From the NCBI GenBank assembly GCA_041741015.1, contig JBGSKX010000248.1, positions 64,509 through 128,508 of the forward strand: 64,000 nucleotides of DNA. Reading direction: 5' to 3'. The notes below the pieces were generated by a model. It did not search any database. It saw only the letters and a list, made by a program, of their open reading frames with translations, and was not told the DNA's origin. A program made the translations under genes and the position numbers. Below are positions 1 through 64,000 of this stretch, in pieces. This DNA comes from Pirellulales bacterium (lineage in GTDB: Bacteria; Planctomycetota; Planctomycetia; Pirellulales; PALSA-1355). Numbering within the stretch: position 1 is the stretch's first letter; each line of letters opens with the position of its first letter.

Positions 1-897
1 GCCACGAGCGATGACGGCATCGCTTGGAGCCCCCAGCAGGTGCTCGCGTCGCCGCCGCAAGAGGGCTACGGCTATATTGCCCGCGGGCTGTGGATTCGCA
101 ACGACGAACTGTTGGCGCTGGCAAGTCTTTACGAGGCGCCCGCATTCCACGACGGCGATCTAAAGCTGGTAGCTTTTCGCTGGAACCGGCAGCTGGGTGA
201 ATGGGAGTCCGCCGGACAGGTTTTCGACGACGCGCTGAACAACTTCGCGCCGAAGAAGCTGGGCAGTGGGGAATGGATGATGTCGCGAAGAGCCTCGGAC
301 CGTAGCGTGTCGATGCTGATCGGCGGTCTCAAGTCGATCGATGATTGGCAGGTGATTCCGTTCTCGAAATATCGCCTGCCCGACGGCGGCGCGCCGGAGG
401 AGCCTTACTGGTGGACGTTGGCGGGAGGGGAAATCATCGGCATGTTTCGCGATAACAGCAAGTCGGGACGTCTGCTGCGAAGCTTCTCGATCGACAACGG
501 GCGAACGTGGAGCCCACCGGTTCGCACCAACTTTCCTGACGCGACGAGCAAGTTTCACGGCCTGCGAACCAGCCATGGCTTTTGGGTCATGGCTTCTAAC
601 ACGAATCCGAGACAACGAGATCCACTATGCCTCTCGATTTCCGCCGATGGGATGGTTTTCCGGCATATGTTTCGCTTGCCCATCCCTGCCCGACTTGAAG
701 GCATCAATTGGGTCGACGGCTCGAAGCACGGCACGACGCGCTACGAGTCGGTGCAATACCCCCACGTCATCGAGCACGCTGGAGCGATTTACGTCGCATA
801 CTCTCGCAAGAAGCAGACGGTCGAAGTTGTCCGGGTTACGTTGGATGAAGTCGATGCGGGAATTTCCCGAGAGCTCGCCGCGACCCCGTCGAATTGA
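1..897 (+). CDS. BNR/Asp-box repeat protein, sialidase-like glycoside hydrolase (5' end outside window)
   Basis: Frame 1 is open from base 1 (ATSDDGIAWS...). Two Asp-box motifs: SDDGIAWS at the window edge and SIDNGRTWS inside listed ORF 40..897. Stop at 895-897. Confidence 0.7.
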   Translation, partial: ATSDDGIAWSPQQVLASPPQEGYGYIARGLWIRNDELLALASLYEAPAFHDGDLKLVAFRWNRQLGEWESAGQVFDDALNNFAPKKLGSGEWMMSRRASDRSVSMLIGGLKSIDDWQVIPFSKYRLPDGGAPEEPYWWTLAGGEIIGMFRDNSKSGRLLRSFSIDNGRTWSPPVRTNFPDATSKFHGLRTSHGFWVMASNTNPRQRDPLCLSISADGMVFRHMFRLPIPARLEGINWVDGSKHGTTRYESVQYPHVIEHAGAIYVAYSRKKQTVEVVRVTLDEVDAGISRELAATPSN

Positions 898-977
898 AGA
901 GTAGTGCCAACAGCGCGCGGAGCGTGCTATAACCGGGGCACGCTGGACGACTTCATCCAACCCTGCAAGGTAACGCC

Positions 978-1757
978 ATGCACGCCGAGCGCAAGCCGCG
1001 AGCCTTTGCCGTGGCCGCCCACCCCGATGACATCGAATTCGTGATGGCCGGCACGCTGATACTCTTAGGCCAGGCCGGCTACGAACTGCACTACATGAAT
1101 ATCGCCAACGGCTGCTGCGGCACTACCGAGTACTCGGCTGCCGAGGCTGCCGAGATCCGCGCTCGCGAAGGACAAGTCGCAGCGGAGTCGATCGGGGCGG
1201 TATTCCATCCGAGTCTCGTGAACGACCTGGAGATTTTCTATAACCACGAGTCGCTCACCCGGCTGGCCGCAGTGATGCGCGATGTGGCACCCGAGATTCT
1301 GCTGATACACTCGCCGCTCGACTACATGGAGGATCACATGAACGCCTGCCGGCTCGCGCTCACTGCGGCGTTCGCACGCGGGATGCCGAACTACCCAACC
1401 GCGCCGGCCCGAGCTCCGGTGGATCAGACGGTGACGGTGTATCACGCTCAGCCGCACGGCAATCGCGATCCGCTGGGTAACTTGGTCCGACCGAGTGTGT
1501 TTGTCGACATCAAGAGCGTGATCGAGCAGAAGACCGCAATGCTTGCCTGCCATGCCAGCCAGAAGCAATGGCTCGACACGAGCCAGGGATTCGACTCGTA
1601 CCTCAAAACCATGCACGACTTGTCGCGTGAAGTGGGGAGCCTGTCAGGCACGTTCGAATATGCCGAGGGGTGGCGGCGGCACTACCCGATCGGGTACGGG
1701 GCCATCGACGGCGACCCGCTGGCCAAAGCACTTTCCTCCCACGTGTTGAAGGCTTGA
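978..1757 (+). CDS. PIG-L/LmbE family deacetylase
   Basis: N-terminal AHPDDIEFVMAGT signature of the PIG-L/LmbE zinc deacetylase family; 259 aa is a typical size. Confidence 0.8.
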   Translation: MHAERKPRAFAVAAHPDDIEFVMAGTLILLGQAGYELHYMNIANGCCGTTEYSAAEAAEIRAREGQVAAESIGAVFHPSLVNDLEIFYNHESLTRLAAVMRDVAPEILLIHSPLDYMEDHMNACRLALTAAFARGMPNYPTAPARAPVDQTVTVYHAQPHGNRDPLGNLVRPSVFVDIKSVIEQKTAMLACHASQKQWLDTSQGFDSYLKTMHDLSREVGSLSGTFEYAEGWRRHYPIGYGAIDGDPLAKALSSHVLKA

Positions 1758-1878
1758 TTGCCGACTGGCCAGGTTGTGTCGTCCGGTACATTGATCGGCC
1801 AAACTGGCGACTTGCGCAGGTTATACTGAGACTGCGGGGCGATTTCGGCCGTAAGTCAAGGCGCAGCTAGGTGTTAGC

Positions 1879-1906
1879 TTGACAGTCGCCACTGGTCCAG
1901 TATCAT
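1879..1906 (+). promoter_or_regulatory. candidate sigma70-like promoter for the STAS/RsbW pair
   Basis: TTGACA (1879..1884), 16-nt spacer, TATCAT (1901..1906), in a 320-bp A/T-richer spacer. Planctomycete promoter rules are poorly known. Confidence 0.25.
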
Positions 1907-2077
1907 ACAACTTTTGCGGAACCAGTTGCCGCAATTACAATTAGGTCGACGCGACCACCGCAGACGCGGCGGTCAGGATACGCGTACCGAGAGCCTACAA
2001 CTAACCAGCGAGGCAAGTCTTCGCCCGCTTACTGAACTGCGGCGTGCCTGCTAGCTGTGGCAAGAGGAGCCTGTTTG

Positions 2078-2431
2078 ATGGCCGTTCATCGGCGGTTGCA
2101 ATTAACGGAAGTCGGCGACGTGACCGTGGTCCGGTTCGTCGACCGTAAGATCCTTGACGAAGCCAACATCCAAGAGCTGGGACAAGAGTTGTTCCAACTC
2201 GTCGAGGAAGAGAATCGCAAGAGTCTGCTGTTGAACTTTTTGTCCGTCGAGTTTCTTTCCAGCGCCGCGCTTGGCAAGCTCATTACCCTCGATAAGAAAG
2301 TCAAAGCCCACGGCGGAAAGCTTAAGCTCAGCAACATTCGGCCCGAGATCTACGAAGTCTTCGCAATCACGAAGTTGAACAAGCTGTTCGACATCAAGGA
2401 TGATGAGGCGGACGCCCTGGCCAGCTTCTGA
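2078..2431 (+). CDS. STAS-domain anti-sigma-factor antagonist (SpoIIAA/RsbV-like)
   Basis: STAS-like sequence with a phosphorylatable-serine context FLSSAALGKL. ATG at 2078 is preceded by GAGGAG 7 nt upstream; the track ORF starts at GTG 2057. Confidence 0.85.
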   Translation: MAVHRRLQLTEVGDVTVVRFVDRKILDEANIQELGQELFQLVEEENRKSLLLNFLSVEFLSSAALGKLITLDKKVKAHGGKLKLSNIRPEIYEVFAITKLNKLFDIKDDEADALASF

Positions 2432-2570
2432 GCGGAGTCCTTTCGGCGCTCGAATACTAGAGACCAATTGCGGGAAGGCGGAACCCAAAACTGGCAAGCT
2501 CGCGGTAGCCACATTTAGCTCGCCTTTGGAGCCGCAAGCCTTTCACGTTCGGCACGACAAGTGGTGTGAG

Positions 2571-3020
2571 ATGGCAAACGAACCGACGACCTGGACATTC
2601 GAGCGCACAATATCGAGCGACCTGGCATCGGGGCATCAGGTGCTCGAGGATCTACTAGGCCGTCTGCAAGCCGAGGACTGGGATTCGCGGCAGATGTTCG
2701 GTATTCGTCTCGCGCTGGAAGAAGCCGTGGTCAATGCCATCAAGCATGGTAATTGCCTCGACTGCAACAAGCAGGTCCACGTCATCTGCCATTCGACCCC
2801 AGAGAAGATCTGGATCAAGATCAGCGATCAAGGTAAAGGCTTCAATCCCGAGCACGTTCCCGACTGCACCGACTCCGATCACATCGATTGCCCCAGCGGC
2901 CGCGGCATCATGTTAATGCGCAACTTCATGAACCGCGTCGAGTACAACCAGAAGGGCAACGTTGTGGAGCTCGAGAAACGCCGCGGGCAGGATACTCACT
3001 GCTGCAACGGCTGCGACTAA
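2571..3020 (+). CDS. anti-sigma regulatory factor, Ser/Thr kinase (RsbW/SpoIIAB-like HATPase)
   Basis: HATPase N-box EEAVVNAIKHGN, G1 box DQGKGF, G2 box GRGIMLM. Internal ATG 2571 (MANEPTT...) chosen over the long 2400 ORF, whose first 57 aa are low-complexity. Confidence 0.8.
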   Translation: MANEPTTWTFERTISSDLASGHQVLEDLLGRLQAEDWDSRQMFGIRLALEEAVVNAIKHGNCLDCNKQVHVICHSTPEKIWIKISDQGKGFNPEHVPDCTDSDHIDCPSGRGIMLMRNFMNRVEYNQKGNVVELEKRRGQDTHCCNGCD

Positions 3021-3033
3021 GGCCGCAGGGCTT

Positions 3034-3048
3034 GCTGGCATTGCCAGC
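3034..3048 (+). terminator. candidate hairpin terminator after the kinase gene
   Basis: Palindrome GCTGGCA-T-TGCCAGC 14 nt after the stop, followed by the T-rich run TTGTCGATTCTC. Confidence 0.3.
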
Positions 3049-3192
3049 TTGTCGATTCTCGAATTGCACCACCGCCGATTGCTCTTGAGCTTCCGCACGC
3101 ATCCTGCTACAAGCCACGCCGCTTGTTTCTCGGATGATTGTCTGCATTCCCCTAGAGCTCGGACCGCCCACCGGTCGTCCGGGAACTGATGC

Positions 3193-4359
3193 ATGTCGTG
3201 GCGAACTGCAATCCTGCTTCTGCTGGGAATTCTCACAGCAGGTACTGCGCGCGCCGCTGACTTCCCCTATATCGCTTATATCAACTCGGACGACGTGTAC
3301 GTCCGCAGCGGGCCGGGACGTGACTATTACCCGACCACCAAACTCGCAAAGGGTAAGCCCGTCGAGGTATACCGCCACGATCCCGGTGGTTGGCTGGCGA
3401 TTCGGCCGCCTACCGGCAGCTACTCATGGGTCTCCGCTCGGCATTTGGATCCTTCGGAAAGCGAGCTGGCGGTTGTCAATTCCGACCGAGTCGTGGCTCG
3501 CGTGGGCAGCGAGTTCAGTGATGTCCGGGACGTAATCCAGGTGCGACTGGAGCGGGACGAACAAGTCGTGCTGCTGGAACCGCCGACCCACGATTCGCCA
3601 TGGTGCAAGGTCGAACCACCGGCAGGCGAATTTCGCTGGGTCTTTGCGCAGTACGTTGATCGCGAACCTCCCTCGCCCGAACGCAAGACAAGAGAAGAAG
3701 GTCTCGCCAACCGCGACGCCGCTGCCTTTGTTCCTGCCGATCAACAGCATTTCGCCCGAGACGTTCGCCTGACGGGGGCCGCGGACAACGGGCAGTCGGC
3801 CGCCGATCCGCAAGCCCATGCGGCCTTGCAGAATGAACTAGAGCGAGCCACCGCGCTCGAGCAAATCGACGTCGAGCTTTCGCAGATCGTCGCAGAAGAC
3901 ATCTCGCAGTGGTCGTTCACGTCGCTCGAACAGCGTGCCCAGCAGGCGCTGCAATCGGCCGACAGCGCTCTGGAGCGTGGACGGGCCCGCGTACTGTTGG
4001 ACAAGCTGGCCCGATTCGACGAGATCAAGCAGCGCCACGACACACTGCGCGCGAGCGCAGCCGGAGCGACAGTCGCGTCGACGCCCCAGCCTGCTTCCGG
4101 ACCGTCAAACGATGCACGGTTTGACGGTGTCGGACGGTTGGCTCCGGTGTTGGCGACGAAGCCGGGAGGCCCACAATACGCGCTGCTCGACGAGCGTGGT
4201 GGCGTGCGATCTTTCGTCACTCCGGCACCCGGGGTGAATCTTCGCCCATTCGTCGACAAGCAAGTCGGCGTAAGTGGTCAACGTGGCTACATCCCTGACT
4301 TGCAAAAGCAGCATGTCAGTGCTCAGCGGGTGACGCTGCTCGACGCTGTGCGGCGCTAG
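3193..4359 (+). CDS. secreted SH3b-domain protein
   Basis: Signal peptide MSWRTAILLLLGILTAGTARA. Bacterial SH3-like segment SDDVYVRSGPGRDYYPTTKLAKGKPVEVY. Coiled-coil/low-complexity centre. Confidence 0.6.
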   Translation: MSWRTAILLLLGILTAGTARAADFPYIAYINSDDVYVRSGPGRDYYPTTKLAKGKPVEVYRHDPGGWLAIRPPTGSYSWVSARHLDPSESELAVVNSDRVVARVGSEFSDVRDVIQVRLERDEQVVLLEPPTHDSPWCKVEPPAGEFRWVFAQYVDREPPSPERKTREEGLANRDAAAFVPADQQHFARDVRLTGAADNGQSAADPQAHAALQNELERATALEQIDVELSQIVAEDISQWSFTSLEQRAQQALQSADSALERGRARVLLDKLARFDEIKQRHDTLRASAAGATVASTPQPASGPSNDARFDGVGRLAPVLATKPGGPQYALLDERGGVRSFVTPAPGVNLRPFVDKQVGVSGQRGYIPDLQKQHVSAQRVTLLDAVRR

Positions 4360-4684
4360 TGTGCAGGCTGAGCCGCACGCCGGCAGTATTTCCTTAGTCT
4401 GCGACACCTGCGATCGCGGTTGTCGCTTGACAGAATTCCGCAACCGCTAAGGCTTTGCCTATCGCTACGCCACGCTAGCACGCTGGTGTCGGCGGCCATG
4501 CGACGAAAAAATTCTCTCGCCTTGGCTCCTTCCCTGAGCCGAAAACCTTCTAACGTCGGCACAGCCGACCGCGCCTGCCACGCACCCGCACGCTAGCAAG
4601 GGTGGCAGTCACGATGGGGGGGATCATCTGGGATTGGGGGGAGCCATGCCAGTTGAACTTTGCGGGCGCCGCTGCGCGCTCGGA

Positions 4685-5539
4685 ATGCAACTACGTGTTG
4701 TTGGAATCGCAATCGCTGCTTGCGCGGCTCTGTCCTTTTCGAGCGCGGCTCAGGCCGCCAGCCCGAATCAGGCCACGAGCAGTCGGGCGGCACGCGATGA
4801 GGCGATTCGCTTGCTGCCGTTCGACAAATTGCCTGAGGATGTGCGCACCAACGTGCAATCGACCATCGCGGCTACGACGCTGTATCGCCGGCTGCCGGTG
4901 CAGGTGACACCCTGCGACCCGGACATGTACCTGTTCCTGGTCCGGCATCCCGAGGTGGTTGTCAACATCTGGGAGATCATGCAGGTCAGCAATGTGGCCA
5001 TTCGCCGGACCGGACCAGATACCTTCCGGGCCACGGATAACATGGGCACCGCGTGCGACGTGCGAATGTGCTACAGCGACCACGAAACCCAGGTCATCTA
5101 TGCCGAGGGTGCCTACAGTGGCCCGATGTTCAAGCAACCAATTCGGGCCCGCTGCGTACTCTTGCTGAAGAGCGGGTATCTGCAGGAAACGGACGGCCGC
5201 TTCCACGTTACAAGTCGCATGGACACGTTCATTCAAATTGAACACGCGGGACTGGAAGTGCTGGCCAAGACTTTGCAGATGCTGATCCACCGCTCGGCCG
5301 ACTACAACTTCGTCGAGACGGCGTCGTTCTTGAGTAACGTTTCGCAGACGGCGGAAGCCAACCCGGGCGGGATGCAGCGTCTTGCCGCCAAGCTGACGAA
5401 CGTGCAGCCGGACGTCCGCGATCGGTTCGCCGAGATTTCCCTCGAAGTCGGCGAGAAAGCACGGCAGCGTGCATCGACTCAGGCTCGCGTGATTCCCGCC
5501 AGCACCGCGCCGACGGAGGCCGAAACGGCAATGCACTAG
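4685..5539 (+). CDS. hypothetical secreted protein
   Basis: ATG 4685 gives the signal peptide MQLRVVGIAIAACAALSFSSAAQA. Balanced amino-acid composition; the antisense ORF 4691..5536 is R/G/A-rich. No domain recognised. Confidence 0.5.
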   Translation: MQLRVVGIAIAACAALSFSSAAQAASPNQATSSRAARDEAIRLLPFDKLPEDVRTNVQSTIAATTLYRRLPVQVTPCDPDMYLFLVRHPEVVVNIWEIMQVSNVAIRRTGPDTFRATDNMGTACDVRMCYSDHETQVIYAEGAYSGPMFKQPIRARCVLLLKSGYLQETDGRFHVTSRMDTFIQIEHAGLEVLAKTLQMLIHRSADYNFVETASFLSNVSQTAEANPGGMQRLAAKLTNVQPDVRDRFAEISLEVGEKARQRASTQARVIPASTAPTEAETAMH

Positions 5540-5548
5540 CGGCTGCGG

Positions 5549-7171
5549 CTAACCCTGAGCTGCGGTACCACCGAGCACGCGTTCTTCGACGAGATGCTTA
5601 AGCCCCTGCAAGTCGAGTTTGCCGGTGCCCAATAGTGGGATCTCGTCGACCTGGTAGAATGAGTCCTTGTCGGGCATCCACAGGTTGGGCAGCCGCGCGG
5701 CGGCGAGTTCTTCGAGAATCTGGTTCACCGACTTGTCGCAGGGCAGATGCAGCACAACAAGCCGCTCCCCCTTCTTCGGGTCGGGGGTTGATGTGACTGC
5801 GACGGCGAGCTTCTCTTCATCCTCGCTCATGATCTTCTGCAGCAACTCTTCCACCTGAATGTGTGGCACCATCTCGCCGCCGATCTTCGAAAAACGGCTC
5901 AATCGGCCGGTGATCGTGATGAAACCATCATCGTCCACACAGCCCATGTCACCGGTGACGTACCAGCCGTCGCGCACGACTTCGGCCGTCTGTTCGGGCA
6001 TTTTGAAGTAGCCCTGCATGACGTTCGGTCCCTTGAAGCACAGGATGCCCGTCTCGCCGGGGGCAAGATCCACGCCTGTCTCGTGGTCGATCGTCTTAAC
6101 CTGAACGCCCGGAATTGGCAGGCCGACGGTTCCCAAGCGATTGAGTGTCGTATCGCCGCCAATCGCGCGAATCGGCGGTACGTTCACCGATACGATCGGC
6201 GATAGCTCGGTCGTGCCGTAGCCTTCCATGGGACGGATTCCGAACCGCTCTTCGAATGCCGCGGTCAGCTCGCCAGGCAGTTTCTCGGCGCCGGTGACGA
6301 CGAGTTCCATCGAGGCAAAGTCTTCGGGCGTGCAACGCCGCATATATGAGCGCAAGAACGTCGGCGTGGTGACCATAATCGTCACCTTCTCGTCTTTGCA
6401 CATCTTGCCGATGATTTTCGCGTCGAGCGGGCTGAAGTGATAACAGCCGCGCGGTCCCAAGGCCAACACCGACCACAATCCGACCGTAAAACCGAACGAA
6501 TGAAAGAAAGGCAGAATCCCCAGCACCATGTCGTGCTCATCGAGCTGTAGGATGTCGTCAATCGCCGCGCTGTTCGTGCCGACGTTCTTGTATGAGAGCA
6601 TCACGCCCTTGGGCTTCCCGGTGGAGCCGGAGGTATAGATGATCGTGAACAGCTCGTCTTCCTGAATCGTGTTCAAGCCAAGCTGCCGTTCGAGTACAGC
6701 CGACGGGAGGACGTATGCGCCAATGGCGCCTGCCAACTTGTCGGTCGTGGTCACCTGCTCGCGCAGGTCTTCGAGGTAGATGAGCTTGGCGTCGAGCTTG
6801 AAATCAAATCGTTCCATGAATTTACGGCTGGTCACCACGTGCTTGATACCGCACTGCTTGATGCAGTAATTCAGCGTTTCGGAAGAAACGGTGTAATTCA
6901 GATTGACCGAAACACGGCGGCAAAGCGTCACCGCGGCATTCGCCAGCACTCCGCCGGCAGAAGGAGGCACCAACAGCCCAACAAACTTCTCATCGTTCCC
7001 CAATACGCGCAACAATAGCCGTCGAAAGATCAGCGTGCGCATGAGCAGGCTTCCGCCGTTCATTTCCACGCCGGTCGAGTCGACGATCTTCTTTTGAAAC
7101 ATCGACTTGCGGCAGCGGCGCACAAACGCCCTAGGCGCAATGATGGTGCGGGGTTGCAGGTTTCTCATCAT
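5549..7171 (-). CDS. AMP-dependent synthetase/ligase (acyl-CoA/acyl-ACP synthetase, Aas-like)
   Basis: AMP-binding motif YTSGSTGKPKGV, TGD motif WYVTGDMG, C-terminal GKLD. Start set at MMRNLQ (7171); the track ORF extends to 7258. Confidence 0.85.
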   Translation of the reverse strand: MMRNLQPRTIIAPRAFVRRCRKSMFQKKIVDSTGVEMNGGSLLMRTLIFRRLLLRVLGNDEKFVGLLVPPSAGGVLANAAVTLCRRVSVNLNYTVSSETLNYCIKQCGIKHVVTSRKFMERFDFKLDAKLIYLEDLREQVTTTDKLAGAIGAYVLPSAVLERQLGLNTIQEDELFTIIYTSGSTGKPKGVMLSYKNVGTNSAAIDDILQLDEHDMVLGILPFFHSFGFTVGLWSVLALGPRGCYHFSPLDAKIIGKMCKDEKVTIMVTTPTFLRSYMRRCTPEDFASMELVVTGAEKLPGELTAAFEERFGIRPMEGYGTTELSPIVSVNVPPIRAIGGDTTLNRLGTVGLPIPGVQVKTIDHETGVDLAPGETGILCFKGPNVMQGYFKMPEQTAEVVRDGWYVTGDMGCVDDDGFITITGRLSRFSKIGGEMVPHIQVEELLQKIMSEDEEKLAVAVTSTPDPKKGERLVVLHLPCDKSVNQILEELAAARLPNLWMPDKDSFYQVDEIPLLGTGKLDLQGLKHLVEERVLGGTAAQG

Positions 7172-7349
7172 CCTGGTTCGCTGGGTTAAAGCCGGCCCGC
7201 AATAAGTGCCTCGGCCGGCGGAGCTATTGGCTGGATGGCTGAAGGCGACCGAACGCATGCCCGCAGACCGGTCGTACCTACCTTAAACATACTGCCTGCC
7301 TAAGATACGGCAAAGACCAAGCCCCGATCCTCGTAGGCAAGTGCGATTC

Positions 7350-8156
7350 CTACAGCGGCTCGTCCTTCACCGGATTCGTCAGGGTGCCGATACGCTCGAT
7401 CTCAATCGTTATCTCATCGCCGTCCTTCAGCAGGACCGGTGGATTGCGGGCCATGCCCACGCCGTGCGGCGTGCCCGTCAGAATCACGGTCCCCGGCAGC
7501 AATGTCGTACTGCCACTCAGGAACTCGATCAGCGTCGGCACGTCGAAGATCATGTCATTCGTGCTCCAATCCTGCATCACCTCGCCGTTCAGCACGGTTT
7601 TGATCTGCAACGCATTCGGATCGGGGATCTCATCCTTGGTCACAAGCGAGGGTCCCAGCGGACAGAACGTGTCGAACGTTTTGCCTCGACACCATTGGCT
7701 GCCGCCATACTGTTTTTGCCAATCGCGCGCGCTGACGTCATTGGCGCAGGTGTAACCCAGCACATATTCCAGCGCCTGCTCTCGCAACACATTCTTGCAA
7801 CGCTTGCCTATCACCACGGCCAACTCGCACTCGTAGTCCACCTCGTCACTCTTGAGATGCCGGGGCAAGTAGATCGGGTCACCGGGATTCTGAATTGCCC
7901 CGGGAGATTTCATGAATAGAACCGGCCATTTTGGAATTGGCGCATTGCCCTCCGCGGCATGTCGGCGGTAGTTGAGTCCGATGCACATGATCGCGGTCGG
8001 AGTTAGCGGAGCCAGGCGTTTCCGCACATCCGCTTTCCGATCGGTCACAAAGTAAGCACCGAACAGGTCCCCTTCGATTTCGAGCGCCGAGCCGTCTGGG
8101 CGTTCCGCGGCTAGCTTTGATTGTCCGGCAACGTCTTCGTAGCGGATGATTCTCAT
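7350..8156 (-). CDS. fumarylacetoacetate hydrolase (FAH) family protein
   Basis: FAH-family blocks [27 protein letters not shown]. Confidence 0.85.
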
Positions 8157-8416
8157 GACACCATTCAGGAGGGAGTGTGCGAGGAGTTTTACGTAAAGAC
8201 AGCGATTATCCTAGCTCGCCGCCTTGGCCGTCAATTGCCCCCGGGAGATGCACTAAAACACGCACAATCATCCCGTGCTGCAGGCCGCGGCAGGGACTCG
8301 TTGCTTCGCTAGTCACCGGAAGAAGGGAGACCTCGCGCAAATGCCAGTTGTTGACTTGCGATTCTTAGCTCAATTTCAGCTCAACATCGAGAAATTGAAT
8401 CCACCAAGTTTCGACA

Positions 8417-8445
8417 TTGCAGGGAGTATCATCTACTCGTAAAGT
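8417..8445 (+). promoter_or_regulatory. candidate promoter with an embedded inverted repeat (possible GntR operator)
   Basis: TTGCAG, 17-nt spacer, TAAAGT. The spacer holds GAGTA-N5-TACTC (8424..8438). Lies in an A/T-rich stretch 80 nt upstream of the GntR start. Confidence 0.2.
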
Positions 8446-8525
8446 GCAAGTATGGAACCCCCCGATAGCGTTCGAGGCGTCACGGGGAAAACGCAACGGG
8501 GCAGATTACGAACGGACGACGGACG

Positions 8526-9203
8526 ATGGCAGCGGCCCGGCGTACGAATTTGAGCGAACAGGTGGCCGGCTGGATCAAGCAGTTGATCCTCGACGAGGGG
8601 CTGAAGCCCGGCGATCGCCTGCCCACCGAGCAGGAGATGGCCGCGCGATTTGGCGTCAGCCGAGTCAGCATTCGGGAGGCCACCAAAGCTCTGAGCTTTC
8701 TGGGCATCATCCGTGCCGCACCCCGTCGCGGACTCAAAATCGGCGAAATCGACATGGCTCGGGTGACCGAGTACCTCGGCTTTCAATTCGCGCTGAGCGG
8801 TTACCCGCGACGACAATTGTTGCGCAGCCGGCTGGTGATCGAGGCGGGCGTCATTCCCTTCGTGGTGGAAGCGCTGACGGCGAGCCCCGAATTGGGCGAG
8901 CGACTCGCTGAACGGCTGGTCGAAGGGCGCGATGCCACCACGTACGAACAAAGGCTGGCCAACGACATCGCGTTTCACCGCACGATGCTGGAAACGAGCG
9001 GCATCGGTCCGCTGCTGGTGTTCGACGATCTGCTCCAGATTTTCTTCAGCCGCTTCGAAGCACATGTCAGCGAAGAGAATTGGCAGCTGACGATGAACCA
9101 TCACGCCAGGCTCGTGCAATTGCTTCAGGACGGAGACGTCGCAGGCGCTCAAGGCCTCATCGCCCAGCATCTCCAGGGGTACGAGCCAAAGGCCGACGAA
9201 TAG
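8526..9203 (+). CDS. GntR-family transcriptional regulator (FadR/FCD subfamily)
   Basis: Winged-HTH LPTEQEMAARFGVSRVSIREATKALSFLGII followed by an all-helical C-terminal domain. Confidence 0.85.
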   Translation: MAAARRTNLSEQVAGWIKQLILDEGLKPGDRLPTEQEMAARFGVSRVSIREATKALSFLGIIRAAPRRGLKIGEIDMARVTEYLGFQFALSGYPRRQLLRSRLVIEAGVIPFVVEALTASPELGERLAERLVEGRDATTYEQRLANDIAFHRTMLETSGIGPLLVFDDLLQIFFSRFEAHVSEENWQLTMNHHARLVQLLQDGDVAGAQGLIAQHLQGYEPKADE

Positions 9204-9287
9204 TGGCTGCCGCGAGCGCTTCGGCGGGGGTACAATGGCTGATTCCAGCCGCCCCCCTTCGCCAAGTTTTATTGCGTCGCGTGCCGC

Positions 9288-11192
9288 ATGAATGTCGAAA
9301 TCGACTCCATTGCGAGGCAGGTGCTTACGGCTTCGCGGTTTGTCGCCATGCCGCCGTACCGCGTGCGTGTGTTCCACACCTCGGGGCAAACCATCCGCTG
9401 GGAGGTTTTCCAGGGGCATTTGCTCGATCCGGCTGCTACACGCCGCACCGCAACGCTCGACTCCTGGCATGTGTTTCTCGACCGCGCAGAAACGCCGGCC
9501 GAGGCCCCGCTCATTACCGTGCATTGGAGTCGTCCGGCAGAATCCTTCTTCGTCACTCGACAGATTCTGACACATGCTTTCGAAGCGTACGAAGAATCGC
9601 CGGGCGTCATCGGCACGCGGCCGGCCGAGAAATGGATGCGCGAGCTGGTCGGCACGATTCCCACTCGCGAAACCGAGTCCGACACTCTCGGGGCGCAGCT
9701 TGCAAAGTTGATCTATCTGGCCGTCGTCGGGATCAGCCGATTGCCAATCACCTCGCTGGAGTCTCCACTTCCTTGCTTCTCGCTCGGTGAACTCAGTTAT
9801 TTCGCCGTCGAGTCGCGGGCGCTTCCCGCTGACGGGTCGCCTGCCAATCGCCTGTGCGGCCTGCTGACACTGTCGGATACGAAGCTCGCCAGCCGTGCAT
9901 TGGAGTTCGCACTTCGAGGGTTGCCGCCGCAGGATGACGACGCAATTGTTGCCGCTCTTGGCGAGCGCGGGCCAGAGCACGCGGATTCGCTTTTGCGGAA
10001 GGTCTTCAACCAGGCAGCGCTCGCACCTCACACCGGTTTTGCAGACCGACTGGTGGGGCTCGTCGGACGACTGGCGGATGAGCGCTGGTTTGGAGAGCAG
10101 CGAGCTCTTCGGCTTTTCTCGTACATGTTGCGGCAACTCTGCCGGCACCTCACGGCATTTGATCTCACGCTGTTTCACAACTTTGGCGCAAACTATCCCG
10201 ATGCACTGCTGCTGGACGCATTGCTCAAAGCGACGCTACGAGTTGTCGAGCGGCAACCAGAACGGACACTGCATCCGGAGCAGCGCCTGCTCAGACGGGC
10301 CGTTCGATCCGGCGCGATCCTGCGTAAGCACTACGAAGGACTTCGAGTTCCGGATACCCCAACGTCGATGGGCGAAAATACCCGCGTACTTCCTCCGCCG
10401 TTTACTCGAGTGCCCGAGGAGCAAATCACCGAGCATGGCAAGCGACGGCGCGTGCTGTTTGCCGACGATCCAACCGACGGACTCTTCAACCAGCGAACCC
10501 AGGTCGTTCTCGAGCAGAGTCTTAACGAGCTCAACGACGAGCGTGAGCTCCAGGAACTTGGCACGGCGTTGTTCCTGGATCGTCCGCTGGGAGCCCTCAA
10601 GCTGCCCGGCGAGGTGGATCGCACGCCGCTCGTTTCGTATGTGGCGTTCAGCCGGTCGGTAGCCGGCCGTCGACTCGCTACGGCCACGAGTGCCGGCTGG
10701 TTCGATGACAATCGTCAGAGTGCGCTCCGTTCCCAACTTGCGACGCTCGCTCCCCCCGGTCTGCCTGCCGCGGAATTGCAGTGTGTCGAACGGCCGGGCG
10801 TCGTCTCGCTGGCAGACGCGAATAAAGCGGCCGCCGACTTCGTGATCTTGCGAAGCACGCGTGGCTCGCTCGCCGAGCTTCTAAACCTGTACAACTGGCA
10901 ACCACTGGCCGCACGGTTTCCGGCAATCCACGCGTGGCTGCATGAATGTTCGGACGTGCTGTTCATCCAACAGCGCCATGCACAACTCGGCCACCCGCCC
11001 CGATTCGAGTTTTTTCGCGGTGCCGAACTGCAGTTTGTACTGAGCACTCGGTCATCGCCAAGTACAATGGGCGAGTATCGCGAGTTTGGCGGCATCGAGT
11101 TGCTCACGCCGCTTGTGTTGTGCCAGATTCGCGAGGAGACGGGGCGGCTAAACGAGCTTAGCGAGCCCGACATTCTGATCCTGGCTAGATAG
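9288..11192 (+). CDS. hypothetical protein, 634 aa, no recognisable domain
   Basis: Long ORF with balanced composition. Sits 84 nt after the GntR gene and 14 nt before the sulfatase gene. The overlapping minus-strand ORFs are R/G/P-rich shadows. Confidence 0.6.
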   Translation: MNVEIDSIARQVLTASRFVAMPPYRVRVFHTSGQTIRWEVFQGHLLDPAATRRTATLDSWHVFLDRAETPAEAPLITVHWSRPAESFFVTRQILTHAFEAYEESPGVIGTRPAEKWMRELVGTIPTRETESDTLGAQLAKLIYLAVVGISRLPITSLESPLPCFSLGELSYFAVESRALPADGSPANRLCGLLTLSDTKLASRALEFALRGLPPQDDDAIVAALGERGPEHADSLLRKVFNQAALAPHTGFADRLVGLVGRLADERWFGEQRALRLFSYMLRQLCRHLTAFDLTLFHNFGANYPDALLLDALLKATLRVVERQPERTLHPEQRLLRRAVRSGAILRKHYEGLRVPDTPTSMGENTRVLPPPFTRVPEEQITEHGKRRRVLFADDPTDGLFNQRTQVVLEQSLNELNDERELQELGTALFLDRPLGALKLPGEVDRTPLVSYVAFSRSVAGRRLATATSAGWFDDNRQSALRSQLATLAPPGLPAAELQCVERPGVVSLADANKAAADFVILRSTRGSLAELLNLYNWQPLAARFPAIHAWLHECSDVLFIQQRHAQLGHPPRFEFFRGAELQFVLSTRSSPSTMGEYREFGGIELLTPLVLCQIREETGRLNELSEPDILILAR

Positions 11193-11206
11193 TCGAGGTT
11201 GAACCG

Positions 11207-12604
<1,398 letters not shown>

Positions 12605-12633
12605 TGGTAAGTGTCCTCCGTCAATAGTTCGCG

Positions 12634-13560
12634 CTAGCTGAAAAAGACTCGCTCGGCCGTCTTGCCGAGAATCCACGCCCGATCCGATTCGGAGAGGAAC
12701 TCGAGCTTCGTGCGAATCAGCTCGATCGAGTCACTGTACTTGTGACCGTTCTGCACCTGGTAGGGGCAATCGCTGGCCCACATCAGCCGCTTGGGACCAT
12801 AAGCATCCACTAGCCGCTTGATCATCGGTCCCAGGTCCGTGTACGGCGCGGTCTTCTTGCCGAGCGCGTAGTAAGCCGAGACCTTTACGTGCGCGTTCTT
12901 GTGCCTTGCAATCTTGCAGAGCGTGTCGAGATCGGCCTGGTTGATCTCGCCAGTCACGCCGATCCGGCCGAAGTGGTCGACCACGACCGGCGTGTCGGGA
13001 TACTTTTCGCACATTGCGTCCAGCGGCGCCAGCGCCTCGGGATTCACCAGTCCGCACATCGCCATGCCCAGTTCCGCGCCGGCTTTCCACATCCGGGCCA
13101 TGCCTTCGCTGGCGAGCCAGGTCTCGTACGGCGGTTTCCAGCCATAAAGTCGGAAGCCGCGCACGCCCTGCCCTTTCAGTTTACGCATCGTATCGACTAC
13201 GTCCGGCGCATTCTCGTCGATGACGGCCACGCCGCGGAACACACCGGGATAGTCACGAATCGCTTCGAGCATGTAGCGGTTGTCGAAGCCGTAGAAGTTC
13301 ATCTGGATCAGCACGACGCGGCCAACGCCGGCAGGCCGGGCGATTGCCAGTAGCTCGTCCGGCGTGAAGCTGGGGGGCTGCATGTCGGCGACCGAGAAGC
13401 CCTCGGCCAGCGGAAACCGCTTCACGTCTGGCGTCCAGACATGAACGTGGGCGTCGATCGCGGAATTCTTCTGCCCGTCGTCGCCACTAAGTTCACCCAT
13501 GGTCATGGCCGCCGCTGCGAAGACACTAGTTTCCAGAAAACGTCGCCGATCGATTCTCAT
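12634..13560 (-). CDS. amidohydrolase-2 family metal-dependent hydrolase, Tat-exported
   Basis: Twin-arginine signal MRIDRRRFLETSVFAAAA; metal-binding AIDAHVHVW; TIM-barrel hydrolase-like C-terminus. Confidence 0.8.
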   Translation of the reverse strand: MRIDRRRFLETSVFAAAAMTMGELSGDDGQKNSAIDAHVHVWTPDVKRFPLAEGFSVADMQPPSFTPDELLAIARPAGVGRVVLIQMNFYGFDNRYMLEAIRDYPGVFRGVAVIDENAPDVVDTMRKLKGQGVRGFRLYGWKPPYETWLASEGMARMWKAGAELGMAMCGLVNPEALAPLDAMCEKYPDTPVVVDHFGRIGVTGEINQADLDTLCKIARHKNAHVKVSAYYALGKKTAPYTDLGPMIKRLVDAYGPKRLMWASDCPYQVQNGHKYSDSIELIRTKLEFLSESDRAWILGKTAERVFFS

Positions 13561-13591
13561 TGCATGTTCCAGCACGACAGGAAGAGTAAGC

Positions 13592-13625
13592 GGGGGTCAC
13601 GACAGTTCGCACCATCGTAACCCCC
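13592..13625 (-). terminator. candidate hairpin terminator after the DUF4139-like gene
   Basis: 11-bp stem (GGGGGTCACGA / TCGTAACCCCC, one mismatch) with a 12-nt loop, 37 nt downstream of the 13662 stop. Followed by a pyrimidine-rich run on the minus strand. Confidence 0.3.
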
Positions 13626-13661
13626 TGGAATCGGCATTCCAACCGGTTGATGCAAGCCATC

Positions 13662-15797
13662 CTACAGCGTCAAGTTCGAAAGATACTGCCCGAGCTCGTC
13701 GCGGAGCTTGTTTTCCTCGGCCGTGAGCTTCTCGATTTCGCCGCGCATCTTCTCGATCGACGATTCCTGCTCGCCGAACTTCTGCACATAGCGGCGATAG
13801 AGCTCGGAGTTGCGATCGAGCTGGCCCATATTCTGGCGAATCCGCTGCTGCTCCTGATCGATCGCGGCGATCTTCTGGTTAAGCTGCTCACGATTGCGGA
13901 CCACCTCGGCCAAGGCCTGCTTCCGCTTGACGACATCTTGCAGGGCCTTCTTGGCCTCTTCGCTCACTTGCTTCTGGCTGATGAAGTGGGCGATCACCGA
14001 GTCGTCGAGATCCGTAAGGGCCAAGTATTCCTGCGCCACGAGTTCTTCCGTCACATCGAGGGTTTCCGACTTTCCGGGCTCAACCTTGACCGCGAACCGA
14101 TAGCGATCGCGAGTCTTTTCAGTCGGCTCCTTCGGCGTGACCAGCTTCCAGTCGCCGTTGAGCGGCTGCTCCACAAGCACGGTCTTCGCCTTGTCGTCCG
14201 AGTTCTTCACCGTGTACTTGTTCTCGCGAATGTACTTCCGCTGGACGTGCAGCGTGCCTTTGTTGATCTTCACGCTCACAAGCTGGTCGGGATGCGACTT
14301 CGGTTCCAACGCAACCTCGGTCGCCAGGTCCAGCGCATAGCTCACCAGCCGCTCGGCGCCCGGGGCGAGGTCCTCGATCTTGGCGTCGCCGGCGTAGGTA
14401 CCGCCGTCGAACACGGTGATCGGACCCTGCATCAGGTGCAGCGGCGTCGAGTTCACCAGCCGCAGGCCGTTGAGCGGATGCTTGGCCTGGACGGCGGGAT
14501 TGTAGATCGACACCTTCTCCCCCTCGACGCTCTCGTTAACGATCGGCAGCATCGCCGACGATTGCCGAGCCAGCGTGACGGGAGCATCGATTAGATACTG
14601 GAACAGCTCACCGACGTCGGCGCCTTGAGCTGCTGCTGAACTCTGAAGCAAAGACCCGCCAAATGCGGGAGACGATTCGTCCGCGGCAGCTTCCGCTGCG
14701 GGCGCCAGCGGCGCTGCCATCGGTGTTTCGACAGGAGCATTCTTCGCGAATCTTTGGACCCGCGATTCACGACCCATCATGCCGCCACCCATCGCTCCCT
14801 CGGCCACGCCATCCGCGTCCATATCCTGGTCATACGTCTGCGGTCGCAGCGAAGCGTATAACTCGAGCTGCTCGAGCGGGCGCTGAACGTACAGCGGTTC
14901 GTAGAGATCCATCCGATAGGAGATCGGCCGGCCGCTCACGAGCGTCAGTTTCACGTCTTTCCAATCCTCTTCGCTCGTGTTCTCGACGATTGCCCAGCCT
15001 TGCAGGAAGGGCTTCCCCTTTTCGTCAAGTACCAGCCGATAGCTCGTCTTCCAGACGGGCGTCTCCTGGATGTAGCCCACGCGCACGGGGCGTTTTCCGT
15101 TGCCGGTGAAGTCGAGTGTCACGGTCTTCTTGTCGTTGTTGTGTGCGCCGGCCAGGACGACGAGTGCCTGCTGAAACTCGTTGTTCAGCTTTTCGTCGAG
15201 CAGCTTGATCCGGCCGACCGATTCGAGCGGCAGGCTTTGCAGGCCTTCGGCCGTGAGTAGATTTACGAACTCCACGTCGACCGTGTCTTCCTTGACCTGC
15301 TTCTTGCGCTTCTCAATACCCAGCAGCGTGCCGGTGATGACGTCGGGCGCGGTGACTTCGACCTTCTGCCCGCGAGCCTGATTGAGGATGTCGCCCAGCG
15401 TGGGGTTATTGGTGAGATCGATGGGGAACGTGGCGAGCGTCTTGGTGATCGGATCGCGCGAGCCGTAGGTGACGGTCGAGATCTTGCCGCCGCCCAGGTC
15501 TTGCAGGACCATGCTCTTGAGCAAGTCGTTGATGTCGTCGGCGTTGAACTTCAATTCGACCTTGGCGTTCCCCTCGACATCTCCCTGATGCTCGAAGTAG
15601 CCGACGCCCGAGTTGAACATGATGACCGTCTTCAGCGGGACGCCGCCGGCGGCAACGTTCTCCGCAGGATCCTTCTCCTGAGCGGCCGCTTGCTGCGGGA
15701 AGAACATGGCGGGCGCGGCAGCGCCCAGCAAGCTGACGGCGACGAGGCCGGCGCCAAACGTGCGGCGCGTGGGAAATAGCGATGGGAAACGGACCAT
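13662..15797 (-). CDS. secreted DUF4139-like protein with C-terminal coiled coil
   Basis: ATG 15797 gives a signal peptide (MVRFPSLFP...AAAQ). Beta-rich body resembles the DUF4139/TIGR02231 family from memory. The last 90 aa or so are heptad-like (E/Q/K/L rich). Confidence 0.5.
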   Translation of the reverse strand: MVRFPSLFPTRRTFGAGLVAVSLLGAAAPAMFFPQQAAAQEKDPAENVAAGGVPLKTVIMFNSGVGYFEHQGDVEGNAKVELKFNADDINDLLKSMVLQDLGGGKISTVTYGSRDPITKTLATFPIDLTNNPTLGDILNQARGQKVEVTAPDVITGTLLGIEKRKKQVKEDTVDVEFVNLLTAEGLQSLPLESVGRIKLLDEKLNNEFQQALVVLAGAHNNDKKTVTLDFTGNGKRPVRVGYIQETPVWKTSYRLVLDEKGKPFLQGWAIVENTSEEDWKDVKLTLVSGRPISYRMDLYEPLYVQRPLEQLELYASLRPQTYDQDMDADGVAEGAMGGGMMGRESRVQRFAKNAPVETPMAAPLAPAAEAAADESSPAFGGSLLQSSAAAQGADVGELFQYLIDAPVTLARQSSAMLPIVNESVEGEKVSIYNPAVQAKHPLNGLRLVNSTPLHLMQGPITVFDGGTYAGDAKIEDLAPGAERLVSYALDLATEVALEPKSHPDQLVSVKINKGTLHVQRKYIRENKYTVKNSDDKAKTVLVEQPLNGDWKLVTPKEPTEKTRDRYRFAVKVEPGKSETLDVTEELVAQEYLALTDLDDSVIAHFISQKQVSEEAKKALQDVVKRKQALAEVVRNREQLNQKIAAIDQEQQRIRQNMGQLDRNSELYRRYVQKFGEQESSIEKMRGEIEKLTAEENKLRDELGQYLSNLTL

Positions 15798-15907
15798 GGG
15801 GATGGCTCTCCAGTAAGTTGTTCCGGTGTGCCTGCTGCTGATTACCCGGGAAGCGAACAGCGGCCAGCAGGCAATTCTAGCTCTTTGACGCCCCCTGCCC
15901 CGCGGAA

Positions 15908-15954
15908 GTTCCCCGGGAAAGGGAGAATGGGGGCTACTATTTCCCCGGCTGTTT
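15908..15954 (+). repeat. long-loop variant of the GTTCCC..GGCTTT hairpin repeat
   Basis: GTTCCCCGGGAAA-[19 nt]-TTTCCCCGGCTGTTT; its arms match the four short copies. Confidence 0.4.
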
Positions 15955-16586
15955 CTTGCGCGCGCGTTTTTCTCGAGTGTGGATTTAGAAACTCGTGAAA
16001 ATGCAGTTTCGGGGCCACACACACGCCTCTGTGGCGGCTCTGCGGGCTTTGCATTTCCTCCAGTTTCACGGTGGCGATCGGCTGCGTCATGATCGTGCCT
16101 TGGTCTCTACCTAATGTCGTGACCTTACCCTAGCCGAAGTCCTGGCCAGATTTCTAGAGTCGGTGGACACGTGGGCGGTGTGCGCCGTGCGCACGCCAGC
16201 GCCGTGAGGGGAAACGAGTTGCGCGGGGTTAGCGCCACACACGCAGGCAAGAGCGCCGCGAGGGGCGATTTTTTCTGCCCGGCGAGACCAGTAAACGGAG
16301 GTCAATCGCGAGAGGATAGACTTACGAGCCGCAGTTAAGAACGAAGCCCACGGCCAGCGAGCACATCAAAACTCGGCGATGAGTTGACGTCCGGACCATG
16401 TGCGGCCCCGCGAAGAATCGGTCGGTGCGATCCATCCATTGTCGTCGAGAAGCGTCGCCTGCGGGGGCTATCGGCACGCTATCACTAGCGGGGGGGCGAA
16501 TGTGTGACTCGTGTTCGGCCAGCTCCCTTGGCGGGATCAGAGCCCGGGAATTCCTCTGGGTCGATTACGGTGGCCCCGGTTAAAAT

Positions 16587-16814
16587 ATGCCCATGCAATG
16601 CAAGCAATGCCACACCGAGATCAGCATTGAAGTCGCGGGCGAAACGTCGCGCACCATCAAGCGCTACTGCGAGGTCGTGGGCATGACGCCCGAGGCGACC
16701 GCCAGCTTTGTCAGCCAGCGCGGTCCGCTATGCCGCGAGTGTATGCAGAGCTGGGATGCGCGGGAAAGCGACGTGACTTCCGTACCGCCAACGAACTCAG
16801 GGAAGCCCCGTTAG
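16587..16814 (+). CDS. small zinc-ribbon-like hypothetical protein
   Basis: 75-aa ORF with two CxxC pairs (CKQC, CREC). No SD and no homologue recognised. Confidence 0.35.
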   Translation: MPMQCKQCHTEISIEVAGETSRTIKRYCEVVGMTPEATASFVSQRGPLCRECMQSWDARESDVTSVPPTNSGKPR

Positions 16815-16856
16815 CGATTCGTTCCAGCGACTCTTGATGTCGTCGGATCGGCTAAA

Positions 16857-18470
16857 TCATTCGCCTTCCGGCGAACGCAGGGGCATACCGCCATGCAACT
16901 CCGCTACGCCCTGTTTGAGTTCGTAGAGGTATCGCACTTCGCCGTCGGTCAGTGCGCGGTTGAAGACGGCCAGGTCGTCTAGATGGCCGACGTAGGCGGC
17001 GCCGAGGACGAGGCGCACCTGCTCGGGATCCCAGCCGAAGGTGAAGTCCCAGCCTTCAATCGCTCCCTGCGGTTTGCCGTTGAGAAACAGCCGGCCGCGT
17101 TGGCGATTCGGCTTGCTATGATCTGTCGGTGTACCGATCCCTGCCGACTTGTCGTTGACGTTCTCGACGGTGAAGACCGCGTGCGTCCACTGGTCGCGCG
17201 AGAACGGCGCTCGCTCGACTTGCACCATGGGACGCTTGTCAGCGGGAATTGCATCCCAGGCCAGGTTCATGGGGTTCCAGATCTCGAACAGCGGGCGAAT
17301 CGCATAGCGGAAGTGCCGGGGGACGTCGTCTTTCGACCACTCCATGAAAATGAAGCCCCGCTTGGTGTCCTCGCCGATGATCTGTACCGGGTCGCAATAG
17401 CCTGGCTCAAGGTCTTCGTCCGGATTCAATCGCAGCCAGACCGAGACCGTCGCGCTCCAGTCCTGATCGTTGTAGCCGAGGTTGCCGCCGTCCTTGAACA
17501 GCGGCCACCCGTTCGCCTTGCGCGTGAAGTGGAGTGCGCCGCCGAAGCGGCCGGCGGATGGCTCCAGCTTGACGTTGTCGGTCGCCTCGGCCGGGACGAG
17601 TTGGCCGTCCTTGCTCACGTAGCAAGCTTTGTCACCCTTTGCGAACGCGGCGTTGAATGCCTCGTCGAAGGGTGCGTGCAAGGTGAGCGCCTCGGCGAGA
17701 GCCGTCTTCGTCGCGGCGTCGGCCTTGGCGAGCGAGTCTTTCGCTTCGTCCGGGCCGATCTCGCGGACGAAGATGTTCCGCCAGCGAATTTCGCCGCCGT
17801 GGGTCTGGAGCATGATCGGACCGCGCGCCGGAAGCGGCTGGCTGCGATCCCAGTAGTTTTCCATCACGGCGCCGTCGACCACGAGCTGGTCGTTGAGCCA
17901 GACCCACGTTCGATCGCCGATCTGGCGGATGCGAAATGCGTTCCACTCGCCCAGCGGGCGATCGGCGAGCGACAGCGGATCGCGGCCGGCGCTGTTCGGA
18001 TCGTTGTTGAACAGTCCACCGGAGCCGAGCTGCGGCCGGCGGCTGGGATTCTTGGGATCGAACTTCTGGTGCCAATCCCAGATTTGCACCTGCGGCGTGC
18101 CGCGGAGGTAGATCCCACTGTCAGCGTCGGCGACGGTTTTGTACTCGAGCAAAAGTTCAATGTCGCCGAACTCCTTGTCGGTGGTCGCGTACGGACCGTG
18201 ACCGTCGTTCACGAGCGCGCCGTCTTCAACGCGCCAGTGCTCGGCGAACTCCGCCCGCTGCTGGGCAAGATTCGCCGCGAGCTCGTCGCCCGTGAGCTTG
18301 GCGGACGCGTGCGGATTGAGGCCGTGCCAGCCGGCAAGGTCCTGGCCATTGAAGATCGCGCGGAAGCCCTCCGGAGGAGAGGGCTCGGCGGCCAGGCAGG
18401 CGACATCCAGAAGTATCGGGCACGAAATCACCGTGATCGCGGCCGCACGACAGATCGTCCACAATTGCAT
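16857..18470 (-). CDS. secreted DUF1080 (3-keto-disaccharide hydrolase-like) plus LamG-like domain protein
   Basis: Signal peptide. DUF1080 blocks FNGQDLAGWHG, DIELLLEYK, IYLRG, GPIMLQTHGGEIRWRNIFVREI. The C-terminal half ends in a concanavalin/LamG-like LDDLAVFNRALT. Confidence 0.8.
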   Translation of the reverse strand: MQLWTICRAAAITVISCPILLDVACLAAEPSPPEGFRAIFNGQDLAGWHGLNPHASAKLTGDELAANLAQQRAEFAEHWRVEDGALVNDGHGPYATTDKEFGDIELLLEYKTVADADSGIYLRGTPQVQIWDWHQKFDPKNPSRRPQLGSGGLFNNDPNSAGRDPLSLADRPLGEWNAFRIRQIGDRTWVWLNDQLVVDGAVMENYWDRSQPLPARGPIMLQTHGGEIRWRNIFVREIGPDEAKDSLAKADAATKTALAEALTLHAPFDEAFNAAFAKGDKACYVSKDGQLVPAEATDNVKLEPSAGRFGGALHFTRKANGWPLFKDGGNLGYNDQDWSATVSVWLRLNPDEDLEPGYCDPVQIIGEDTKRGFIFMEWSKDDVPRHFRYAIRPLFEIWNPMNLAWDAIPADKRPMVQVERAPFSRDQWTHAVFTVENVNDKSAGIGTPTDHSKPNRQRGRLFLNGKPQGAIEGWDFTFGWDPEQVRLVLGAAYVGHLDDLAVFNRALTDGEVRYLYELKQGVAELHGGMPLRSPEGE

Positions 18471-18583
18471 GCGAAACTCCAGGGAGAGGCGAGCGAGGAT
18501 GATACGGTGGTAGGAGTCACCGCCCCAGGGTGGTTTAGTGATAACTCACGGCAGAGGCAGGAGCAACTGATCGGCGTCGCGTA

Positions 18584-18614
18584 CACAGGTGAGCCGCGCT
18601 CACGGCCACCTGTG
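18584..18614 (-). terminator. candidate hairpin after the transporter gene
   Basis: Perfect 8-bp stem CACAGGTG/CACCTGTG with an alternative inner GTGAGC-CGC-GCTCAC hairpin, 29 nt past the 18643 stop. No U-tract. Confidence 0.3.
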
Positions 18615-18642
18615 CCACCCCCGCTTGACTTCCAATGGTGTG

Positions 18643-20262
18643 CTAAAGAAGCTCGCGGAACTGCTCGATCAGCTTGGGGACCTGGTCGAAGGCGGTGATC
18701 GTGGCGAGGATCGTGAAAAACAGCCCGCCGATCACGAGGCCCGTGCAGGGGAACCAGCCGGGGCGGAGCGGCTTGGGGAGCAGCGTGAGGTTGATCCAAA
18801 GCGTGTGGAAGCTGCTGATGCCGAAGGCGTAGTTCATGATGACGCTGGCCGAGGTCAACAGCGCGAGCGGTTTGCCGATCGAGAGCAAGAACAGGCCCAA
18901 GAGCATGTAGCCCATCAGCACCCCAAAGTACACGTAGCGGATGTTCCTGGGATCCCACTTGCGCAAGTGGCGGCTGCTGGTCCAGATGACGTCGACCCAG
19001 CGGCGGATCGTGCCATCGGCGCTGGTGGCCATGGTGGGCGCAAGCACGAGGAAGCCGCAGAAGCGCGTGGCATACCAGAACCCACGGCCGATCGCGGGGC
19101 CCCAGGCATCGGCCACGGCGGTCTCGACGCCACCGGCCGTCATCGCCGCGGCGTACCAGTCGCTGGCCTGGGTGCCGCGCGGCAGGAACTGCACGCTGAG
19201 CATGCTGGGAAGCGCGATACCCAGAAAGCAGGCCGGCATCCAAACGGCGAGTTGATCGCGGCGGACGTGGTGCATCCAGCGCTTGAAGCGGGCGAGCGAC
19301 TGCTGCGTGACTTCGAACACCATGCCGACGTGCGAGAGTTCGATATCGCGGCCGCCGATCATGCTAGGGATTGCGCCGACGTGGCGGCCCATGCCCCACC
19401 CCTGGTCGCGGGTGTAGTTGCTGATGGGCGTGTTCGAGAGACCACCGCTGCCGGCCACGGCCGCAAACGCGGAGAGGATGGCGATCATCTCGAGATTGAG
19501 CTCTGGAAAGCCTTCGCCGCGGAGCATGGAGAGGATGAAGTTGTCGGTTGCGCCAGGGCCTTCACCCACGACAGGCACGGTACCGAACTTGAAGAAGCCG
19601 GTCAGGATTTCGCGCCAGGTTTCGAAGTCCGAGAAGCACACGGCCAGGAAGAGCAAGAAGCCCAGCACCGTGACGATCTTGAACGTCATCACGAGCTTGA
19701 GCGTGTGATAAATGCGGCCGCCGAAGATCAAGGGGAGCATCGCGGCGAGAAAAATGCCGATACCGAGTCCGCGGACAAGCGACTCGTCGGCCACGCCCGC
19801 GGGAATACGGCCCAGGTAAATCGCGGCGAGCGGCGTGGCTGCGTTGGCCGCGAGGTAGGGAAACACCGCGCCGAAATCGAGGAACAAGTACATGCCGAGC
19901 CAGAATCGCGGCCCAGGAAGCGTGCGGAACTTGCCGGTGAAAATCGGCTCGCCGGTGTACAGCGTGTAGCGGCTGATCTCGATGTTGTAGATCACCTGGC
20001 CGAGGATGCTCATCGTAGCCAGCCACATCAAGGCGGCGCCGTAGCGAGCCGTCACCGCGGGGCCCATCAGCCACTCGCCGCCGCCGATGGCCGATCCGCC
20101 GACAATCAGGCCGGGGCCCAACAGGGCGAACCAGTTCTTCCACGTGAACGTGGGAGCATCGACCAGGTGGCCGACTTCCCAGCGGGGCATCTCGTGTGAA
20201 CCGGGCCAGGGCGCGAGAGCTTCCTTCTCGTGCTCGACCGCCGTGACTGTCGCATCCGCCAT
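18643..20262 (-). CDS. Nramp-related polytopic transporter (distant; canonical DPGN motif absent)
   Basis: About 11-12 predicted TM segments. N-terminal block GPGLIVGGSAIGGGEWLMGP resembles the Nramp TM1 region but has GGGEW in place of DPGN. ATG 20262 (MADATV...) chosen over the 20475 ORF start. Confidence 0.55.
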   Translation of the reverse strand: MADATVTAVEHEKEALAPWPGSHEMPRWEVGHLVDAPTFTWKNWFALLGPGLIVGGSAIGGGEWLMGPAVTARYGAALMWLATMSILGQVIYNIEISRYTLYTGEPIFTGKFRTLPGPRFWLGMYLFLDFGAVFPYLAANAATPLAAIYLGRIPAGVADESLVRGLGIGIFLAAMLPLIFGGRIYHTLKLVMTFKIVTVLGFLLFLAVCFSDFETWREILTGFFKFGTVPVVGEGPGATDNFILSMLRGEGFPELNLEMIAILSAFAAVAGSGGLSNTPISNYTRDQGWGMGRHVGAIPSMIGGRDIELSHVGMVFEVTQQSLARFKRWMHHVRRDQLAVWMPACFLGIALPSMLSVQFLPRGTQASDWYAAAMTAGGVETAVADAWGPAIGRGFWYATRFCGFLVLAPTMATSADGTIRRWVDVIWTSSRHLRKWDPRNIRYVYFGVLMGYMLLGLFLLSIGKPLALLTSASVIMNYAFGISSFHTLWINLTLLPKPLRPGWFPCTGLVIGGLFFTILATITAFDQVPKLIEQFRELL

Positions 20263-20427
20263 GCTGCAAAACTTCCCGTGCCTGGGGTCGCGGGGGAGCC
20301 GGTGCGCTTGCCTGCAGCACCGGCAATTATCTTGGTCCTTGTATAACCCAGCGCGGGGCGGGAGTCCACAATTTTTGGAGGTGGGGTGGGCTGAATTCGA
20401 GCGTGCGATTGTGCCCTTGGCTGGCAG

Positions 20428-20443
20428 CGACAACTTGTTGTCG
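20428..20443. promoter_or_regulatory. palindrome CGACAAC-TT-GTTGTCG (candidate operator)
   Basis: Perfect 7-bp arms, 166 nt upstream of the transporter start. Followed by a second palindrome, TGTTGC-TC-GCAACA (20445..20458). Confidence 0.3.
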
Positions 20444-20539
20444 GTGTTGCTCGCAACAAGAGGGATCAGGACCACGTGTCCACACCGGAAAATCCAGCTT
20501 CAGGTGACGCGAGTACCGATCCCTCTCGAGCCGGAGGCT

Positions 20540-20561
20540 CCCTGACAACAAGTTGTCAGGG
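20540..20561. promoter_or_regulatory. palindrome CCCTGACAAC-AA-GTTGTCAGGG (candidate operator or dcd terminator)
   Basis: Perfect 10-bp arms sharing the GACAAC/GTTGTC core with 20428..20443. Lies 27 nt past the dcd stop. Confidence 0.3.
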
Positions 20562-20587
20562 CCACCCAGTTGGCACGCACGAGTCAT

Positions 20588-21166
20588 CTACCGATGCGAA
20601 CGCTCCATGCCGAAGTTCAGCTTGAGCTGCGGGTCGCGTTCGCTTTCGGGGTTCAGCTCTTTGAAGAGTAAGCTGGGCTGGATGTCGCGGTTGTGCTGGT
20701 ACTTGTCGCTGGTGTACTCGGTGTAGGAGCCAGTGATCTCGTGGTAGAAGATCTGGCAGATCGGCACGCCGGCATAAATGCGCACCGGCTGGACGGCGAA
20801 CATCTCGAGCGTCCAGAAGCCGCAGAAGCCGACGTCGCCAAAGCCGGCCGTCACATGGACGAAGAGCCCCAGCCGGCCGACCGAGGAGCGGCCCTCGATC
20901 ATCGGCACCAGGCCGTGCGTTTCGGTGCGCTCGGCGGTGCGCCCCAGGTAAAGCTGGTTGGGGCCAAGCACGAGCCCTTCGGGCGGAATGGTGATCCTGC
21001 GCACGCGGTTCGACTTGGCCATGTCGAGCACGACCTCTTCGTAGGTCATCAGCTCGTTATGCAACGTGAGGTTGTAACTGTTGGGATTCAGGTTCGCCTC
21101 GTTGTACGGATCGATACCAATGTCCGAACCGAGGCGACGGCGGATTTCGTGGCCCGATAGAATCAT
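20588..21166 (-). CDS. dcd: dCTP deaminase
   Basis: [12 protein letters not shown]... N-terminus and TAGFGDVGFCGFWTLEM block typical of Dcd; 192 aa. Its ATG overlaps the nth stop (ATGA). Confidence 0.9.
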   Translation of the reverse strand: MILSGHEIRRRLGSDIGIDPYNEANLNPNSYNLTLHNELMTYEEVVLDMAKSNRVRRITIPPEGLVLGPNQLYLGRTAERTETHGLVPMIEGRSSVGRLGLFVHVTAGFGDVGFCGFWTLEMFAVQPVRIYAGVPICQIFYHEITGSYTEYTSDKYQHNRDIQPSLLFKELNPESERDPQLKLNFGMERSHR

Positions 21167-21873
21167 GATTTCACCGTCCTTGCGACACGCTTCTTCGGCT
21201 CGACACCAGGCTTTGCGGAACGCTTCTCCGCGACACCAATTTGCGGGCAAATCGTGAGCAGCGGGCACTCCTCGCACTTCGGCTTGCGGGCGATGCAGAT
21301 CTTTCGCCCGTGGGCGATCATGCGGTGCGAGAAATCGACCCACTCTTTTTTGGGTAAGAGGGCCATCAGGTCGCGCTCGATCTTCACGGCGTCGGTATGC
21401 CGTGTGAGGCCGAGGCGTTTGCTAAGGCGGCCGACATGCGTATCGACGACCACTCCGCTGGGGATGCCAAACGCGGTGCCGAGGACGACGTTGGCGGTCT
21501 TGCGGCCGACGCCGGCCAGGCGGACCAGGGCGTCCAGTTCTTCGGGTACGCGACCGCCATGCTGCTCGACCAGGTCGGTGCAACAGGCCTTGATGTTTTT
21601 GGCCTTGTTGCGGAAGAACCCAGTGCTTTGGACGGCCCGCTCGAGGTCGGCCGGTTTGGCCGCGGCAAAGGCCGCCGCATCGGGGTACTTCTGGAACAGG
21701 TCCTTGCTGACGATGTTCACGCGGACGTCCGTACACTGGGCCGAGAGGATCGTGGCCACCAGAAGCTGGAGCGGCGTGTGAAAGTTGAGCGCGCAGTGGG
21801 CGTCAGGATAGGCAGCTTTCAGCCGCCGAACGACTTGGGCGGCATGCCGCTTGGCGTCGGGGAGCGCAACCAT
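21163..21873 (-). CDS. nth: endonuclease III
   Basis: HhH-GPD motif [14 protein letters not shown] and C-terminal 4Fe-4S loop [17 protein letters not shown]. Confidence 0.9.
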
Positions 21874-22024
21874 GCGGAGCCTGACGAATGGAGAAGCCTC
21901 TGCGGATGGGCAAGATTAGTCCATCCTTAAAACCGCATCCGACGAGTCCCTCCCGCGGACGCCGCCAATTGTCGCGCACGTGGCGTGGATGGTCAAGTAC
22001 GGGGCGCGGCTCGGCCCGAACGCC

Positions 22025-22810
22025 TTAATATTCGTCCGAAAATCGGCGGAACAAAGCCCGGGCATTTTGGGTGGTTTGCTCGCAAAAGGCGGCGAAGTCC
22101 TGCTCGCGCGCTTCGGCCAGTCGGCGCGCGGTATGGATCACATTCGCCGGCTCGTTGCGCTTGCCACGCAAAGGCTCCGGCGAAAGGTAGGGACTGTCGG
22201 TCTCGACCAGAATGCGATCATCGGGCACAACCTTGGCCACGGCCCGCAGCTCATCGGACTTTTTATAGGTGACCATGCCGGCAAAGCTGATGTGCATGCC
22301 CATCGCGACGCACTCGGCGGCACCTTCGGCGCTGCCCGTGTAGGAATGCATCACCCCGCGCAAGGGGCCGCGGCGATGGGCCTCGCGGAGCATTTCGAGA
22401 ATGTCGGCTTCGCAGTCGCGCATATGCACGATGAACGGTAGATCGCGCTCTTGCGAAAGCCGCAGGTGGCGGTCGAAGTAGTCGCGCTGGATCTCGATCG
22501 GGGCGTCTTTCCAGTAGCGATCGAGGCCCGTCTCGCCGATTGCCACGACGCGCGGGCGATTCACCAGCGCGACGATGCGGTTCCAATCGCCAAGCTGGGC
22601 CTCGGCCGTGTAGTTGGGCTGGATGCCCACCGCGGCGTAAACGCCCTTGTTGTGCTCGGCCAGGTCGCAGACGACTTCACTGGTCACCGCGTCGACGCCC
22701 ACGGCGATCACGGCCTCGACGCCGGCCGCGTGCGCGCGGGCGATCACCTCAGCCCGGTCGTCGTTGAATTCTTTCTGGTTGATGTGCGAGTGCGTGTCGA
22801 TGAGGCGCAT
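22025..22810 (-). CDS. tatD: TatD-family metal-dependent hydrolase/DNase
   Basis: LIDTHSHIN N-terminus, HMRD block, ETDSPYL block. Confidence 0.9.
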   Translation of the reverse strand: MRLIDTHSHINQKEFNDDRAEVIARAHAAGVEAVIAVGVDAVTSEVVCDLAEHNKGVYAAVGIQPNYTAEAQLGDWNRIVALVNRPRVVAIGETGLDRYWKDAPIEIQRDYFDRHLRLSQERDLPFIVHMRDCEADILEMLREAHRRGPLRGVMHSYTGSAEGAAECVAMGMHISFAGMVTYKKSDELRAVAKVVPDDRILVETDSPYLSPEPLRGKRNEPANVIHTARRLAEAREQDFAAFCEQTTQNARALFRRFSDEY

Positions 22811-22865
22811 GGAGGAAGTATACCGCAGGGGCGAAGAGGTTTCGCGGCGAACTCAGGAGAGAAGA

Positions 22866-22895
22866 GTTCCCAGGAAAAGCATTCCCTGGGCTTTA
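22866..22895 (+). repeat. GTTCCC..GGCTTTA hairpin repeat copy
   Basis: GTTCCCAGGAAAAGCATTCCCTGGGCTTTA, between the 22915 stop and the tatD start. Confidence 0.6.
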
Positions 22896-22914
22896 GAGGA
22901 GTGACACTCGCGCG

Positions 22915-23373
22915 CTACCGTTTGACCCAGGTGGCGCCGGCCTTGGTCACTTCGGCGGCCAGCTCTTCGAGCGACTCGAGATGGCCGCGGGCCGCTCCGA
23001 GTGCTTCCTCAGCCAGTGCGCGGGCTTCGAAATCTCCGCCGCCGATCTGTGAGACATAGCGTTCGATCGAAGCGACGTCCTGACGCTGGCAGGCGACCAG
23101 CTTGCCGAGCAGGTAGTCGAATGCCAAGTTGTTCGTATCCGGAAAGTCGAGCGGAAAGCTGCCGAGTTCGATCGGGCCGTAATGCTCGAGGATGTGCTGG
23201 CCGATCCGCGCGCCGAGTTGCTCCTGGTCTTCGACGATGCGCTGCATAACCCCGATCGCCCGCTCGTCTCCTTCGGTGCGCCAGGGTGCGGCGTCCTTCA
23301 GGTACACCGGCAGCGAACGGTGCAAGACCGTCAGCAATCGGTTTAACACCTCGTGATTGCCTGGCTGGGCCAT
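22915..23373 (-). CDS. hypothetical helical protein downstream of nuoN
   Basis: 152-aa ORF with balanced composition, 41 nt after the nuoN stop on the same strand. No domain recognised. Confidence 0.5.
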   Translation of the reverse strand: MAQPGNHEVLNRLLTVLHRSLPVYLKDAAPWRTEGDERAIGVMQRIVEDQEQLGARIGQHILEHYGPIELGSFPLDFPDTNNLAFDYLLGKLVACQRQDVASIERYVSQIGGGDFEARALAEEALGAARGHLESLEELAAEVTKAGATWVKR

Positions 23374-23414
23374 ACACGTTGTTCCGTTTGCGAGTGAAAG
23401 AGCGAAGACGAGAA

Positions 23415-25145
23415 CTAGAACAACTGGCCAGTTGCGATGCGAGCCAGCGCGTTAAGACTGTCGGGCCAAACGCCGAGGATGACGATCGGGGCCGTGATCA
23501 GGACGATGAACGTGCCGGGGATGTATGACATGCTGGCCGGGCGGCGGGTGTCGGGCTCGGGATCGATCGTCATGATCTTCACGACCCGGAGGTAGTAGTA
23601 CAGGCTGATGGCGGTGTTCAGGCCGGCGATGAACAGCACGAACCACAACTTCGCATCGACCAGCGAGGCGAAGATCTGATACTTGCCAAAGAACCCGGCC
23701 AGCGGCGGCAAGCCGATCAGACTGACCAGGACGATGCAGAAGCAGATCACGGTGACCGGAGCCCGGTGGAGCAAGCCTGCGTAATCGGCGATCTCTTCGG
23801 AGTGGAGCATGTTTCGCAGGAACGCCACGATGGCGAAGGCGCCCAGGTTCATGAACACGTAGGCTCCCGCATAAAACGCGACCGCGCTGATCGCATTGCG
23901 AGCGCCGTCGGTATTGTCACCGGCCAGGACCATCGCCGAAGCGACCGGCATCATCATGTAGCCGGCCTGCGCGATCGTGGAGTAAGCCAAGAGGCGTTTG
24001 ATGTTCGTCTGACCGTAGGCGGCCAGGTTGCCGAACGTGCACGTAATGACCGCGATGAAGGCCACGAGCTTCCAGATGAATTCGCGGGCCGGAGCGAGCG
24101 CGGCGATCTGAGCTTCGCGGTTGGGAAGCGGAGCGAAGCCGACGGCGGCCTCGGCTTTGGCTTCGGTGTTTTCGGCAGCCGACTCGGCAGCAGGTGCTTC
24201 GGCGGGGGGATCGGCCACGTTGTACAGCGCAGCGGTTTCGACGCTGGCGGCGGGGGCCGTTTTGACCAGCACCGGCGCCGGAATGTATCCGAACCCGATC
24301 GCCACGCGAGCCAGCAGCGCGAGTGCCGCGGCCTTCGAAGCGACGGAGAGGAACGCGTTCACTTCGGCAGTAGCGCCTTCGAACACGTCGGGGCACCAGA
24401 AGTGGAATGGCACGGCAGAAAGCTTGAACGCCAGGCCGACCATGATCATCATCCCGCCCAGGGCGAGGACCGGATGCGTATCGAATCCGACGCCGCCCTC
24501 CAGGTTAGCCGGCTGCAAGAGTTCGGCCAGGCGGACGGCCATCGTCGGCAGGTGGACGGTACCCAGGATGCCGGAGATCAGGCTGATGCCATAGAGCATG
24601 ATGCCGGCGGCGCCTGCGCCATAGACGGCGTACTTGAGCGCCGCTTCGCTGCTTTGCCGGCGGCCCTTGAGCAGGCCAGCCAGGGCGTAGCTGGGCACGC
24701 TCGCCATCTCGACGCCCAGGAAGATCATCAGCATGTTGTTGGCGGAGGCCATGACGCACATGCCCAGAGTGGCGCCAAGCACCAGGGCATAAATGTCCGG
24801 CGCGGCATCGCGGTCCGGAACACCGGAGATCTTGGTGAACACGGCAAACAGCACCGCGAACGCCATCAGCAGCGTGCGGAAGTAAACCGTGAAGTTGTCG
24901 TAAACCAACAGGCCCGTGAAGATCTCGGACGGCTGTTCGAGCGGGCGCCAGGGGCCGGCCAGGTACAGCGCGACCGACGAACCAATGAGCATCACGAAGA
25001 ACGAATCGATCCGGCTGGTGAGCCGGGGGATTCGCAGGAACAGCAGCAGCACGATCGTCACACACAGCGCGAGCTCGCCTTGGAACCCGGCGACGCTGCG
25101 GGCGGAATCGGCTGCCAGTGAGTTAAACAGTTCGTACAGGTTCAC
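23415..25145 (-). CDS. nuoN: NADH-quinone oxidoreductase subunit N
   Basis: Polytopic antiporter-like protein with KRLLAYSTIAQAGYMMM; last gene in the nuo string. Carries an Ala/Pro/Glu-rich insertion. Confidence 0.85.
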   Translation of the reverse strand: MNLYELFNSLAADSARSVAGFQGELALCVTIVLLLFLRIPRLTSRIDSFFVMLIGSSVALYLAGPWRPLEQPSEIFTGLLVYDNFTVYFRTLLMAFAVLFAVFTKISGVPDRDAAPDIYALVLGATLGMCVMASANNMLMIFLGVEMASVPSYALAGLLKGRRQSSEAALKYAVYGAGAAGIMLYGISLISGILGTVHLPTMAVRLAELLQPANLEGGVGFDTHPVLALGGMMIMVGLAFKLSAVPFHFWCPDVFEGATAEVNAFLSVASKAAALALLARVAIGFGYIPAPVLVKTAPAASVETAALYNVADPPAEAPAAESAAENTEAKAEAAVGFAPLPNREAQIAALAPAREFIWKLVAFIAVITCTFGNLAAYGQTNIKRLLAYSTIAQAGYMMMPVASAMVLAGDNTDGARNAISAVAFYAGAYVFMNLGAFAIVAFLRNMLHSEEIADYAGLLHRAPVTVICFCIVLVSLIGLPPLAGFFGKYQIFASLVDAKLWFVLFIAGLNTAISLYYYLRVVKIMTIDPEPDTRRPASMSYIPGTFIVLITAPIVILGVWPDSLNALARIATGQLF

Positions 25146-25175
25146 GGTGATCGGTTACCGATGAAGGTTGGTAGC

Positions 25176-26948
25176 TTATTGGATCTCGGCTTGAACGAGC
25201 GCCGGGGCAACGGGGGCCGGAGCGGTCGGATCGAAAGCGGCCATTTGCGGCAGGTTGGCCGCGTTTCGCTGGGCCCAACCGGCCAGGTCGTCGACCGTCT
25301 GGTTGACGCTCGGGGTCATGTAGTGGAAGACCATCTGCGGATAGACGCCCATGGCGATGGCCAGCACGAACAGCGGCAAGGCGATGGCCAGCTCGCGCGT
25401 GGTCATCGGGTGCAAGTGATCGCCGTGCGGGCCCTTGTATTCGGGGCCCAGATACACCCGCTGCAGCGTCCACAGGATGTAGGCCGCGGTGAGCACGACG
25501 ACCGAGGCGGTAACCACGGCCAGCGTGTGGTTGAACGACCAGACCGAAAGCGTGACGAACACTTCGCCGATGAAACCGCACAACCCCGGCAAACCAAGAC
25601 CGGCGAAGAAGATGCCGATCGCGAGACCCGAGTAGAGCGGCATCTTGGCGAACAGGCCGCCGAACTGATCGAGGTTACGGTGATGGACTCGTTCGTAGAT
25701 GACGCCGACCATAAAGAACATGCCAGGCGAGGCGATGCCGTGGGCGATCATCTGGAACATGGCGCCGTTCATGCCCATCTTCCAGGCGTCGGCATTGAAC
25801 TCGTTGCCGGCGACCGCGGACCAGACGCCGATCCCCAGGACGACGTAGCCCATGTGGCTCACCGAACTGTAAGCGACGAGTCGCTTGAAGTCTTTCTGGG
25901 CAAGGGCCGCGAAGGCACCGTAAACCATGCTCACGACGCCCAGGGCACAGACGAAGTAAGCCAGTTCATAACCGGCCTGCGGGCAGATCGGATAGCAGAT
26001 GCGGATGATGCCGTAGCCGCCAAGCTTGAGCAGAATGCCGGCCAGAATCATCGAGATTGGCGTGGGGGCTTCGACGTGTGCGTCGGGAAGCCACGTGTGC
26101 AGAGGAACTGACGGAACCTTGATCACGAAGCCAATCAGCAGCAACAGGAAGGCCCACCACTGAAGCGGCTTGCCGAGGACGTCGCCGTTGAAGGCGTCGG
26201 TGTGCTGGCCGAGCTGCTGCAGGGCCAGGATGTTGAACGTGCGGCGCGGGGTGGTGTGGGCCTGAATCTCGGCGAAGCGAGCGGCTTGCTCACCTTCGCT
26301 GAGTTCGGGGCTGATGACGTGAGCCGCGACGAGCTGATCCTTACTGAGCATCTTCAGGTCGCTCGAGAAGTACAGCATCAGGATCGCGATCAACATGAAT
26401 ACGCCGCCGAGCAGCGTGTACAAGAAAAACTTGATGGCGGCATACTCGCGGCGCGGGCCACCCCAGACGCCGATCAGGAAGTACATCGGCAGCAGCATCA
26501 CTTCCCAGAACACGTAGAACAGGAAGAAGTCGAGGGCCAGGAACACGCCCAGGACGCCGGTCTCGAGAATCAGGAACAGGATGCAGTACGCTTTCACGTG
26601 CTTTTCGATCGGCCAACTGGCGGCCATCGAGAGCATCGTGACGAACGTGGTGAGCAGCACGAGCGGGAAGCTGATGCCGTCGAGGCCCATGAAGTAGTTG
26701 ATGTTGAAGCTGGGAATCCAGCCGACGGAGAAGACCTTTTGCATGTCGGTCACGGCGGCGTCGAACTGCCAGTCGCCGGCGCTCGGCAAGGCCATGATCA
26801 ACGTCAGCAGAAACACCAGCGCGGTCACGCCGAGGGCAAAGTACTTCATCGCCTCGGTCTTTTCGCGTGGGAAGAACGCCAAGACGAGTGCGCCCAGGGC
26901 CGGCAGAAAGACCACGGTGCTAAGCAGCGTGAGGTAAGTCGATTCCAT
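25176..26948 (-). CDS. nuoM: NADH-quinone oxidoreductase subunit M
   Basis: Antiporter-like protein with VPLHTWLPDAHVEAPTP and KRLVAYSSVSHMGYVVLG. Confidence 0.9.
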   Translation of the reverse strand: MESTYLTLLSTVVFLPALGALVLAFFPREKTEAMKYFALGVTALVFLLTLIMALPSAGDWQFDAAVTDMQKVFSVGWIPSFNINYFMGLDGISFPLVLLTTFVTMLSMAASWPIEKHVKAYCILFLILETGVLGVFLALDFFLFYVFWEVMLLPMYFLIGVWGGPRREYAAIKFFLYTLLGGVFMLIAILMLYFSSDLKMLSKDQLVAAHVISPELSEGEQAARFAEIQAHTTPRRTFNILALQQLGQHTDAFNGDVLGKPLQWWAFLLLLIGFVIKVPSVPLHTWLPDAHVEAPTPISMILAGILLKLGGYGIIRICYPICPQAGYELAYFVCALGVVSMVYGAFAALAQKDFKRLVAYSSVSHMGYVVLGIGVWSAVAGNEFNADAWKMGMNGAMFQMIAHGIASPGMFFMVGVIYERVHHRNLDQFGGLFAKMPLYSGLAIGIFFAGLGLPGLCGFIGEVFVTLSVWSFNHTLAVVTASVVVLTAAYILWTLQRVYLGPEYKGPHGDHLHPMTTRELAIALPLFVLAIAMGVYPQMVFHYMTPSVNQTVDDLAGWAQRNAANLPQMAAFDPTAPAPVAPALVQAEIQ

Positions 26949-27020
26949 GTTCAGCGGTTTCCCAGTCGTTTCGCGGCCGCGGCCACAGTCGAGCGTTGCG
27001 CTCGTTACTTGTCGTGTTAG

Positions 27021-29477
27021 TTAGGAGATATACAGCGAAATCAGCACGAACATCGCCACGGTTCCGACGACGATGAACATCACGTATTGGCGAATGCGGC
27101 CTGTCTCGGCCGAACGCAGCTTGCTGCCGGTGGCATAGGTCCAGGCGGCCAGGCCGTTCACAAAGCCGTCGACCAGGTAGCGATCCGATAGATCGTCCAG
27201 CCGGGCGACCATTCGGGTAAGCATCGCGAGGCTATCGATGATGCCGTCGATAACGACCTTGTCGAACTCGGCCACGCGGTTGGCGACGAACAATGTCGGC
27301 TTCACGAAAAGGTAGTCGTACAACTCGTCGAAGTACCACTTGTTCCACAGGAACGTGTAAACCGGCTTGAACTGGCGAGCCACTTCAGCCGGATTCAGCA
27401 GCGAGAGGCCATAGAACACGATCGCCAGACCCAGGCCCGAGAGGCCCACGAAGGTGGCGACCCAGGTGGCCTGATTGTGGAAATTTGGTTCATGCGAGAT
27501 GTGCTCGGCGGGGTGCGTGAGGTTGGAAACCAGCACGCCATTGACCGTTTCGTGAAAACCTTCGGGCCGAGCTTGCTCAAGCAGTGCGACAATGCTCACT
27601 GGCCAGAACGGCCAGGCCACGACGACGGCCAAGACCGCCAGCACGATCAGCGGGTAGTACATGATCTTGGGCGATTCGTGGGCGTGATCGTAGGCGTGAT
27701 GATCGCGCGGCTTGCCGGCGAACGTCATGAACCACAGCCGGAACATATAGAACGCGGTGATCGCGGCGCCTGCCGCCGCCACGTAGAACAGGAAGCCCCA
27801 CTGCGGGTTCGACGCCTTGAAGGACAAGGCCTGGGCCAGGATGGCGTCCTTCGAGTAGTAACCGCTGAGGCCGATCATGAATGGAATGCCGGCGCCCATG
27901 ATCGCCAAACACCCGGCGAGCATGGTGTAGGCGGTGAACGGCATCTTGTGCCGCAGGCCGCCCATCTTGGTCATGTCGTTGGTGTGCACGGCGTGAATCA
28001 CCGAGCCCGAGCACATGAACAGCAGGCTCTTGAAGAACGCGTGCGTGATCAGGTGGAACATACCGGCGCTCCAGCCGCCGACGCCGAGAGCCAGCATCAT
28101 GTAGCCGAGCTGGCTGACCGTCGAATAGGCCAGCACGCGTTTGATGTCGACCGCGACGATGGCGATCGTGGCCGCGATGAATAGCGTGATGCAGCCGATG
28201 ATCGCGATGACCAGCAGCGTTTCGGGCGTGAACACCGGATAAAAACGACCGACCAAATACACGCCGGCGGCGACCATCGTGGCCGAGTGCACGAGCGCGC
28301 TGACGGGCGTGGGACCTTCCATCGCGTCTGGAAGCCAGACGTGCAGCGGGAACTGGGCGCTTTTGCCGACGCAGCCGCAGAAGATCCCCAGGCCCGCGAC
28401 GATCAGCAGCCAATAGGCCGTGCGACCGATACCGCCGGGGCCGGTTTCGGCGCGCCACTTGGCGATCTGCTCGGCCGAGGGTTCGACGCCGGCGGCGATC
28501 TCGCTGGCAGCGGCCGCCCGGACCATGCCATCGGGGACGACCAGGGCGTGATTGTTCGCCTCGGTGCGCACCAGGCTGAAGATGCCGGGCTCGACCGTGC
28601 CGTCGCCATCGGTATCGATGTCGCCGAAGCTGAACGTGCCGAGCGTGGCGATCAGGATCATCAGGCCGATGATCATGCCGAAGTCGCCGACGCGATTGAC
28701 GATGAAGGCCTTGTTCGCAGCGTTCGAGGCGCTCTTGCGCTCGATGTAGAAGCCGATCAGGAAGTAAGAGCAAATGCCCACCAGTTCCCAGAACACGAAC
28801 ACCATCGCGATGTTGCCCGCGATGACGATGCCGAGCATGCTGAAGCAGAACAGCGACAGGTACTGAAAGAAGCGGTGGAACCGACCAGGCCGATGCAGAT
28901 GATGGCCGTTGGAAAGCGTCACTTCGTGGTCGGTGATCTCATGCAGCTCATCGTGCATGTAACCGTTGGCATAGAAGTGGATCATGGTGGCGATGAACGT
29001 GATCATCGCAAACATCGTCACCGTGAGTGAGTCGATGTAGTAGCTGATGCCGATCCGGAGCTTGCCGAACTGGCCGAGCGTGTACCATTCGCCGGCGACG
29101 TAGGGCTTCCGCCACTCGTGATGCTCGTCGGCGGTTTTGTGCTCTTCGGCTTTATGTTCGTCGGCGCCGTGAGCGTCCTTTTCGTGAGCGTCATCATGCC
29201 CCGCGTCGCCGTGACCCGTGTCATGATGGTCGGCGGCACCGTGCTCAGCATGAGCGGCGTGGTGCTCGGGGGCCCAATCGTAGGCGGGCACCCACACGAA
29301 GAAGAGCGCGATCAGCGAGAGGATGGCACTTGTGCCGATGGCGGCCGTGGCGAGCACGCCGGCACCTTGGCCGTGCTTGCCCATGCGGGGGCCGAACAGC
29401 AGGATCAGCGTGAAGGACGCCAGTGGCACCAGCCAGGCGATCCCCAACAGCACAGGTAGTGTCGTGACAGGATCCAT
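27021..29477 (-). CDS. nuoL: NADH-quinone oxidoreductase subunit L (enlarged, 818 aa)
   Basis: GKSAQFPLHVWLPDAMEGPTPVSALVH and KRVLAYSTVSQLGYMMLALG, plus a C-terminal lateral-helix region. ATG overlaps the nuoK stop (TGATG). Confidence 0.9.
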   Translation of the reverse strand: MDPVTTLPVLLGIAWLVPLASFTLILLFGPRMGKHGQGAGVLATAAIGTSAILSLIALFFVWVPAYDWAPEHHAAHAEHGAADHHDTGHGDAGHDDAHEKDAHGADEHKAEEHKTADEHHEWRKPYVAGEWYTLGQFGKLRIGISYYIDSLTVTMFAMITFIATMIHFYANGYMHDELHEITDHEVTLSNGHHLHRPGRFHRFFQYLSLFCFSMLGIVIAGNIAMVFVFWELVGICSYFLIGFYIERKSASNAANKAFIVNRVGDFGMIIGLMILIATLGTFSFGDIDTDGDGTVEPGIFSLVRTEANNHALVVPDGMVRAAAASEIAAGVEPSAEQIAKWRAETGPGGIGRTAYWLLIVAGLGIFCGCVGKSAQFPLHVWLPDAMEGPTPVSALVHSATMVAAGVYLVGRFYPVFTPETLLVIAIIGCITLFIAATIAIVAVDIKRVLAYSTVSQLGYMMLALGVGGWSAGMFHLITHAFFKSLLFMCSGSVIHAVHTNDMTKMGGLRHKMPFTAYTMLAGCLAIMGAGIPFMIGLSGYYSKDAILAQALSFKASNPQWGFLFYVAAAGAAITAFYMFRLWFMTFAGKPRDHHAYDHAHESPKIMYYPLIVLAVLAVVVAWPFWPVSIVALLEQARPEGFHETVNGVLVSNLTHPAEHISHEPNFHNQATWVATFVGLSGLGLAIVFYGLSLLNPAEVARQFKPVYTFLWNKWYFDELYDYLFVKPTLFVANRVAEFDKVVIDGIIDSLAMLTRMVARLDDLSDRYLVDGFVNGLAAWTYATGSKLRSAETGRIRQYVMFIVVGTVAMFVLISLYIS

Positions 29478-29818
29478 CAGCCTTTAAGCTCGTCAGCCCG
29501 ATCGACGTCGACCGTCGAATGGTTGTTGTAGAAGTTCAAAACGATGGCCAGGGCCACGGCGGCTTCGGCCGCGGCGAGGATGATCACGAACAGGGCGATA
29601 AGTTGCCCGTCCAGGCCGATGCCCAGTACGCCCGGTCGCAGGTACTCGCTGCCGAAGGCGACGAAGTTCACGTTCGCGCCGTTGAGCACCAGTTCGATAC
29701 CCATCAGCACGCCCAGGGCATTGCGCTTGGTGGCCATGCAAACGGCGCCGGTCACGAACAGAATCGCCCCGACGATCAGGTAGTGCGTGATGCCCACGGG
29801 GTCGGTTAGCAGGTTCAT
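29477..29818 (-). CDS. nuoK: NADH-quinone oxidoreductase subunit K
   Basis: LMGIELVLNGANVNFVAF and AAAEAAVALAIV blocks. ATG 29818 overlaps the nuoJ stop (ATGA). Confidence 0.9.
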   Translation of the reverse strand: MNLLTDPVGITHYLIVGAILFVTGAVCMATKRNALGVLMGIELVLNGANVNFVAFGSEYLRPGVLGIGLDGQLIALFVIILAAAEAAVALAIVLNFYNNHSTVDVDRADELKG

Positions 29819-30423
29819 TTCAGGCCCTCCCACGAGCTGTTCTGCACGCGCTTCTTCGGGCGGGCGAGATACGCCGAACCGACGAGGACGACCAGCAGAT
29901 GCACCGAGACGATTTCAAACGGGAGCAGGTAGCCCGACATGCCGCCGCGCTGGGTGGGGTCGACCTCGTCGAGTTTGTCGACGCGAGCGCCAAGCAGGCC
30001 CATGCCGAGCCGGGTGGCGGTGGGTCGTGCGTCGCCTTCGATGACTGCCTGCGGCTGCCAGGCGTCGATGCTGGTGGCGGCTTGCAACAGGACCGCGAGC
30101 AGCAACCCGCCGACCATGATGCCAAGCGTCCATTCGCCGGCCGAGGTCTTCATCGAGATGAAGGGCCCCTGGGCCGTGAGCATGACGCCGAAGATCAACA
30201 GGACGAGCGTTCCGCCGACGTAGATCATGACCTGCATGGCGCCGACGAAGTCAGCCCCGGCCAGAAAGAACAGGCCGCTGGTGGCCGCGAGCGAGAGCAC
30301 AAGATAGAAGGCCATCCGCACGATGTTGCTGGTGAGCAGCACGGCCACGGCAAAGCCGCACGCCAAGAGCGCGAACACCAGGAAGAAGACGGAATGCCAG
30401 TTAATGGGTTCCACGGCCCGCAC
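29815..30423 (-). CDS. nuoJ: NADH-quinone oxidoreductase subunit J
   Basis: Five-TM protein with a VMIYVGGTLVLLIFGVML block; position between nuoH and nuoK. Confidence 0.85.
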   Translation of the reverse strand: MRAVEPINWHSVFFLVFALLACGFAVAVLLTSNIVRMAFYLVLSLAATSGLFFLAGADFVGAMQVMIYVGGTLVLLIFGVMLTAQGPFISMKTSAGEWTLGIMVGGLLLAVLLQAATSIDAWQPQAVIEGDARPTATRLGMGLLGARVDKLDEVDPTQRGGMSGYLLPFEIVSVHLLVVLVGSAYLARPKKRVQNSSWEGLK

Positions 30424-31675
30424 CTACGAGTTCGTTCTGAGGAGTAACGTGAGCGACGCGGTCGCCGGCCGGTTCGGATGCATCAGCAGCCGCGGGGGCA
30501 GCGGGATCGGCCGGAGCCGCCGCCTGGATTTCGGTGTGGGCTTCGCGCACGAGGCCCTGATCGCTGGGCAGGATCAGGCCGCCGGGGAGCAGGAATCGCC
30601 AGATCACGGCGCCGGCAAACATGGCGGCGGCCAGCGGCGTGCAGTACTTGAGGCAGGTCGTCATCACCTGGTCGATCCGCAGGCGAGGCAACGTCCAGCG
30701 AACCCACATCATGAAGGTGACGCCGAACACGCACTTGCCGACAAAATTGAGCGCGCCCAGCAGATTGCCGGCGTAATGCAGCACGGGGTTCGACGCGTCG
30801 GCCAGGCCCAGCCAATGCGTGATCGGGAGCGGGCCGTTCCAGCCGCCAAAGAACAACAGCGCGGCGAGTCCGCTAACGGCGAACATCGAGCCGTACTCGG
30901 CCATGAAGAAGATGCTCCAGCGAAGACCGGAGTATTCCGTATGGAAACCGGCCACCAGTTCGCTTTCGGCCTCGGCCAGGTCGAACGGGGCGCGATTCAC
31001 GCTCGCCGTGGCACAGGTGAAGTAGACCCAGAACGTGATGAACGTGAATGGGTCATTGAAGAAGTACCAGTGGGTGAACCAGCCCATCTGCGCGGCGCCC
31101 GCCGTCTGCATCTGGGCAATCGTGATCAGGTCCATCGAACCGGCCAGCAGCACTGGCACGACGACGCACATGCCGAGCGGGACTTCGTAACTCACGACCT
31201 GGGCGGCTTCACGCATGGCGCCGAAGAGCGACCACTTGGATGCTGAAGCGTAGCCGGCCAGGATTACACCGAAGACTTCCAGGCCGATCACCGCGATGAT
31301 GAAGAACACCGCGACGTTCAGGCGGATGCCCACCCAACCATCGGCGAACGGCAACGCCATGTAGGCCGCGAACGAGGCGCAGAAGGACACGTAGGGCGCG
31401 GCCAAAAACAGGAGCTGGTCGGCGCCTTTGGGGCACAAATCTTCTTTGGTGACCAGCTTCAGGCCGTCGGCCAGCGTCTGCAGCCAGCCGAACTTGCCGC
31501 CGACGCGCGTCGGACCGAGGCGGTCTTGGATGCGTCCCGAGACCTTGCGTTCCAGCCAGATGAACACCAATGCCCCGACGGCAACGATGTTGATCAGGAT
31601 GAACGCGTGGATGAACGCCACGATGGCGTAAGCCAACCACTCGGGTGACAAGTACTGTTTCAGGAATTCAGCCAC
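30401..31675 (-). CDS. nuoH: NADH-quinone oxidoreductase subunit H (with C-terminal Ala/Pro-rich tail)
   Basis: GRIQDRLGPTRVGGKFGWLQTLADGLKL signature and EAESELVAGFHTEYSG block. Confidence 0.9.
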   Translation of the reverse strand: MAEFLKQYLSPEWLAYAIVAFIHAFILINIVAVGALVFIWLERKVSGRIQDRLGPTRVGGKFGWLQTLADGLKLVTKEDLCPKGADQLLFLAAPYVSFCASFAAYMALPFADGWVGIRLNVAVFFIIAVIGLEVFGVILAGYASASKWSLFGAMREAAQVVSYEVPLGMCVVVPVLLAGSMDLITIAQMQTAGAAQMGWFTHWYFFNDPFTFITFWVYFTCATASVNRAPFDLAEAESELVAGFHTEYSGLRWSIFFMAEYGSMFAVSGLAALLFFGGWNGPLPITHWLGLADASNPVLHYAGNLLGALNFVGKCVFGVTFMMWVRWTLPRLRIDQVMTTCLKYCTPLAAAMFAGAVIWRFLLPGGLILPSDQGLVREAHTEIQAAAPADPAAPAAADASEPAGDRVAHVTPQNELVGAGRGTH

Positions 31676-31706
31676 GCTTGGTCCTGCTAGACGAGTGCCA
31701 GGCCGC

Positions 31707-31740
31707 GAGCCCAGTAAACCAACGAGCCCAGTAAACCAAC
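31707..31740. repeat. perfect tandem duplication, 2 x 17 nt (GAGCCCAGTAAACCAAC)
   Basis: Read directly from the sequence; lies in the 309-bp nuoD-nuoH spacer. Confidence 0.95.
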
Positions 31741-31984
31741 GGTTTGTTTCTTTGCCGGCAGTCGGGCTGGGTGCCGCAACTGCCTGTTTCGACGCAGGTT
31801 TAAGATCGTGAAATATCGCACAAACTACCCTGCACCGACAAGCCCCTCGAACTTCAAGTTTTTCCTTCCGGCTCGCGAGTGCGGACGCTACAACCGGCCG
31901 TGCATACCGGTCACACAGACCATCGAATTCCCCCCCGGCAAATGCCGGAGGCTACCGGCCAGGCCGCTCCTCATTGGGAGAGCT

Positions 31985-33193
31985 TTACCGGTCGATTTCT
32001 CCCATCACGATGTCCAGCGAACCGACGATGGCCGGCACGTCGGCAATCAAACAGCCGCGGCACAGGTCGTGCGTGACCGAGAGATTGCAGAACGAACTGC
32101 TACGAGCCCGCACGCGCCAGGGAATCGCTCCACTGCCGGTGCTGACGACGTAGAAACCCATCTGACCGCGCGGAGCCTCGGTTTCCATGTAGGCTTCGCC
32201 CTTGGGCAGTTTTTCGGTGAGCTTCACCGGGACGCCCCAGGAACCGGTGGCCATGCTGTAGCGATCCATCGCCTGGCGGCAGAGGTCAATCGACTGCATC
32301 ACCTCGAGCATCCGCACGTAGAACCGGTGCCAACAATCGCCGAGGACCGCGGAACTCGGCACGGCCGGATAGTCGTGATCCTTGGGATAGTGGCCGTCTT
32401 TCTCGACGATCACTTCGAACGCGTAGCCGTCGTACATCTCGGTGTAGCGAGATTCGCCGTCGCGACGCAGATCGTAGTCGATGCCCGAGCCGCGAAGGAC
32501 CGGGCCGGAGCAGCCGTAGGAAATCGCCTTTTCGGGCGAAAGCAGGCCGATATTCGCCGTGCGGCGTACGAAGATCGCATTTGTGGTCAGCAGCGCGTGA
32601 TACTCGGTGATCACTGGCAAGAGTTGGTCGAGGAAGGCTTCGAGCTTGTGCAGCCAGCCGGGCGGCAGATCGGCCGTGGCGCCGCCGACCGTGATGTAAC
32701 TGTAGGTAAGCCGCGCGCCGCAGACTTCTTCGAACAGGTCGAGAATCTTTTCGCGCTCGCGGAAGGCATACAAGAACGGACTGAACGTACCGAGGTCGAG
32801 GCCGTACGCGCCCATGCCGACCAGGTGGCTGGCGATGCGGTTGAGCTCGGCGATGAGCACGCGCAGGTGGCGGGCCTTTTCGGGCAGTTCGAGGCCCATC
32901 AGCTTCTCGACGGTGAGCGCCCAGCCGAGATTCATGTTCATGCCGGCCAGGTAATCCATCCGGTCGGTGTAGGGAATCCACTGCCGCGGCGTGAGGTTCT
33001 CGCCGATCTTTTCCGCACAGCGATGCAGGTAGCCGATGTGGGGCGTGACTTCGGAGACGACTTCGCCATCGGTCCGCAGCACCAGGCGCAACACGCCGTG
33101 CGTGCTGGGATGCTGCGGTCCCATGTTCACCAACATTTCGTCGGTGCGAACGTCGAACTCGATAATCCGCGGGTCGTCCAGATGAGTGGCCAT
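31985..33193 (-). CDS. nuoD: NADH-quinone oxidoreductase subunit D
   Basis: NMGPQHPSTHGVLRL signature and C-terminal IVGSLDIVMGEIDR. Confidence 0.95.
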   Translation of the reverse strand: MATHLDDPRIIEFDVRTDEMLVNMGPQHPSTHGVLRLVLRTDGEVVSEVTPHIGYLHRCAEKIGENLTPRQWIPYTDRMDYLAGMNMNLGWALTVEKLMGLELPEKARHLRVLIAELNRIASHLVGMGAYGLDLGTFSPFLYAFREREKILDLFEEVCGARLTYSYITVGGATADLPPGWLHKLEAFLDQLLPVITEYHALLTTNAIFVRRTANIGLLSPEKAISYGCSGPVLRGSGIDYDLRRDGESRYTEMYDGYAFEVIVEKDGHYPKDHDYPAVPSSAVLGDCWHRFYVRMLEVMQSIDLCRQAMDRYSMATGSWGVPVKLTEKLPKGEAYMETEAPRGQMGFYVVSTGSGAIPWRVRARSSSFCNLSVTHDLCRGCLIADVPAIVGSLDIVMGEIDR

Positions 33194-33244
33194 GGCGTCG
33201 AGGCTAGTGGTTAGTGATCGGTGACAAGAAGGAAGACAACAGCC

Positions 33245-33775
33245 CTACCGGCCGCGGATGCCGTGGTACTCGAGCGGGAACTCGTAATCCTTGCGGAGCG
33301 GATGGCCGACCCAGTCCTCGGGGCACAGGATCCGCCGCAGGTCAGGATGGTTTGTGAAGCGCACGCCAGTCAAGTCGAACACTTCGCGCTCGTGCCAGTC
33401 GGCCGTGCGCCAGACATTGGCCACCGAGGGGATTTCCGGAATGCTGCCGACCTCGTCGTTCTGCCAGCGGGGGACCATGACCTTCAGCACCAGCGAGGTT
33501 TTGTGCGTCAGGCTCGAGAGGTGATAGACGACCTCGATGTGCGGCTGCCAGTCGTTCTTGGCGGCCTTCTTGGGGTCGGTTTCCAACCAATCGACGCCCG
33601 TGATGCAGTTGCAGTAGTTGAAGGCGAGATCCGGCTCGTCGCGGAGATATTCGCACAGCGGGACGAGCCCGGCGGGCGCGACTTCAATCCAGGGGTCGAT
33701 AGCCGTGAAGTTTGCCCCGACGATGCCGTCGCCAAACTTCTGCTTCAACCGGTCGACAAACGTTTGTCCGCTCAT
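33245..33775 (-). CDS. nuoC: NADH-quinone oxidoreductase subunit C
   Basis: WHEREVFDLTGVRFTNHPDLRRIL signature. Confidence 0.9.
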   Translation of the reverse strand: MSGQTFVDRLKQKFGDGIVGANFTAIDPWIEVAPAGLVPLCEYLRDEPDLAFNYCNCITGVDWLETDPKKAAKNDWQPHIEVVYHLSSLTHKTSLVLKVMVPRWQNDEVGSIPEIPSVANVWRTADWHEREVFDLTGVRFTNHPDLRRILCPEDWVGHPLRKDYEFPLEYHGIRGR

Positions 33776-33840
33776 GGAGTATGCTTCAAAATCGAGAGGG
33801 GTATGAATCGTGACGCCGGGCTTACGCTCACTGCCGCAGA

Positions 33841-34488
33841 TCAGGCCGAGACGACGGGCTGCTCTTCGCTGACCAGGGCCGGCCCGCGGGGGCGCGTATC
33901 CGCCGCGCGTTGTTTACTGAGTGCGCGCACCCAGTCGAGATCGCCGCGACGCCAGACGTAAGCAAAGCCGATCAGGAGCACGGCAAAAAACACGGCGATG
34001 TCGATGATTGAAAACAGGGCGATTCTCCGGGCGAGATCTTCGATCGCGAGCGCGCCCTGCTGCTGCACGTCGAGCCCGGCGGCCGAGGCGGCCAGCTCTT
34101 CACGCAGCGGCGGAACCGTCGGACTGGGAACGCCCAACTCGGTGAAGATCGCGCTGGCGCCGGGCGTGAGCTCGCCGGCGGCGGTGACCTTCTGGAACTC
34201 GGGATCCATCAGGTGCGTGGCTTTGCCGTAGACCGTGGCCCAGGGAAAGAACAGCGCGACTTCGACGTCGAAAATGATGAACAACAGTGCGACCACGTAG
34301 AACCGCAAGTCGAACTGCACGAAGCTGGAACCGATCGTGGGTTCGCCGCATTCGTAGACTTCGAGCTTTTCGAAGTTGGGATCCTTCGGACGCAGGAAGC
34401 GGCCGACGACCAAGGTGACAAACAGGAACAGAAAGCCCAACGTCGCAAACAGCGCGATGTACGCCGCGACGGTTGTCGGCGATGCCAT
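33841..34488 (-). CDS. nuoA: NADH-quinone oxidoreductase subunit A (with a large inserted loop)
   Basis: YECGEP and FIIFDVEVALFFPWA blocks, then about 65 extra residues before the last TM helix (FAYVWRRGDLDW). ATG 34488 chosen over the 34617 ORF start. Confidence 0.85.
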   Translation of the reverse strand: MASPTTVAAYIALFATLGFLFLFVTLVVGRFLRPKDPNFEKLEVYECGEPTIGSSFVQFDLRFYVVALLFIIFDVEVALFFPWATVYGKATHLMDPEFQKVTAAGELTPGASAIFTELGVPSPTVPPLREELAASAAGLDVQQQGALAIEDLARRIALFSIIDIAVFFAVLLIGFAYVWRRGDLDWVRALSKQRAADTRPRGPALVSEEQPVVSA

Positions 34489-34771
34489 GGTGCGTCTTTT
34501 CTCGATCTGTGCCGATCCGCGGCACGCTCGAACCTGTCGAACATGCAGAGGCCGGCGGCCTGTTTCGGCGCTCGCGCTCCTGGCGATCTCCGCTGGAGAA
34601 ATCACCCTCGCAAACACGCCACACGTGGGAAACGCGGCGAGGAAAGGGGACCTGCGGAACTTTCAGCAAGCTCCGGCGGCGGCACCATTTCCGTCCCGCT
34701 AGAAAGGGCCATTCTAAAAGAGCAGAGGGCCCGCTGGCAAGCCGCGTCAGCGCTAAACAGCATGGAGATAA

Positions 34772-35278
34772 TTAGAGCGATTCGTCGTGCGGCCCACTGC
34801 CGTTGTGAAGCTCGCCGCCGTCGTGACCATCGCTACCGTCGGCCAGGCTGCCCGCCACGAGCGACTGACGACCGGCAAAACCGGCGTTCAGCTCGTGCCA
34901 GTGGGTAACCTCGGTTTCGCCGAGTCTCCAGCAGAGCAGGACAATCCGACCGTCCATCAGGCTGGGGAAGTCGACGAGCCCTTCGGTGCCGCTCTTGGGC
35001 TCAACGCCCAGCTCGCGAAGTTCTTCGACATAGGCTTCGAGCTGTTCGCTGTCCTTGTCGAGCTCTTCTTCGATCTGGCGCAACTCTTCCGAATAAGGAT
35101 CCTTAGCCGTCGATTTGCGTCCACCCGAAAGCAGGGCCAACCGCTCGCGACGCTCCATTACCTCGCGCGAGAGCTGGACCAGATCGTGCGTGATGGCGCG
35201 AACCAATGGCAACACGGCGTTTGCCTGTTCGACGGTGAACAACTTCGCGGGCTGGTACTCGTCGGCCATGGACATCAC
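34772..35278 (-). CDS. DUF2203-family protein
   Basis: KLFTVEQANAVLPLVRAITHDL N-terminus and LVDFPSLMDGRIVLLCWRLGE block resemble DUF2203 from memory. Sits between nuoI and nuoA on the same strand. Confidence 0.6.
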   Translation of the reverse strand: MMSMADEYQPAKLFTVEQANAVLPLVRAITHDLVQLSREVMERRERLALLSGGRKSTAKDPYSEELRQIEEELDKDSEQLEAYVEELRELGVEPKSGTEGLVDFPSLMDGRIVLLCWRLGETEVTHWHELNAGFAGRQSLVAGSLADGSDGHDGGELHNGSGPHDESL

Positions 35279-35352
35279 TCGCTTGTTCGGGGTCAGACGC
35301 TTTTGCCAGGAAGCTGAACGGTGCCGAAGCGGTTGGAGAGGGCTTCAGACGA

Positions 35353-35880
35353 CTACTGGTTCGGTCCGCCATGAACGGGTTCAACAATCGTTTTCGACGC
35401 GGCCACCGCCGTGGGATTGAGCGTGGCCCGGCCCCAGGCCACATCCACCGGCAGGCGGGCAAAATCCACCAGACATCCGTCGCGGCTATAGCAGCTCAGG
35501 TCATGCGTCGCACCCATAAAGATGCAATCCACCGGGCAAGGTTCGACGCAGAGCGCACAAAACATGCACTTCGAGTAGTCGATCGTAAAGCCGGTGACTT
35601 TAAAGCCTTTGCCCGTGGTAACGCGTTCCTTGCCAATGTAAATGCAATCGACCGGGCAGGCCTTCGCACATTGGTCGCAAGCGATACAGGTTGTCAGATC
35701 GTAGCGATGGAAACCGCGATAGCGGGCCGACACCGGCACCGGCAATTCGGGATATTCGAAGTGCTCGGTGAAGGTTTTGCGGTCGCGTTTGTAGGTAATG
35801 AGCCAGTAACGCAGCGTAATCCACATGCCGTAGGCGACAGTGAACACGGCGTCCCAAATATCACGGAACCAGCGGCCCAT
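35353..35880 (-). CDS. nuoI: NADH-quinone oxidoreductase subunit I (2x[4Fe-4S] ferredoxin)
   Basis: PVSARYRGFH, then CIACDQCAKACP and CMFCALCVEPCP. ATG 35880 (MGRWFRDIW...) chosen over the 35979 ORF start. Confidence 0.8.
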   Translation of the reverse strand: MGRWFRDIWDAVFTVAYGMWITLRYWLITYKRDRKTFTEHFEYPELPVPVSARYRGFHRYDLTTCIACDQCAKACPVDCIYIGKERVTTGKGFKVTGFTIDYSKCMFCALCVEPCPVDCIFMGATHDLSCYSRDGCLVDFARLPVDVAWGRATLNPTAVAASKTIVEPVHGGPNQ

Positions 35881-36669
35881 CGAAGCTCCCACCGGAGGCT
35901 GAAACAAATTTGGTTCTGACGAGGCTTGCGGTGCCAGCCGATTCAAGTTCGGCACGTCCCCAGCGGCCGCACTCAACAAGCCTACATCTCGTTTATTATA
36001 GGCAGGGGCAGTTGACCCGCAAGCGCGGTTGAACGTGTGTCGCGCGACACGCGCAGTGTGTAGCGCGACCTAGGAGCTGCCGTTGGCGCTGTCGCTACCG
36101 AGTCGGATGGATGGTCGAATTCCTCGCAGATTATATTCGTCGCTTGCGATTGCGAGAGGTTTCCCTGGAGTAATCAGGCTGGCGGATTTGCCAACGCCGC
36201 TTCCGCTTGGTACTGCGGACACCTTTGAACGACGAGAATGAACCCGCGAGGCGTCACCGATGGAGATGTCGACGGGACGCTTGCGGCGGCAAGCCACTCC
36301 CTCCGCAGGGACAGATTCAGGGCTCGTAGGTTCTGGGCTCGCAGGGTCGCGGTAAATGTCCAGCATCGTAAGCGAGATTGAGCAGGAGGCGAGCCGCCAG
36401 CCGCCACGCAATGGCGAAATAGGCAATCTAGGTGACATACCTGCAGCCCCGGTCGGCGATCCCCGCAAAAGCGGGCCGTTTTGACACCACCCAAGCTTGA
36501 CTCTGACCAGTGCCTACGTAGAGTGAATGTTAGTAAGAGCCTGTGCGCGCGTTTGCACCGTGAAGTCTCCCCCCAAGGCATGCGGTGAGCTACCGCCCGA
36601 TGCACGGAGCGACTTCGAGGGGTGCAGACGAACAAGGAAGCCCCGCGACATCATCGAAGGAATGGCCCC

Positions 36670-36909
36670 ATGTTAGTTCTATCTCGCAAGAAGAACGAGA
36701 GCATTGTCATTAACAATGACATCAAGATTGTCGTCGTGGAGATCCGCGGCGACAAAGTGCGCCTGGGCGTAGAAGCACCGAAAGAGGTGCCCGTCCACCG
36801 GCGCGAGGTGTTCGACGCGATTCATCGTGCGGAAATCGAGTTATCCGCCGATCAGCATGGCAGCGGCGAAGAGTCCGATGTCGAACGCGACGAGAAGGCC
36901 GGCAGCTAA
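36670..36909 (+). CDS. csrA: carbon storage regulator CsrA (with acidic C-terminal tail)
   Basis: MLVLSRKKNESIVINNDIKIVVVEIRGDKVRLGVEAPKEVPVHRREV is canonical CsrA. GAAGGAA SD lies upstream of ATG 36670. Confidence 0.9.
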   Translation: MLVLSRKKNESIVINNDIKIVVVEIRGDKVRLGVEAPKEVPVHRREVFDAIHRAEIELSADQHGSGEESDVERDEKAGS

Positions 36910-37102
36910 GCACGCCGCCGCAGGGCAGCGCGTGCGCGAGGCTGCGCCGCGCTTTCACGACACGTCTTTCGCTGAAACTCACATCTCTTCTGCTCGTGCC
37001 GTTCGGCTCGCAAACGGCTGGCCAGACAGCACTTGACGTAGCGGCCTAAATGGCCATCATACACGGGATGCTCCGGCGGCCGAATCTGCCGAGCTGACTT
37101 GC

Positions 37103-37177
37103 GGCCCCGTCGTCTAGCCTGGTCTAGGACACCGGCCTTTCACGCCGATAACACGGGTTCAAATCCCGTCGGGGTCA
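37103..37177 (+). tRNA. tRNA-Glu (anticodon UUC)
   Basis: Manual cloverleaf: acceptor GGCCCCG/CGGGGTC, D arm GTCT..AGGAC, anticodon loop CTTTCAC, T arm ACGGG-TTCAAAT-CCCGT, discriminator A. Close to E. coli tRNA-Glu. CCA is not encoded. Confidence 0.9.
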
Positions 37178-37269
37178 CTTTATCACTTCTTCAGCGGCCG
37201 GGATGAACTGCGACCGGCAGTGAACCAGCCGCCTGACTTCTCTGGCATCTGCTGGCCGAGGGCCGTCCG

Positions 37270-38328
37270 TTGAATCAGCCCAGTGACGTTCCCCCGGCTG
37301 ACGACTCCCGCGAATCGTACGACGCGCTGCTGGTCGTGTCGTTCGGCGGTCCCGAGTCGCAGGACGATGTGATCCCGTTTCTCGAAAACGTGCTTCGCGG
37401 CAAGAACGTTCCGCGCGAGCGGATGCTCGAGGTGGCCGAACACTACCGGCACTTTGGCGGCAAGAGTCCGCTCAACGATCAGAATCGCGAACTGATTGCC
37501 GCGCTCGAAGCCGAGTTCAAGCAGCACGGCATCACGCTGCCGATTTACTTCGGTAACCGCAACTGGCATCCGCTGCTCGCCGACGCGCTGGAGCAGATGC
37601 AGCGCGACGGTGTGCGCCGCGCGCTGGCTTACTTCACCAGCGCGTACAGTTCTTACTCAGGCTGCCGGCAGTATCGCGAAAACATCGCGGCGGCCCAGGA
37701 ACAGGTTGGCGCCAGCTCGCCGCGGGTCGAAAAGCTGCGGATGTTCTATAACCATCCGCTGTTTGTCGAAGCGCAGGCCGAGCGCGTGAGTGCGGCGATC
37801 TCGCAAATTCCGGTCGAAAGGCGTGGGGCTGTGCAGGTGATCTATACGGCGCACAGCATTCCCAACGCGATGGCCGACAATTGCAACTACGCCCAACAGG
37901 TAGCGGAGACGGCACGGCTGGTTTCAAATGCGCTATCCATTCGCAACTGGCGCGTCGCCTATCAGAGCCGCAGCGGGCCGCCGCAGCAACCGTGGCTGGA
38001 GCCAGACGTGCTCGACGTACTGCGCGAGCTAAAGGCGGCCGGCGATGTGCAGGATGTGGTGATCGTGCCGAGCGGATTCTTGAGTGATCACATGGAAGTG
38101 CTGTTCGACCTGGACACCGAGGCGAAGGATCTGGCCGCCGAGTTAGGCCTGAACGTGGTGCGGGCCGGCACGGTTGGTAGCCATCCGAAGTTTGTGACGA
38201 TGATTCGCGAGCTGGTCAAAGAACGAATCGCGGGAACTCCGCGTCTGGCGATCGGCGAGTTTGGCCCGAGCCACGACGTGTGTCCGGTGGATTGCTGCTT
38301 GTACACCCCGGGAAGGCCGAAAAGTTGA
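37270..38328 (+). CDS. hemH: ferrochelatase
   Basis: LLVVSFGGPESQDDVIPFLENV, YTAHSIP and GFLSDHMEVLFDLD blocks. TTG start at 37270 is uncertain. Confidence 0.9.
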   Translation: MNQPSDVPPADDSRESYDALLVVSFGGPESQDDVIPFLENVLRGKNVPRERMLEVAEHYRHFGGKSPLNDQNRELIAALEAEFKQHGITLPIYFGNRNWHPLLADALEQMQRDGVRRALAYFTSAYSSYSGCRQYRENIAAAQEQVGASSPRVEKLRMFYNHPLFVEAQAERVSAAISQIPVERRGAVQVIYTAHSIPNAMADNCNYAQQVAETARLVSNALSIRNWRVAYQSRSGPPQQPWLEPDVLDVLRELKAAGDVQDVVIVPSGFLSDHMEVLFDLDTEAKDLAAELGLNVVRAGTVGSHPKFVTMIRELVKERIAGTPRLAIGEFGPSHDVCPVDCCLYTPGRPKS

Positions 38329-38373
38329 ACGTTTTGCTCCGGCGCTAGTACAATCGGGGGTAGGAGCCCTCTT

Positions 38374-38628
38374 ATGAATGTTTTCATCTCACAGCAGAAC
38401 CAAGATTTTCTCGAACAGGCGGTAGCTGCTGGGCTGTTTCCCGATCAATCCCGCGCACTGGACGAAGCAGTGAGCTTGTTACGTGAGCGCGAGTCGATTC
38501 GGCTCGCAGTTCAACAAGGCATCGATCAATTGGAACGCGGGGAATTTGTCGAGTATGGCGAGGACGAGGAGGAGAAGTTCGTGGCTGATATCGAAGCCCT
38601 GGCCCGCCAGTCGCCCAAAAACAACTAG
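38374..38628 (+). CDS. parD: type II antitoxin, ParD/RHH family
   Basis: 84 aa. N-terminal RHH-like segment with LDEAVSLLRERE..QQGIDQLERGEF, typical of ParD-type antitoxins. Lies 7 nt upstream of the toxin gene. Confidence 0.75.
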   Translation: MNVFISQQNQDFLEQAVAAGLFPDQSRALDEAVSLLRERESIRLAVQQGIDQLERGEFVEYGEDEEEKFVADIEALARQSPKNN

Positions 38629-38634
38629 CGACGC

Positions 38635-39099
38635 ATGCGCCATTACCGGCTCACGCTACTTGCACGGCAAGATTTGACGGACATCTTCGCTTACATCGCC
38701 GCCGATAACATTGAAGCAGCCAGACGGCTGACTCGAGAGATTTACAAGGCGTTTCATTTGCTCGGCAAGTCGCCCGAACTCGGAACGCGACAGCCCGAGT
38801 TTCGGCTGGAAAACGTGCGAACTTTCTCGGTTCGCCGTTACGTGGTGTGTTATCGGTATCTGGGTGACGTCGTGGAAATTATGCGCGTGCTCCACGGCGC
38901 TCGAGACATCGATGGACTGATGAGAGCTAGGTCGGCTCACACCCGCTCGATGATCATCGCCACGGCATTGCCGCCGCCGAGGCACAGCGAAGCCAGCCCG
39001 CGTTTCAGGCCGCGTTCGGCCAGGGCATACATCAGTGTGACCAGCACCCGGGCTCCGCTCGCGCCGATCGGGTGCCCCAGGGCGATCGCCCCGCCATGA
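38635..39099 (+). CDS. parE: type II toxin, ParE/RelE family, ORF extended about 55 codons past the usual end
   Basis: The first 97 aa or so (MRHYRLTLLARQDLTDIFAYIA...VVEIMRVLHGARDIDGL) are ParE-like. No in-frame stop until 39099, so the tail is antisense to the thiolase 3' end. Confidence 0.7.
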   Translation: MRHYRLTLLARQDLTDIFAYIAADNIEAARRLTREIYKAFHLLGKSPELGTRQPEFRLENVRTFSVRRYVVCYRYLGDVVEIMRVLHGARDIDGLMRARSAHTRSMIIATALPPPRHSEASPRFRPRSARAYISVTSTRAPLAPIGCPRAIAPP

Positions 39100-40109
39100 A
39101 CGTTCGTCTTCGCGGGATCGGCATCCAAGGGTCGCATGCAGGCCAATGCCTGAGCGGCGAACGCCTCGTTGAGCTCGATCAGGTCGATGTCTTCCATCTT
39201 CAGTCGAGCCATAGCCAGCACCTTCTCAACGGCGGTTACCGGAGCGATGAAGATCTCCTTCGGCTCGACGCCGCTGACGGCCGTGGCCACGATCCGGGCC
39301 TTCAAGGGCGACAGACTCTCGCGGGCGATGTCTTCCGAGGCCACGACAAGCGCGGCGGCGCCGTCGCTGATTTGCGACGCGTTGCCGGCTGTGACGGTAC
39401 CGGTCGGACCGAACGACGGGCGCAGCTTGGCCAGACCTTCAAGCGTCGTGTCGGGACGGGGGCCTTCGTCGACCGAGATGATCGTATCGCCTTTGCGACC
39501 CGGTACGCTGACCGGCACGATTTCGTCGAGGGCCCGCGCCGACTTCGTCGCAGCCCGGCGATGGCTCTCGACGGAGAAGGCGTCCTGATCGGCCCGGGAC
39601 ACTCCGCGCGATTCGGCGATGTAGTCGGCCTCGGCGCCCATGGCCACGTCCTCGAAAGCGCACCACAGTCCGTCGTACTGCATCGAGTCGCGAACCGTCT
39701 GATCGCCAAACTTCCAGCCGGCCCGCGCGCCTTGTAGCAGAAACGGAGCCTGGCTCATGCTTTCCATGCCGCCGGCGACAATAACCCGCGCGTCGCCGCA
39801 GCGAATCGCCTGATCGGCCAGCATCACGGCCTTGAGGCCGGAACCGCACATTTTATTAATCGTCAGAGCAGAGACGGTCGCCGGCAATCCGCCGCGCAGC
39901 GCGGCCTGGCGAGCCGGGGCCTGACCGAGCCCTGCCGAAAGGACGTTGCCCATGATCACCTCGTCAACCGCATCGACGGGCAGACCAGCCCGGCGGACCG
40001 CTTCGGCCACGGCCACAGCGCCCAGTTTTGTGGCGGGCACAGAGGAGAGCGAGCCCAAAAGTCTGCCAATGGGTGTCCGACAGCCGGCGAGAAGGTAAGC
40101 GGTGCTCAT
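38937..40109 (-). CDS. acetyl-CoA C-acetyltransferase (thiolase II)
   Basis: Active-site NKMCGSGLKAV, NVHGGAIALGHPIGASG, C-terminal CLGGGNAVAMIIERV. Confidence 0.9.
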   Translation of the reverse strand: MSTAYLLAGCRTPIGRLLGSLSSVPATKLGAVAVAEAVRRAGLPVDAVDEVIMGNVLSAGLGQAPARQAALRGGLPATVSALTINKMCGSGLKAVMLADQAIRCGDARVIVAGGMESMSQAPFLLQGARAGWKFGDQTVRDSMQYDGLWCAFEDVAMGAEADYIAESRGVSRADQDAFSVESHRRAATKSARALDEIVPVSVPGRKGDTIISVDEGPRPDTTLEGLAKLRPSFGPTGTVTAGNASQISDGAAALVVASEDIARESLSPLKARIVATAVSGVEPKEIFIAPVTAVEKVLAMARLKMEDIDLIELNEAFAAQALACMRPLDADPAKTNVHGGAIALGHPIGASGARVLVTLMYALAERGLKRGLASLCLGGGNAVAMIIERV

Positions 40110-40209
40110 CTGAATGCTTCGCGAGAAGGTGGATGTGAGGTTGGCCAGAACTTTGTGCAGTTTAACGAGCGACCGCGAGTCTGGCCAATTGGGTGCCCGC
40201 CCAATCTTA

Positions 40210-40264
40210 ACCCGACGCGTGAGCGAGGTGACTCTACCAAAAGAACCTCGCTCACGCGTCGGGT
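40210..40264. repeat. perfect 19-bp inverted repeat with a 17-nt spacer
   Basis: ACCCGACGCGTGAGCGAGG (40210..40228) and its exact reverse complement (40246..40264). Confidence 0.95.
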
Positions 40265-40370
40265 GAGGAAAACGCCGCGACTGCGACCGAGGGTGGGGCG
40301 GTAATCTTTGACGTTTGAGGGCATGCGCGGCAAATTACTGGTAGTCACCAGCCACTAGGGAGCTTCCGCC

Positions 40371-41291
40371 ATGCGAATCGCACTCACCGGAGCGACGGGT
40401 TTTCTCGGCCGTTACCTGCTCGCCCAGTTCGCCGCCGAACAGCAAACGGTCCGGGCCTGGCGACGACCTGAGAGCAAACTGGGCGGACTCGAGCACGTGG
40501 AACGTCACATCGAGTGGGTCGACGGTGGCACGCTGGGCAATTTCGAGGCCTGTCGCGAGCTAGTGCGGGGCTGCGACGTGCTCGTTCACGCGGCGCTTGC
40601 GCGGATGGACTTCACGACGTTCAACTTCGGCGCGGCGATGGCCCTGCACAACTTTGCCGCGTCGATGCAACTGTTCGAAGCGGCCAAGGCGGCGGGCACC
40701 AAACGGATCGTGTTCATTTCGAGCTGCGCGGTCTACGGCAAGATCCTCACAGGGCGCCCACTGGACGAGACACATCCCCTTTGGCCGGATTCGCACTATG
40801 GGGCGCATAAGGCAGCGGTCGAAGCATTTGTGCACAGCTACGCCTTGCACGAAAAGTGCACGATCTGTGCGTTGCGCCCGACGTCGATCTATGGCCTGGC
40901 GTATCCAATCGAGCAGAGCAAATGGTACGACCTGGTGGCCGGCGTGGTGCGGAACGAGGTCGTCTCATGCACCAAGGGGAGCAAGCACGTGCACGCCGCA
41001 GATGTGGCTCGGGCGACGAGCCTTTTGATTCATGCCGACGTGGAACGGGTGGCCGGCGAAGCGTTCAATTGCGTGGATCAGTACATCTCTGAGTTCGACG
41101 TGACGAAGCGAGCCCACGCAATGACCGGCGGGCATGGCGAAATCATCGGTGAGCCGCTGCGGCCGAACAACCAGATCGAGACCGAGAAACTGCGGTCGCT
41201 GGGCTTCGAGTTTGGTGGTCAGGAGATGCTTGACAAGACGATTCGCGAGATGGTTGCGGTGGCGAAGCTGGCGGGCGGAGCGGTCGTTTAG
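40371..41291 (+). CDS. NAD-dependent epimerase/dehydratase (extended SDR)
   Basis: Rossmann motif MRIALTGATGFLGRYL and catalytic YGAHK. Confidence 0.8.
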   Translation: MRIALTGATGFLGRYLLAQFAAEQQTVRAWRRPESKLGGLEHVERHIEWVDGGTLGNFEACRELVRGCDVLVHAALARMDFTTFNFGAAMALHNFAASMQLFEAAKAAGTKRIVFISSCAVYGKILTGRPLDETHPLWPDSHYGAHKAAVEAFVHSYALHEKCTICALRPTSIYGLAYPIEQSKWYDLVAGVVRNEVVSCTKGSKHVHAADVARATSLLIHADVERVAGEAFNCVDQYISEFDVTKRAHAMTGGHGEIIGEPLRPNNQIETEKLRSLGFEFGGQEMLDKTIREMVAVAKLAGGAVV

Positions 41292-41434
41292 CGCCGCAAG
41301 CGCAAAGCAGGCCTGCCCCCAGCTTCACGGCATTGCGAGAGGTGGTTTTCCTTTCGCGATGCGTCCAGTACGATAGTCGGCGTCGCACGGCGCGCCGCAC
41401 TTACATGTTTTCAAGACTGGCAGGAAGCATCGAC

Positions 41435-42040
41435 ATGTCTCAGGAACAGCTCATGGACCCCCGGGAAGCCAAGAAAGCGATTCGCGAACAGGCCCACGCC
41501 AACCGCAAGGCTCAGGAAAACAAAGAGTCGCTCAGCGAGCGAATCTGCGAAACGTTTATCGCCCAGCCGGAGTTTGCGGCCGCTAAGACTGTGATGGTCT
41601 ATATCGACGTTCGCACCGAGGTTAAGACCCGGCAGCATCTGCCGAAGCTGCTGGAAGGTGACAAGCGAATCGTGGTCCCCTACTGCGTCGACGGCGAGCT
41701 CGAACTGTTCCTGCTGGAGAGCATGGATGAGTTGGAAATTGGCATGTACAAAATTCTGGAGCCGAAAGTCGAGCTGCGCGAAGTGCCGGCCAAGAAGGTC
41801 GACGTCGAAGAGCTCGATCTTGTGATGGTCCCCGGCGTGGCGTTCGACGCCCGCGGAGCGCGGATGGGACACGGGATGGGCTACTACGACAAGCTGCTGG
41901 AGCATGCCCGACCGGACGCTCCTCTGATTGCGCTGGCATTTGAATGCCAGTTGTTCTCGGAGATTCCGACCGACGCGCACGACGTGTACATGGACAAGAT
42001 CATCACCGAAGAGCGGGTCATTCCAGGGAAGGGTCGGTAA
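41435..42040 (+). CDS. 5-formyltetrahydrofolate cyclo-ligase family protein
   Basis: VPGVAFDARGARMGHGMGYYDKLL signature. ATG 41435 is preceded by AGGAAG; the track ORF starts at 41333. Confidence 0.8.
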   Translation: MSQEQLMDPREAKKAIREQAHANRKAQENKESLSERICETFIAQPEFAAAKTVMVYIDVRTEVKTRQHLPKLLEGDKRIVVPYCVDGELELFLLESMDELEIGMYKILEPKVELREVPAKKVDVEELDLVMVPGVAFDARGARMGHGMGYYDKLLEHARPDAPLIALAFECQLFSEIPTDAHDVYMDKIITEERVIPGKGR

Positions 42041-42973
42041 GTGGCCGAGAACAACCGCGCCGAGGTCGAGGATACTTACGCCGAGGCGTTTCGCAGCATC
42101 TATGCCGAAGTTCTGATCACGGCTCGCGATCGCACCTGGCTCGGCCATGCCGTGGCCGCGGCCACCGGCAACGCTTCGAGCACGATCATGTGCGATTGCG
42201 AGGCGGGGCTGGATCGCTACGTCGGTCCTGGTGGCGATGCCGATTTCGTCACGCCCGACGGTCGCCCCGGCGCGGTCGTGCAATTCCACGTTCCGCGGTT
42301 TCGCAAGGATCGGCGGGAAGCGCTCGAGAAGTCGCTGCTGGTGCGGATCAGCCAGAACGTGCTGACCTGCCCAACGGCTTCCGCGTTCAACTTGCTGGAC
42401 ACCGAGGACTACTTCAAGCTCGGTCGCAAGCTCGCGTTCTTTGGCGACGGCTATCAGTTTCGCGATACGCGCTACGGCCGGCCGGTGTGGGTCGTACCGA
42501 TTCTGGGCGGCGAGTTCATCATCGACCGGCGGTTCGGATATCGCGACGGGCTGATGGGGGGCAACCTGTGGTTTCTGGGCGACTCGGTCGACTCGGCTCT
42601 GCTGGCGGCCGAGCGGGCGGCCGCGGCGGTGGCGGATACTCCTGGCGTGATCATGCCCTTCCCCGGCGGACTCGCGGGGAGCGGCTCGAAGGCCGGCAGT
42701 CGCTACAAGTTTTCGATCGCCAGCACCTACGCCGAGTTCTGCCCTACGTTGCGTGAAAAGCTCGGCGAAAAGAGCCGCGTGCCGGCTGGCGTGACCAGCG
42801 TCATGGAAGTGATTATCAACGGCCGCGACCTGGCGACGATCGCCACCGCCACGCACCGGGCGATTGAAGCGGCGGCACCCACGCCGGGGCTGGTGAAGAT
42901 CTCGGCCGGAAACTACGGCGGAAGGCTGGGGAAGAGCTTCATCTACCTGCATCCCGAGAAGCAGCCAGCTTAA
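42041..42973 (+). CDS. ftr: formylmethanofuran--tetrahydromethanopterin N-formyltransferase (Ftr/FhcD)
   Basis: N-terminal DTYAEAFRSIYAEVLITA, TPDGRPGAVVQF and VLTCPTASAFN blocks match Ftr/FhcD as I remember them from methylotrophs. GTG start abuts the upstream stop. Confidence 0.8.
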   Translation: MAENNRAEVEDTYAEAFRSIYAEVLITARDRTWLGHAVAAATGNASSTIMCDCEAGLDRYVGPGGDADFVTPDGRPGAVVQFHVPRFRKDRREALEKSLLVRISQNVLTCPTASAFNLLDTEDYFKLGRKLAFFGDGYQFRDTRYGRPVWVVPILGGEFIIDRRFGYRDGLMGGNLWFLGDSVDSALLAAERAAAAVADTPGVIMPFPGGLAGSGSKAGSRYKFSIASTYAEFCPTLREKLGEKSRVPAGVTSVMEVIINGRDLATIATATHRAIEAAAPTPGLVKISAGNYGGRLGKSFIYLHPEKQPA

Positions 42974-43010
42974 TATCGGGCCGGATGCAGAGGCAGGCAA
43001 GTTCCCGGGG

Positions 43011-43040
43011 AGAGTATTCCCCCGGCTTTAGGGCGATGTT
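43011..43040 (+). repeat. GTTCCC..GGCTTTA hairpin repeat copy
   Basis: GTTCCCGGGGAGAGTATTCCCCCGGCTTTA, 38 nt after the ftr stop. Confidence 0.6.
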
Positions 43041-43108
43041 GCCGCGTGGTTGTCGGCGTGGGGTACAATTCCGTTAGCTCACGCCACCCTCACCGGAGAC
43101 TCTCCGCT

Positions 43109-43840
43109 TTGATTCAGGTCGTCGACTACTACAAGATCTACCGCGACCTGGTTGCGGTTTCCGGCCTGAGCTTCGAAGTGAAGAGCGGCTCGATTCTGGG
43201 GCTCGTCGGTCCCAATGGCGCCGGCAAGACCACCACGCTCCGCGCCCTGGCCGGGATCATTCCGCCCTCGCGCGGACAGATTCTGATTGCGGGCCACAAC
43301 ATCGAAACCGACGCCGTCGCGGCCAAGCGGCAGCTGGCCTACATCCCTGACGATCCGAAGCTGTTCGAATCGCTCACCGTCTGGGAGCATCTGCGGTTCG
43401 TGGCCTCGGCCTATGGCGTCGAGAACTTTGAGCCCGCGGCCGAAGAATACCTGACGATGTTCGAGCTCGCGGAGAAGCGCGACACCGTGACGCAAGAGCT
43501 CTCCCGCGGGATGCGGCAGAAGGTGGCGATTGCGTGCGCGTATCTTCACAACCCACAGGCGATCCTGTTTGACGAACCGCTCACGGGTCTCGATCCGCAT
43601 GGAATTCGCACGCTGAAGGCTTCGATCGTGGCGCGGGCCGCGGCCGGCGCCGCGGTGATCGTCAGCTCGCACCTGCTGGTGCTGGTCGAGAACCTGTGCA
43701 CGGATCTGCTCATCTTGCGGCGCGGCCGGGCCCTGTTCTGCGGACCCGTGCAGGAAGCGCGCGAGCGGTTTGGATCGCTGGGCGCGGAGACGCTCGAGGA
43801 CGTGTTCTTTCGCGCGATCGAGGGGCAGGAAGCCGTCTAA
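43109..43840 (+). CDS. ABC transporter ATP-binding protein
   Basis: Walker A GPNGAGKTT, signature LSRGMRQKV, Walker B ILFDEP. TTG 43109 with GGAGA upstream is proposed as the start; the track ORF starts at 43046. Confidence 0.85.
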   Translation: MIQVVDYYKIYRDLVAVSGLSFEVKSGSILGLVGPNGAGKTTTLRALAGIIPPSRGQILIAGHNIETDAVAAKRQLAYIPDDPKLFESLTVWEHLRFVASAYGVENFEPAAEEYLTMFELAEKRDTVTQELSRGMRQKVAIACAYLHNPQAILFDEPLTGLDPHGIRTLKASIVARAAAGAAVIVSSHLLVLVENLCTDLLILRRGRALFCGPVQEARERFGSLGAETLEDVFFRAIEGQEAV

Positions 43841-43864
43841 GAATACCGGGAGTACGCCGTCAGC

Positions 43865-45496
43865 ATGGTTCGCTCGCTGCTACTGCTGTCGTGGCTTCGC
43901 GCGAAGGGGCAATTGCGCAAGCTGAGGCGCTCGGCCTCAACGCCGCGCGGGATTCTGATGGCGCTGCTCGGCGTCGCGTTTTTCAGCCTGATGTTTCTGC
44001 CGTACTTGATGACGCGCGGGCTGGATTCGCCGGTGCCGCGCGAACGGTTGTATCTGATGACCTGGTTTCTGCACCCGGCGGCGCTGCTGGTGCTGTGGGC
44101 ATTCAGCATTCTGGGTGGGCACTTTCGCAGTCCGATCGCGTTCAGCCTGCCGGAGGTGGAGTTTCTGTTTCCGGGGCCGTTCAAGCGGCGGCAATTGCTG
44201 ACGTACAAGCTGGCGGTGAGCACGTTCGGCACGCTGGGATTTGCGATCTTAATGCCGCTGGTGATGCCCATGATCTGGGGGCCGGCCGCGCTGATCGGGA
44301 TTTGGCTGGCGCTGACGTTCATGCAGTGGTCGACGATCTTTCTGGCCGTCGCCGGCAGTTGGCTTGGTCGGCGGTATCGGCTGGTGCTGATTTCCATCGC
44401 CACGGCGCTGGTTGTTGTGGTCGCGCTGTCGGCGTATCGATCCGGTGTGTTCGATCCAGCCATCGATTGGCGCGATCGTGCCTTAGCACTCGAAGCGAGT
44501 GGCGCGGCGCGGACGCTGCTCGCTCCATTCGGCGTGTTCAGCCGAACGATCGGATCCAAGACGTATGCCGAACTGTTCACCTGGGGGCCATTGGGGGTTG
44601 CGCTGAACCTGATCGTGGCCGCGGGCGTGCTCGTGCTCGATCGGCACTTTCTGGAAGCGAGCCTCGACGCCAGCCGCCGCCGCGCCGACATGATCGACCA
44701 GCTCAAGCGCTCCGGCGGATTGCCCACGATCGGAGCGCGCAGCAAGCCGCGGCTGGGGCTCGTTAACTTTCCGCGCCTCGGCGGAGCCGGCCCGATCGCC
44801 TGGCGGCAGGCGCTCGACATGATTCGCGGTTCGAGTCGGATCGTGTTCGTGCTGCTCATCACTGCCGGGCCGATGTCGGGCATGTTGCTCGCTTCCACGC
44901 GTCGCCAGGGGACGCCTGGCGATGCGCTGGTCGTCACGGTGACGATGATCATCGGGCTCCTGGTCACGACGATCATGCCACTTGGGCTGAGGACGGACCT
45001 CGATCATATCGACGTGATCAAGACGCTGCCGATTCGGCCGCGGACAATCGTCTGGGGGTCGCTTGGCGGTTCGCTGTTGTACGTCCTGTTTCTGCAGTCG
45101 CTGGCCATCGCGGCAATGGCAGCCGTGCTCGGTAAGCTGACGCCAATAATGGGCGCCGCGCTCGCGCTGGCGGTGCCGATCAACCTGCTTACGATCGCCT
45201 GCGATAGTGCCCTGGTGCTCGTCTTCCCGGCGGTTCGCCGTTTCGCGCCGGGAGACCTGCTGGTGGGAGTGCGGGTAGCTCTCGTGAATTTCGCCAAGGT
45301 GATGCTGGCGATCCTTGCCGGAGCGATTGCCGGTGCGGTATTGGTGGGTGGTCGATTGCTGCTGCCCGACCTGCCGGCAGTCTACATCACGGCCGCCTGG
45401 CTAGTGCTGGTGCTGGAAGGCCTGATGACGCTGTGGATCGTCGTGCTGCTGTTCAAACACTACGATCCGAGCGAAAACATGGTCGACGGGGAGTGA
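43865..45496 (+). CDS. polytopic membrane protein, putative ABC-exporter permease partner
   Basis: 543 aa with at least 10 hydrophobic segments, 24 nt after the ATPase gene. Family assignment (putative ABC exporter) is tentative. Confidence 0.6.
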   Translation: MVRSLLLLSWLRAKGQLRKLRRSASTPRGILMALLGVAFFSLMFLPYLMTRGLDSPVPRERLYLMTWFLHPAALLVLWAFSILGGHFRSPIAFSLPEVEFLFPGPFKRRQLLTYKLAVSTFGTLGFAILMPLVMPMIWGPAALIGIWLALTFMQWSTIFLAVAGSWLGRRYRLVLISIATALVVVVALSAYRSGVFDPAIDWRDRALALEASGAARTLLAPFGVFSRTIGSKTYAELFTWGPLGVALNLIVAAGVLVLDRHFLEASLDASRRRADMIDQLKRSGGLPTIGARSKPRLGLVNFPRLGGAGPIAWRQALDMIRGSSRIVFVLLITAGPMSGMLLASTRRQGTPGDALVVTVTMIIGLLVTTIMPLGLRTDLDHIDVIKTLPIRPRTIVWGSLGGSLLYVLFLQSLAIAAMAAVLGKLTPIMGAALALAVPINLLTIACDSALVLVFPAVRRFAPGDLLVGVRVALVNFAKVMLAILAGAIAGAVLVGGRLLLPDLPAVYITAAWLVLVLEGLMTLWIVVLLFKHYDPSENMVDGE

Positions 45497-45505
45497 TGGA
45501 TCCCT

Positions 45506-45526
45506 GCCCGAAGCGTTACTTCGGGC
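45506..45526 (+). terminator. candidate hairpin terminator
   Basis: Perfect 8-bp stem GCCCGAAG/CTTCGGGC with a 5-nt loop, 10 nt after the 45496 stop. No U-tract. Confidence 0.35.
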
Positions 45527-45630
45527 TCGCGTCGAGCACTGTGGCAAACGGCCCCATGCCGGGGTAGCATTGAAGGTGCTCATCTCCCTGTCGGAACCGG
45601 GTCACAGCACACTGTAGAGGCACGCCCACC

Positions 45631-46590
45631 ATGGCGGAAGTCGCGACCACGGCCAAACGCATCATCGGCAACGTCGAGAACGTCATCGTCGGCAAGCGTT
45701 CGCAGATTGTTCTCTCGCTGGTCAGTTGGTTCTGCGAGGGGCATATCCTGCTGGAAGACGTGCCAGGCGTGGCTAAGACAATGCTCGCCCGGGCGCTCTC
45801 GGCCAGCGTCGGCTGCTCGTTCAAACGCATTCAGTGCACGCCGGATCTGCTGCCGACCGACGTGACCGGCGCGAGCGTGTTCAATCCCAAGACCACGGAG
45901 TTTGAGTTTCGCCCGGGGCCGATCTTCGCCCAGATCGTGCTGGCGGATGAAATCAACCGGGCCACGCCGCGCACGCAGTCGGCGCTACTGGAAGCGATGG
46001 CCGAGGGGCGTGTCTCGGTCGATGGGATTACCCATACGCTCGAAAAGCCGTTCCTGGTGATCGGCACGCAAAACCCGGTCGATCACGAAGGAACATTTCC
46101 GCTACCCGAGGCCCAGCTCGACCGGTTCCTGGTGCGGTTCAGCCTTGGTTATCCGAGCATGGATCAGGAACTGAAGATGCTCGACATGCTCGAGCGCGGG
46201 CATCCGCTCGACAAGCTGGGGCCCGTGGTCTCGGCCGCGGAACTGCTCGCGTGCCAACAAGCCGTGCGTGAAGTGCACGTCGATGAAAAGGTGCGCCGCT
46301 ACCTGATGCAGATCGTGCATGAAACGCGCTCGCACGATGAGCTGAGCCTGGGCGGGAGTCCCCGGGCTTCGATCGCCCTGTTTCGCACTTCGCAGGCGAT
46401 GGCCGCGATCCTGGGTCGTAATTTTGTGCTGCCTGACGACGTGAAGCGCGTCGCGCCGGCGGTGCTCACGCATCGGTTGATCGTAAGGCCGGAAAGCCGC
46501 CTGCGCAAAGTCACCAGCGCTTCGATCGTCGACGAGATTCTGGGCGAAGTTCCCGTTCCCACTCTGGCTGCCGAAGCCCGCGTGTCATGA
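45631..46590 (+). CDS. MoxR-family AAA+ ATPase
   Basis: ILLEDVPGVAKTMLARAL (Walker A), LADEINRATPRTQSALLEAM (Walker B/sensor), typical size of about 320 aa. Confidence 0.9.
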   Translation: MAEVATTAKRIIGNVENVIVGKRSQIVLSLVSWFCEGHILLEDVPGVAKTMLARALSASVGCSFKRIQCTPDLLPTDVTGASVFNPKTTEFEFRPGPIFAQIVLADEINRATPRTQSALLEAMAEGRVSVDGITHTLEKPFLVIGTQNPVDHEGTFPLPEAQLDRFLVRFSLGYPSMDQELKMLDMLERGHPLDKLGPVVSAAELLACQQAVREVHVDEKVRRYLMQIVHETRSHDELSLGGSPRASIALFRTSQAMAAILGRNFVLPDDVKRVAPAVLTHRLIVRPESRLRKVTSASIVDEILGEVPVPTLAAEARVS

Positions 46591-47924
46591 AATGGTTTCT
46601 GGGCGCAAGCGTGCTGCTGGTGATCGCCCTGGTGTTCAACCTGGGGCTGCTGGCTTACGCCATGTACGCGCTGTTAGGCGTGATGCTGGTCAGCCGGTTC
46701 GTGGCCCGCACGTGGAGCGAGAACCTGCACGCGACGCGCGAATGCAACCGGCTCACCGCTTACATTGGCGAGAGCGTGGCGGTTGTGATTAAGCTCGAGA
46801 ATCGGGGTGCGCTGCCGATTGCCTGGGTGCTGGCCGAAGACCTGCTGCCCAGGCACGCGCTGATTCACGATCCCCCAAGCCTGCGACCGGTGGGCAAGCG
46901 ACTGCACCTGGCGATGCTTGGTCCACGGAGCCAGAAGACGGCTTACTATCAGCTCGAATGCAATCGCCGCGGGTACTACCAGATCGGGCCACTGGTGCTC
47001 GAAACGGGTGACGTATTCGGTCTGCACCGCCGTTATCGCGTGGCCACGGAGCCGCATTTTCTGCTCGTCTATCCGAAAGTGATTCCGCTGGACGGGTTCG
47101 ACCTGGCTTCACGCCGTCCCGTGGGCGAGGTGAAGATGAGCTACCGGCTGTTCGAAGATCCGACGCGGATGGCCGGTGTGCGGCGTTACGAGCGAGGCGA
47201 TCCCTTGAACCGGATTCACTGGCGAGCGACCGCCCGAACCGGCGAACTGCACAGCAAGATCTATGAGCCGACGACCGTGGCCGGGATCACGGTGCTGCTG
47301 GATTTTCATCAGGGTTCGTTCGCGGCCAAACACGAGCCGGTGCGTTCGGAACTGGCCATTACCGCGGCCGTCTCACTGGCGAGCGCCGTCTTTGAGATGG
47401 GACAGCAGGTGGGGCTGGTCACGAATGCGCGCGACGCCGCCGATCGAATTCGTCAAGAAGGCTGGGACTTCGACATTCGCACGCGCGACGCGGCCCTCAA
47501 GGCGGCGGCGATGACCGAAACCAGCACGCGTCTGCAGCCACTGGTGGTCGAGACGCGCCGGGGGCCGGAACAGTTCATGCGGATTCTGGAGACGCTGGCC
47601 CGAGCGGAACTCACCGATGGGCTCTCGATGGCGGGGCTGGTGTCGGAAACGGGAAGCCGGTTGCCGCGCGACGCGACAGTAGTGGCGATCGTGACCGCAG
47701 TGACCGAAGAGACGGCCGTGGCGCTAGGGAACCTGGTGCGGCGGGGGTATGCCGTGAGCGCGCTGGTGAACGTGTACGATGACCGCGAGTATTCCGAGGC
47801 GGCGGGAAAGCTGCTCGCGCAGCGGATCGATGCCCGACATCTGCGAGACGAGGCCGCGGTGAGCCACGTCTGCCAGGCGCATGTGCTGCAGAGTGCGCCG
47901 GATGCGCCGAGCAGCGTGTGGTGA
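46587..47924 (+). CDS. DUF58 domain protein
   Basis: RRYERGDPLNRIHWRATARTGELHSKIYEP signature. Two N-terminal TM helices. 4-nt overlap with the MoxR gene. Confidence 0.85.
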   Translation: MKWFLGASVLLVIALVFNLGLLAYAMYALLGVMLVSRFVARTWSENLHATRECNRLTAYIGESVAVVIKLENRGALPIAWVLAEDLLPRHALIHDPPSLRPVGKRLHLAMLGPRSQKTAYYQLECNRRGYYQIGPLVLETGDVFGLHRRYRVATEPHFLLVYPKVIPLDGFDLASRRPVGEVKMSYRLFEDPTRMAGVRRYERGDPLNRIHWRATARTGELHSKIYEPTTVAGITVLLDFHQGSFAAKHEPVRSELAITAAVSLASAVFEMGQQVGLVTNARDAADRIRQEGWDFDIRTRDAALKAAAMTETSTRLQPLVVETRRGPEQFMRILETLARAELTDGLSMAGLVSETGSRLPRDATVVAIVTAVTEETAVALGNLVRRGYAVSALVNVYDDREYSEAAGKLLAQRIDARHLRDEAAVSHVCQAHVLQSAPDAPSSVW

Positions 47925-47934
47925 ACACATACGA

Positions 47935-47964
47935 GTTCCGGGAGAAGGTATTCCTCCGGCTTTG
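47935..47964 (+). repeat. GTTCC..GGCTTTG hairpin repeat copy
   Basis: GTTCCGGGAGAAGGTATTCCTCCGGCTTTG, 11 nt after the DUF58 stop. Confidence 0.6.
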
Positions 47965-47989
47965 GGAGTCGCGAGTTCGACTTTGATTC

Positions 47990-49960
47990 ATGGCAAAACG
48001 CTTACCACAAACGCTGGCCGATTACCTGGTGATCGCTATCAGCCCGGCACTGATCATGGCGCTGGTGGGGAGCTTGATGTTCTTTCTGCTGCGCGTGTTC
48101 TATCAGGGACAATACGGCGAACGACTGCACTGGGTGATGGCCTGCTTTGTGTTCGCGGCGGTGCTGATCGCTCGGATCTCGATCGAAGAGGGCTTCGAGC
48201 GGGCTGCCCCGTTCGGCGCGGCGCTAGCGATTCTGGTGGGCATCGCGGCCAATCGCTTCATGGAATACCGGGGTGATTGGGTCGACAACTTCGGCTGGGT
48301 CATCAACTTCGGAATCATCGGACTGGTGTGGTGGTGTATCCATCAACTCACCTGGGACTGCACGGTCATTGACGAGGATCAGGATGCCTCGGGCGAGGGC
48401 CTGATGCAGGTGGTCGGACTCGAACGAGCAGCCGATTCGAACGACGAAAGCAGCGCGAACCCGGCGACCGAGGCGATTGAAGGAACCACCAGCCGCGAAG
48501 TGCCGGCCAGCTTCTGGCAGCGTTATGCGAAGCAGGAACGGCGGCCACATACGCCGGGCGTGTGGGTGGTGTATTTTTCGCTCGCAGCGCTACCGATCTT
48601 TGGTATTGGTCAGTGGTTCATTCCGGTGAGCGACGTGGCCGGCCGGCGGCATGTCTTCTGGCTGCTGGGCGTGTACGTCGCCAGCGGGTTGGCGCTGCTG
48701 GTGACGACAAGCTTTCTGGGCCTCAGACGTTATCTGCGGCAGCGGCGGATCGAGATGCCCACCTCGATGGCCAACTTGTGGCTGGCCACTGGCGGCGCGA
48801 TCATCGCCGTGCTGCTGGTCGCGGCGGCGCTCTTGCCGCGACCGAGCGCGGAGTACGCCATCTCGCAGTTACCATTCACCGTGGGTTCGCCGGAACAAGA
48901 AGCGTCCGATGCCGCACCCATCGAGCGCAACGGCACGAAGGACGACGATTCGCAAGCCACCGGCCAGGCGGATCCGAACGCGGATCCGAATCAAGAGCCA
49001 ACGGCGAGTGGAAAAGGATCGAAGTCCGGCGGCGAGGGCTCGGGCGAGAAGTCGGGCGGCGAAGGAAAGAGTTCCGACTCCAAAGCGGGCGAGTCGCAAG
49101 ACAAGTCCGGCAAGGCTTCGGCAAAAGGAAGCGAACAACAGGACGGCGGCGAATCGCAATCGAAGGGAGAAAACGCCGAACAGGCGGGCGACCAGTCGCA
49201 ATCGCAACAAAACGACAAGCAGAAGTCGGGCGATGGCAAACAGCGCGAGACGAAATCGGGCAAGAATCCGCTCGAGAATATGAAGAAGTTTCGCGAGTTG
49301 GAGCGCGAACTGGCGGCGAAGTACGAAGACAAACCCCAGGACGAGAAGAGCAAGGACGAGCAGGAGCAGGCGAACGAGGCCGAAGCGAGCGAAGCCGATT
49401 CGCCAGAGATCCCGCCGATCGAGCCGCCATTGGGATGGCTGGCCACGATCCTGCAGTATGTATTCTATGGCGTCGTCATCCTGGGGACGATCTTCGCCGT
49501 GTGGTATTACCGGCGCGAAATCATCGCCGGGATTCGCAACTTCCTTAAAGAGCTGGCCGAGTGGTGGCGGTCGCTGTGGGGGGGCAAGCAGATTGCCGCT
49601 GTCGCCGCCGAGGGACCGCTCGAGATTCGCATTCCGCCGCCAGCATTCGCGACTTTCGCCGATCCGTTTGCCAGCGGAGCCGCGGGACGAATGTCGCCCG
49701 AGGAACTGGTGCGCTACAGCTTCAGCGCGTTCGAGGCCTGGTCCGGCGAGCACGGCTGTCCGCATGAACCGGACCAGACGCCGCACGAGTTGGTACGCGA
49801 GGTGGCCAGGCTGAATGCTCACATTGCTGCGGACGCCCGAAACCTGGCTGAGCTGTATGCCCGGGCCGCGTTCGCGCGCGGGCAATTGCCGGCTAACGCG
49901 CCCGCGCAGCTCGAATCTCTCTGGCGGCAGATGACGCGATCTTTGCGCGTCAGCGTCTAA
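47990..49960 (+). CDS. membrane protein with a low-complexity linker and a C-terminal DUF4129-like domain
   Basis: About 6 TM helices, a 175-aa or so K/S/G/E/Q/D-rich segment, one more TM helix, then a C-terminal block (TPHELVREVARLNAHIAADARNLAELYARAAF) resembling DUF4129. Confidence 0.65.
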   Translation: MAKRLPQTLADYLVIAISPALIMALVGSLMFFLLRVFYQGQYGERLHWVMACFVFAAVLIARISIEEGFERAAPFGAALAILVGIAANRFMEYRGDWVDNFGWVINFGIIGLVWWCIHQLTWDCTVIDEDQDASGEGLMQVVGLERAADSNDESSANPATEAIEGTTSREVPASFWQRYAKQERRPHTPGVWVVYFSLAALPIFGIGQWFIPVSDVAGRRHVFWLLGVYVASGLALLVTTSFLGLRRYLRQRRIEMPTSMANLWLATGGAIIAVLLVAAALLPRPSAEYAISQLPFTVGSPEQEASDAAPIERNGTKDDDSQATGQADPNADPNQEPTASGKGSKSGGEGSGEKSGGEGKSSDSKAGESQDKSGKASAKGSEQQDGGESQSKGENAEQAGDQSQSQQNDKQKSGDGKQRETKSGKNPLENMKKFRELERELAAKYEDKPQDEKSKDEQEQANEAEASEADSPEIPPIEPPLGWLATILQYVFYGVVILGTIFAVWYYRREIIAGIRNFLKELAEWWRSLWGGKQIAAVAAEGPLEIRIPPPAFATFADPFASGAAGRMSPEELVRYSFSAFEAWSGEHGCPHEPDQTPHELVREVARLNAHIAADARNLAELYARAAFARGQLPANAPAQLESLWRQMTRSLRVSV

Positions 49961-50116
49961 AGCTGGCCGTCGTTCGGAGGCCATCTCCGGGCGATTTGTT
50001 GACAAGCGGATCATCCGCTCGCGAGAATGGAGCCTGTTCGCCGGAGGGGAGAGCATGCGCGGCCGCCAGCCCCAGAGAGCGGGTCGGATCGCGAGTTTGG
50101 TAGAGAGGCCTTTTCG

Positions 50117-51478
50117 ATGCATCGTCGCCTGCCACCACTGCTGGCCACTGCGCTCACAATCGCGAGCGTGGTCTGCGGGGCGTGGGGCGCGCGTGCTCAG
50201 CACCTGCACGAGCGATTCGACGAGATGCGTCCCGCACTCGCGCGGCAATTGCGAAGTCAGCGGACCGATGAACGGTTGAGCGCGCTTAAGTCCCTGCAAC
50301 ACTTCCCCACGGCGGGGGCGGCCGCCCTGGTGCACGGCTGCTTCGACGATGAAAACGAAGCCGTTCGCCGCGCGGCCTTCGCGACGCTGCACGAGATGAA
50401 CAATGTGCAGGAAGTGTGTGACGAATTGATCGCGCTAGCCGAAGCGAGCCTCAAGTCGCGCGAAGACGCGAACATGGCGCAGCCGGCCTTGGCCGCCCTG
50501 CTCTCTTCCGAGTTGCCACTGGCCCGCTGCCGGGCGCAAATGCTGCTCGATCGGAAAGTAGCCAGTCACCCGCGGGGAACGGAAATCGTGGTTGGCCTGG
50601 CCGACAACCTCGGCGCGCACGGCGAAGCGATCGACATCCTGCCACTGGCGCGATTGGCGAATAGCCGGCTGTTTGCCGAACAGTTTGGCGTCCGTCGCGC
50701 AGTTGCTCAGGCGCTTACGAAAACTCCACTCGCCGAATCGACGCCGGTCATCGTGGGGATGCTCGACAAACTGGGGGGCGAAGCCAAGGCCGACGCCGCT
50801 GCGTATCTCACGCGGATGACCGGTCAACGATTCGGAATGGACTCCGAGCGCTGGCAAGGCTGGCTGGCAGCGACCAGCGGCACGCCGCTGCCCAAAGGCG
50901 AAACGCCGGCCCGGCTAACCGCGACGGTGCAGCGTGCCGAGGAAGTCGCCAGCGAGGGCGGGCACTACTACGGCATGCCGATCTACGCCAACAAGCTGCT
51001 GTTCGTGCTCGACACTTCGGGGAGTATGCAGGGATCTCGTTTCACCGCTGCCAAGCGCGAACTCGTGCAGGCTATTGCCGGACTGCGGTCGGACGTGAAG
51101 TTCAACATTATCGCGTTCAACGCGAACGTGAGCCGTTGGCAGCGGCACCTGGTGAACGCGGATGTGACGCACAAAAAACTGGCCGAGGTATTTGTCGAGG
51201 GTTTGTATCCTCAGGCGAGCACTGCGACGTTTGACGCCCTGGCCGCGGCACTGGAGTACGATGTCGAGGCGATTTATTTCCTGACCGATGGCGCGCCCAC
51301 CGGTGGACAGATTGTGGCCCCGCCGGCCATTGTGCAATCGGTTTCCGGCACGAATCGACTGCGGCGGATCAGTATCTATACGATCGGGCTGGCACCGGGA
51401 GAGCCGGGAAGTTTAACCGATTCATTCCTGCAGGCGCTCGCTGCTCAGAATCTCGGCACGTATCGCCGCGTCGATTGA
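50117..51478 (+). CDS. secreted HEAT-repeat plus von Willebrand factor A domain protein
   Basis: Signal peptide from ATG 50117. MIDAS motif LLFVLDTSGSMQG. VWA fold-like C-terminal half. Confidence 0.8.
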   Translation: MHRRLPPLLATALTIASVVCGAWGARAQHLHERFDEMRPALARQLRSQRTDERLSALKSLQHFPTAGAAALVHGCFDDENEAVRRAAFATLHEMNNVQEVCDELIALAEASLKSREDANMAQPALAALLSSELPLARCRAQMLLDRKVASHPRGTEIVVGLADNLGAHGEAIDILPLARLANSRLFAEQFGVRRAVAQALTKTPLAESTPVIVGMLDKLGGEAKADAAAYLTRMTGQRFGMDSERWQGWLAATSGTPLPKGETPARLTATVQRAEEVASEGGHYYGMPIYANKLLFVLDTSGSMQGSRFTAAKRELVQAIAGLRSDVKFNIIAFNANVSRWQRHLVNADVTHKKLAEVFVEGLYPQASTATFDALAAALEYDVEAIYFLTDGAPTGGQIVAPPAIVQSVSGTNRLRRISIYTIGLAPGEPGSLTDSFLQALAAQNLGTYRRVD

Positions 51479-51489
51479 GACAAGCCGGC

Positions 51490-51513
51490 GGCGGTTCGAA
51501 AACTCGAACCGCC
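51490..51513. terminator. candidate bidirectional hairpin between convergent genes
   Basis: Perfect 10-bp stem GGCGGTTCGA/TCGAACCGCC with loop AAAC, 12 nt after the VWA stop. Confidence 0.4.
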
Positions 51514-51602
51514 TCACTCGCAAACGAATGAATTCGGTCACGAGCGAGGCGGCAAGTTCGAGCGCGCCGTTGTTTTTCACGCACGCATAAAGCGCGAGTG
51601 CG

Positions 51603-51782
51603 CTACACCATCTTGCGTGTTCCGATGATGGCCATGATCAGCAACACCACGAACACCACCAGGAAGATGCCGAATAGAATCTTGGCAATTGACGCGGCGC
51701 CGGCGGCGATCCCGCCAAAACCGAGTGCACCAGCCACGATCGCCACGACTAGGGCCACGAGAGCCCAATAGAGCAGGTTCAT
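51603..51782 (-). CDS. DUF1328 (UPF0391) small membrane protein
   Basis: [37 protein letters not shown]... is the characteristic DUF1328 sequence; 59 aa. Confidence 0.8.
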
Positions 51783-52027
51783 GATCAATCCCCTTATACG
51801 CAGTCGTTGGTGGGTCCATTCGCCGTACCACCCCTGACGCAACGACCGTGCCGAACTGTAAAATTGGCCGTTGCGACCGGCAAAACGTCCGTATCGTGCA
51901 CCCTTTGGGCCGGGAACTGGCGCGCTGGACGCCAATCAGCCATCGCCCAGACGGGATGGCCCAGCCTACAATGCCCGGCTTGCATTGGTCGCAAGAGGAA
52001 GCTCGCCGGAGAAGTCGATTAAGAAAT

Positions 52028-52804
52028 ATGAAACCCGAAGATGGCTTAGCACTGATCCGCGAAACGATTGCCCCCGTGCGCACGGAGTTGCTTGAGCATC
52101 CCGTTTACCGGCAGATCACGAACCTGGACGCGCTGCGCGTGTTCATGCAGCACCACGTGTTCGCGGTCTGGGATTTCATGTCGCTGCTCAAATCGCTGCA
52201 GAAGTCACTGACAACGGTCCGCGTGCCGTGGTTGCCGCCGGCCGATCGGCTGGCCTGCCGGCTGGTGAACGAGATCGTTCTCGGCGAGGAATGCGACTCC
52301 GACGGTCGCGGCGGCTTTGCCAGCCATTTTGAGCTCTACCTGCGGGCGATGCGCGAGTGCGACGCGCCAACGGTCTGGATCGACGGCTTCGTCGATCGAC
52401 TGGCCGGGGCCAGCGATGTCGACTCAGCCCTCATTGGCTGCGAAGCGCCGCCGACGGTCACCGCCTTTGTCAGGCACACGTTTGAGATCATCAACCGCGA
52501 CAGTCTGCCGGTCCTGGCCGCCGTGTTCACGTTTGGGCGCGAGGACCTGCTGCCGGATGTGTTCGCCCGAATTGTGCACGAGCTGAACGAGATCTCCGGT
52601 GGCAATCTGGCGGAGTTTATCTACTACCTGGAGCGTCACATCGAACTCGATGGCGGCGAGCACGGCCCACTTGCGCACAAGCTGGTGGCCAATCTGTGCG
52701 GCGACGACGTCAAGAGTTGGCAGGCCGCAGCCGAAGCCGCGCGGGCGACGCTCATCGCTCGCAGAAATCTTTGGGACGGCATCAGCCGCGCGATCACGAC
52801 GTGA
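52028..52804 (+). CDS. DUF3050 (heme-oxygenase-like fold) protein
   Basis: LEHPVYRQITNLDALRVFMQHHVFAVWDFMSLLKSLQ block typical of DUF3050. ATG 52028 gives the usual 258 aa or so. Confidence 0.75.
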   Translation: MKPEDGLALIRETIAPVRTELLEHPVYRQITNLDALRVFMQHHVFAVWDFMSLLKSLQKSLTTVRVPWLPPADRLACRLVNEIVLGEECDSDGRGGFASHFELYLRAMRECDAPTVWIDGFVDRLAGASDVDSALIGCEAPPTVTAFVRHTFEIINRDSLPVLAAVFTFGREDLLPDVFARIVHELNEISGGNLAEFIYYLERHIELDGGEHGPLAHKLVANLCGDDVKSWQAAAEAARATLIARRNLWDGISRAITT

Positions 52805-54140
52805 TCGTGTCGGTGGTGGCGCGAAGCGTCTCGGCGGAAGCGGGCTCGGCCGATTCCTTGCGGGCCACGATGGGCTCGGACTCGAGCCGCTCGATCCGCG
52901 CGGGTCGCAAGAGGAACGAGAGTCCGATCGCCACGAGACCGAACGACATGGCGACGTATCCCGCCACGTTGTAGTGCGTGAGCGGTCCGCCGCGGTAGGC
53001 TTCGCCCACGATCGCGCCGGAGATCAGCGGGCCGGTTCCGGTCGCCAGGTGCGAGACGGCCGTGGTCAGGTTTGTGAACGCACCGCGCAGCTCGGGATCG
53101 GCCGAGGCGAGCATCATGGCCTGTGCGGGCACAACCCGGCCGCTGGCCAGGACCATGAATCCTCCCATGGCGGCGGCCGCCCCCCACAGCCCGACGTCCG
53201 GCAGGTTGGTCAGCACATAGGTCATGACGACGGCCCCGCAGGCGGTGAACAAGAACACGGGGCGCGGCCCGAAGCGATCGGTCAACAGGCCGAATAGATT
53301 CATCGTGATCAGGGCGGCAAAGCCTGCGATGGCGTAAATGATGGGCAAGTCGCTCGCCGTGCGGCCGCAGTTCGACTGCAAGTAAGGCGCGATGTAAGGT
53401 GCGATGATGAACGTGCCCAGCACCATCGCGAGCATGAACGCGAACGAGATCAGGTGGTTTGGCTGGCGCACGACCGCGGCGAACTGCGCGATGGGATTGG
53501 CTCGCACGGCGGTGCGATGCCCCGTCAACGATGGCAATCGCCAGAGCGTAATCAACCAGACCGGTACTGCCAGCGCTGCGATCGCCAGAAAGGTCGCGGC
53601 GAAGTCGTCGAAGATGTCCGCGATCGTCAGCCCCGCTGGCAGACCGATCGTCGAAGCAAGTGCAAAGGTTGACGTGACCGCGCCAATCGCCTTGCCGCGT
53701 TGTTCGGGTCGGAACACGTCCGCGATGATTGCCATGATGCTGGCCGCGGTCACGCCGCCGAACAATCCGGCGAGCGCCCGGGCCACTACCAGGCTGAGAT
53801 AGCTATTGGCCAGACCACAATAGAGCGTGGCAACGATGAAGCCGGCAAAGGCGATGAGCAACACGCGTTTGCGGTCGAAGCGGTCGACCACGGCCGAGGC
53901 GGCAATGCCGGCGAACATGGCGGCGATGCCATAGGCCGATACGACGAAGCCGAACTGCTGGGGATTGATCGCGAGCTGCCGGCGGAGCTGATCGCCCAGC
54001 GGCATGATGATCACGAAGTCGAGAATGTGCGTGAAGTTGATGGCCGCGAGGATTGCGACCAGAGACCACTCGGCCGCGCCGAAGCGGCGACTGGCGGACG
54101 GCCCAGGGGCGGGATCAGATTCAATCTCTGTAGGAGGCAT
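52794..54140 (-). CDS. MFS transporter
   Basis: 12 predicted TM segments. MFS loop motif VVDRFDRKRVLL between TM2 and TM3. Confidence 0.8.
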   Translation of the reverse strand: MPPTEIESDPAPGPSASRRFGAAEWSLVAILAAINFTHILDFVIIMPLGDQLRRQLAINPQQFGFVVSAYGIAAMFAGIAASAVVDRFDRKRVLLIAFAGFIVATLYCGLANSYLSLVVARALAGLFGGVTAASIMAIIADVFRPEQRGKAIGAVTSTFALASTIGLPAGLTIADIFDDFAATFLAIAALAVPVWLITLWRLPSLTGHRTAVRANPIAQFAAVVRQPNHLISFAFMLAMVLGTFIIAPYIAPYLQSNCGRTASDLPIIYAIAGFAALITMNLFGLLTDRFGPRPVFLFTACGAVVMTYVLTNLPDVGLWGAAAAMGGFMVLASGRVVPAQAMMLASADPELRGAFTNLTTAVSHLATGTGPLISGAIVGEAYRGGPLTHYNVAGYVAMSFGLVAIGLSFLLRPARIERLESEPIVARKESAEPASAETLRATTDTITS

Positions 54141-54450
54141 CGTGCCCTTTACGTGGCGGAGTTCAGAACACCATCAACGCTGACAATCCACGTGGCGGTC
54201 AAGTTCGGTCGCCTTCCGCAGCGAAGAATAATACCGGTGCATTCTAGGCACCTCGCTCTCGACAGACAGGGCGCTTTGCACGAGCCAGCAAGCGGTTAAC
54301 GAAATCGAAACAAGAACGGGACAAGAATAGCCTTGTCGGAGGCAAGCAGCGGTGGCGAATGACCGTTTGGGCACGCGATTGTAATCAAGTTTCCCAGACT
54401 TTAGACTAGACCGGGCCGCTTGCCCCCATCCGAAGAAAGAGAACCACTCC

Positions 54451-55212
54451 GTGAAGCTGGTGCTCGTCACGTTGCTGCTATTGCTCGTACCCGGGAAGAC
54501 CTTCGCGGTCGGGCTGGTGGTCGTCTCCGAGTTCAGCACGCTCAAAATCTCGTTTCAAGAGTGGGGCGGCCCGGGCAGAACGGTCAGTTCCCCGCAATTT
54601 CTTGGGAGCGATACAACGCACCTTGGGGGGACGATCTTCGCGAACATCACGAGCGGCTCGCTCAACTCCATAGAGCTACTTCCCTCGACGCTCAGTATTC
54701 TGAACGAACTTGCACCAATGCAACCGCTGCCCGGCGGCGCGCCCGGGCAGGCGATAGCGCAATTTGGCTGGAACATCGATTACGGCGTGCCGTTCAACGG
54801 CGCTGTAGCGGCGCGCAATCTCGAACTGGGGATCTCTGGCGGTCCGCTGGTTAGCGCTACCAATTCATTCTCCACCAACTCGATTCAATTCGACCTGTTC
54901 GGCGGAGAGTTCGACTACGATCTGCTTAGCTACGGTTCGCCGCTCGTAGGCCAATTGCCCGTTCTCGAGACCGGTTTCAACAGCAGTGGTGATGCCACGC
55001 TGCAATCTTCCTTCGGCGGCTTCTACACACTCACGATTCCGATCAACTTCACGTTTCTAGTCGATGGTGTGCCGCTGATCGCCGTCGTTACCGGTGAAAT
55101 CGTCGCAGCTGACATCCCCGAACCGAGTACCTGGGTGCTGGGGGCATTCGGTCTCTTAGCGCTGGTGGCAGGCGGCTATCGCGAAGTCGCCAGGCGCAGC
55201 ACCGCGGGGTAA
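54451..55212 (+). CDS. PEP-CTERM sorting-domain protein
   Basis: Signal peptide MKLVLVTLLLLLVPGKTFA. C-terminal IPEPSTWVLGAFGLLALVAGGYREVARR (PEP motif, TM helix, basic tail). Confidence 0.85.
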   Translation: MKLVLVTLLLLLVPGKTFAVGLVVVSEFSTLKISFQEWGGPGRTVSSPQFLGSDTTHLGGTIFANITSGSLNSIELLPSTLSILNELAPMQPLPGGAPGQAIAQFGWNIDYGVPFNGAVAARNLELGISGGPLVSATNSFSTNSIQFDLFGGEFDYDLLSYGSPLVGQLPVLETGFNSSGDATLQSSFGGFYTLTIPINFTFLVDGVPLIAVVTGEIVAADIPEPSTWVLGAFGLLALVAGGYREVARRSTAG

Positions 55213-55217
55213 CCCGT

Positions 55218-56087
55218 TTACAGCCACGGCCGAATCCACGACCAGATGCGGTTCTTGAGCTTCACAGCCGGCGGGTTCTCGAGCGGCACGGGCTCCTCGG
55301 CCACGTGCGCATTGTTGGCCGAGAGGACGCCGACGTCCACTTCGCCGTCGGTGTAGTACCGATCGCCGCCGCCGTTGCGGCCATAGAGCGTCGGCCCCAC
55401 GCCCGTCACTTGCGAACGACTGGTGAGTTGTCCCGCGTCGGCGAGGTCGTTCATCATCCGGTCGCGCTCGGCGTCGACGTCGGGCGCGATGTGATGCGTG
55501 ATCTGACCCGTGTAATGACTGAGACCCACGCTGTGATCGAACGTGGCAGCGCCCAGCCAGACCGGCCGGCCGTCTTCCTCGTGACCCTCCCAGAGCCAGA
55601 ACCGCACGTGCTGCCGCTTCTTGGGACTATTGCCGTCGGGCTTCTCGAACGCCAGGTCCTGCTTGCGGCCGAACACGAACAGATTGCTGACCGGCGCGTG
55701 ATCGTACTGTTTGCCGCGAAGCACGGTCTCGGCAATCTTGAGCGAGCTTGAGAGCGTGATCGGATCGGCCGGATACCAGCCCGCGGAGAGAAACGCGCGG
55801 ATGACCTCTTCCTTGGATCCCACCAGCGTCACGTTCAGCGGATCGCCCGGTATGTGGTCGACGGTCTCGGTCGTGCGCGGCGCGACGGCCAACTCGGGAT
55901 GGTGTTCGTAGTGCTTCCAAAGCGTGGGCAGCAGCAGGTAAGCGATGAACAGCCACAGCACGATTGACCAGATAATGAGGTGAATCATGCGGCGAAGCTT
56001 ACCATATCGGCGAATCGACGGCGCGGGCGCAGAAGCCGGCGGCTGCGTGCCATCAGTGCTCTTCTCAGGCTTGGGGTCGGCGGGCAT
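55218..56087 (-). CDS. single-pass membrane protein with an LssY_C domain
   Basis: N-terminal TM helix IHLIIWSIVLWLFIAYLLLPTLW. LNVTLVGSKEEVIRAFLSAGWYPADPITL, FVFGRKQDLAFEKP and KRQHVRFWLW blocks resemble LssY_C. Confidence 0.65.
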   Translation of the reverse strand: MPADPKPEKSTDGTQPPASAPAPSIRRYGKLRRMIHLIIWSIVLWLFIAYLLLPTLWKHYEHHPELAVAPRTTETVDHIPGDPLNVTLVGSKEEVIRAFLSAGWYPADPITLSSSLKIAETVLRGKQYDHAPVSNLFVFGRKQDLAFEKPDGNSPKKRQHVRFWLWEGHEEDGRPVWLGAATFDHSVGLSHYTGQITHHIAPDVDAERDRMMNDLADAGQLTSRSQVTGVGPTLYGRNGGGDRYYTDGEVDVGVLSANNAHVAEEPVPLENPPAVKLKNRIWSWIRPWL

Positions 56088-57093
56088 AGGCGTTTTTTAC
56101 CAGGCGGTGAATGAAGCCATCATACTCGATTCCGCCAGCCTCGAGCGCCTTGGCAAAACCGGCCGTGGGGCTGATGTCGGGATTGCCGTTCACTTCGAGC
56201 ACGAACACTCGGCCCTGAACGTCGACCCGCATGTCGACGCGGGCATAATCGCGGCAGCCCGTGGCATGAAATGCTGCCAGAGCCACGCGGCGTATCTCGG
56301 CTGCCAGGTCGGGCTCGACATCGGCCGGACAGCGCACTGCCGATTGGACGCACTCGTCGCTGTCGGCGGCCCACTTGGCATCATAGGTTACGATTCGCCG
56401 ATCCGGCGGAAAGGCTTCACCGAACTCGATCTCGGCCAGCGGCAGCGTCTGGGCCTCGGGCAGCGCGAGCACGCTGACGTTGAACTCGCGGCCGGCGATG
56501 AAGCGTTCGACCAGCGCCGGACCGTAGCGCGTGTGTACCTGCTGTAGTTGTTCGTTGAGTCCCGTTTCGGTTGTCACAACGCTCGCCAGCGAGATGCCCA
56601 GGCTGGCGTCTTCGTGCGCTGGCTTGACGATCAGCGGTCCCTGTTCGAGCAGCACGGCGAACTGCGCGCGATCGATCTGGCAGTTCGGCGAAGTGAGTAA
56701 GAATTCGGGAGTCGGTATGTCCGCCCCGGTGAGCAGCCACTTGGTGCGCGGTTTATGACGCACGAGATCCAGGCATTCGGCCGGCGAACCGGTCATGGCC
56801 AGCCCGCGCAGCTCGACGAGCGCGGCGACTGCCGCTTCGCCGCGCCCGACGCCGCCAAAGCCTTCGAACAGGTTGACCACGACGTCGAACGGCTCGAGGT
56901 CGAGAATCGAGGCGATGGCTTCGTCCACGGTCGGTCCCAGGCCGAGTGCAAAGCAACGATGGATATGGGCGGCGAGCGATGTGTTAACCGCTTCAACGGA
57001 TTCCAGCACGCCGGCTTCGGAGGCCGCGTCGGGATGATCGCGCGGCAGCGTCGGCTCGTTGTAGAGAATGAGGACCTTCACGGATGCCCTCAT
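56065..57093 (-). CDS. D-alanine--D-alanine ligase family ATP-grasp enzyme (paralogue 1)
   Basis: VKVLILYNEP N-terminus, KPAHEDASLGIS, EVNGNPD. ATG 57093 chosen because the 57108 start lies inside the hairpin repeat. Confidence 0.75.
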   Translation of the reverse strand: MRASVKVLILYNEPTLPRDHPDAASEAGVLESVEAVNTSLAAHIHRCFALGLGPTVDEAIASILDLEPFDVVVNLFEGFGGVGRGEAAVAALVELRGLAMTGSPAECLDLVRHKPRTKWLLTGADIPTPEFLLTSPNCQIDRAQFAVLLEQGPLIVKPAHEDASLGISLASVVTTETGLNEQLQQVHTRYGPALVERFIAGREFNVSVLALPEAQTLPLAEIEFGEAFPPDRRIVTYDAKWAADSDECVQSAVRCPADVEPDLAAEIRRVALAAFHATGCRDYARVDMRVDVQGRVFVLEVNGNPDISPTAGFAKALEAGGIEYDGFIHRLVKNAYARRPQA

Positions 57094-57107
57094 GCGGTTC
57101 GCGGGCA

Positions 57108-57139
57108 CTTTCCAGGGGGAAGGTATTCCCCTGGCTTTA
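57108..57139 (+). repeat. CTTTCC..GGCTTTA hairpin repeat copy
   Basis: CTTTCCAGGGGGAAGGTATTCCCCTGGCTTTA. Its last 3 nt are the complement of the TAA stop of the upstream minus-strand gene. Confidence 0.6.
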
Positions 57140-58207
57140 CATGCATGTGATTTGCGCGGTCACGGCGGCGTCACTTGGCGAATATATGAGGCCGACGCGG
57201 TCGATTGCCGCCGCGAGGATGCGCGCGACCAGCTCGCGATGCTCGATGCCCAGCGATCGACTGAGCAGCACCAGATCACCAGACGTGGGCGACAACCCCG
57301 GCAGCGGGTTTGTTTCCAGGAAGTAAGGTACTCCATCGCGGAGGCGGAAATCAAATCTCGCGACGTCGCGGCATCCCAGGGCTCGCCAGGCGGTCAGCGT
57401 CGCGTCGAGCACGGCCTGGGAGTCGTGGGGTGTGAGCGCCGCAGGGCACTCGTAGCGCACCTGCCGCTGCCAATCGCGCTTCACTTCCAGGCTGTAGACG
57501 AACGGCTGCGTGCTCTGCTCTCGTGGCAATACGCGCATGATGCCCAGCACTTGTGGCGGATCATTGCCGACAACACCGACCGTCAGCTCGTCGCCGAGGA
57601 TGAACTCTTCGACCAGGACCGGCTGCTGGTAGGCCTGGTGCAATTGCTGGAGGGCGGCACGAAGGGACTCGAGGTTATACAACACGCTGCTGTTGAGGAT
57701 GCCTTTGCTGGAACCTTCGCAGGCCGGTTTGACAAAGACTGGAAAGCGTAGTGACACGGCCTCACGTTCGATGCTCGCCGGATCACCTTCGTAAACGAAC
57801 CAGCGCGGCGTGGCAACGCCCACGGCGGCAACCAACTGCTTGGCAATCGGCTTGTCGAGCGTCACGGCCAGGGTGAGCGGGTCACTGCCCGTGTAGGGAA
57901 TGTCCAGCATCTCGAGCACGGCTGGCACGCGGGCTTCGCGCGTTCGTCCGGCGCCGTGCCCCTCGGCAAAGTTCCACACGAGGTCGGGCCGCGGACCGGA
58001 AAGCAGCCGCTGGAGCAGCGGTTCGCCGTAACCCAGCAGTTCGACCTCGTGGCCGAGCGACTGGAGCGCGGCCGCGATGGCCGCGATCGTCTCGGGCGAA
58101 TCGAACTCCTCGTCGAGATCGTCGCCCGGCAGCGGCAGGACTCCCGAAACACTTGAGCCCGCGGGGACGTCGGCACGGCGAACGTTGAAGGTCAAACCGA
58201 TTCTCAA
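57137..58207 (-). CDS. D-alanine--D-alanine ligase family ATP-grasp enzyme (paralogue 2)
   Basis: MRIGLTFNV N-terminus, VKPACEGSSKGI, FLETNPLPGL. Confidence 0.75.
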   Translation of the reverse strand: MRIGLTFNVRRADVPAGSSVSGVLPLPGDDLDEEFDSPETIAAIAAALQSLGHEVELLGYGEPLLQRLLSGPRPDLVWNFAEGHGAGRTREARVPAVLEMLDIPYTGSDPLTLAVTLDKPIAKQLVAAVGVATPRWFVYEGDPASIEREAVSLRFPVFVKPACEGSSKGILNSSVLYNLESLRAALQQLHQAYQQPVLVEEFILGDELTVGVVGNDPPQVLGIMRVLPREQSTQPFVYSLEVKRDWQRQVRYECPAALTPHDSQAVLDATLTAWRALGCRDVARFDFRLRDGVPYFLETNPLPGLSPTSGDLVLLSRSLGIEHRELVARILAAAIDRVGLIYSPSDAAVTAQITCM

Positions 58208-58237
58208 GCCGTGGCTCCTGAATACTGTTTTACCGCA

Positions 58238-59677
58238 TTACTTCGCGCGTGAGCGCGACCAGCCGTCGTGTTCAGCGGAAGGCGTCTCTTCGGCCTGATA
58301 GCCGGAAAGCTGAATGACGTCGGGACCTGCTGCTTCGACCTGCTGAGCGTCGGCGTGCAGCGCTTCGGCATGATCGGCGCGCCGTTGGAAACGCGGCGTG
58401 CCTTCAGGCACCAGTGCGGTCCGCATGCCGCTGAGCAGCGAGCTGACACCCAGCGTTGGGTAACCGGCCGCCAGGCCATCAGGCTTGTCTTCCGGCGCAT
58501 AGCGGAAGAGCATGCCTTCGTAGTTTCGCAGCACCACGGCGTTGTCCGAAGCTGAAACAAGATAGTTCGGCATCAGCGGAATCTTGCCGGCGCCGTGCAT
58601 GCCATCGACGACATAGGTCGGCACAGCCAGCCCGGAGACGTGCCCGCGGAGACCTTCGATGATCTCGAGCCCCTTCCAAACCGAGGTGCGGAAGTGGCCG
58701 GCGCCGGTGACCGGGTCGCAGTGGAACAGGTAGTACGGCCGCACCTTGATCCGCAGCAGCCCGCGGACGAGCTGTCGCATCGTGGTGACCGAATCGTTCA
58801 CGCCTTTGAGCAGCACGGCGTGATTGCTGACGGGCATGCCCGCATTCACCAGGTTGCGCACGGCCTGGGCCGTGGCGGGGGTGATCTCGCGAGGGTGATT
58901 GAAGTGCGTTTGGATCCAGATCTTGCCGGCGCTGTGCAACAGCGCCACGAGATCCAGGTCGAACAGCCGCTGCGGCAGCGTGACCGGCACGCGCGTGCCA
59001 ATCCGGATGACGTCGACGTGGTCGATCGCGGCCAGGTTGGTGATGAACCACCGCAGCCGGTTGGGTGGCAGCGACAACGGATCGCCACCACTCATGACGA
59101 CATCACGAATTTCGCGGTGCTCGCGGACATAGGCGATCATCCGCTCGTCGTTGTGGCTGGGGGCGTCCCAACCGTCGCGGTCCATCGTCACGCGCTTCCG
59201 CGTGCAAAACCGGCAGTACATCGAGCAGACGTGGGTCGTGACCATCAGCACGCGGTCGGGATAGCGATGCGTGAGGCCCGGCACAGGTGAGTCTTTGTCT
59301 TCTTCCAGAGGATCTTCGAGCTCAACGCCGGCCGTACTGCTGGTTTCGAGCAGCGAGGGGAGCGACTGGAGCGCGATCGGATCGGCCGGATCGAGCGTGT
59401 TGATCAGCGAGAAGTAGTACGGCGGAATCGCCAGCTTGTACTTCTGTTCGAGCTCTTCGAGGGCGGCATGCTCCTCGAGGCTGAACGCGTAGAACTCCGC
59501 GAGCTGCGAAGTCGTGCGGATGGCGTTTTGCATCTGCCATCGCCAGTCGTCCCATTTGTCGTCGGCAACGTCATTCCATTTGGGGTGCCGACGACTGGTA
59601 CCTGGAGGCTCCTCAAAGTCGTCCTGCTGGACTCCATCCCGGGGGGCCGCCACCAGTGCGGCATCAGCGCGGTTCAT
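58238..59677 (-). CDS. kamA: lysine 2,3-aminomutase family radical-SAM/PLP enzyme
   Basis: WDDWRWQMQN, SPVPGLTHRYPDRVL, CSMYCRFCTRKR (59204..59227 encodes CSMYCRFC), and PLP-lysine context VVDGMHGAGK. ATG 59677 chosen over the 59749 ORF start. Confidence 0.85.
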   Translation of the reverse strand: MNRADAALVAAPRDGVQQDDFEEPPGTSRRHPKWNDVADDKWDDWRWQMQNAIRTTSQLAEFYAFSLEEHAALEELEQKYKLAIPPYYFSLINTLDPADPIALQSLPSLLETSSTAGVELEDPLEEDKDSPVPGLTHRYPDRVLMVTTHVCSMYCRFCTRKRVTMDRDGWDAPSHNDERMIAYVREHREIRDVVMSGGDPLSLPPNRLRWFITNLAAIDHVDVIRIGTRVPVTLPQRLFDLDLVALLHSAGKIWIQTHFNHPREITPATAQAVRNLVNAGMPVSNHAVLLKGVNDSVTTMRQLVRGLLRIKVRPYYLFHCDPVTGAGHFRTSVWKGLEIIEGLRGHVSGLAVPTYVVDGMHGAGKIPLMPNYLVSASDNAVVLRNYEGMLFRYAPEDKPDGLAAGYPTLGVSSLLSGMRTALVPEGTPRFQRRADHAEALHADAQQVEAAGPDVIQLSGYQAEETPSAEHDGWSRSRAK

Positions 59678-60068
59678 CTGCGGTGAATCCCTCCACAAAG
59701 TAAGCCGTCCTACAGCTTTGGCGACTGCGGCAACACCCGCGGCTCGCAAGCAGATTCGCGTGCTTATACCAGTTGCCAGGCGGCCTCACAAGCGAAGCAA
59801 CCCTTGAATATCAAAGGATTTAGTTCGCACGCAAAGTATCCGCGGGAGTGCCCCTTGGCAGGTCAATTCAATGCGCACCTTGCCAGCACTTCCGCGGGTC
59901 CACTATGATCGGCGGGAGTCCACGGCTGGCAGCGCGACAGGAAGTCGCCTCGCGACCAGGTTTCAGCCCTCCCTCCGGTGACTCTGAGCCGATCGATTGA
60001 GCGCATCGATCCGGCGCGGCTGTCTCTCCGTAATCCACGATCACGCCTCGCCCCGCATAAGGTTCCGC

Positions 60069-61478
60069 ATGAACGCATCGGCCTCGCCCACTAGCCGGCT
60101 TACCGTTACTCAGTGGTTGATTGTCTCGCTGGCGGCGATCGGGTTTGCGTTCGATATCTACGAACTGCTGATGATGCAGTTCATCATCAAGGACCTGATC
60201 GTCGAGCTCACCGGCTATGCACCGGGAAGCGCCGGATTCAATAAGTGGGGCGCGGTCCTGTTTTACGTTCCGGCTTTGGCTGGCGGCGTGTTTGGGCTCT
60301 ACGGCGGCTACCTGACGGACCGTCTTGGCCGGCGCCGCGTGCTCACCTGGAGCATCCTGATTTACGCGTTCAGCGCGTTCGCGGCGGGGTTCTCAACCTC
60401 GATCGAAATGCTCCTCGTGCTCCGCTGCTTGACGTTTGTCGGCGTGTGTGTTGAGTTCGTGGCTGCCGTGGCCTGGCTCGCAGAGTTGTTTCCCGATCCG
60501 CATCGCCGCGAGACCGTACTGGGCTATACCCAGGCGTTCAGCTCGCTCGGCGGTTTCATGGTCGCGGGCGCCTACTTCCTGGCGGCCCGCTATGCCGAGT
60601 CGCTACCCACAATTCAGCTCCCCGGCTTCCTCAGCTTCATGGGTGAGATCCAGAACGGCAATGCCGCCTGGCGATATACCTTGATGTCGGGGCTGATCCC
60701 GGCCCTGCCGCTATTGATCATTCGGCCGTTTCTCCCCGAGTCGCCAATCTGGGCTCGCAAGCACGCCGCGGGCGAGTTGCAACGGCCGAGCTTCCGCGAG
60801 CTATTCAGCCCGCAATTTCGGCGGACCACGATTGTGAGCACGATCGTGTTTGCGTGCGCCTATGGAGCGGCGTTTGGAGCGATCCAGCAAATTCGCCAGA
60901 TCGTGCCGGGCGTACCGGACGTGAAGGCCGAGCTGGCAGAACTCCCAGTGCCCAAGCAAAAGCAGCATGAGGCTGAAACCGCTGCGTTCATTGGCGAGAT
61001 CCAGGAGCTCGGCGGTCTTACGGGGCGCATCTTGCTCGCGATCCTGGCCGTGCGGATTGTCAGCCGTCGCTCACTGCTTAGAGTTTTCCAGGTACCAGGG
61101 CTGATCCTGGTGCCGCTGATCTTCGCGTTCGCGCCGAGCCAGGGGCTCAACGCCCTGACGATCGGTGCATTCGTCGCCGGACTGTTTACGGTCGGACAGT
61201 TCAGCTTCCTGGGGAACTATCTGCCGACGGTGTATCCGGTACACTTGCGCGGCACGGGCGAAGGCTTTGCCGCCAACATTGGTGGCCGCATGATCGGCAC
61301 CTCATTCGCCGCGGTAACGCTGCTACTCAGTGGCATGATGCCGGGCGAATCCGCCCCGATGCAAGTTGCCAACGCAGCGGCCGTCGTCGCGCTGTTCGTA
61401 TTCACGGTCGGCGTTATCGCGTCGTTCTTCCTGCCGGAGCCGCTACCGGAAGAAGTCGATTTCGGCGCTAATCGTTAG
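60069..61478 (+). CDS. MFS transporter
   Basis: 12 TM segments. MFS motif GGYLTDRLGRRRVL. ATG 60069 chosen. Its stop overlaps the convergent stop of the next gene (TTAG). Confidence 0.8.
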   Translation: MNASASPTSRLTVTQWLIVSLAAIGFAFDIYELLMMQFIIKDLIVELTGYAPGSAGFNKWGAVLFYVPALAGGVFGLYGGYLTDRLGRRRVLTWSILIYAFSAFAAGFSTSIEMLLVLRCLTFVGVCVEFVAAVAWLAELFPDPHRRETVLGYTQAFSSLGGFMVAGAYFLAARYAESLPTIQLPGFLSFMGEIQNGNAAWRYTLMSGLIPALPLLIIRPFLPESPIWARKHAAGELQRPSFRELFSPQFRRTTIVSTIVFACAYGAAFGAIQQIRQIVPGVPDVKAELAELPVPKQKQHEAETAAFIGEIQELGGLTGRILLAILAVRIVSRRSLLRVFQVPGLILVPLIFAFAPSQGLNALTIGAFVAGLFTVGQFSFLGNYLPTVYPVHLRGTGEGFAANIGGRMIGTSFAAVTLLLSGMMPGESAPMQVANAAAVVALFVFTVGVIASFFLPEPLPEEVDFGANR

Positions 61479-62560
61479 ATTAACAGCCCTCGGGCATCAA
61501 TCGGCAGTTCGACGAGCGTGCCATCCTCATCGCGCAGCCAGACCGCGGTTTGCAAGTTGATGCACGGGCACACGTGGTTCGGGATCACGGTCACCCGTTC
61601 GCCGAGCTTGGGCACGCGGCTGCACTTGCGGACGTCGACCTGGCCGTGCTCCTCGGTGAGTTTGTTAATCACCGCATCCGGATATTCGACGATGTAGCCG
61701 TGGCCGCTGTCGGGCGCAGGTCCGCAGCGATCGCTGGTGAACGTCTTGGTGCCGGCGTCGAGCACAACTTGCCCAGGCACAGCGGTGCTGACGACCGTGC
61801 AGATGATCGTCGCGGCGCAATCGTCCAGCGTACAGAATCCGCCGTGGACACCGTTCATGTCGTTATAGATGTACGTGCCAGGGCGAATCTCGGTGAGGTC
61901 GGCCACCAGGTGCGACTGAAACGCCGTCGGTGTTGAGCCGCCGGAGATTACGCGTGCCTCCAGCCCGTGCTCGGCCCACAGCTCGAGCGCATCGCCCAGC
62001 TTGCGTGAAACCTCGGCGAGGGCCGGCTCCTGCTCCGCCGGAGGACATTGGATGTGCCCCGGATAAAATAGCAGGCCATCGAGCCGCAGCCCCGGCGAGC
62101 GGTCGACCATGGCGGCGAGCTTCAGTGCCTCGCCCGGTGTTTGCAGGCCGGTGCGCCCCATGCCGACATCGAGATCGACCAGGATGCCGATCGTGGTCTT
62201 GGCCCGATTGGCCGCGGCGGCGATCTGCTTGGCGCCCTCAATCGAATCGACAGCCACGCGGAGCGTAATGTGCTTTGCCAGATGCGCCAACCGTGCAGTG
62301 CGGGCCGGATCGATTGCCGGATAGGCAACCAGCACATCCTGACAGACCTCGGACATCACCTCGGCTTCGCCCACCTTGGCCACGGTCAGGCCGACCGCTC
62401 CTGCGCCAAGCTGCAGATCGGCAAGCTGGAGCGATTTGTGGGTTTTGGTATGTGGCCGCAGGTCGAGGTCGTGGCTGTCGGCGTAGTCCGCCATCCGATT
62501 GAGATTCTGGACGACCGTCGTTCCGTCGATAACGAGTGCCGGCGTGGCGGGAGGATCCAT
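61475..62560 (-). CDS. fold-type III PLP enzyme, D-threonine aldolase/D-serine dehydratase (DSD1) family
   Basis: N-terminal ALVIDGTTVVQNL...RPHTKTHK (PLP-lysine motif of the alanine-racemase-N-like DSD1/D-TA family) and a C-terminal beta domain. Confidence 0.75.
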   Translation of the reverse strand: MDPPATPALVIDGTTVVQNLNRMADYADSHDLDLRPHTKTHKSLQLADLQLGAGAVGLTVAKVGEAEVMSEVCQDVLVAYPAIDPARTARLAHLAKHITLRVAVDSIEGAKQIAAAANRAKTTIGILVDLDVGMGRTGLQTPGEALKLAAMVDRSPGLRLDGLLFYPGHIQCPPAEQEPALAEVSRKLGDALELWAEHGLEARVISGGSTPTAFQSHLVADLTEIRPGTYIYNDMNGVHGGFCTLDDCAATIICTVVSTAVPGQVVLDAGTKTFTSDRCGPAPDSGHGYIVEYPDAVINKLTEEHGQVDVRKCSRVPKLGERVTVIPNHVCPCINLQTAVWLRDEDGTLVELPIDARGLLI

Positions 62561-62778
62561 GTTTGTTTCGGTCCGAATCGGTGCGCTTGTGCGGGGCTGC
62601 GTAAGGTGTAAACCGCATGGCGCGGTAATGCAACCGGGCGGCGGGCCGAGTTGGCGATCGAATCGTCACGGGCGATGATTTTTTCGCCACGCCGCGAATG
62701 CCAGCACCGGCGGCCAATTTCACTCTAGCAGTTGCACGCACCCGTAGGATAGTCTTGAAGAAAGAGGAGGCTTTCCTG

Positions 62779-63864
62779 ATGAGTAAGCACGTCCGCGGAA
62801 TTGCCCTTATTCTGACGCTGGCCCTGCTGGCGGCGCCGGCCGAATTCCGTCCGTCGCATTCGGTCGCCAAAGAGAACGACTCGTCCGCGCAAGCGCGAGT
62901 GGCAAGGGGGCGCATCACGCCCGCCACGAGGCGTTCGATCGACCGGGGCACCGAGTGGCTGATTAGCGCGATGCGGATTGACGGCTCACTGGGGACCGAC
63001 CGTGGCCGTCCGCCCGACTTGAGCTGCACGGCGATCTTCGGCCTGGTGCTGCTCTCGCAAGGCAACACGCTGGTGGCCGGACCGAACCGCGAAGAGCTGC
63101 AGAAAGTGCTCGACGCAACGCTGGCAATGGTCGATCGCTTGCCGAACGGCCCCTCGCAAGCAAACACCGTGACGCTCGTGCAGCGCAAGATCGGCCGCAA
63201 TGCGGACCTGTTTGTGGCGGCACTATTCTTGAGCCAGCTTCAGGGCGAGGCCGGCTATGCCGAGAAAGACGTCCGCCTGGCGCTTGAAAAGCTGACGGCG
63301 GGGATCTGCGCCGCGCAGCAGAAGGACGGCACCTGGGGCGAAGAGAGCTGGGCGCCTGTGCTCGGCACCGTGCTCGGCTGGGAGTGCCTGCGGGCGGCGA
63401 GCTCCAGCGGGCTGAAGGTGGATGCCTCGGCCACTGCCGCGGGGGATGCCCTGCTCAAGCAGCTCAAAGAGGCGCCCACGCACGGCGATAACTGGATGTT
63501 CGAGTTCTACAAGAACGCTTCGAGCATTCGCGTGCTGTACTCGATGAACTACCGACGGGATCCGATCTTCGAAACGAGCGTCGAGAAGATCATGAAGATC
63601 GCCCGGGAGGATGATCGGCCGTTCTTTCAGGCCGGCGGCGAAGAGTTCCTGGCGTTCTACCTGGTGACCGAGTGCCTGCTGCAAGAGCGTAACGAGCGGT
63701 GGCAGTCGTGGTATCCCACGGTGCGCGACAAGATCGTGCGCGTGCAGAACGCCGACGGCAGTTGGACGGGGCATCACTGCATCACGGCCCGAACGTTCTG
63801 CACGGCCGCGGCAATGCTGACGCTGCAAGCCGCGAATTTGTACATCCCGGCGTCGGATTTGTAA
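62779..63864 (+). CDS. secreted prenyltransferase/squalene-oxidase-repeat protein
   Basis: Strong SD AAAGAGGAGG 8 nt before ATG 62779. Signal peptide. Repeated QW-like motifs (RIDGSLG, QKDGTWG, QNADGSWTG). Confidence 0.7.
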   Translation: MSKHVRGIALILTLALLAAPAEFRPSHSVAKENDSSAQARVARGRITPATRRSIDRGTEWLISAMRIDGSLGTDRGRPPDLSCTAIFGLVLLSQGNTLVAGPNREELQKVLDATLAMVDRLPNGPSQANTVTLVQRKIGRNADLFVAALFLSQLQGEAGYAEKDVRLALEKLTAGICAAQQKDGTWGEESWAPVLGTVLGWECLRAASSSGLKVDASATAAGDALLKQLKEAPTHGDNWMFEFYKNASSIRVLYSMNYRRDPIFETSVEKIMKIAREDDRPFFQAGGEEFLAFYLVTECLLQERNERWQSWYPTVRDKIVRVQNADGSWTGHHCITARTFCTAAAMLTLQAANLYIPASDL

Positions 63865-63883
63865 GGCCGTCGGCGGCTGTCCA

Positions 63884-63962
63884 GGGTGGCACGCCCCTGA
63901 GGAACGAAGGGCGTGAAGTGCGTTTGCACACGCCCATCGCTGTGGCTCTGAGCGTGCCACCC
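63884..63962 (+). other. multi-stem structured element downstream of the last gene
   Basis: An 11-bp outer inverted repeat GGGTGGCACGC/GCGTGCCACCC encloses GGGCGTG (63909..63915). That segment can pair with either CACGCCC copy (63890..63896 or 63929..63935). Confidence 0.5.
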
Positions 63963-64000
63963 CACAAATCAACCACCAGCTACTTCCCGCGAACTTCGTC

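Follow-up and report, generated by a model that had tools for sequence, protein, structure and literature searches.

A conserved kamA and ATP-grasp ligase module in a Pirellulales bacterium and at least six phyla, a candidate pathway to small beta-lysine amides

In a 64,000-nucleotide stretch of Pirellulales DNA (hereafter the window), a gene for a KamA-family aminomutase is followed by the genes of two divergent ATP-grasp ligases, here called G1 and G2, and this kamA-G1-G2 arrangement is a real, uncharacterised three-gene module present in at least six phyla. The breadth of its distribution suggests that the module probably makes a small beta-lysine compound. We propose that lysine is converted to beta-lysine and that two ATP-dependent amide ligations then yield a small peptide or conjugate of beta-lysine, which most lineages would acetylate, and we give this reading a probability of about 0.55.

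Results

Layout of the locus

The operon consists of four co-directional minus-strand ORFs encoding KamA, G1, G2, and LssY_C (Table 1). The longest ORF for KamA spans 58238..59749, and a start at the ATG at 59677 yields a 479 aa protein. G2 may start at a GTG at 57108 (ORF 56065..57108) or at an ATG at 57093, the latter being the better fit to the N-termini of its orthologues ('M..VLILYNEP'). KamA and G1 are separated by 30 nt, G1 and G2 by 43 nt (28 nt with the GTG start), and G2 and LssY_C overlap by 23 nt; the ORF listing of the window thus agrees with the four-gene layout and spacings given in the original prediction, which had been made from the sequence alone. Given the existence of shorter LssY_C homologues (256 aa), the true start of LssY_C could be the internal Met34, in which case the overlap would vanish. 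The region between kamA and the divergent MFS gene, presumed to hold the operon promoter, retrieved no element in an Rfam search, and its sole promoter-like match, a sigma-70-like site at 59880..59909, lies on the plus strand and points at the MFS gene.

Table 1. Features of the operon and its surroundings in the window
Feature	Position	Strand	Basis
KamA, KamA-family radical-SAM/PLP lysine 2,3-aminomutase (predicted), AblA-like clade	58238..59677	-	Pfam, NCBIfam, PDB 2A5H
G1, Ddl-family ATP-grasp amide ligase (predicted), 356 aa	57137..58207	-	Pfam Dala_Dala_lig_C 3e-33
G2, second Ddl-family ATP-grasp ligase, more divergent than G1 (predicted)	56065..57093	-	Pfam Dala_Dala_lig_C 3e-29
LssY_C, single-pass membrane protein, 289 aa	55218..56087	-	Pfam LssY_C 1e-67
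Intergenic region between kamA and the divergent MFS gene; presumed operon promoter region	59678..60068	.	Position
MFS transporter, divergent from kamA	60069..61478	+	Pfam MFS_1
Fold-type III PLP enzyme, D-Ser dehydratase/D-Thr aldolase type	61475..62560	-	Pfam Ala_racemase_N + D-ser_dehydrat
Second MFS transporter (MFS2), weak MxcK-like exporter match	52794..54140	-	NCBIfam MxcK 261 bits, cut-off 525

KamA as a lysine-type aminomutase

KamA matches the Pfam families LAM_C (3.8e-26) and Radical_SAM, and its HMMER alignment to the LAM of C. subterminale (PDB 2A5H; E 1e-121) finds Cys125, Cys129, and Cys132 (Fe-S), Arg134, Asp293, Asp330, and Lys337 identical in both proteins. The [4Fe-4S]/SAM motif CSMYCRFC (CxxxCxxC), confirmed at 59204..59227, aligns to the three cysteines C125/C129/C132 of 2A5H and is kept in 68/68 aligned sequences, that of the window included, as is the carboxylate-binding R134; the PLP-binding lysine K337 is kept in 67 of the 68, with one gap. 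VVDGMHGAGK is also present as predicted. D293 and D330 of 2A5H align to the HCD and VVDG motifs, respectively, and both are retained in 67/67 orthologues. These two aspartates hold the epsilon-ammonium group of lysine and are replaced in glutamate 2,3-aminomutase. The by-eye alignment behind the original proposal of lysine rather than glutamate as substrate was right, and the proposal is supported.

Among NCBIfam models, KamA passes the KamA subfamily TIGR00238 (320.5 bits, cut-off 199.2) and scores best against the AblA equivalog, at 465.6 bits below its cut-off of 525.4. The Glu, Arg, and EpmB aminomutase models are missed with wider margins (EpmB: 231.4 bits, cut-off 369.3). An N-terminal extension carries an 'EEPPG' motif, conserved in the acidic form 'EEPP[GS]'. 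By its sequence, KamA is a lysine-type aminomutase, predicted to convert L-lysine to beta-lysine.

Two divergent Ddl-family ligases

G1 and G2 are paralogous, with 30% identity, and in the PDB and NCBIfam only Ddl/Van ligases match them strongly. The G1 profile retrieved the Ddl fold from the PDB down to 1e-37, with an N-terminal domain that barely aligns to Ddl. Both ligases score below the cut-off of 243 of the NCBIfam Ddl subfamily PRK01372 (G1 164.2 bits, G2 123.1 bits), and both miss all Ddl equivalog models widely. Equivalents of the ATP/Mg residues K97, K144, E180, E187, K215, R255, D257, E270, and N272 are found in both, and the set is kept in 83/83 members of the G1 family and in at least 70 of 76 of the G2 family; the numbering follows what we take to be the DdlB reference sequence, which agrees with a separate alignment in this analysis. 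G1 retains equivalents of E15 and S150, that is, a Ddl-like donor-amine site, and its residue at position 216 (Y in DdlB) is read as W or R according to the alignment used. Most G2 members carry E15->A/S, S150->A, and G276->D. The D-Ala1 site triad E15-S150-Y216 is therefore incomplete in G1 and in G2. HMMER and MAFFT give ambiguous alignments around the omega loop and at the acceptor site S281/L282. Judged by these residues, G1 and G2 appear to have intact catalytic sites and differ from ordinary Ddl enzymes, and the original assignment of two paralogous genes of the D-Ala-D-Ala ligase family holds.

Conservation of kamA-G1-G2

The three genes are co-directional and keep their order in members of Planctomycetota, Chloroflexota, Acidobacteriota, and Armatimonadia, in Desulfovibrio, and at one further locus (L089). 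The layout of the window is that of 67 loci from four phyla, plus Desulfovibrio and L089. G2 directly follows G1 in 75/82 loci, and KamA is intact in 67/82; 6 further loci have a frameshifted kamA or lose the gene where the contig ends. A locus from a Woeseia MAG (L087) also has the module layout, but no intact G2 gene was called after its G1. In nine planctomycete loci G1 is found, with or without G2, and KamA is not adjacent, so the ligases may not strictly need beta-lysine. Relatives of G1 are present in at least 557 species genomes, many Dehalococcoidales MAGs among them; the genomes come mainly from soil, groundwater, and lake habitats, and a cultured Desulfovibrio carries the module. All-vs-all clustering of the ORFs of the loci yielded no other gene family common to multiple phyla. 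Conservation of kamA with two ATP-grasp genes, posed originally as a question for neighbourhood comparison, thus extends far beyond close relatives. A full-text literature search found no paper describing the module or a pathway of such composition, in agreement with the earlier statement that none had been characterised.

Acetyltransferase and deacetylase partners

In 46/82 loci the gene after G2 encodes a GNAT acetyltransferase. GNAT fusions also occur, with G2 in L020 and in L030, and with G1 in L026. The closest solved relative of the module GNAT is PDB 2R7H. GNATs of related loci match generic GNAT models only, RimI being the best, weak match in NCBIfam, and none matches AblB (TIGR03827). 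A fusion of GNAT and an HDAC-type deacetylase adjoins the module in 9 Dehalococcoidales loci, in D. mangrovi, and in L089; the Woeseia locus has an adjacent deacetylase-domain gene with no GNAT match recorded. A tblastn search with six module GNAT sequences found no GNAT homologue in the window, and the nearest Pirellulales relatives are also without a downstream GNAT of the 2R7H type. We would like to note that the GNAT and GNAT-HDAC partners, conserved elsewhere and both missing from the window, were missed by the original prediction, as were the occurrence of the module in cultured Desulfovibrio and the PylB/PylC precedent discussed below. Its statement that AblB, EpmA, fermentation, and NRPS partner genes are absent at the locus was correct; per ORF listing and Pfam, no aaRS-like (EpmA-type) ORF lies within 52-64 kb of the window.

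Flanking genes

The LssY_C domain is a clear one (PF14067; 227.7 bits, gathering cut-off 25) from a family for which we know of no function. In the AlphaFold model residues 26-57 form a TM helix, and the model retrieved no fold match from the PDB. The gene follows G2 in only 2/82 loci, the two closest relatives (L003 and L004), and homologues at 56-62% identity occupy unrelated gene contexts. LssY_C is a lineage-specific addition outside the conserved module.

The divergent MFS gene adjoins kamA only in L002-L009 and L014, and outside the close Pirellulales relatives there are different transporters or none near the module; its link to the module is weak. In L003, MFS2 is the next gene after LssY_C and shares the strand of the operon, giving the layout KamA-G1-G2-LssY_C-MFS2. 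The fold-type III PLP enzyme scores 171 bits against BhcC, far below the cut-off of 690 (NCBIfam), and was found by tblastn only in L002-L005 and L007-L009. Its gene is convergent with the MFS gene, neither is co-transcribed with the operon, and the enzyme is probably an unrelated neighbour.

The original reading of the locus therefore stands in part. A lysine-type KamA, two ligases, and a widely distributed module remain; LssY_C (by its contexts) and the MFS transporter and PLP enzyme (whose synteny is confined to the nearest Pirellulales clade) drop out as members of the pathway, and no evidence links the pathway to a D-amino acid or to an envelope conjugate.

Discussion

Proposed pathway and known relatives

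Gene content, catalytic residues, conservation, and fusions are observations, from which we infer substrates, step order, product, and role. We envisage a three-gene pathway in the cytoplasm, in which KamA would convert L-lysine to beta-lysine by a radical-SAM/PLP 2,3-amino shift. In G1 the Ddl residues that bind the acyl donor's free amino group are preserved, and we propose that this enzyme would turn the carboxylate of an amino acid, beta-lysine being the likeliest, into an acyl phosphate and couple it to an amine. Since G2 is without these residues, it may carry out the second ATP-dependent ligation on a product whose donor end has lost its free amine. Such a pathway would end in a small beta-lysine compound made without the ribosome, either a di- or tripeptide or an amide conjugate. 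The GNAT encoded by the operon in most lineages and the GNAT-HDAC protein that often accompanies it probably add an acetyl cap to an amino group and remove it again, for example at the epsilon-amine of beta-lysine, and the cap could render the product neutral or serve as a protect/deprotect step. With no GNAT gene nearby, the Pirellulales lineage of the window may make a cationic, un-acetylated form, possibly exported by the flanking MFS proteins.

In mechanism, the nearest precedent is offered by the PylB/PylC pair from pyrrolysine biosynthesis, in which a radical-SAM lysine mutase is followed by a Ddl-like ATP-grasp ligase that forms an isopeptide with the N-epsilon of a second lysine. There too lysine is isomerised by a radical-SAM enzyme, and the carboxylate of the isomer is activated by an ATP-grasp enzyme for amide formation. 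In contrast, PylB is not a KamA/PLP aminomutase, and the module has two ligases and no PylD dehydrogenase; PylC was not retrieved from the PDB by the G1 profile, so homology is not close. The AblA/AblB system, which makes N-epsilon-acetyl-beta-lysine in methanogens and some bacteria, has in common with the module an AblA-like KamA and, in most lineages, a co-encoded GNAT. The module differs in having two ATP-grasp ligases between aminomutase and GNAT, a KamA under the AblA equivalog cut-off, a GNAT not of the AblB type, and, in the window, no GNAT at all. Ngg, a GNAT plus an ATP-grasp enzyme, makes the osmolyte NAGGN. The coupling of GNAT to an ATP-grasp peptide ligase in this Ngg/AsnO system (N-acetylglutaminylglutamine amide) recalls the fusions in L020, L030, and L026, which are not in the window; unlike it, the module has no amidotransferase, and beta-lysine rather than glutamine is the proposed supplied substrate. 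The Ngg ATP-grasp subfamily also differs from that of G1 and G2. In the EpmB/EpmA system of EF-P, a KamA-family aminomutase likewise supplies beta-lysine for an amide bond, but the module KamA falls below the EpmB cut-off, no gene for the aaRS-like EpmA is present, and the ligases are ATP-grasp enzymes. With Ddl ligases, finally, G1 and G2 share fold, family (Dala_Dala_lig_C), and the full ATP/Mg catalytic set, and differ in the N-terminal domain, in the D-Ala1 site missing from G2, and in gene context, which in every lineage is kamA with or without GNAT and HDAC genes rather than cell-wall genes.

Alternative explanations

Strong matches to Ddl/Van enzymes could mean that G1 and G2 are ordinary peptidoglycan D-Ala-D-Ala ligases, chance neighbours of a lysine aminomutase, with no pathway at all. 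This is scarcely credible given scores far under every Ddl cut-off, the poorly alignable N-terminal domain, the lost triad and G276->D of G2, the strict gene order over at least six phyla together with the GNAT fusions, and the absence of mur or fts genes near the ligases in the ORF listing of the window. Cell-wall synthesis is also the classical job of Ddl relatives, and LssY_C overlaps G2 in the window and follows it in the two closest relatives, so beta-lysine, perhaps with a D-amino acid from the PLP enzyme, might be placed onto an envelope component with the help of LssY_C. We consider this very improbable, since LssY_C, MFS, and PLP enzyme have no link to the module outside close Pirellulales relatives, LssY_C homologues sit in unrelated neighbourhoods, the PLP gene is convergent with the MFS gene and apart from the operon, and the family of the PLP enzyme is catabolic for D-amino acids.

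More deserving of attention, though unlikely, is that G1 and G2 put beta-lysine or chains of it on a protein carboxylate or lysine, as in RimK, TTL, or EF-P beta-lysylation, with GNAT and HDAC in regulation. G2 and the G1 orthologue of L075 do have weak TTL-family matches, the GNAT best matches RimI, a protein N-acetyltransferase, HDAC-fold enzymes often deacetylate lysines of proteins, and the 'EEPP[GS]' motif of KamA could be a docking or acceptor site. Nevertheless, the ligases fall in the Ddl small-molecule branch, and ORF clustering gave no candidate substrate protein gene conserved in the operon. EF-P modification in Planctomycetota and Chloroflexota is, moreover, already attributed to EpmA/EpmB (PMC12856214), and KamA is below the EpmB cut-off. 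A secreted specialised metabolite, that is, a cationic beta-lysine peptide with an antibiotic or competitive function, resembling a streptothricin side chain in minimal form, is the alternative to which we give slightly more credence, albeit as an improbable one. GNAT would then give self-protection by acetylation, the HDAC-type enzyme would reactivate the product, and MFS would export it. Streptothricin resistance enzymes are GNATs acting on beta-lysine, an acetylate/deacetylate pair follows known pro-drug logic, the module has MFS genes on its flanks in the window, the MxcK-like MFS follows on the operon strand in L003, and L075 and L089 have further MFS genes close to the module. Against this, a compact operon of 3-5 genes that is spread over many phyla and at least 557 species genomes is unusually broad for an antibiotic cluster, the transporters are not conserved alongside the module, and the typical tailoring and regulatory genes of biosynthetic clusters are absent.

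Role and significance

For the product of the proposed two-ligase pathway, we prefer a role as a compatible solute or polyamine-like cytoplasmic metabolite. Several points weigh against this best explanation: the substrate assignments rest on few aligned residues, the GNAT is not AblB-like and is absent from the 64-kb window, and the flanking MFS exporters of the window lineage fit a secreted product equally well. The habitats, together with searches that detected no salt-related riboswitch or regulator, do not particularly favour an osmolyte. The enzyme kinds are already known, and what is new is their combination. Tentatively, we suggest that kamA-G1-G2 and its usual GNAT and GNAT-deacetylase partners may constitute an undescribed, widespread pathway to a new class of small beta-lysine amides, used in at least six phyla as a tunable solute or polycation whose charge would be switched by acetylation and deacetylation. 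If so, its products could be, for example, isopeptides of the beta-lysyl-lysine type or short oligomers built from N-epsilon-acetyl-beta-lysine.

A conserved aminomutase and double-ligase operon

The lysine aminomutase gene kamA and two paralogous ATP-grasp genes of the Ddl family lying 3' of it (here G1 and G2) form a tight operon that is kept over at least six phyla. A genome scan with the G1 alignment found a G1 relative in at least 557 species-representative genomes, the best 80 of which belong to the Planctomycetota (Pirellulales, Gemmatales, and Isosphaerales), Acidobacteriota, Chloroflexota (mostly Dehalococcoidia), and Armatimonadia. Conservation of kamA with two ATP-grasp genes beyond close relatives was the test set with the original prediction, and the module is indeed present in all of these lineages. 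For a set of 82 loci, made up of the best 80 G1 loci and two others, the window's proteins were placed by tblastn. G2 lies directly 3' of G1 in 75 loci and KamA directly 5' of G1 in 67, while KamA is frameshifted or missing at a contig end in six more. Nine planctomycete loci (L011, L012, L013, L027, L029, L032, L035, L037, and L040) truly lack an adjacent KamA, having G1 and usually G2 with no KamA within 7 kb; in these genomes, either the gene is located elsewhere or the ligases can accept another substrate. All-against-all clustering of all ORFs in the loci yielded no other gene family common to several phyla.

In the window, ORF calls agree with the four co-directional minus-strand genes originally described, the gene spacings were reproduced from the ORF coordinates (30 nt, then 43 nt or, with the GTG start of G2, 28 nt, then a 23-nt overlap), and each family call is backed by Pfam. 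The ATG start of G2 gives an N-terminus of the form M..VLILYNEP, as in its orthologues. No riboswitch was found 5' of kamA by Rfam scans of the window region and ten related loci, the promoter scan returned no minus-strand promoter for the operon, and the terminator scan gave nothing above shuffled background.

Coordinates of the operon, its neighbors in the window, and the GNAT-HDAC fusion genes at related loci
Feature	Position	Strand	Pfam
KamA	58238..59677 from ATG; longest ORF from TTG at 59749	minus	LAM_C + Radical_SAM
G1	57137..58207	minus	Dala_Dala_lig_C
G2	56065..57108 (GTG) or 57093 (ATG)	minus	Dala_Dala_lig_C
LssY_C	55218..56087	minus	LssY_C, E 1e-67
MFS	60069..61478		MFS_1
Fold-III PLP enzyme	61475..62560		Ala_racemase_N + D-ser_dehydrat
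GNAT-HDAC fusion	L085:8629-10386, L089:5268-7004, L079:4558-6300		

The aminomutase

KamA matches the Clostridium subterminale lysine 2,3-aminomutase (PDB 2A5H) with an E-value of 1e-121 using HMMER, and in that alignment Cys125/129/132, Arg134, Asp293, Asp330, and Lys337 of 2A5H are identical in the window's protein; these seven positions are conserved across 67 orthologues from related loci. The top NCBIfam model is the AblA lysine 2,3-aminomutase (465.6 bits against a cut-off of 525.4), lower scores, further below the respective cut-offs, were obtained with the glutamate, arginine, and EpmB models, and the general KamA subfamily model is passed. These scores and conserved residues together place KamA, as judged from sequence, in a separate clade of lysine-type 2,3-aminomutases that is neither bona fide AblA nor EpmB. 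Unlike the C. subterminale enzyme, the module's KamA has an N-terminal extension (residues 1-50 are encoded by 59530..59677 in the window) with an acidic-proline motif, EEPP[GS][KTS], about 10 residues upstream of the canonical LAM start. Compared across the window, L002-L082, L085, and L086, the EEPP[GS] motif is found in Planctomycetota and Chloroflexota, reads EPPS in Desulfovibrio, and has degenerate forms in Acidobacteriota and Armatimonadia. The extension might be where the ligases dock.

The two ligases

G1 and G2 are 30% identical to one another, and each is about 25% identical to solved Ddl enzymes, as read off printed alignments. The G1 family profile finds strong matches in the PDB only to Ddl and Van ligases (E 1e-37), the next-best match being an L-amino-acid ligase (6e-8); PylC and RimK/LysX-type ligases were not recovered from the PDB by this profile. 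The Ddl-type fold of both proteins is not in doubt. Nevertheless, G1 and G2 score 164 and 123 bits against an NCBIfam Ddl threshold of 243, and the label "D-alanine-D-alanine ligase" that routine annotation gives to such genes is probably wrong.

Both families were aligned to E. coli DdlB, the sequence used for it agreeing with a separately printed alignment. The residues for ATP, Mg, and the transition state (K97, K144, E180, E187, K215, R255, D257, E270, and N272) are kept in both families, so both ligases are expected to be active. In Ddl enzymes, the ammonium group of the amino acid serving as acyl donor is bound by Glu15 and Ser150. The equivalents of both are kept in G1, while G2 has Ala or Ser at position 15 and Ala at 150; in addition, Asp replaces the oxyanion-loop Gly276 in 70 of 76 G2 members. 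We draw no inference from the acceptor-site positions S281/L282 and Y216, at which the HMMER and MAFFT alignments disagree. The simplest reading of these substitutions would be two ligations in sequence, with G1 using a donor with a free amine and G2 a donor lacking one, such as the G1 product or an N-acylated compound.

Acetyltransferase and deacetylase partners

A GNAT acetyltransferase gene lies directly 3' of G2 in 46 of the 82 loci, a count that includes the Armatimonadia locus, where the GNAT is fused to G1 (L026:2632-4185, a continuous ORF). GNAT-bearing loci comprise all of the Chloroflexota and Acidobacteriota, the Armatimonadia locus, and a few of the Planctomycetota, two of which have continuous G2-GNAT fusion ORFs (L020:8188-9846 and L030:8037-9587). 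By Rosetta-stone reasoning, these fusions tie acetylation to the ligation steps. The module GNATs match only generic GNAT models, with RimI matching weakly; as an AblB-like candidate the GNAT was ruled out, the AblB model not being matched among those scanned. It is clearly homologous (E 1e-33) to PDB 2R7H, a structural-genomics protein titled "putative D-alanine N-acetyltransferase". The 2R7H gene (L086:8001-8531) is directly 3' of two genes annotated as D-alanine--D-alanine ligases, which are the module's G1 and G2; the 2R7H label is therefore probably misleading, and we suspect that it was derived from the neighboring "Ddl" annotations. Using six module GNAT sequences, tblastn found no homologue in the 64-kb window, and in the window's sub-clade the GNAT gene has been either lost or relocated.

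Further module loci were reached by searching with the 2R7H sequence. The gene order in Desulfovibrio mangrovi is sigma-54 activator, KamA, G1, G2, GNAT, and GNAT-HDAC fusion; a locus 99% identical to 2R7H has activator, KamA, G1, G2, and GNAT; and L089 has KamA, G1, G2, GNAT-HDAC fusion, and GNAT. Identity between the window and Desulfovibrio is 45% for KamA, 39% for G1, and 31-33% for G2, with G1/G2 orthology maintained. The GNAT-HDAC protein is about 580 aa long, with a weak GNAT-like domain at its N-terminus and a domain of the histone-deacetylase fold at its C-terminus. It adjoins the module in D. mangrovi, L089, and nine loci of the Dehalococcoidales; in these nine it follows the GNAT. 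The L079 copy, the sole copy scanned, matched no NCBIfam model. A Woeseia MAG (L087) has KamA, G1, a 498-aa deacetylase-domain gene with no GNAT match on record, and GNAT; no intact G2 was called between G1 and the deacetylase gene.

Local neighbors of the operon

LssY_C, originally proposed as a member of the module, is found 3' of G2 in L003 and L004 alone, the two closest relatives, and its homologues in Singulisphaera and another planctomycete (56-62% identity) have unrelated gene surroundings. Its AlphaFold model (pLDDT 79.8) shows one transmembrane helix, at the N-terminal end, and matched no fold in the PDB (best E 0.67), and no relevant study of LssY was found in the open full-text literature. 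Invariant residues are H59, H62, D82, D108, R141, D144, E148, R158, H160, R162, D184, H191, H198, H199, D205, D242, and E249, and the protein could be an uncharacterized membrane-anchored metal-dependent enzyme. The MFS and fold-III PLP genes, which had been suggested as pathway parts, are found beside kamA in no lineage but the nearest Pirellulales clade (L002-L009; L014 has the MFS gene only). The PLP gene converges on the MFS gene and does not belong to the operon's transcription unit. In other lineages, the MFS position is occupied by an APC permease, another MFS, a regulator of the MarR type, or a sigma-54 activator. With LssY_C, MFS, and PLP genes thus placed next to the module only in close relatives, nothing ties a D-amino acid or envelope step to the pathway.

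Comparison with L002 indicates how the window's local layout arose: a VWA/DUF4129/DUF58/MoxR block abuts G2 in L002, whereas in the window this block (45.6-51.5 kb) is separated from G2 by DUF3050, a second MFS, a PEP-CTERM ORF, and LssY_C. In L003 (9075-11509), an MxcK-like MFS gene directly follows LssY_C on the operon strand; in the window (52794..55212), the two are separated by a plus-strand 253-aa ORF (54451..55212) with an N-terminal hydrophobic stretch that by eye resembles a signal peptide and a weak PEP-CTERM motif. The DUF3050 gene (51848..52804; haem-oxygenase-like "iron-containing redox enzyme", Pfam E 1.5e-91) lies on the strand opposite to the MxcK-like MFS gene and overlaps its 3' end. 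In the Pirellulales MAG locus L004, about 2.1 kb of extra DNA (8069-10239), which may be an insertion element, lies between the otherwise adjacent G1 and G2.

Proposed pathway and alternatives

In the pathway that we propose, KamA would convert lysine to beta-lysine, G1 would activate the carboxylate of an amino acid (beta-lysine in the simplest case) and couple it to an amine, and G2 would form a second amide bond. The GNAT would add an acetyl group and the HDAC-type enzyme would take it off. HDAC-fold enzymes typically act on an acetamide ending an aliphatic chain, and N-epsilon-acetyl-beta-lysine presents just such a group. One of two possible purposes of the acetylation would be to protect one amine during regiospecific ligation. 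In the window's lineage, where the GNAT is missing from the neighborhood and two MFS genes lie near the operon, the product may be cationic and exported. We give a probability of roughly 0.55 to the product being a small beta-lysine amide, formed non-ribosomally in two ligations, and hold any specific physiological role with much less confidence.

The product might instead be a secreted, antibiotic-like compound with the GNAT providing self-protection, which we regard as unlikely. Slightly less probable still is that the enzymes modify a protein: EF-P beta-lysylation in the phyla concerned is already credited to EpmA/EpmB (PMC12856214), and this together with the lack of any substrate gene conserved with the module weakens the idea. 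An envelope conjugate, as in the original prediction, appears improbable given the distribution of LssY_C, and we give least credence of all to ordinary Ddl genes that happen to sit beside an unrelated aminomutase. Thus, the beta-lysine and two-ligase core of the original prediction stands, while LssY_C, the MFS transporter, and the D-amino-acid enzyme drop out of it.

Relation to known systems and significance

The small beta-lysine amide reading can be set beside several known systems. In pyrrolysine biosynthesis, PylB, a radical-SAM lysine isomerase, is followed by PylC, an ATP-grasp isopeptide ligase; this pair is closest to the module in working logic, and since PylC is not recovered by the G1 profile, the likeness is one of logic only. 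Similar to the module, Ngg combines a GNAT with an ATP-grasp enzyme, yielding an acetylated dipeptide osmolyte, and AblA/AblB has the first enzyme type in common. The module is a member of none of these systems, and the defining features of AblB, EpmA, PylB/PylC, and Ddl were tested for and are absent from it. No description of a kamA and ATP-grasp module was found in the open full-text literature, in line with the original remark that no characterized pathway of this composition was known to its author. The module is a real, widely conserved, and apparently uncharacterized pathway assembled from enzyme families already known.

A transposon library of D. alaskensis G20 has been archived (PMC4045070). 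The presence of the module in cultured Desulfovibrio with a mutant library allows direct tests, which the uncultured planctomycete of the window does not. Recognition of the module would also correct routine annotation, in which its genes are probably mislabeled as cell-wall genes. Few fates of beta-lysine are known, and a compact operon feeding it into two dedicated amide ligases suggests an unrecognized common metabolite, perhaps an osmolyte, a stand-in for polyamines, or a peptide rich in nitrogen, in the soil, groundwater, and sediment lineages from which the genomes with G1 relatives come.
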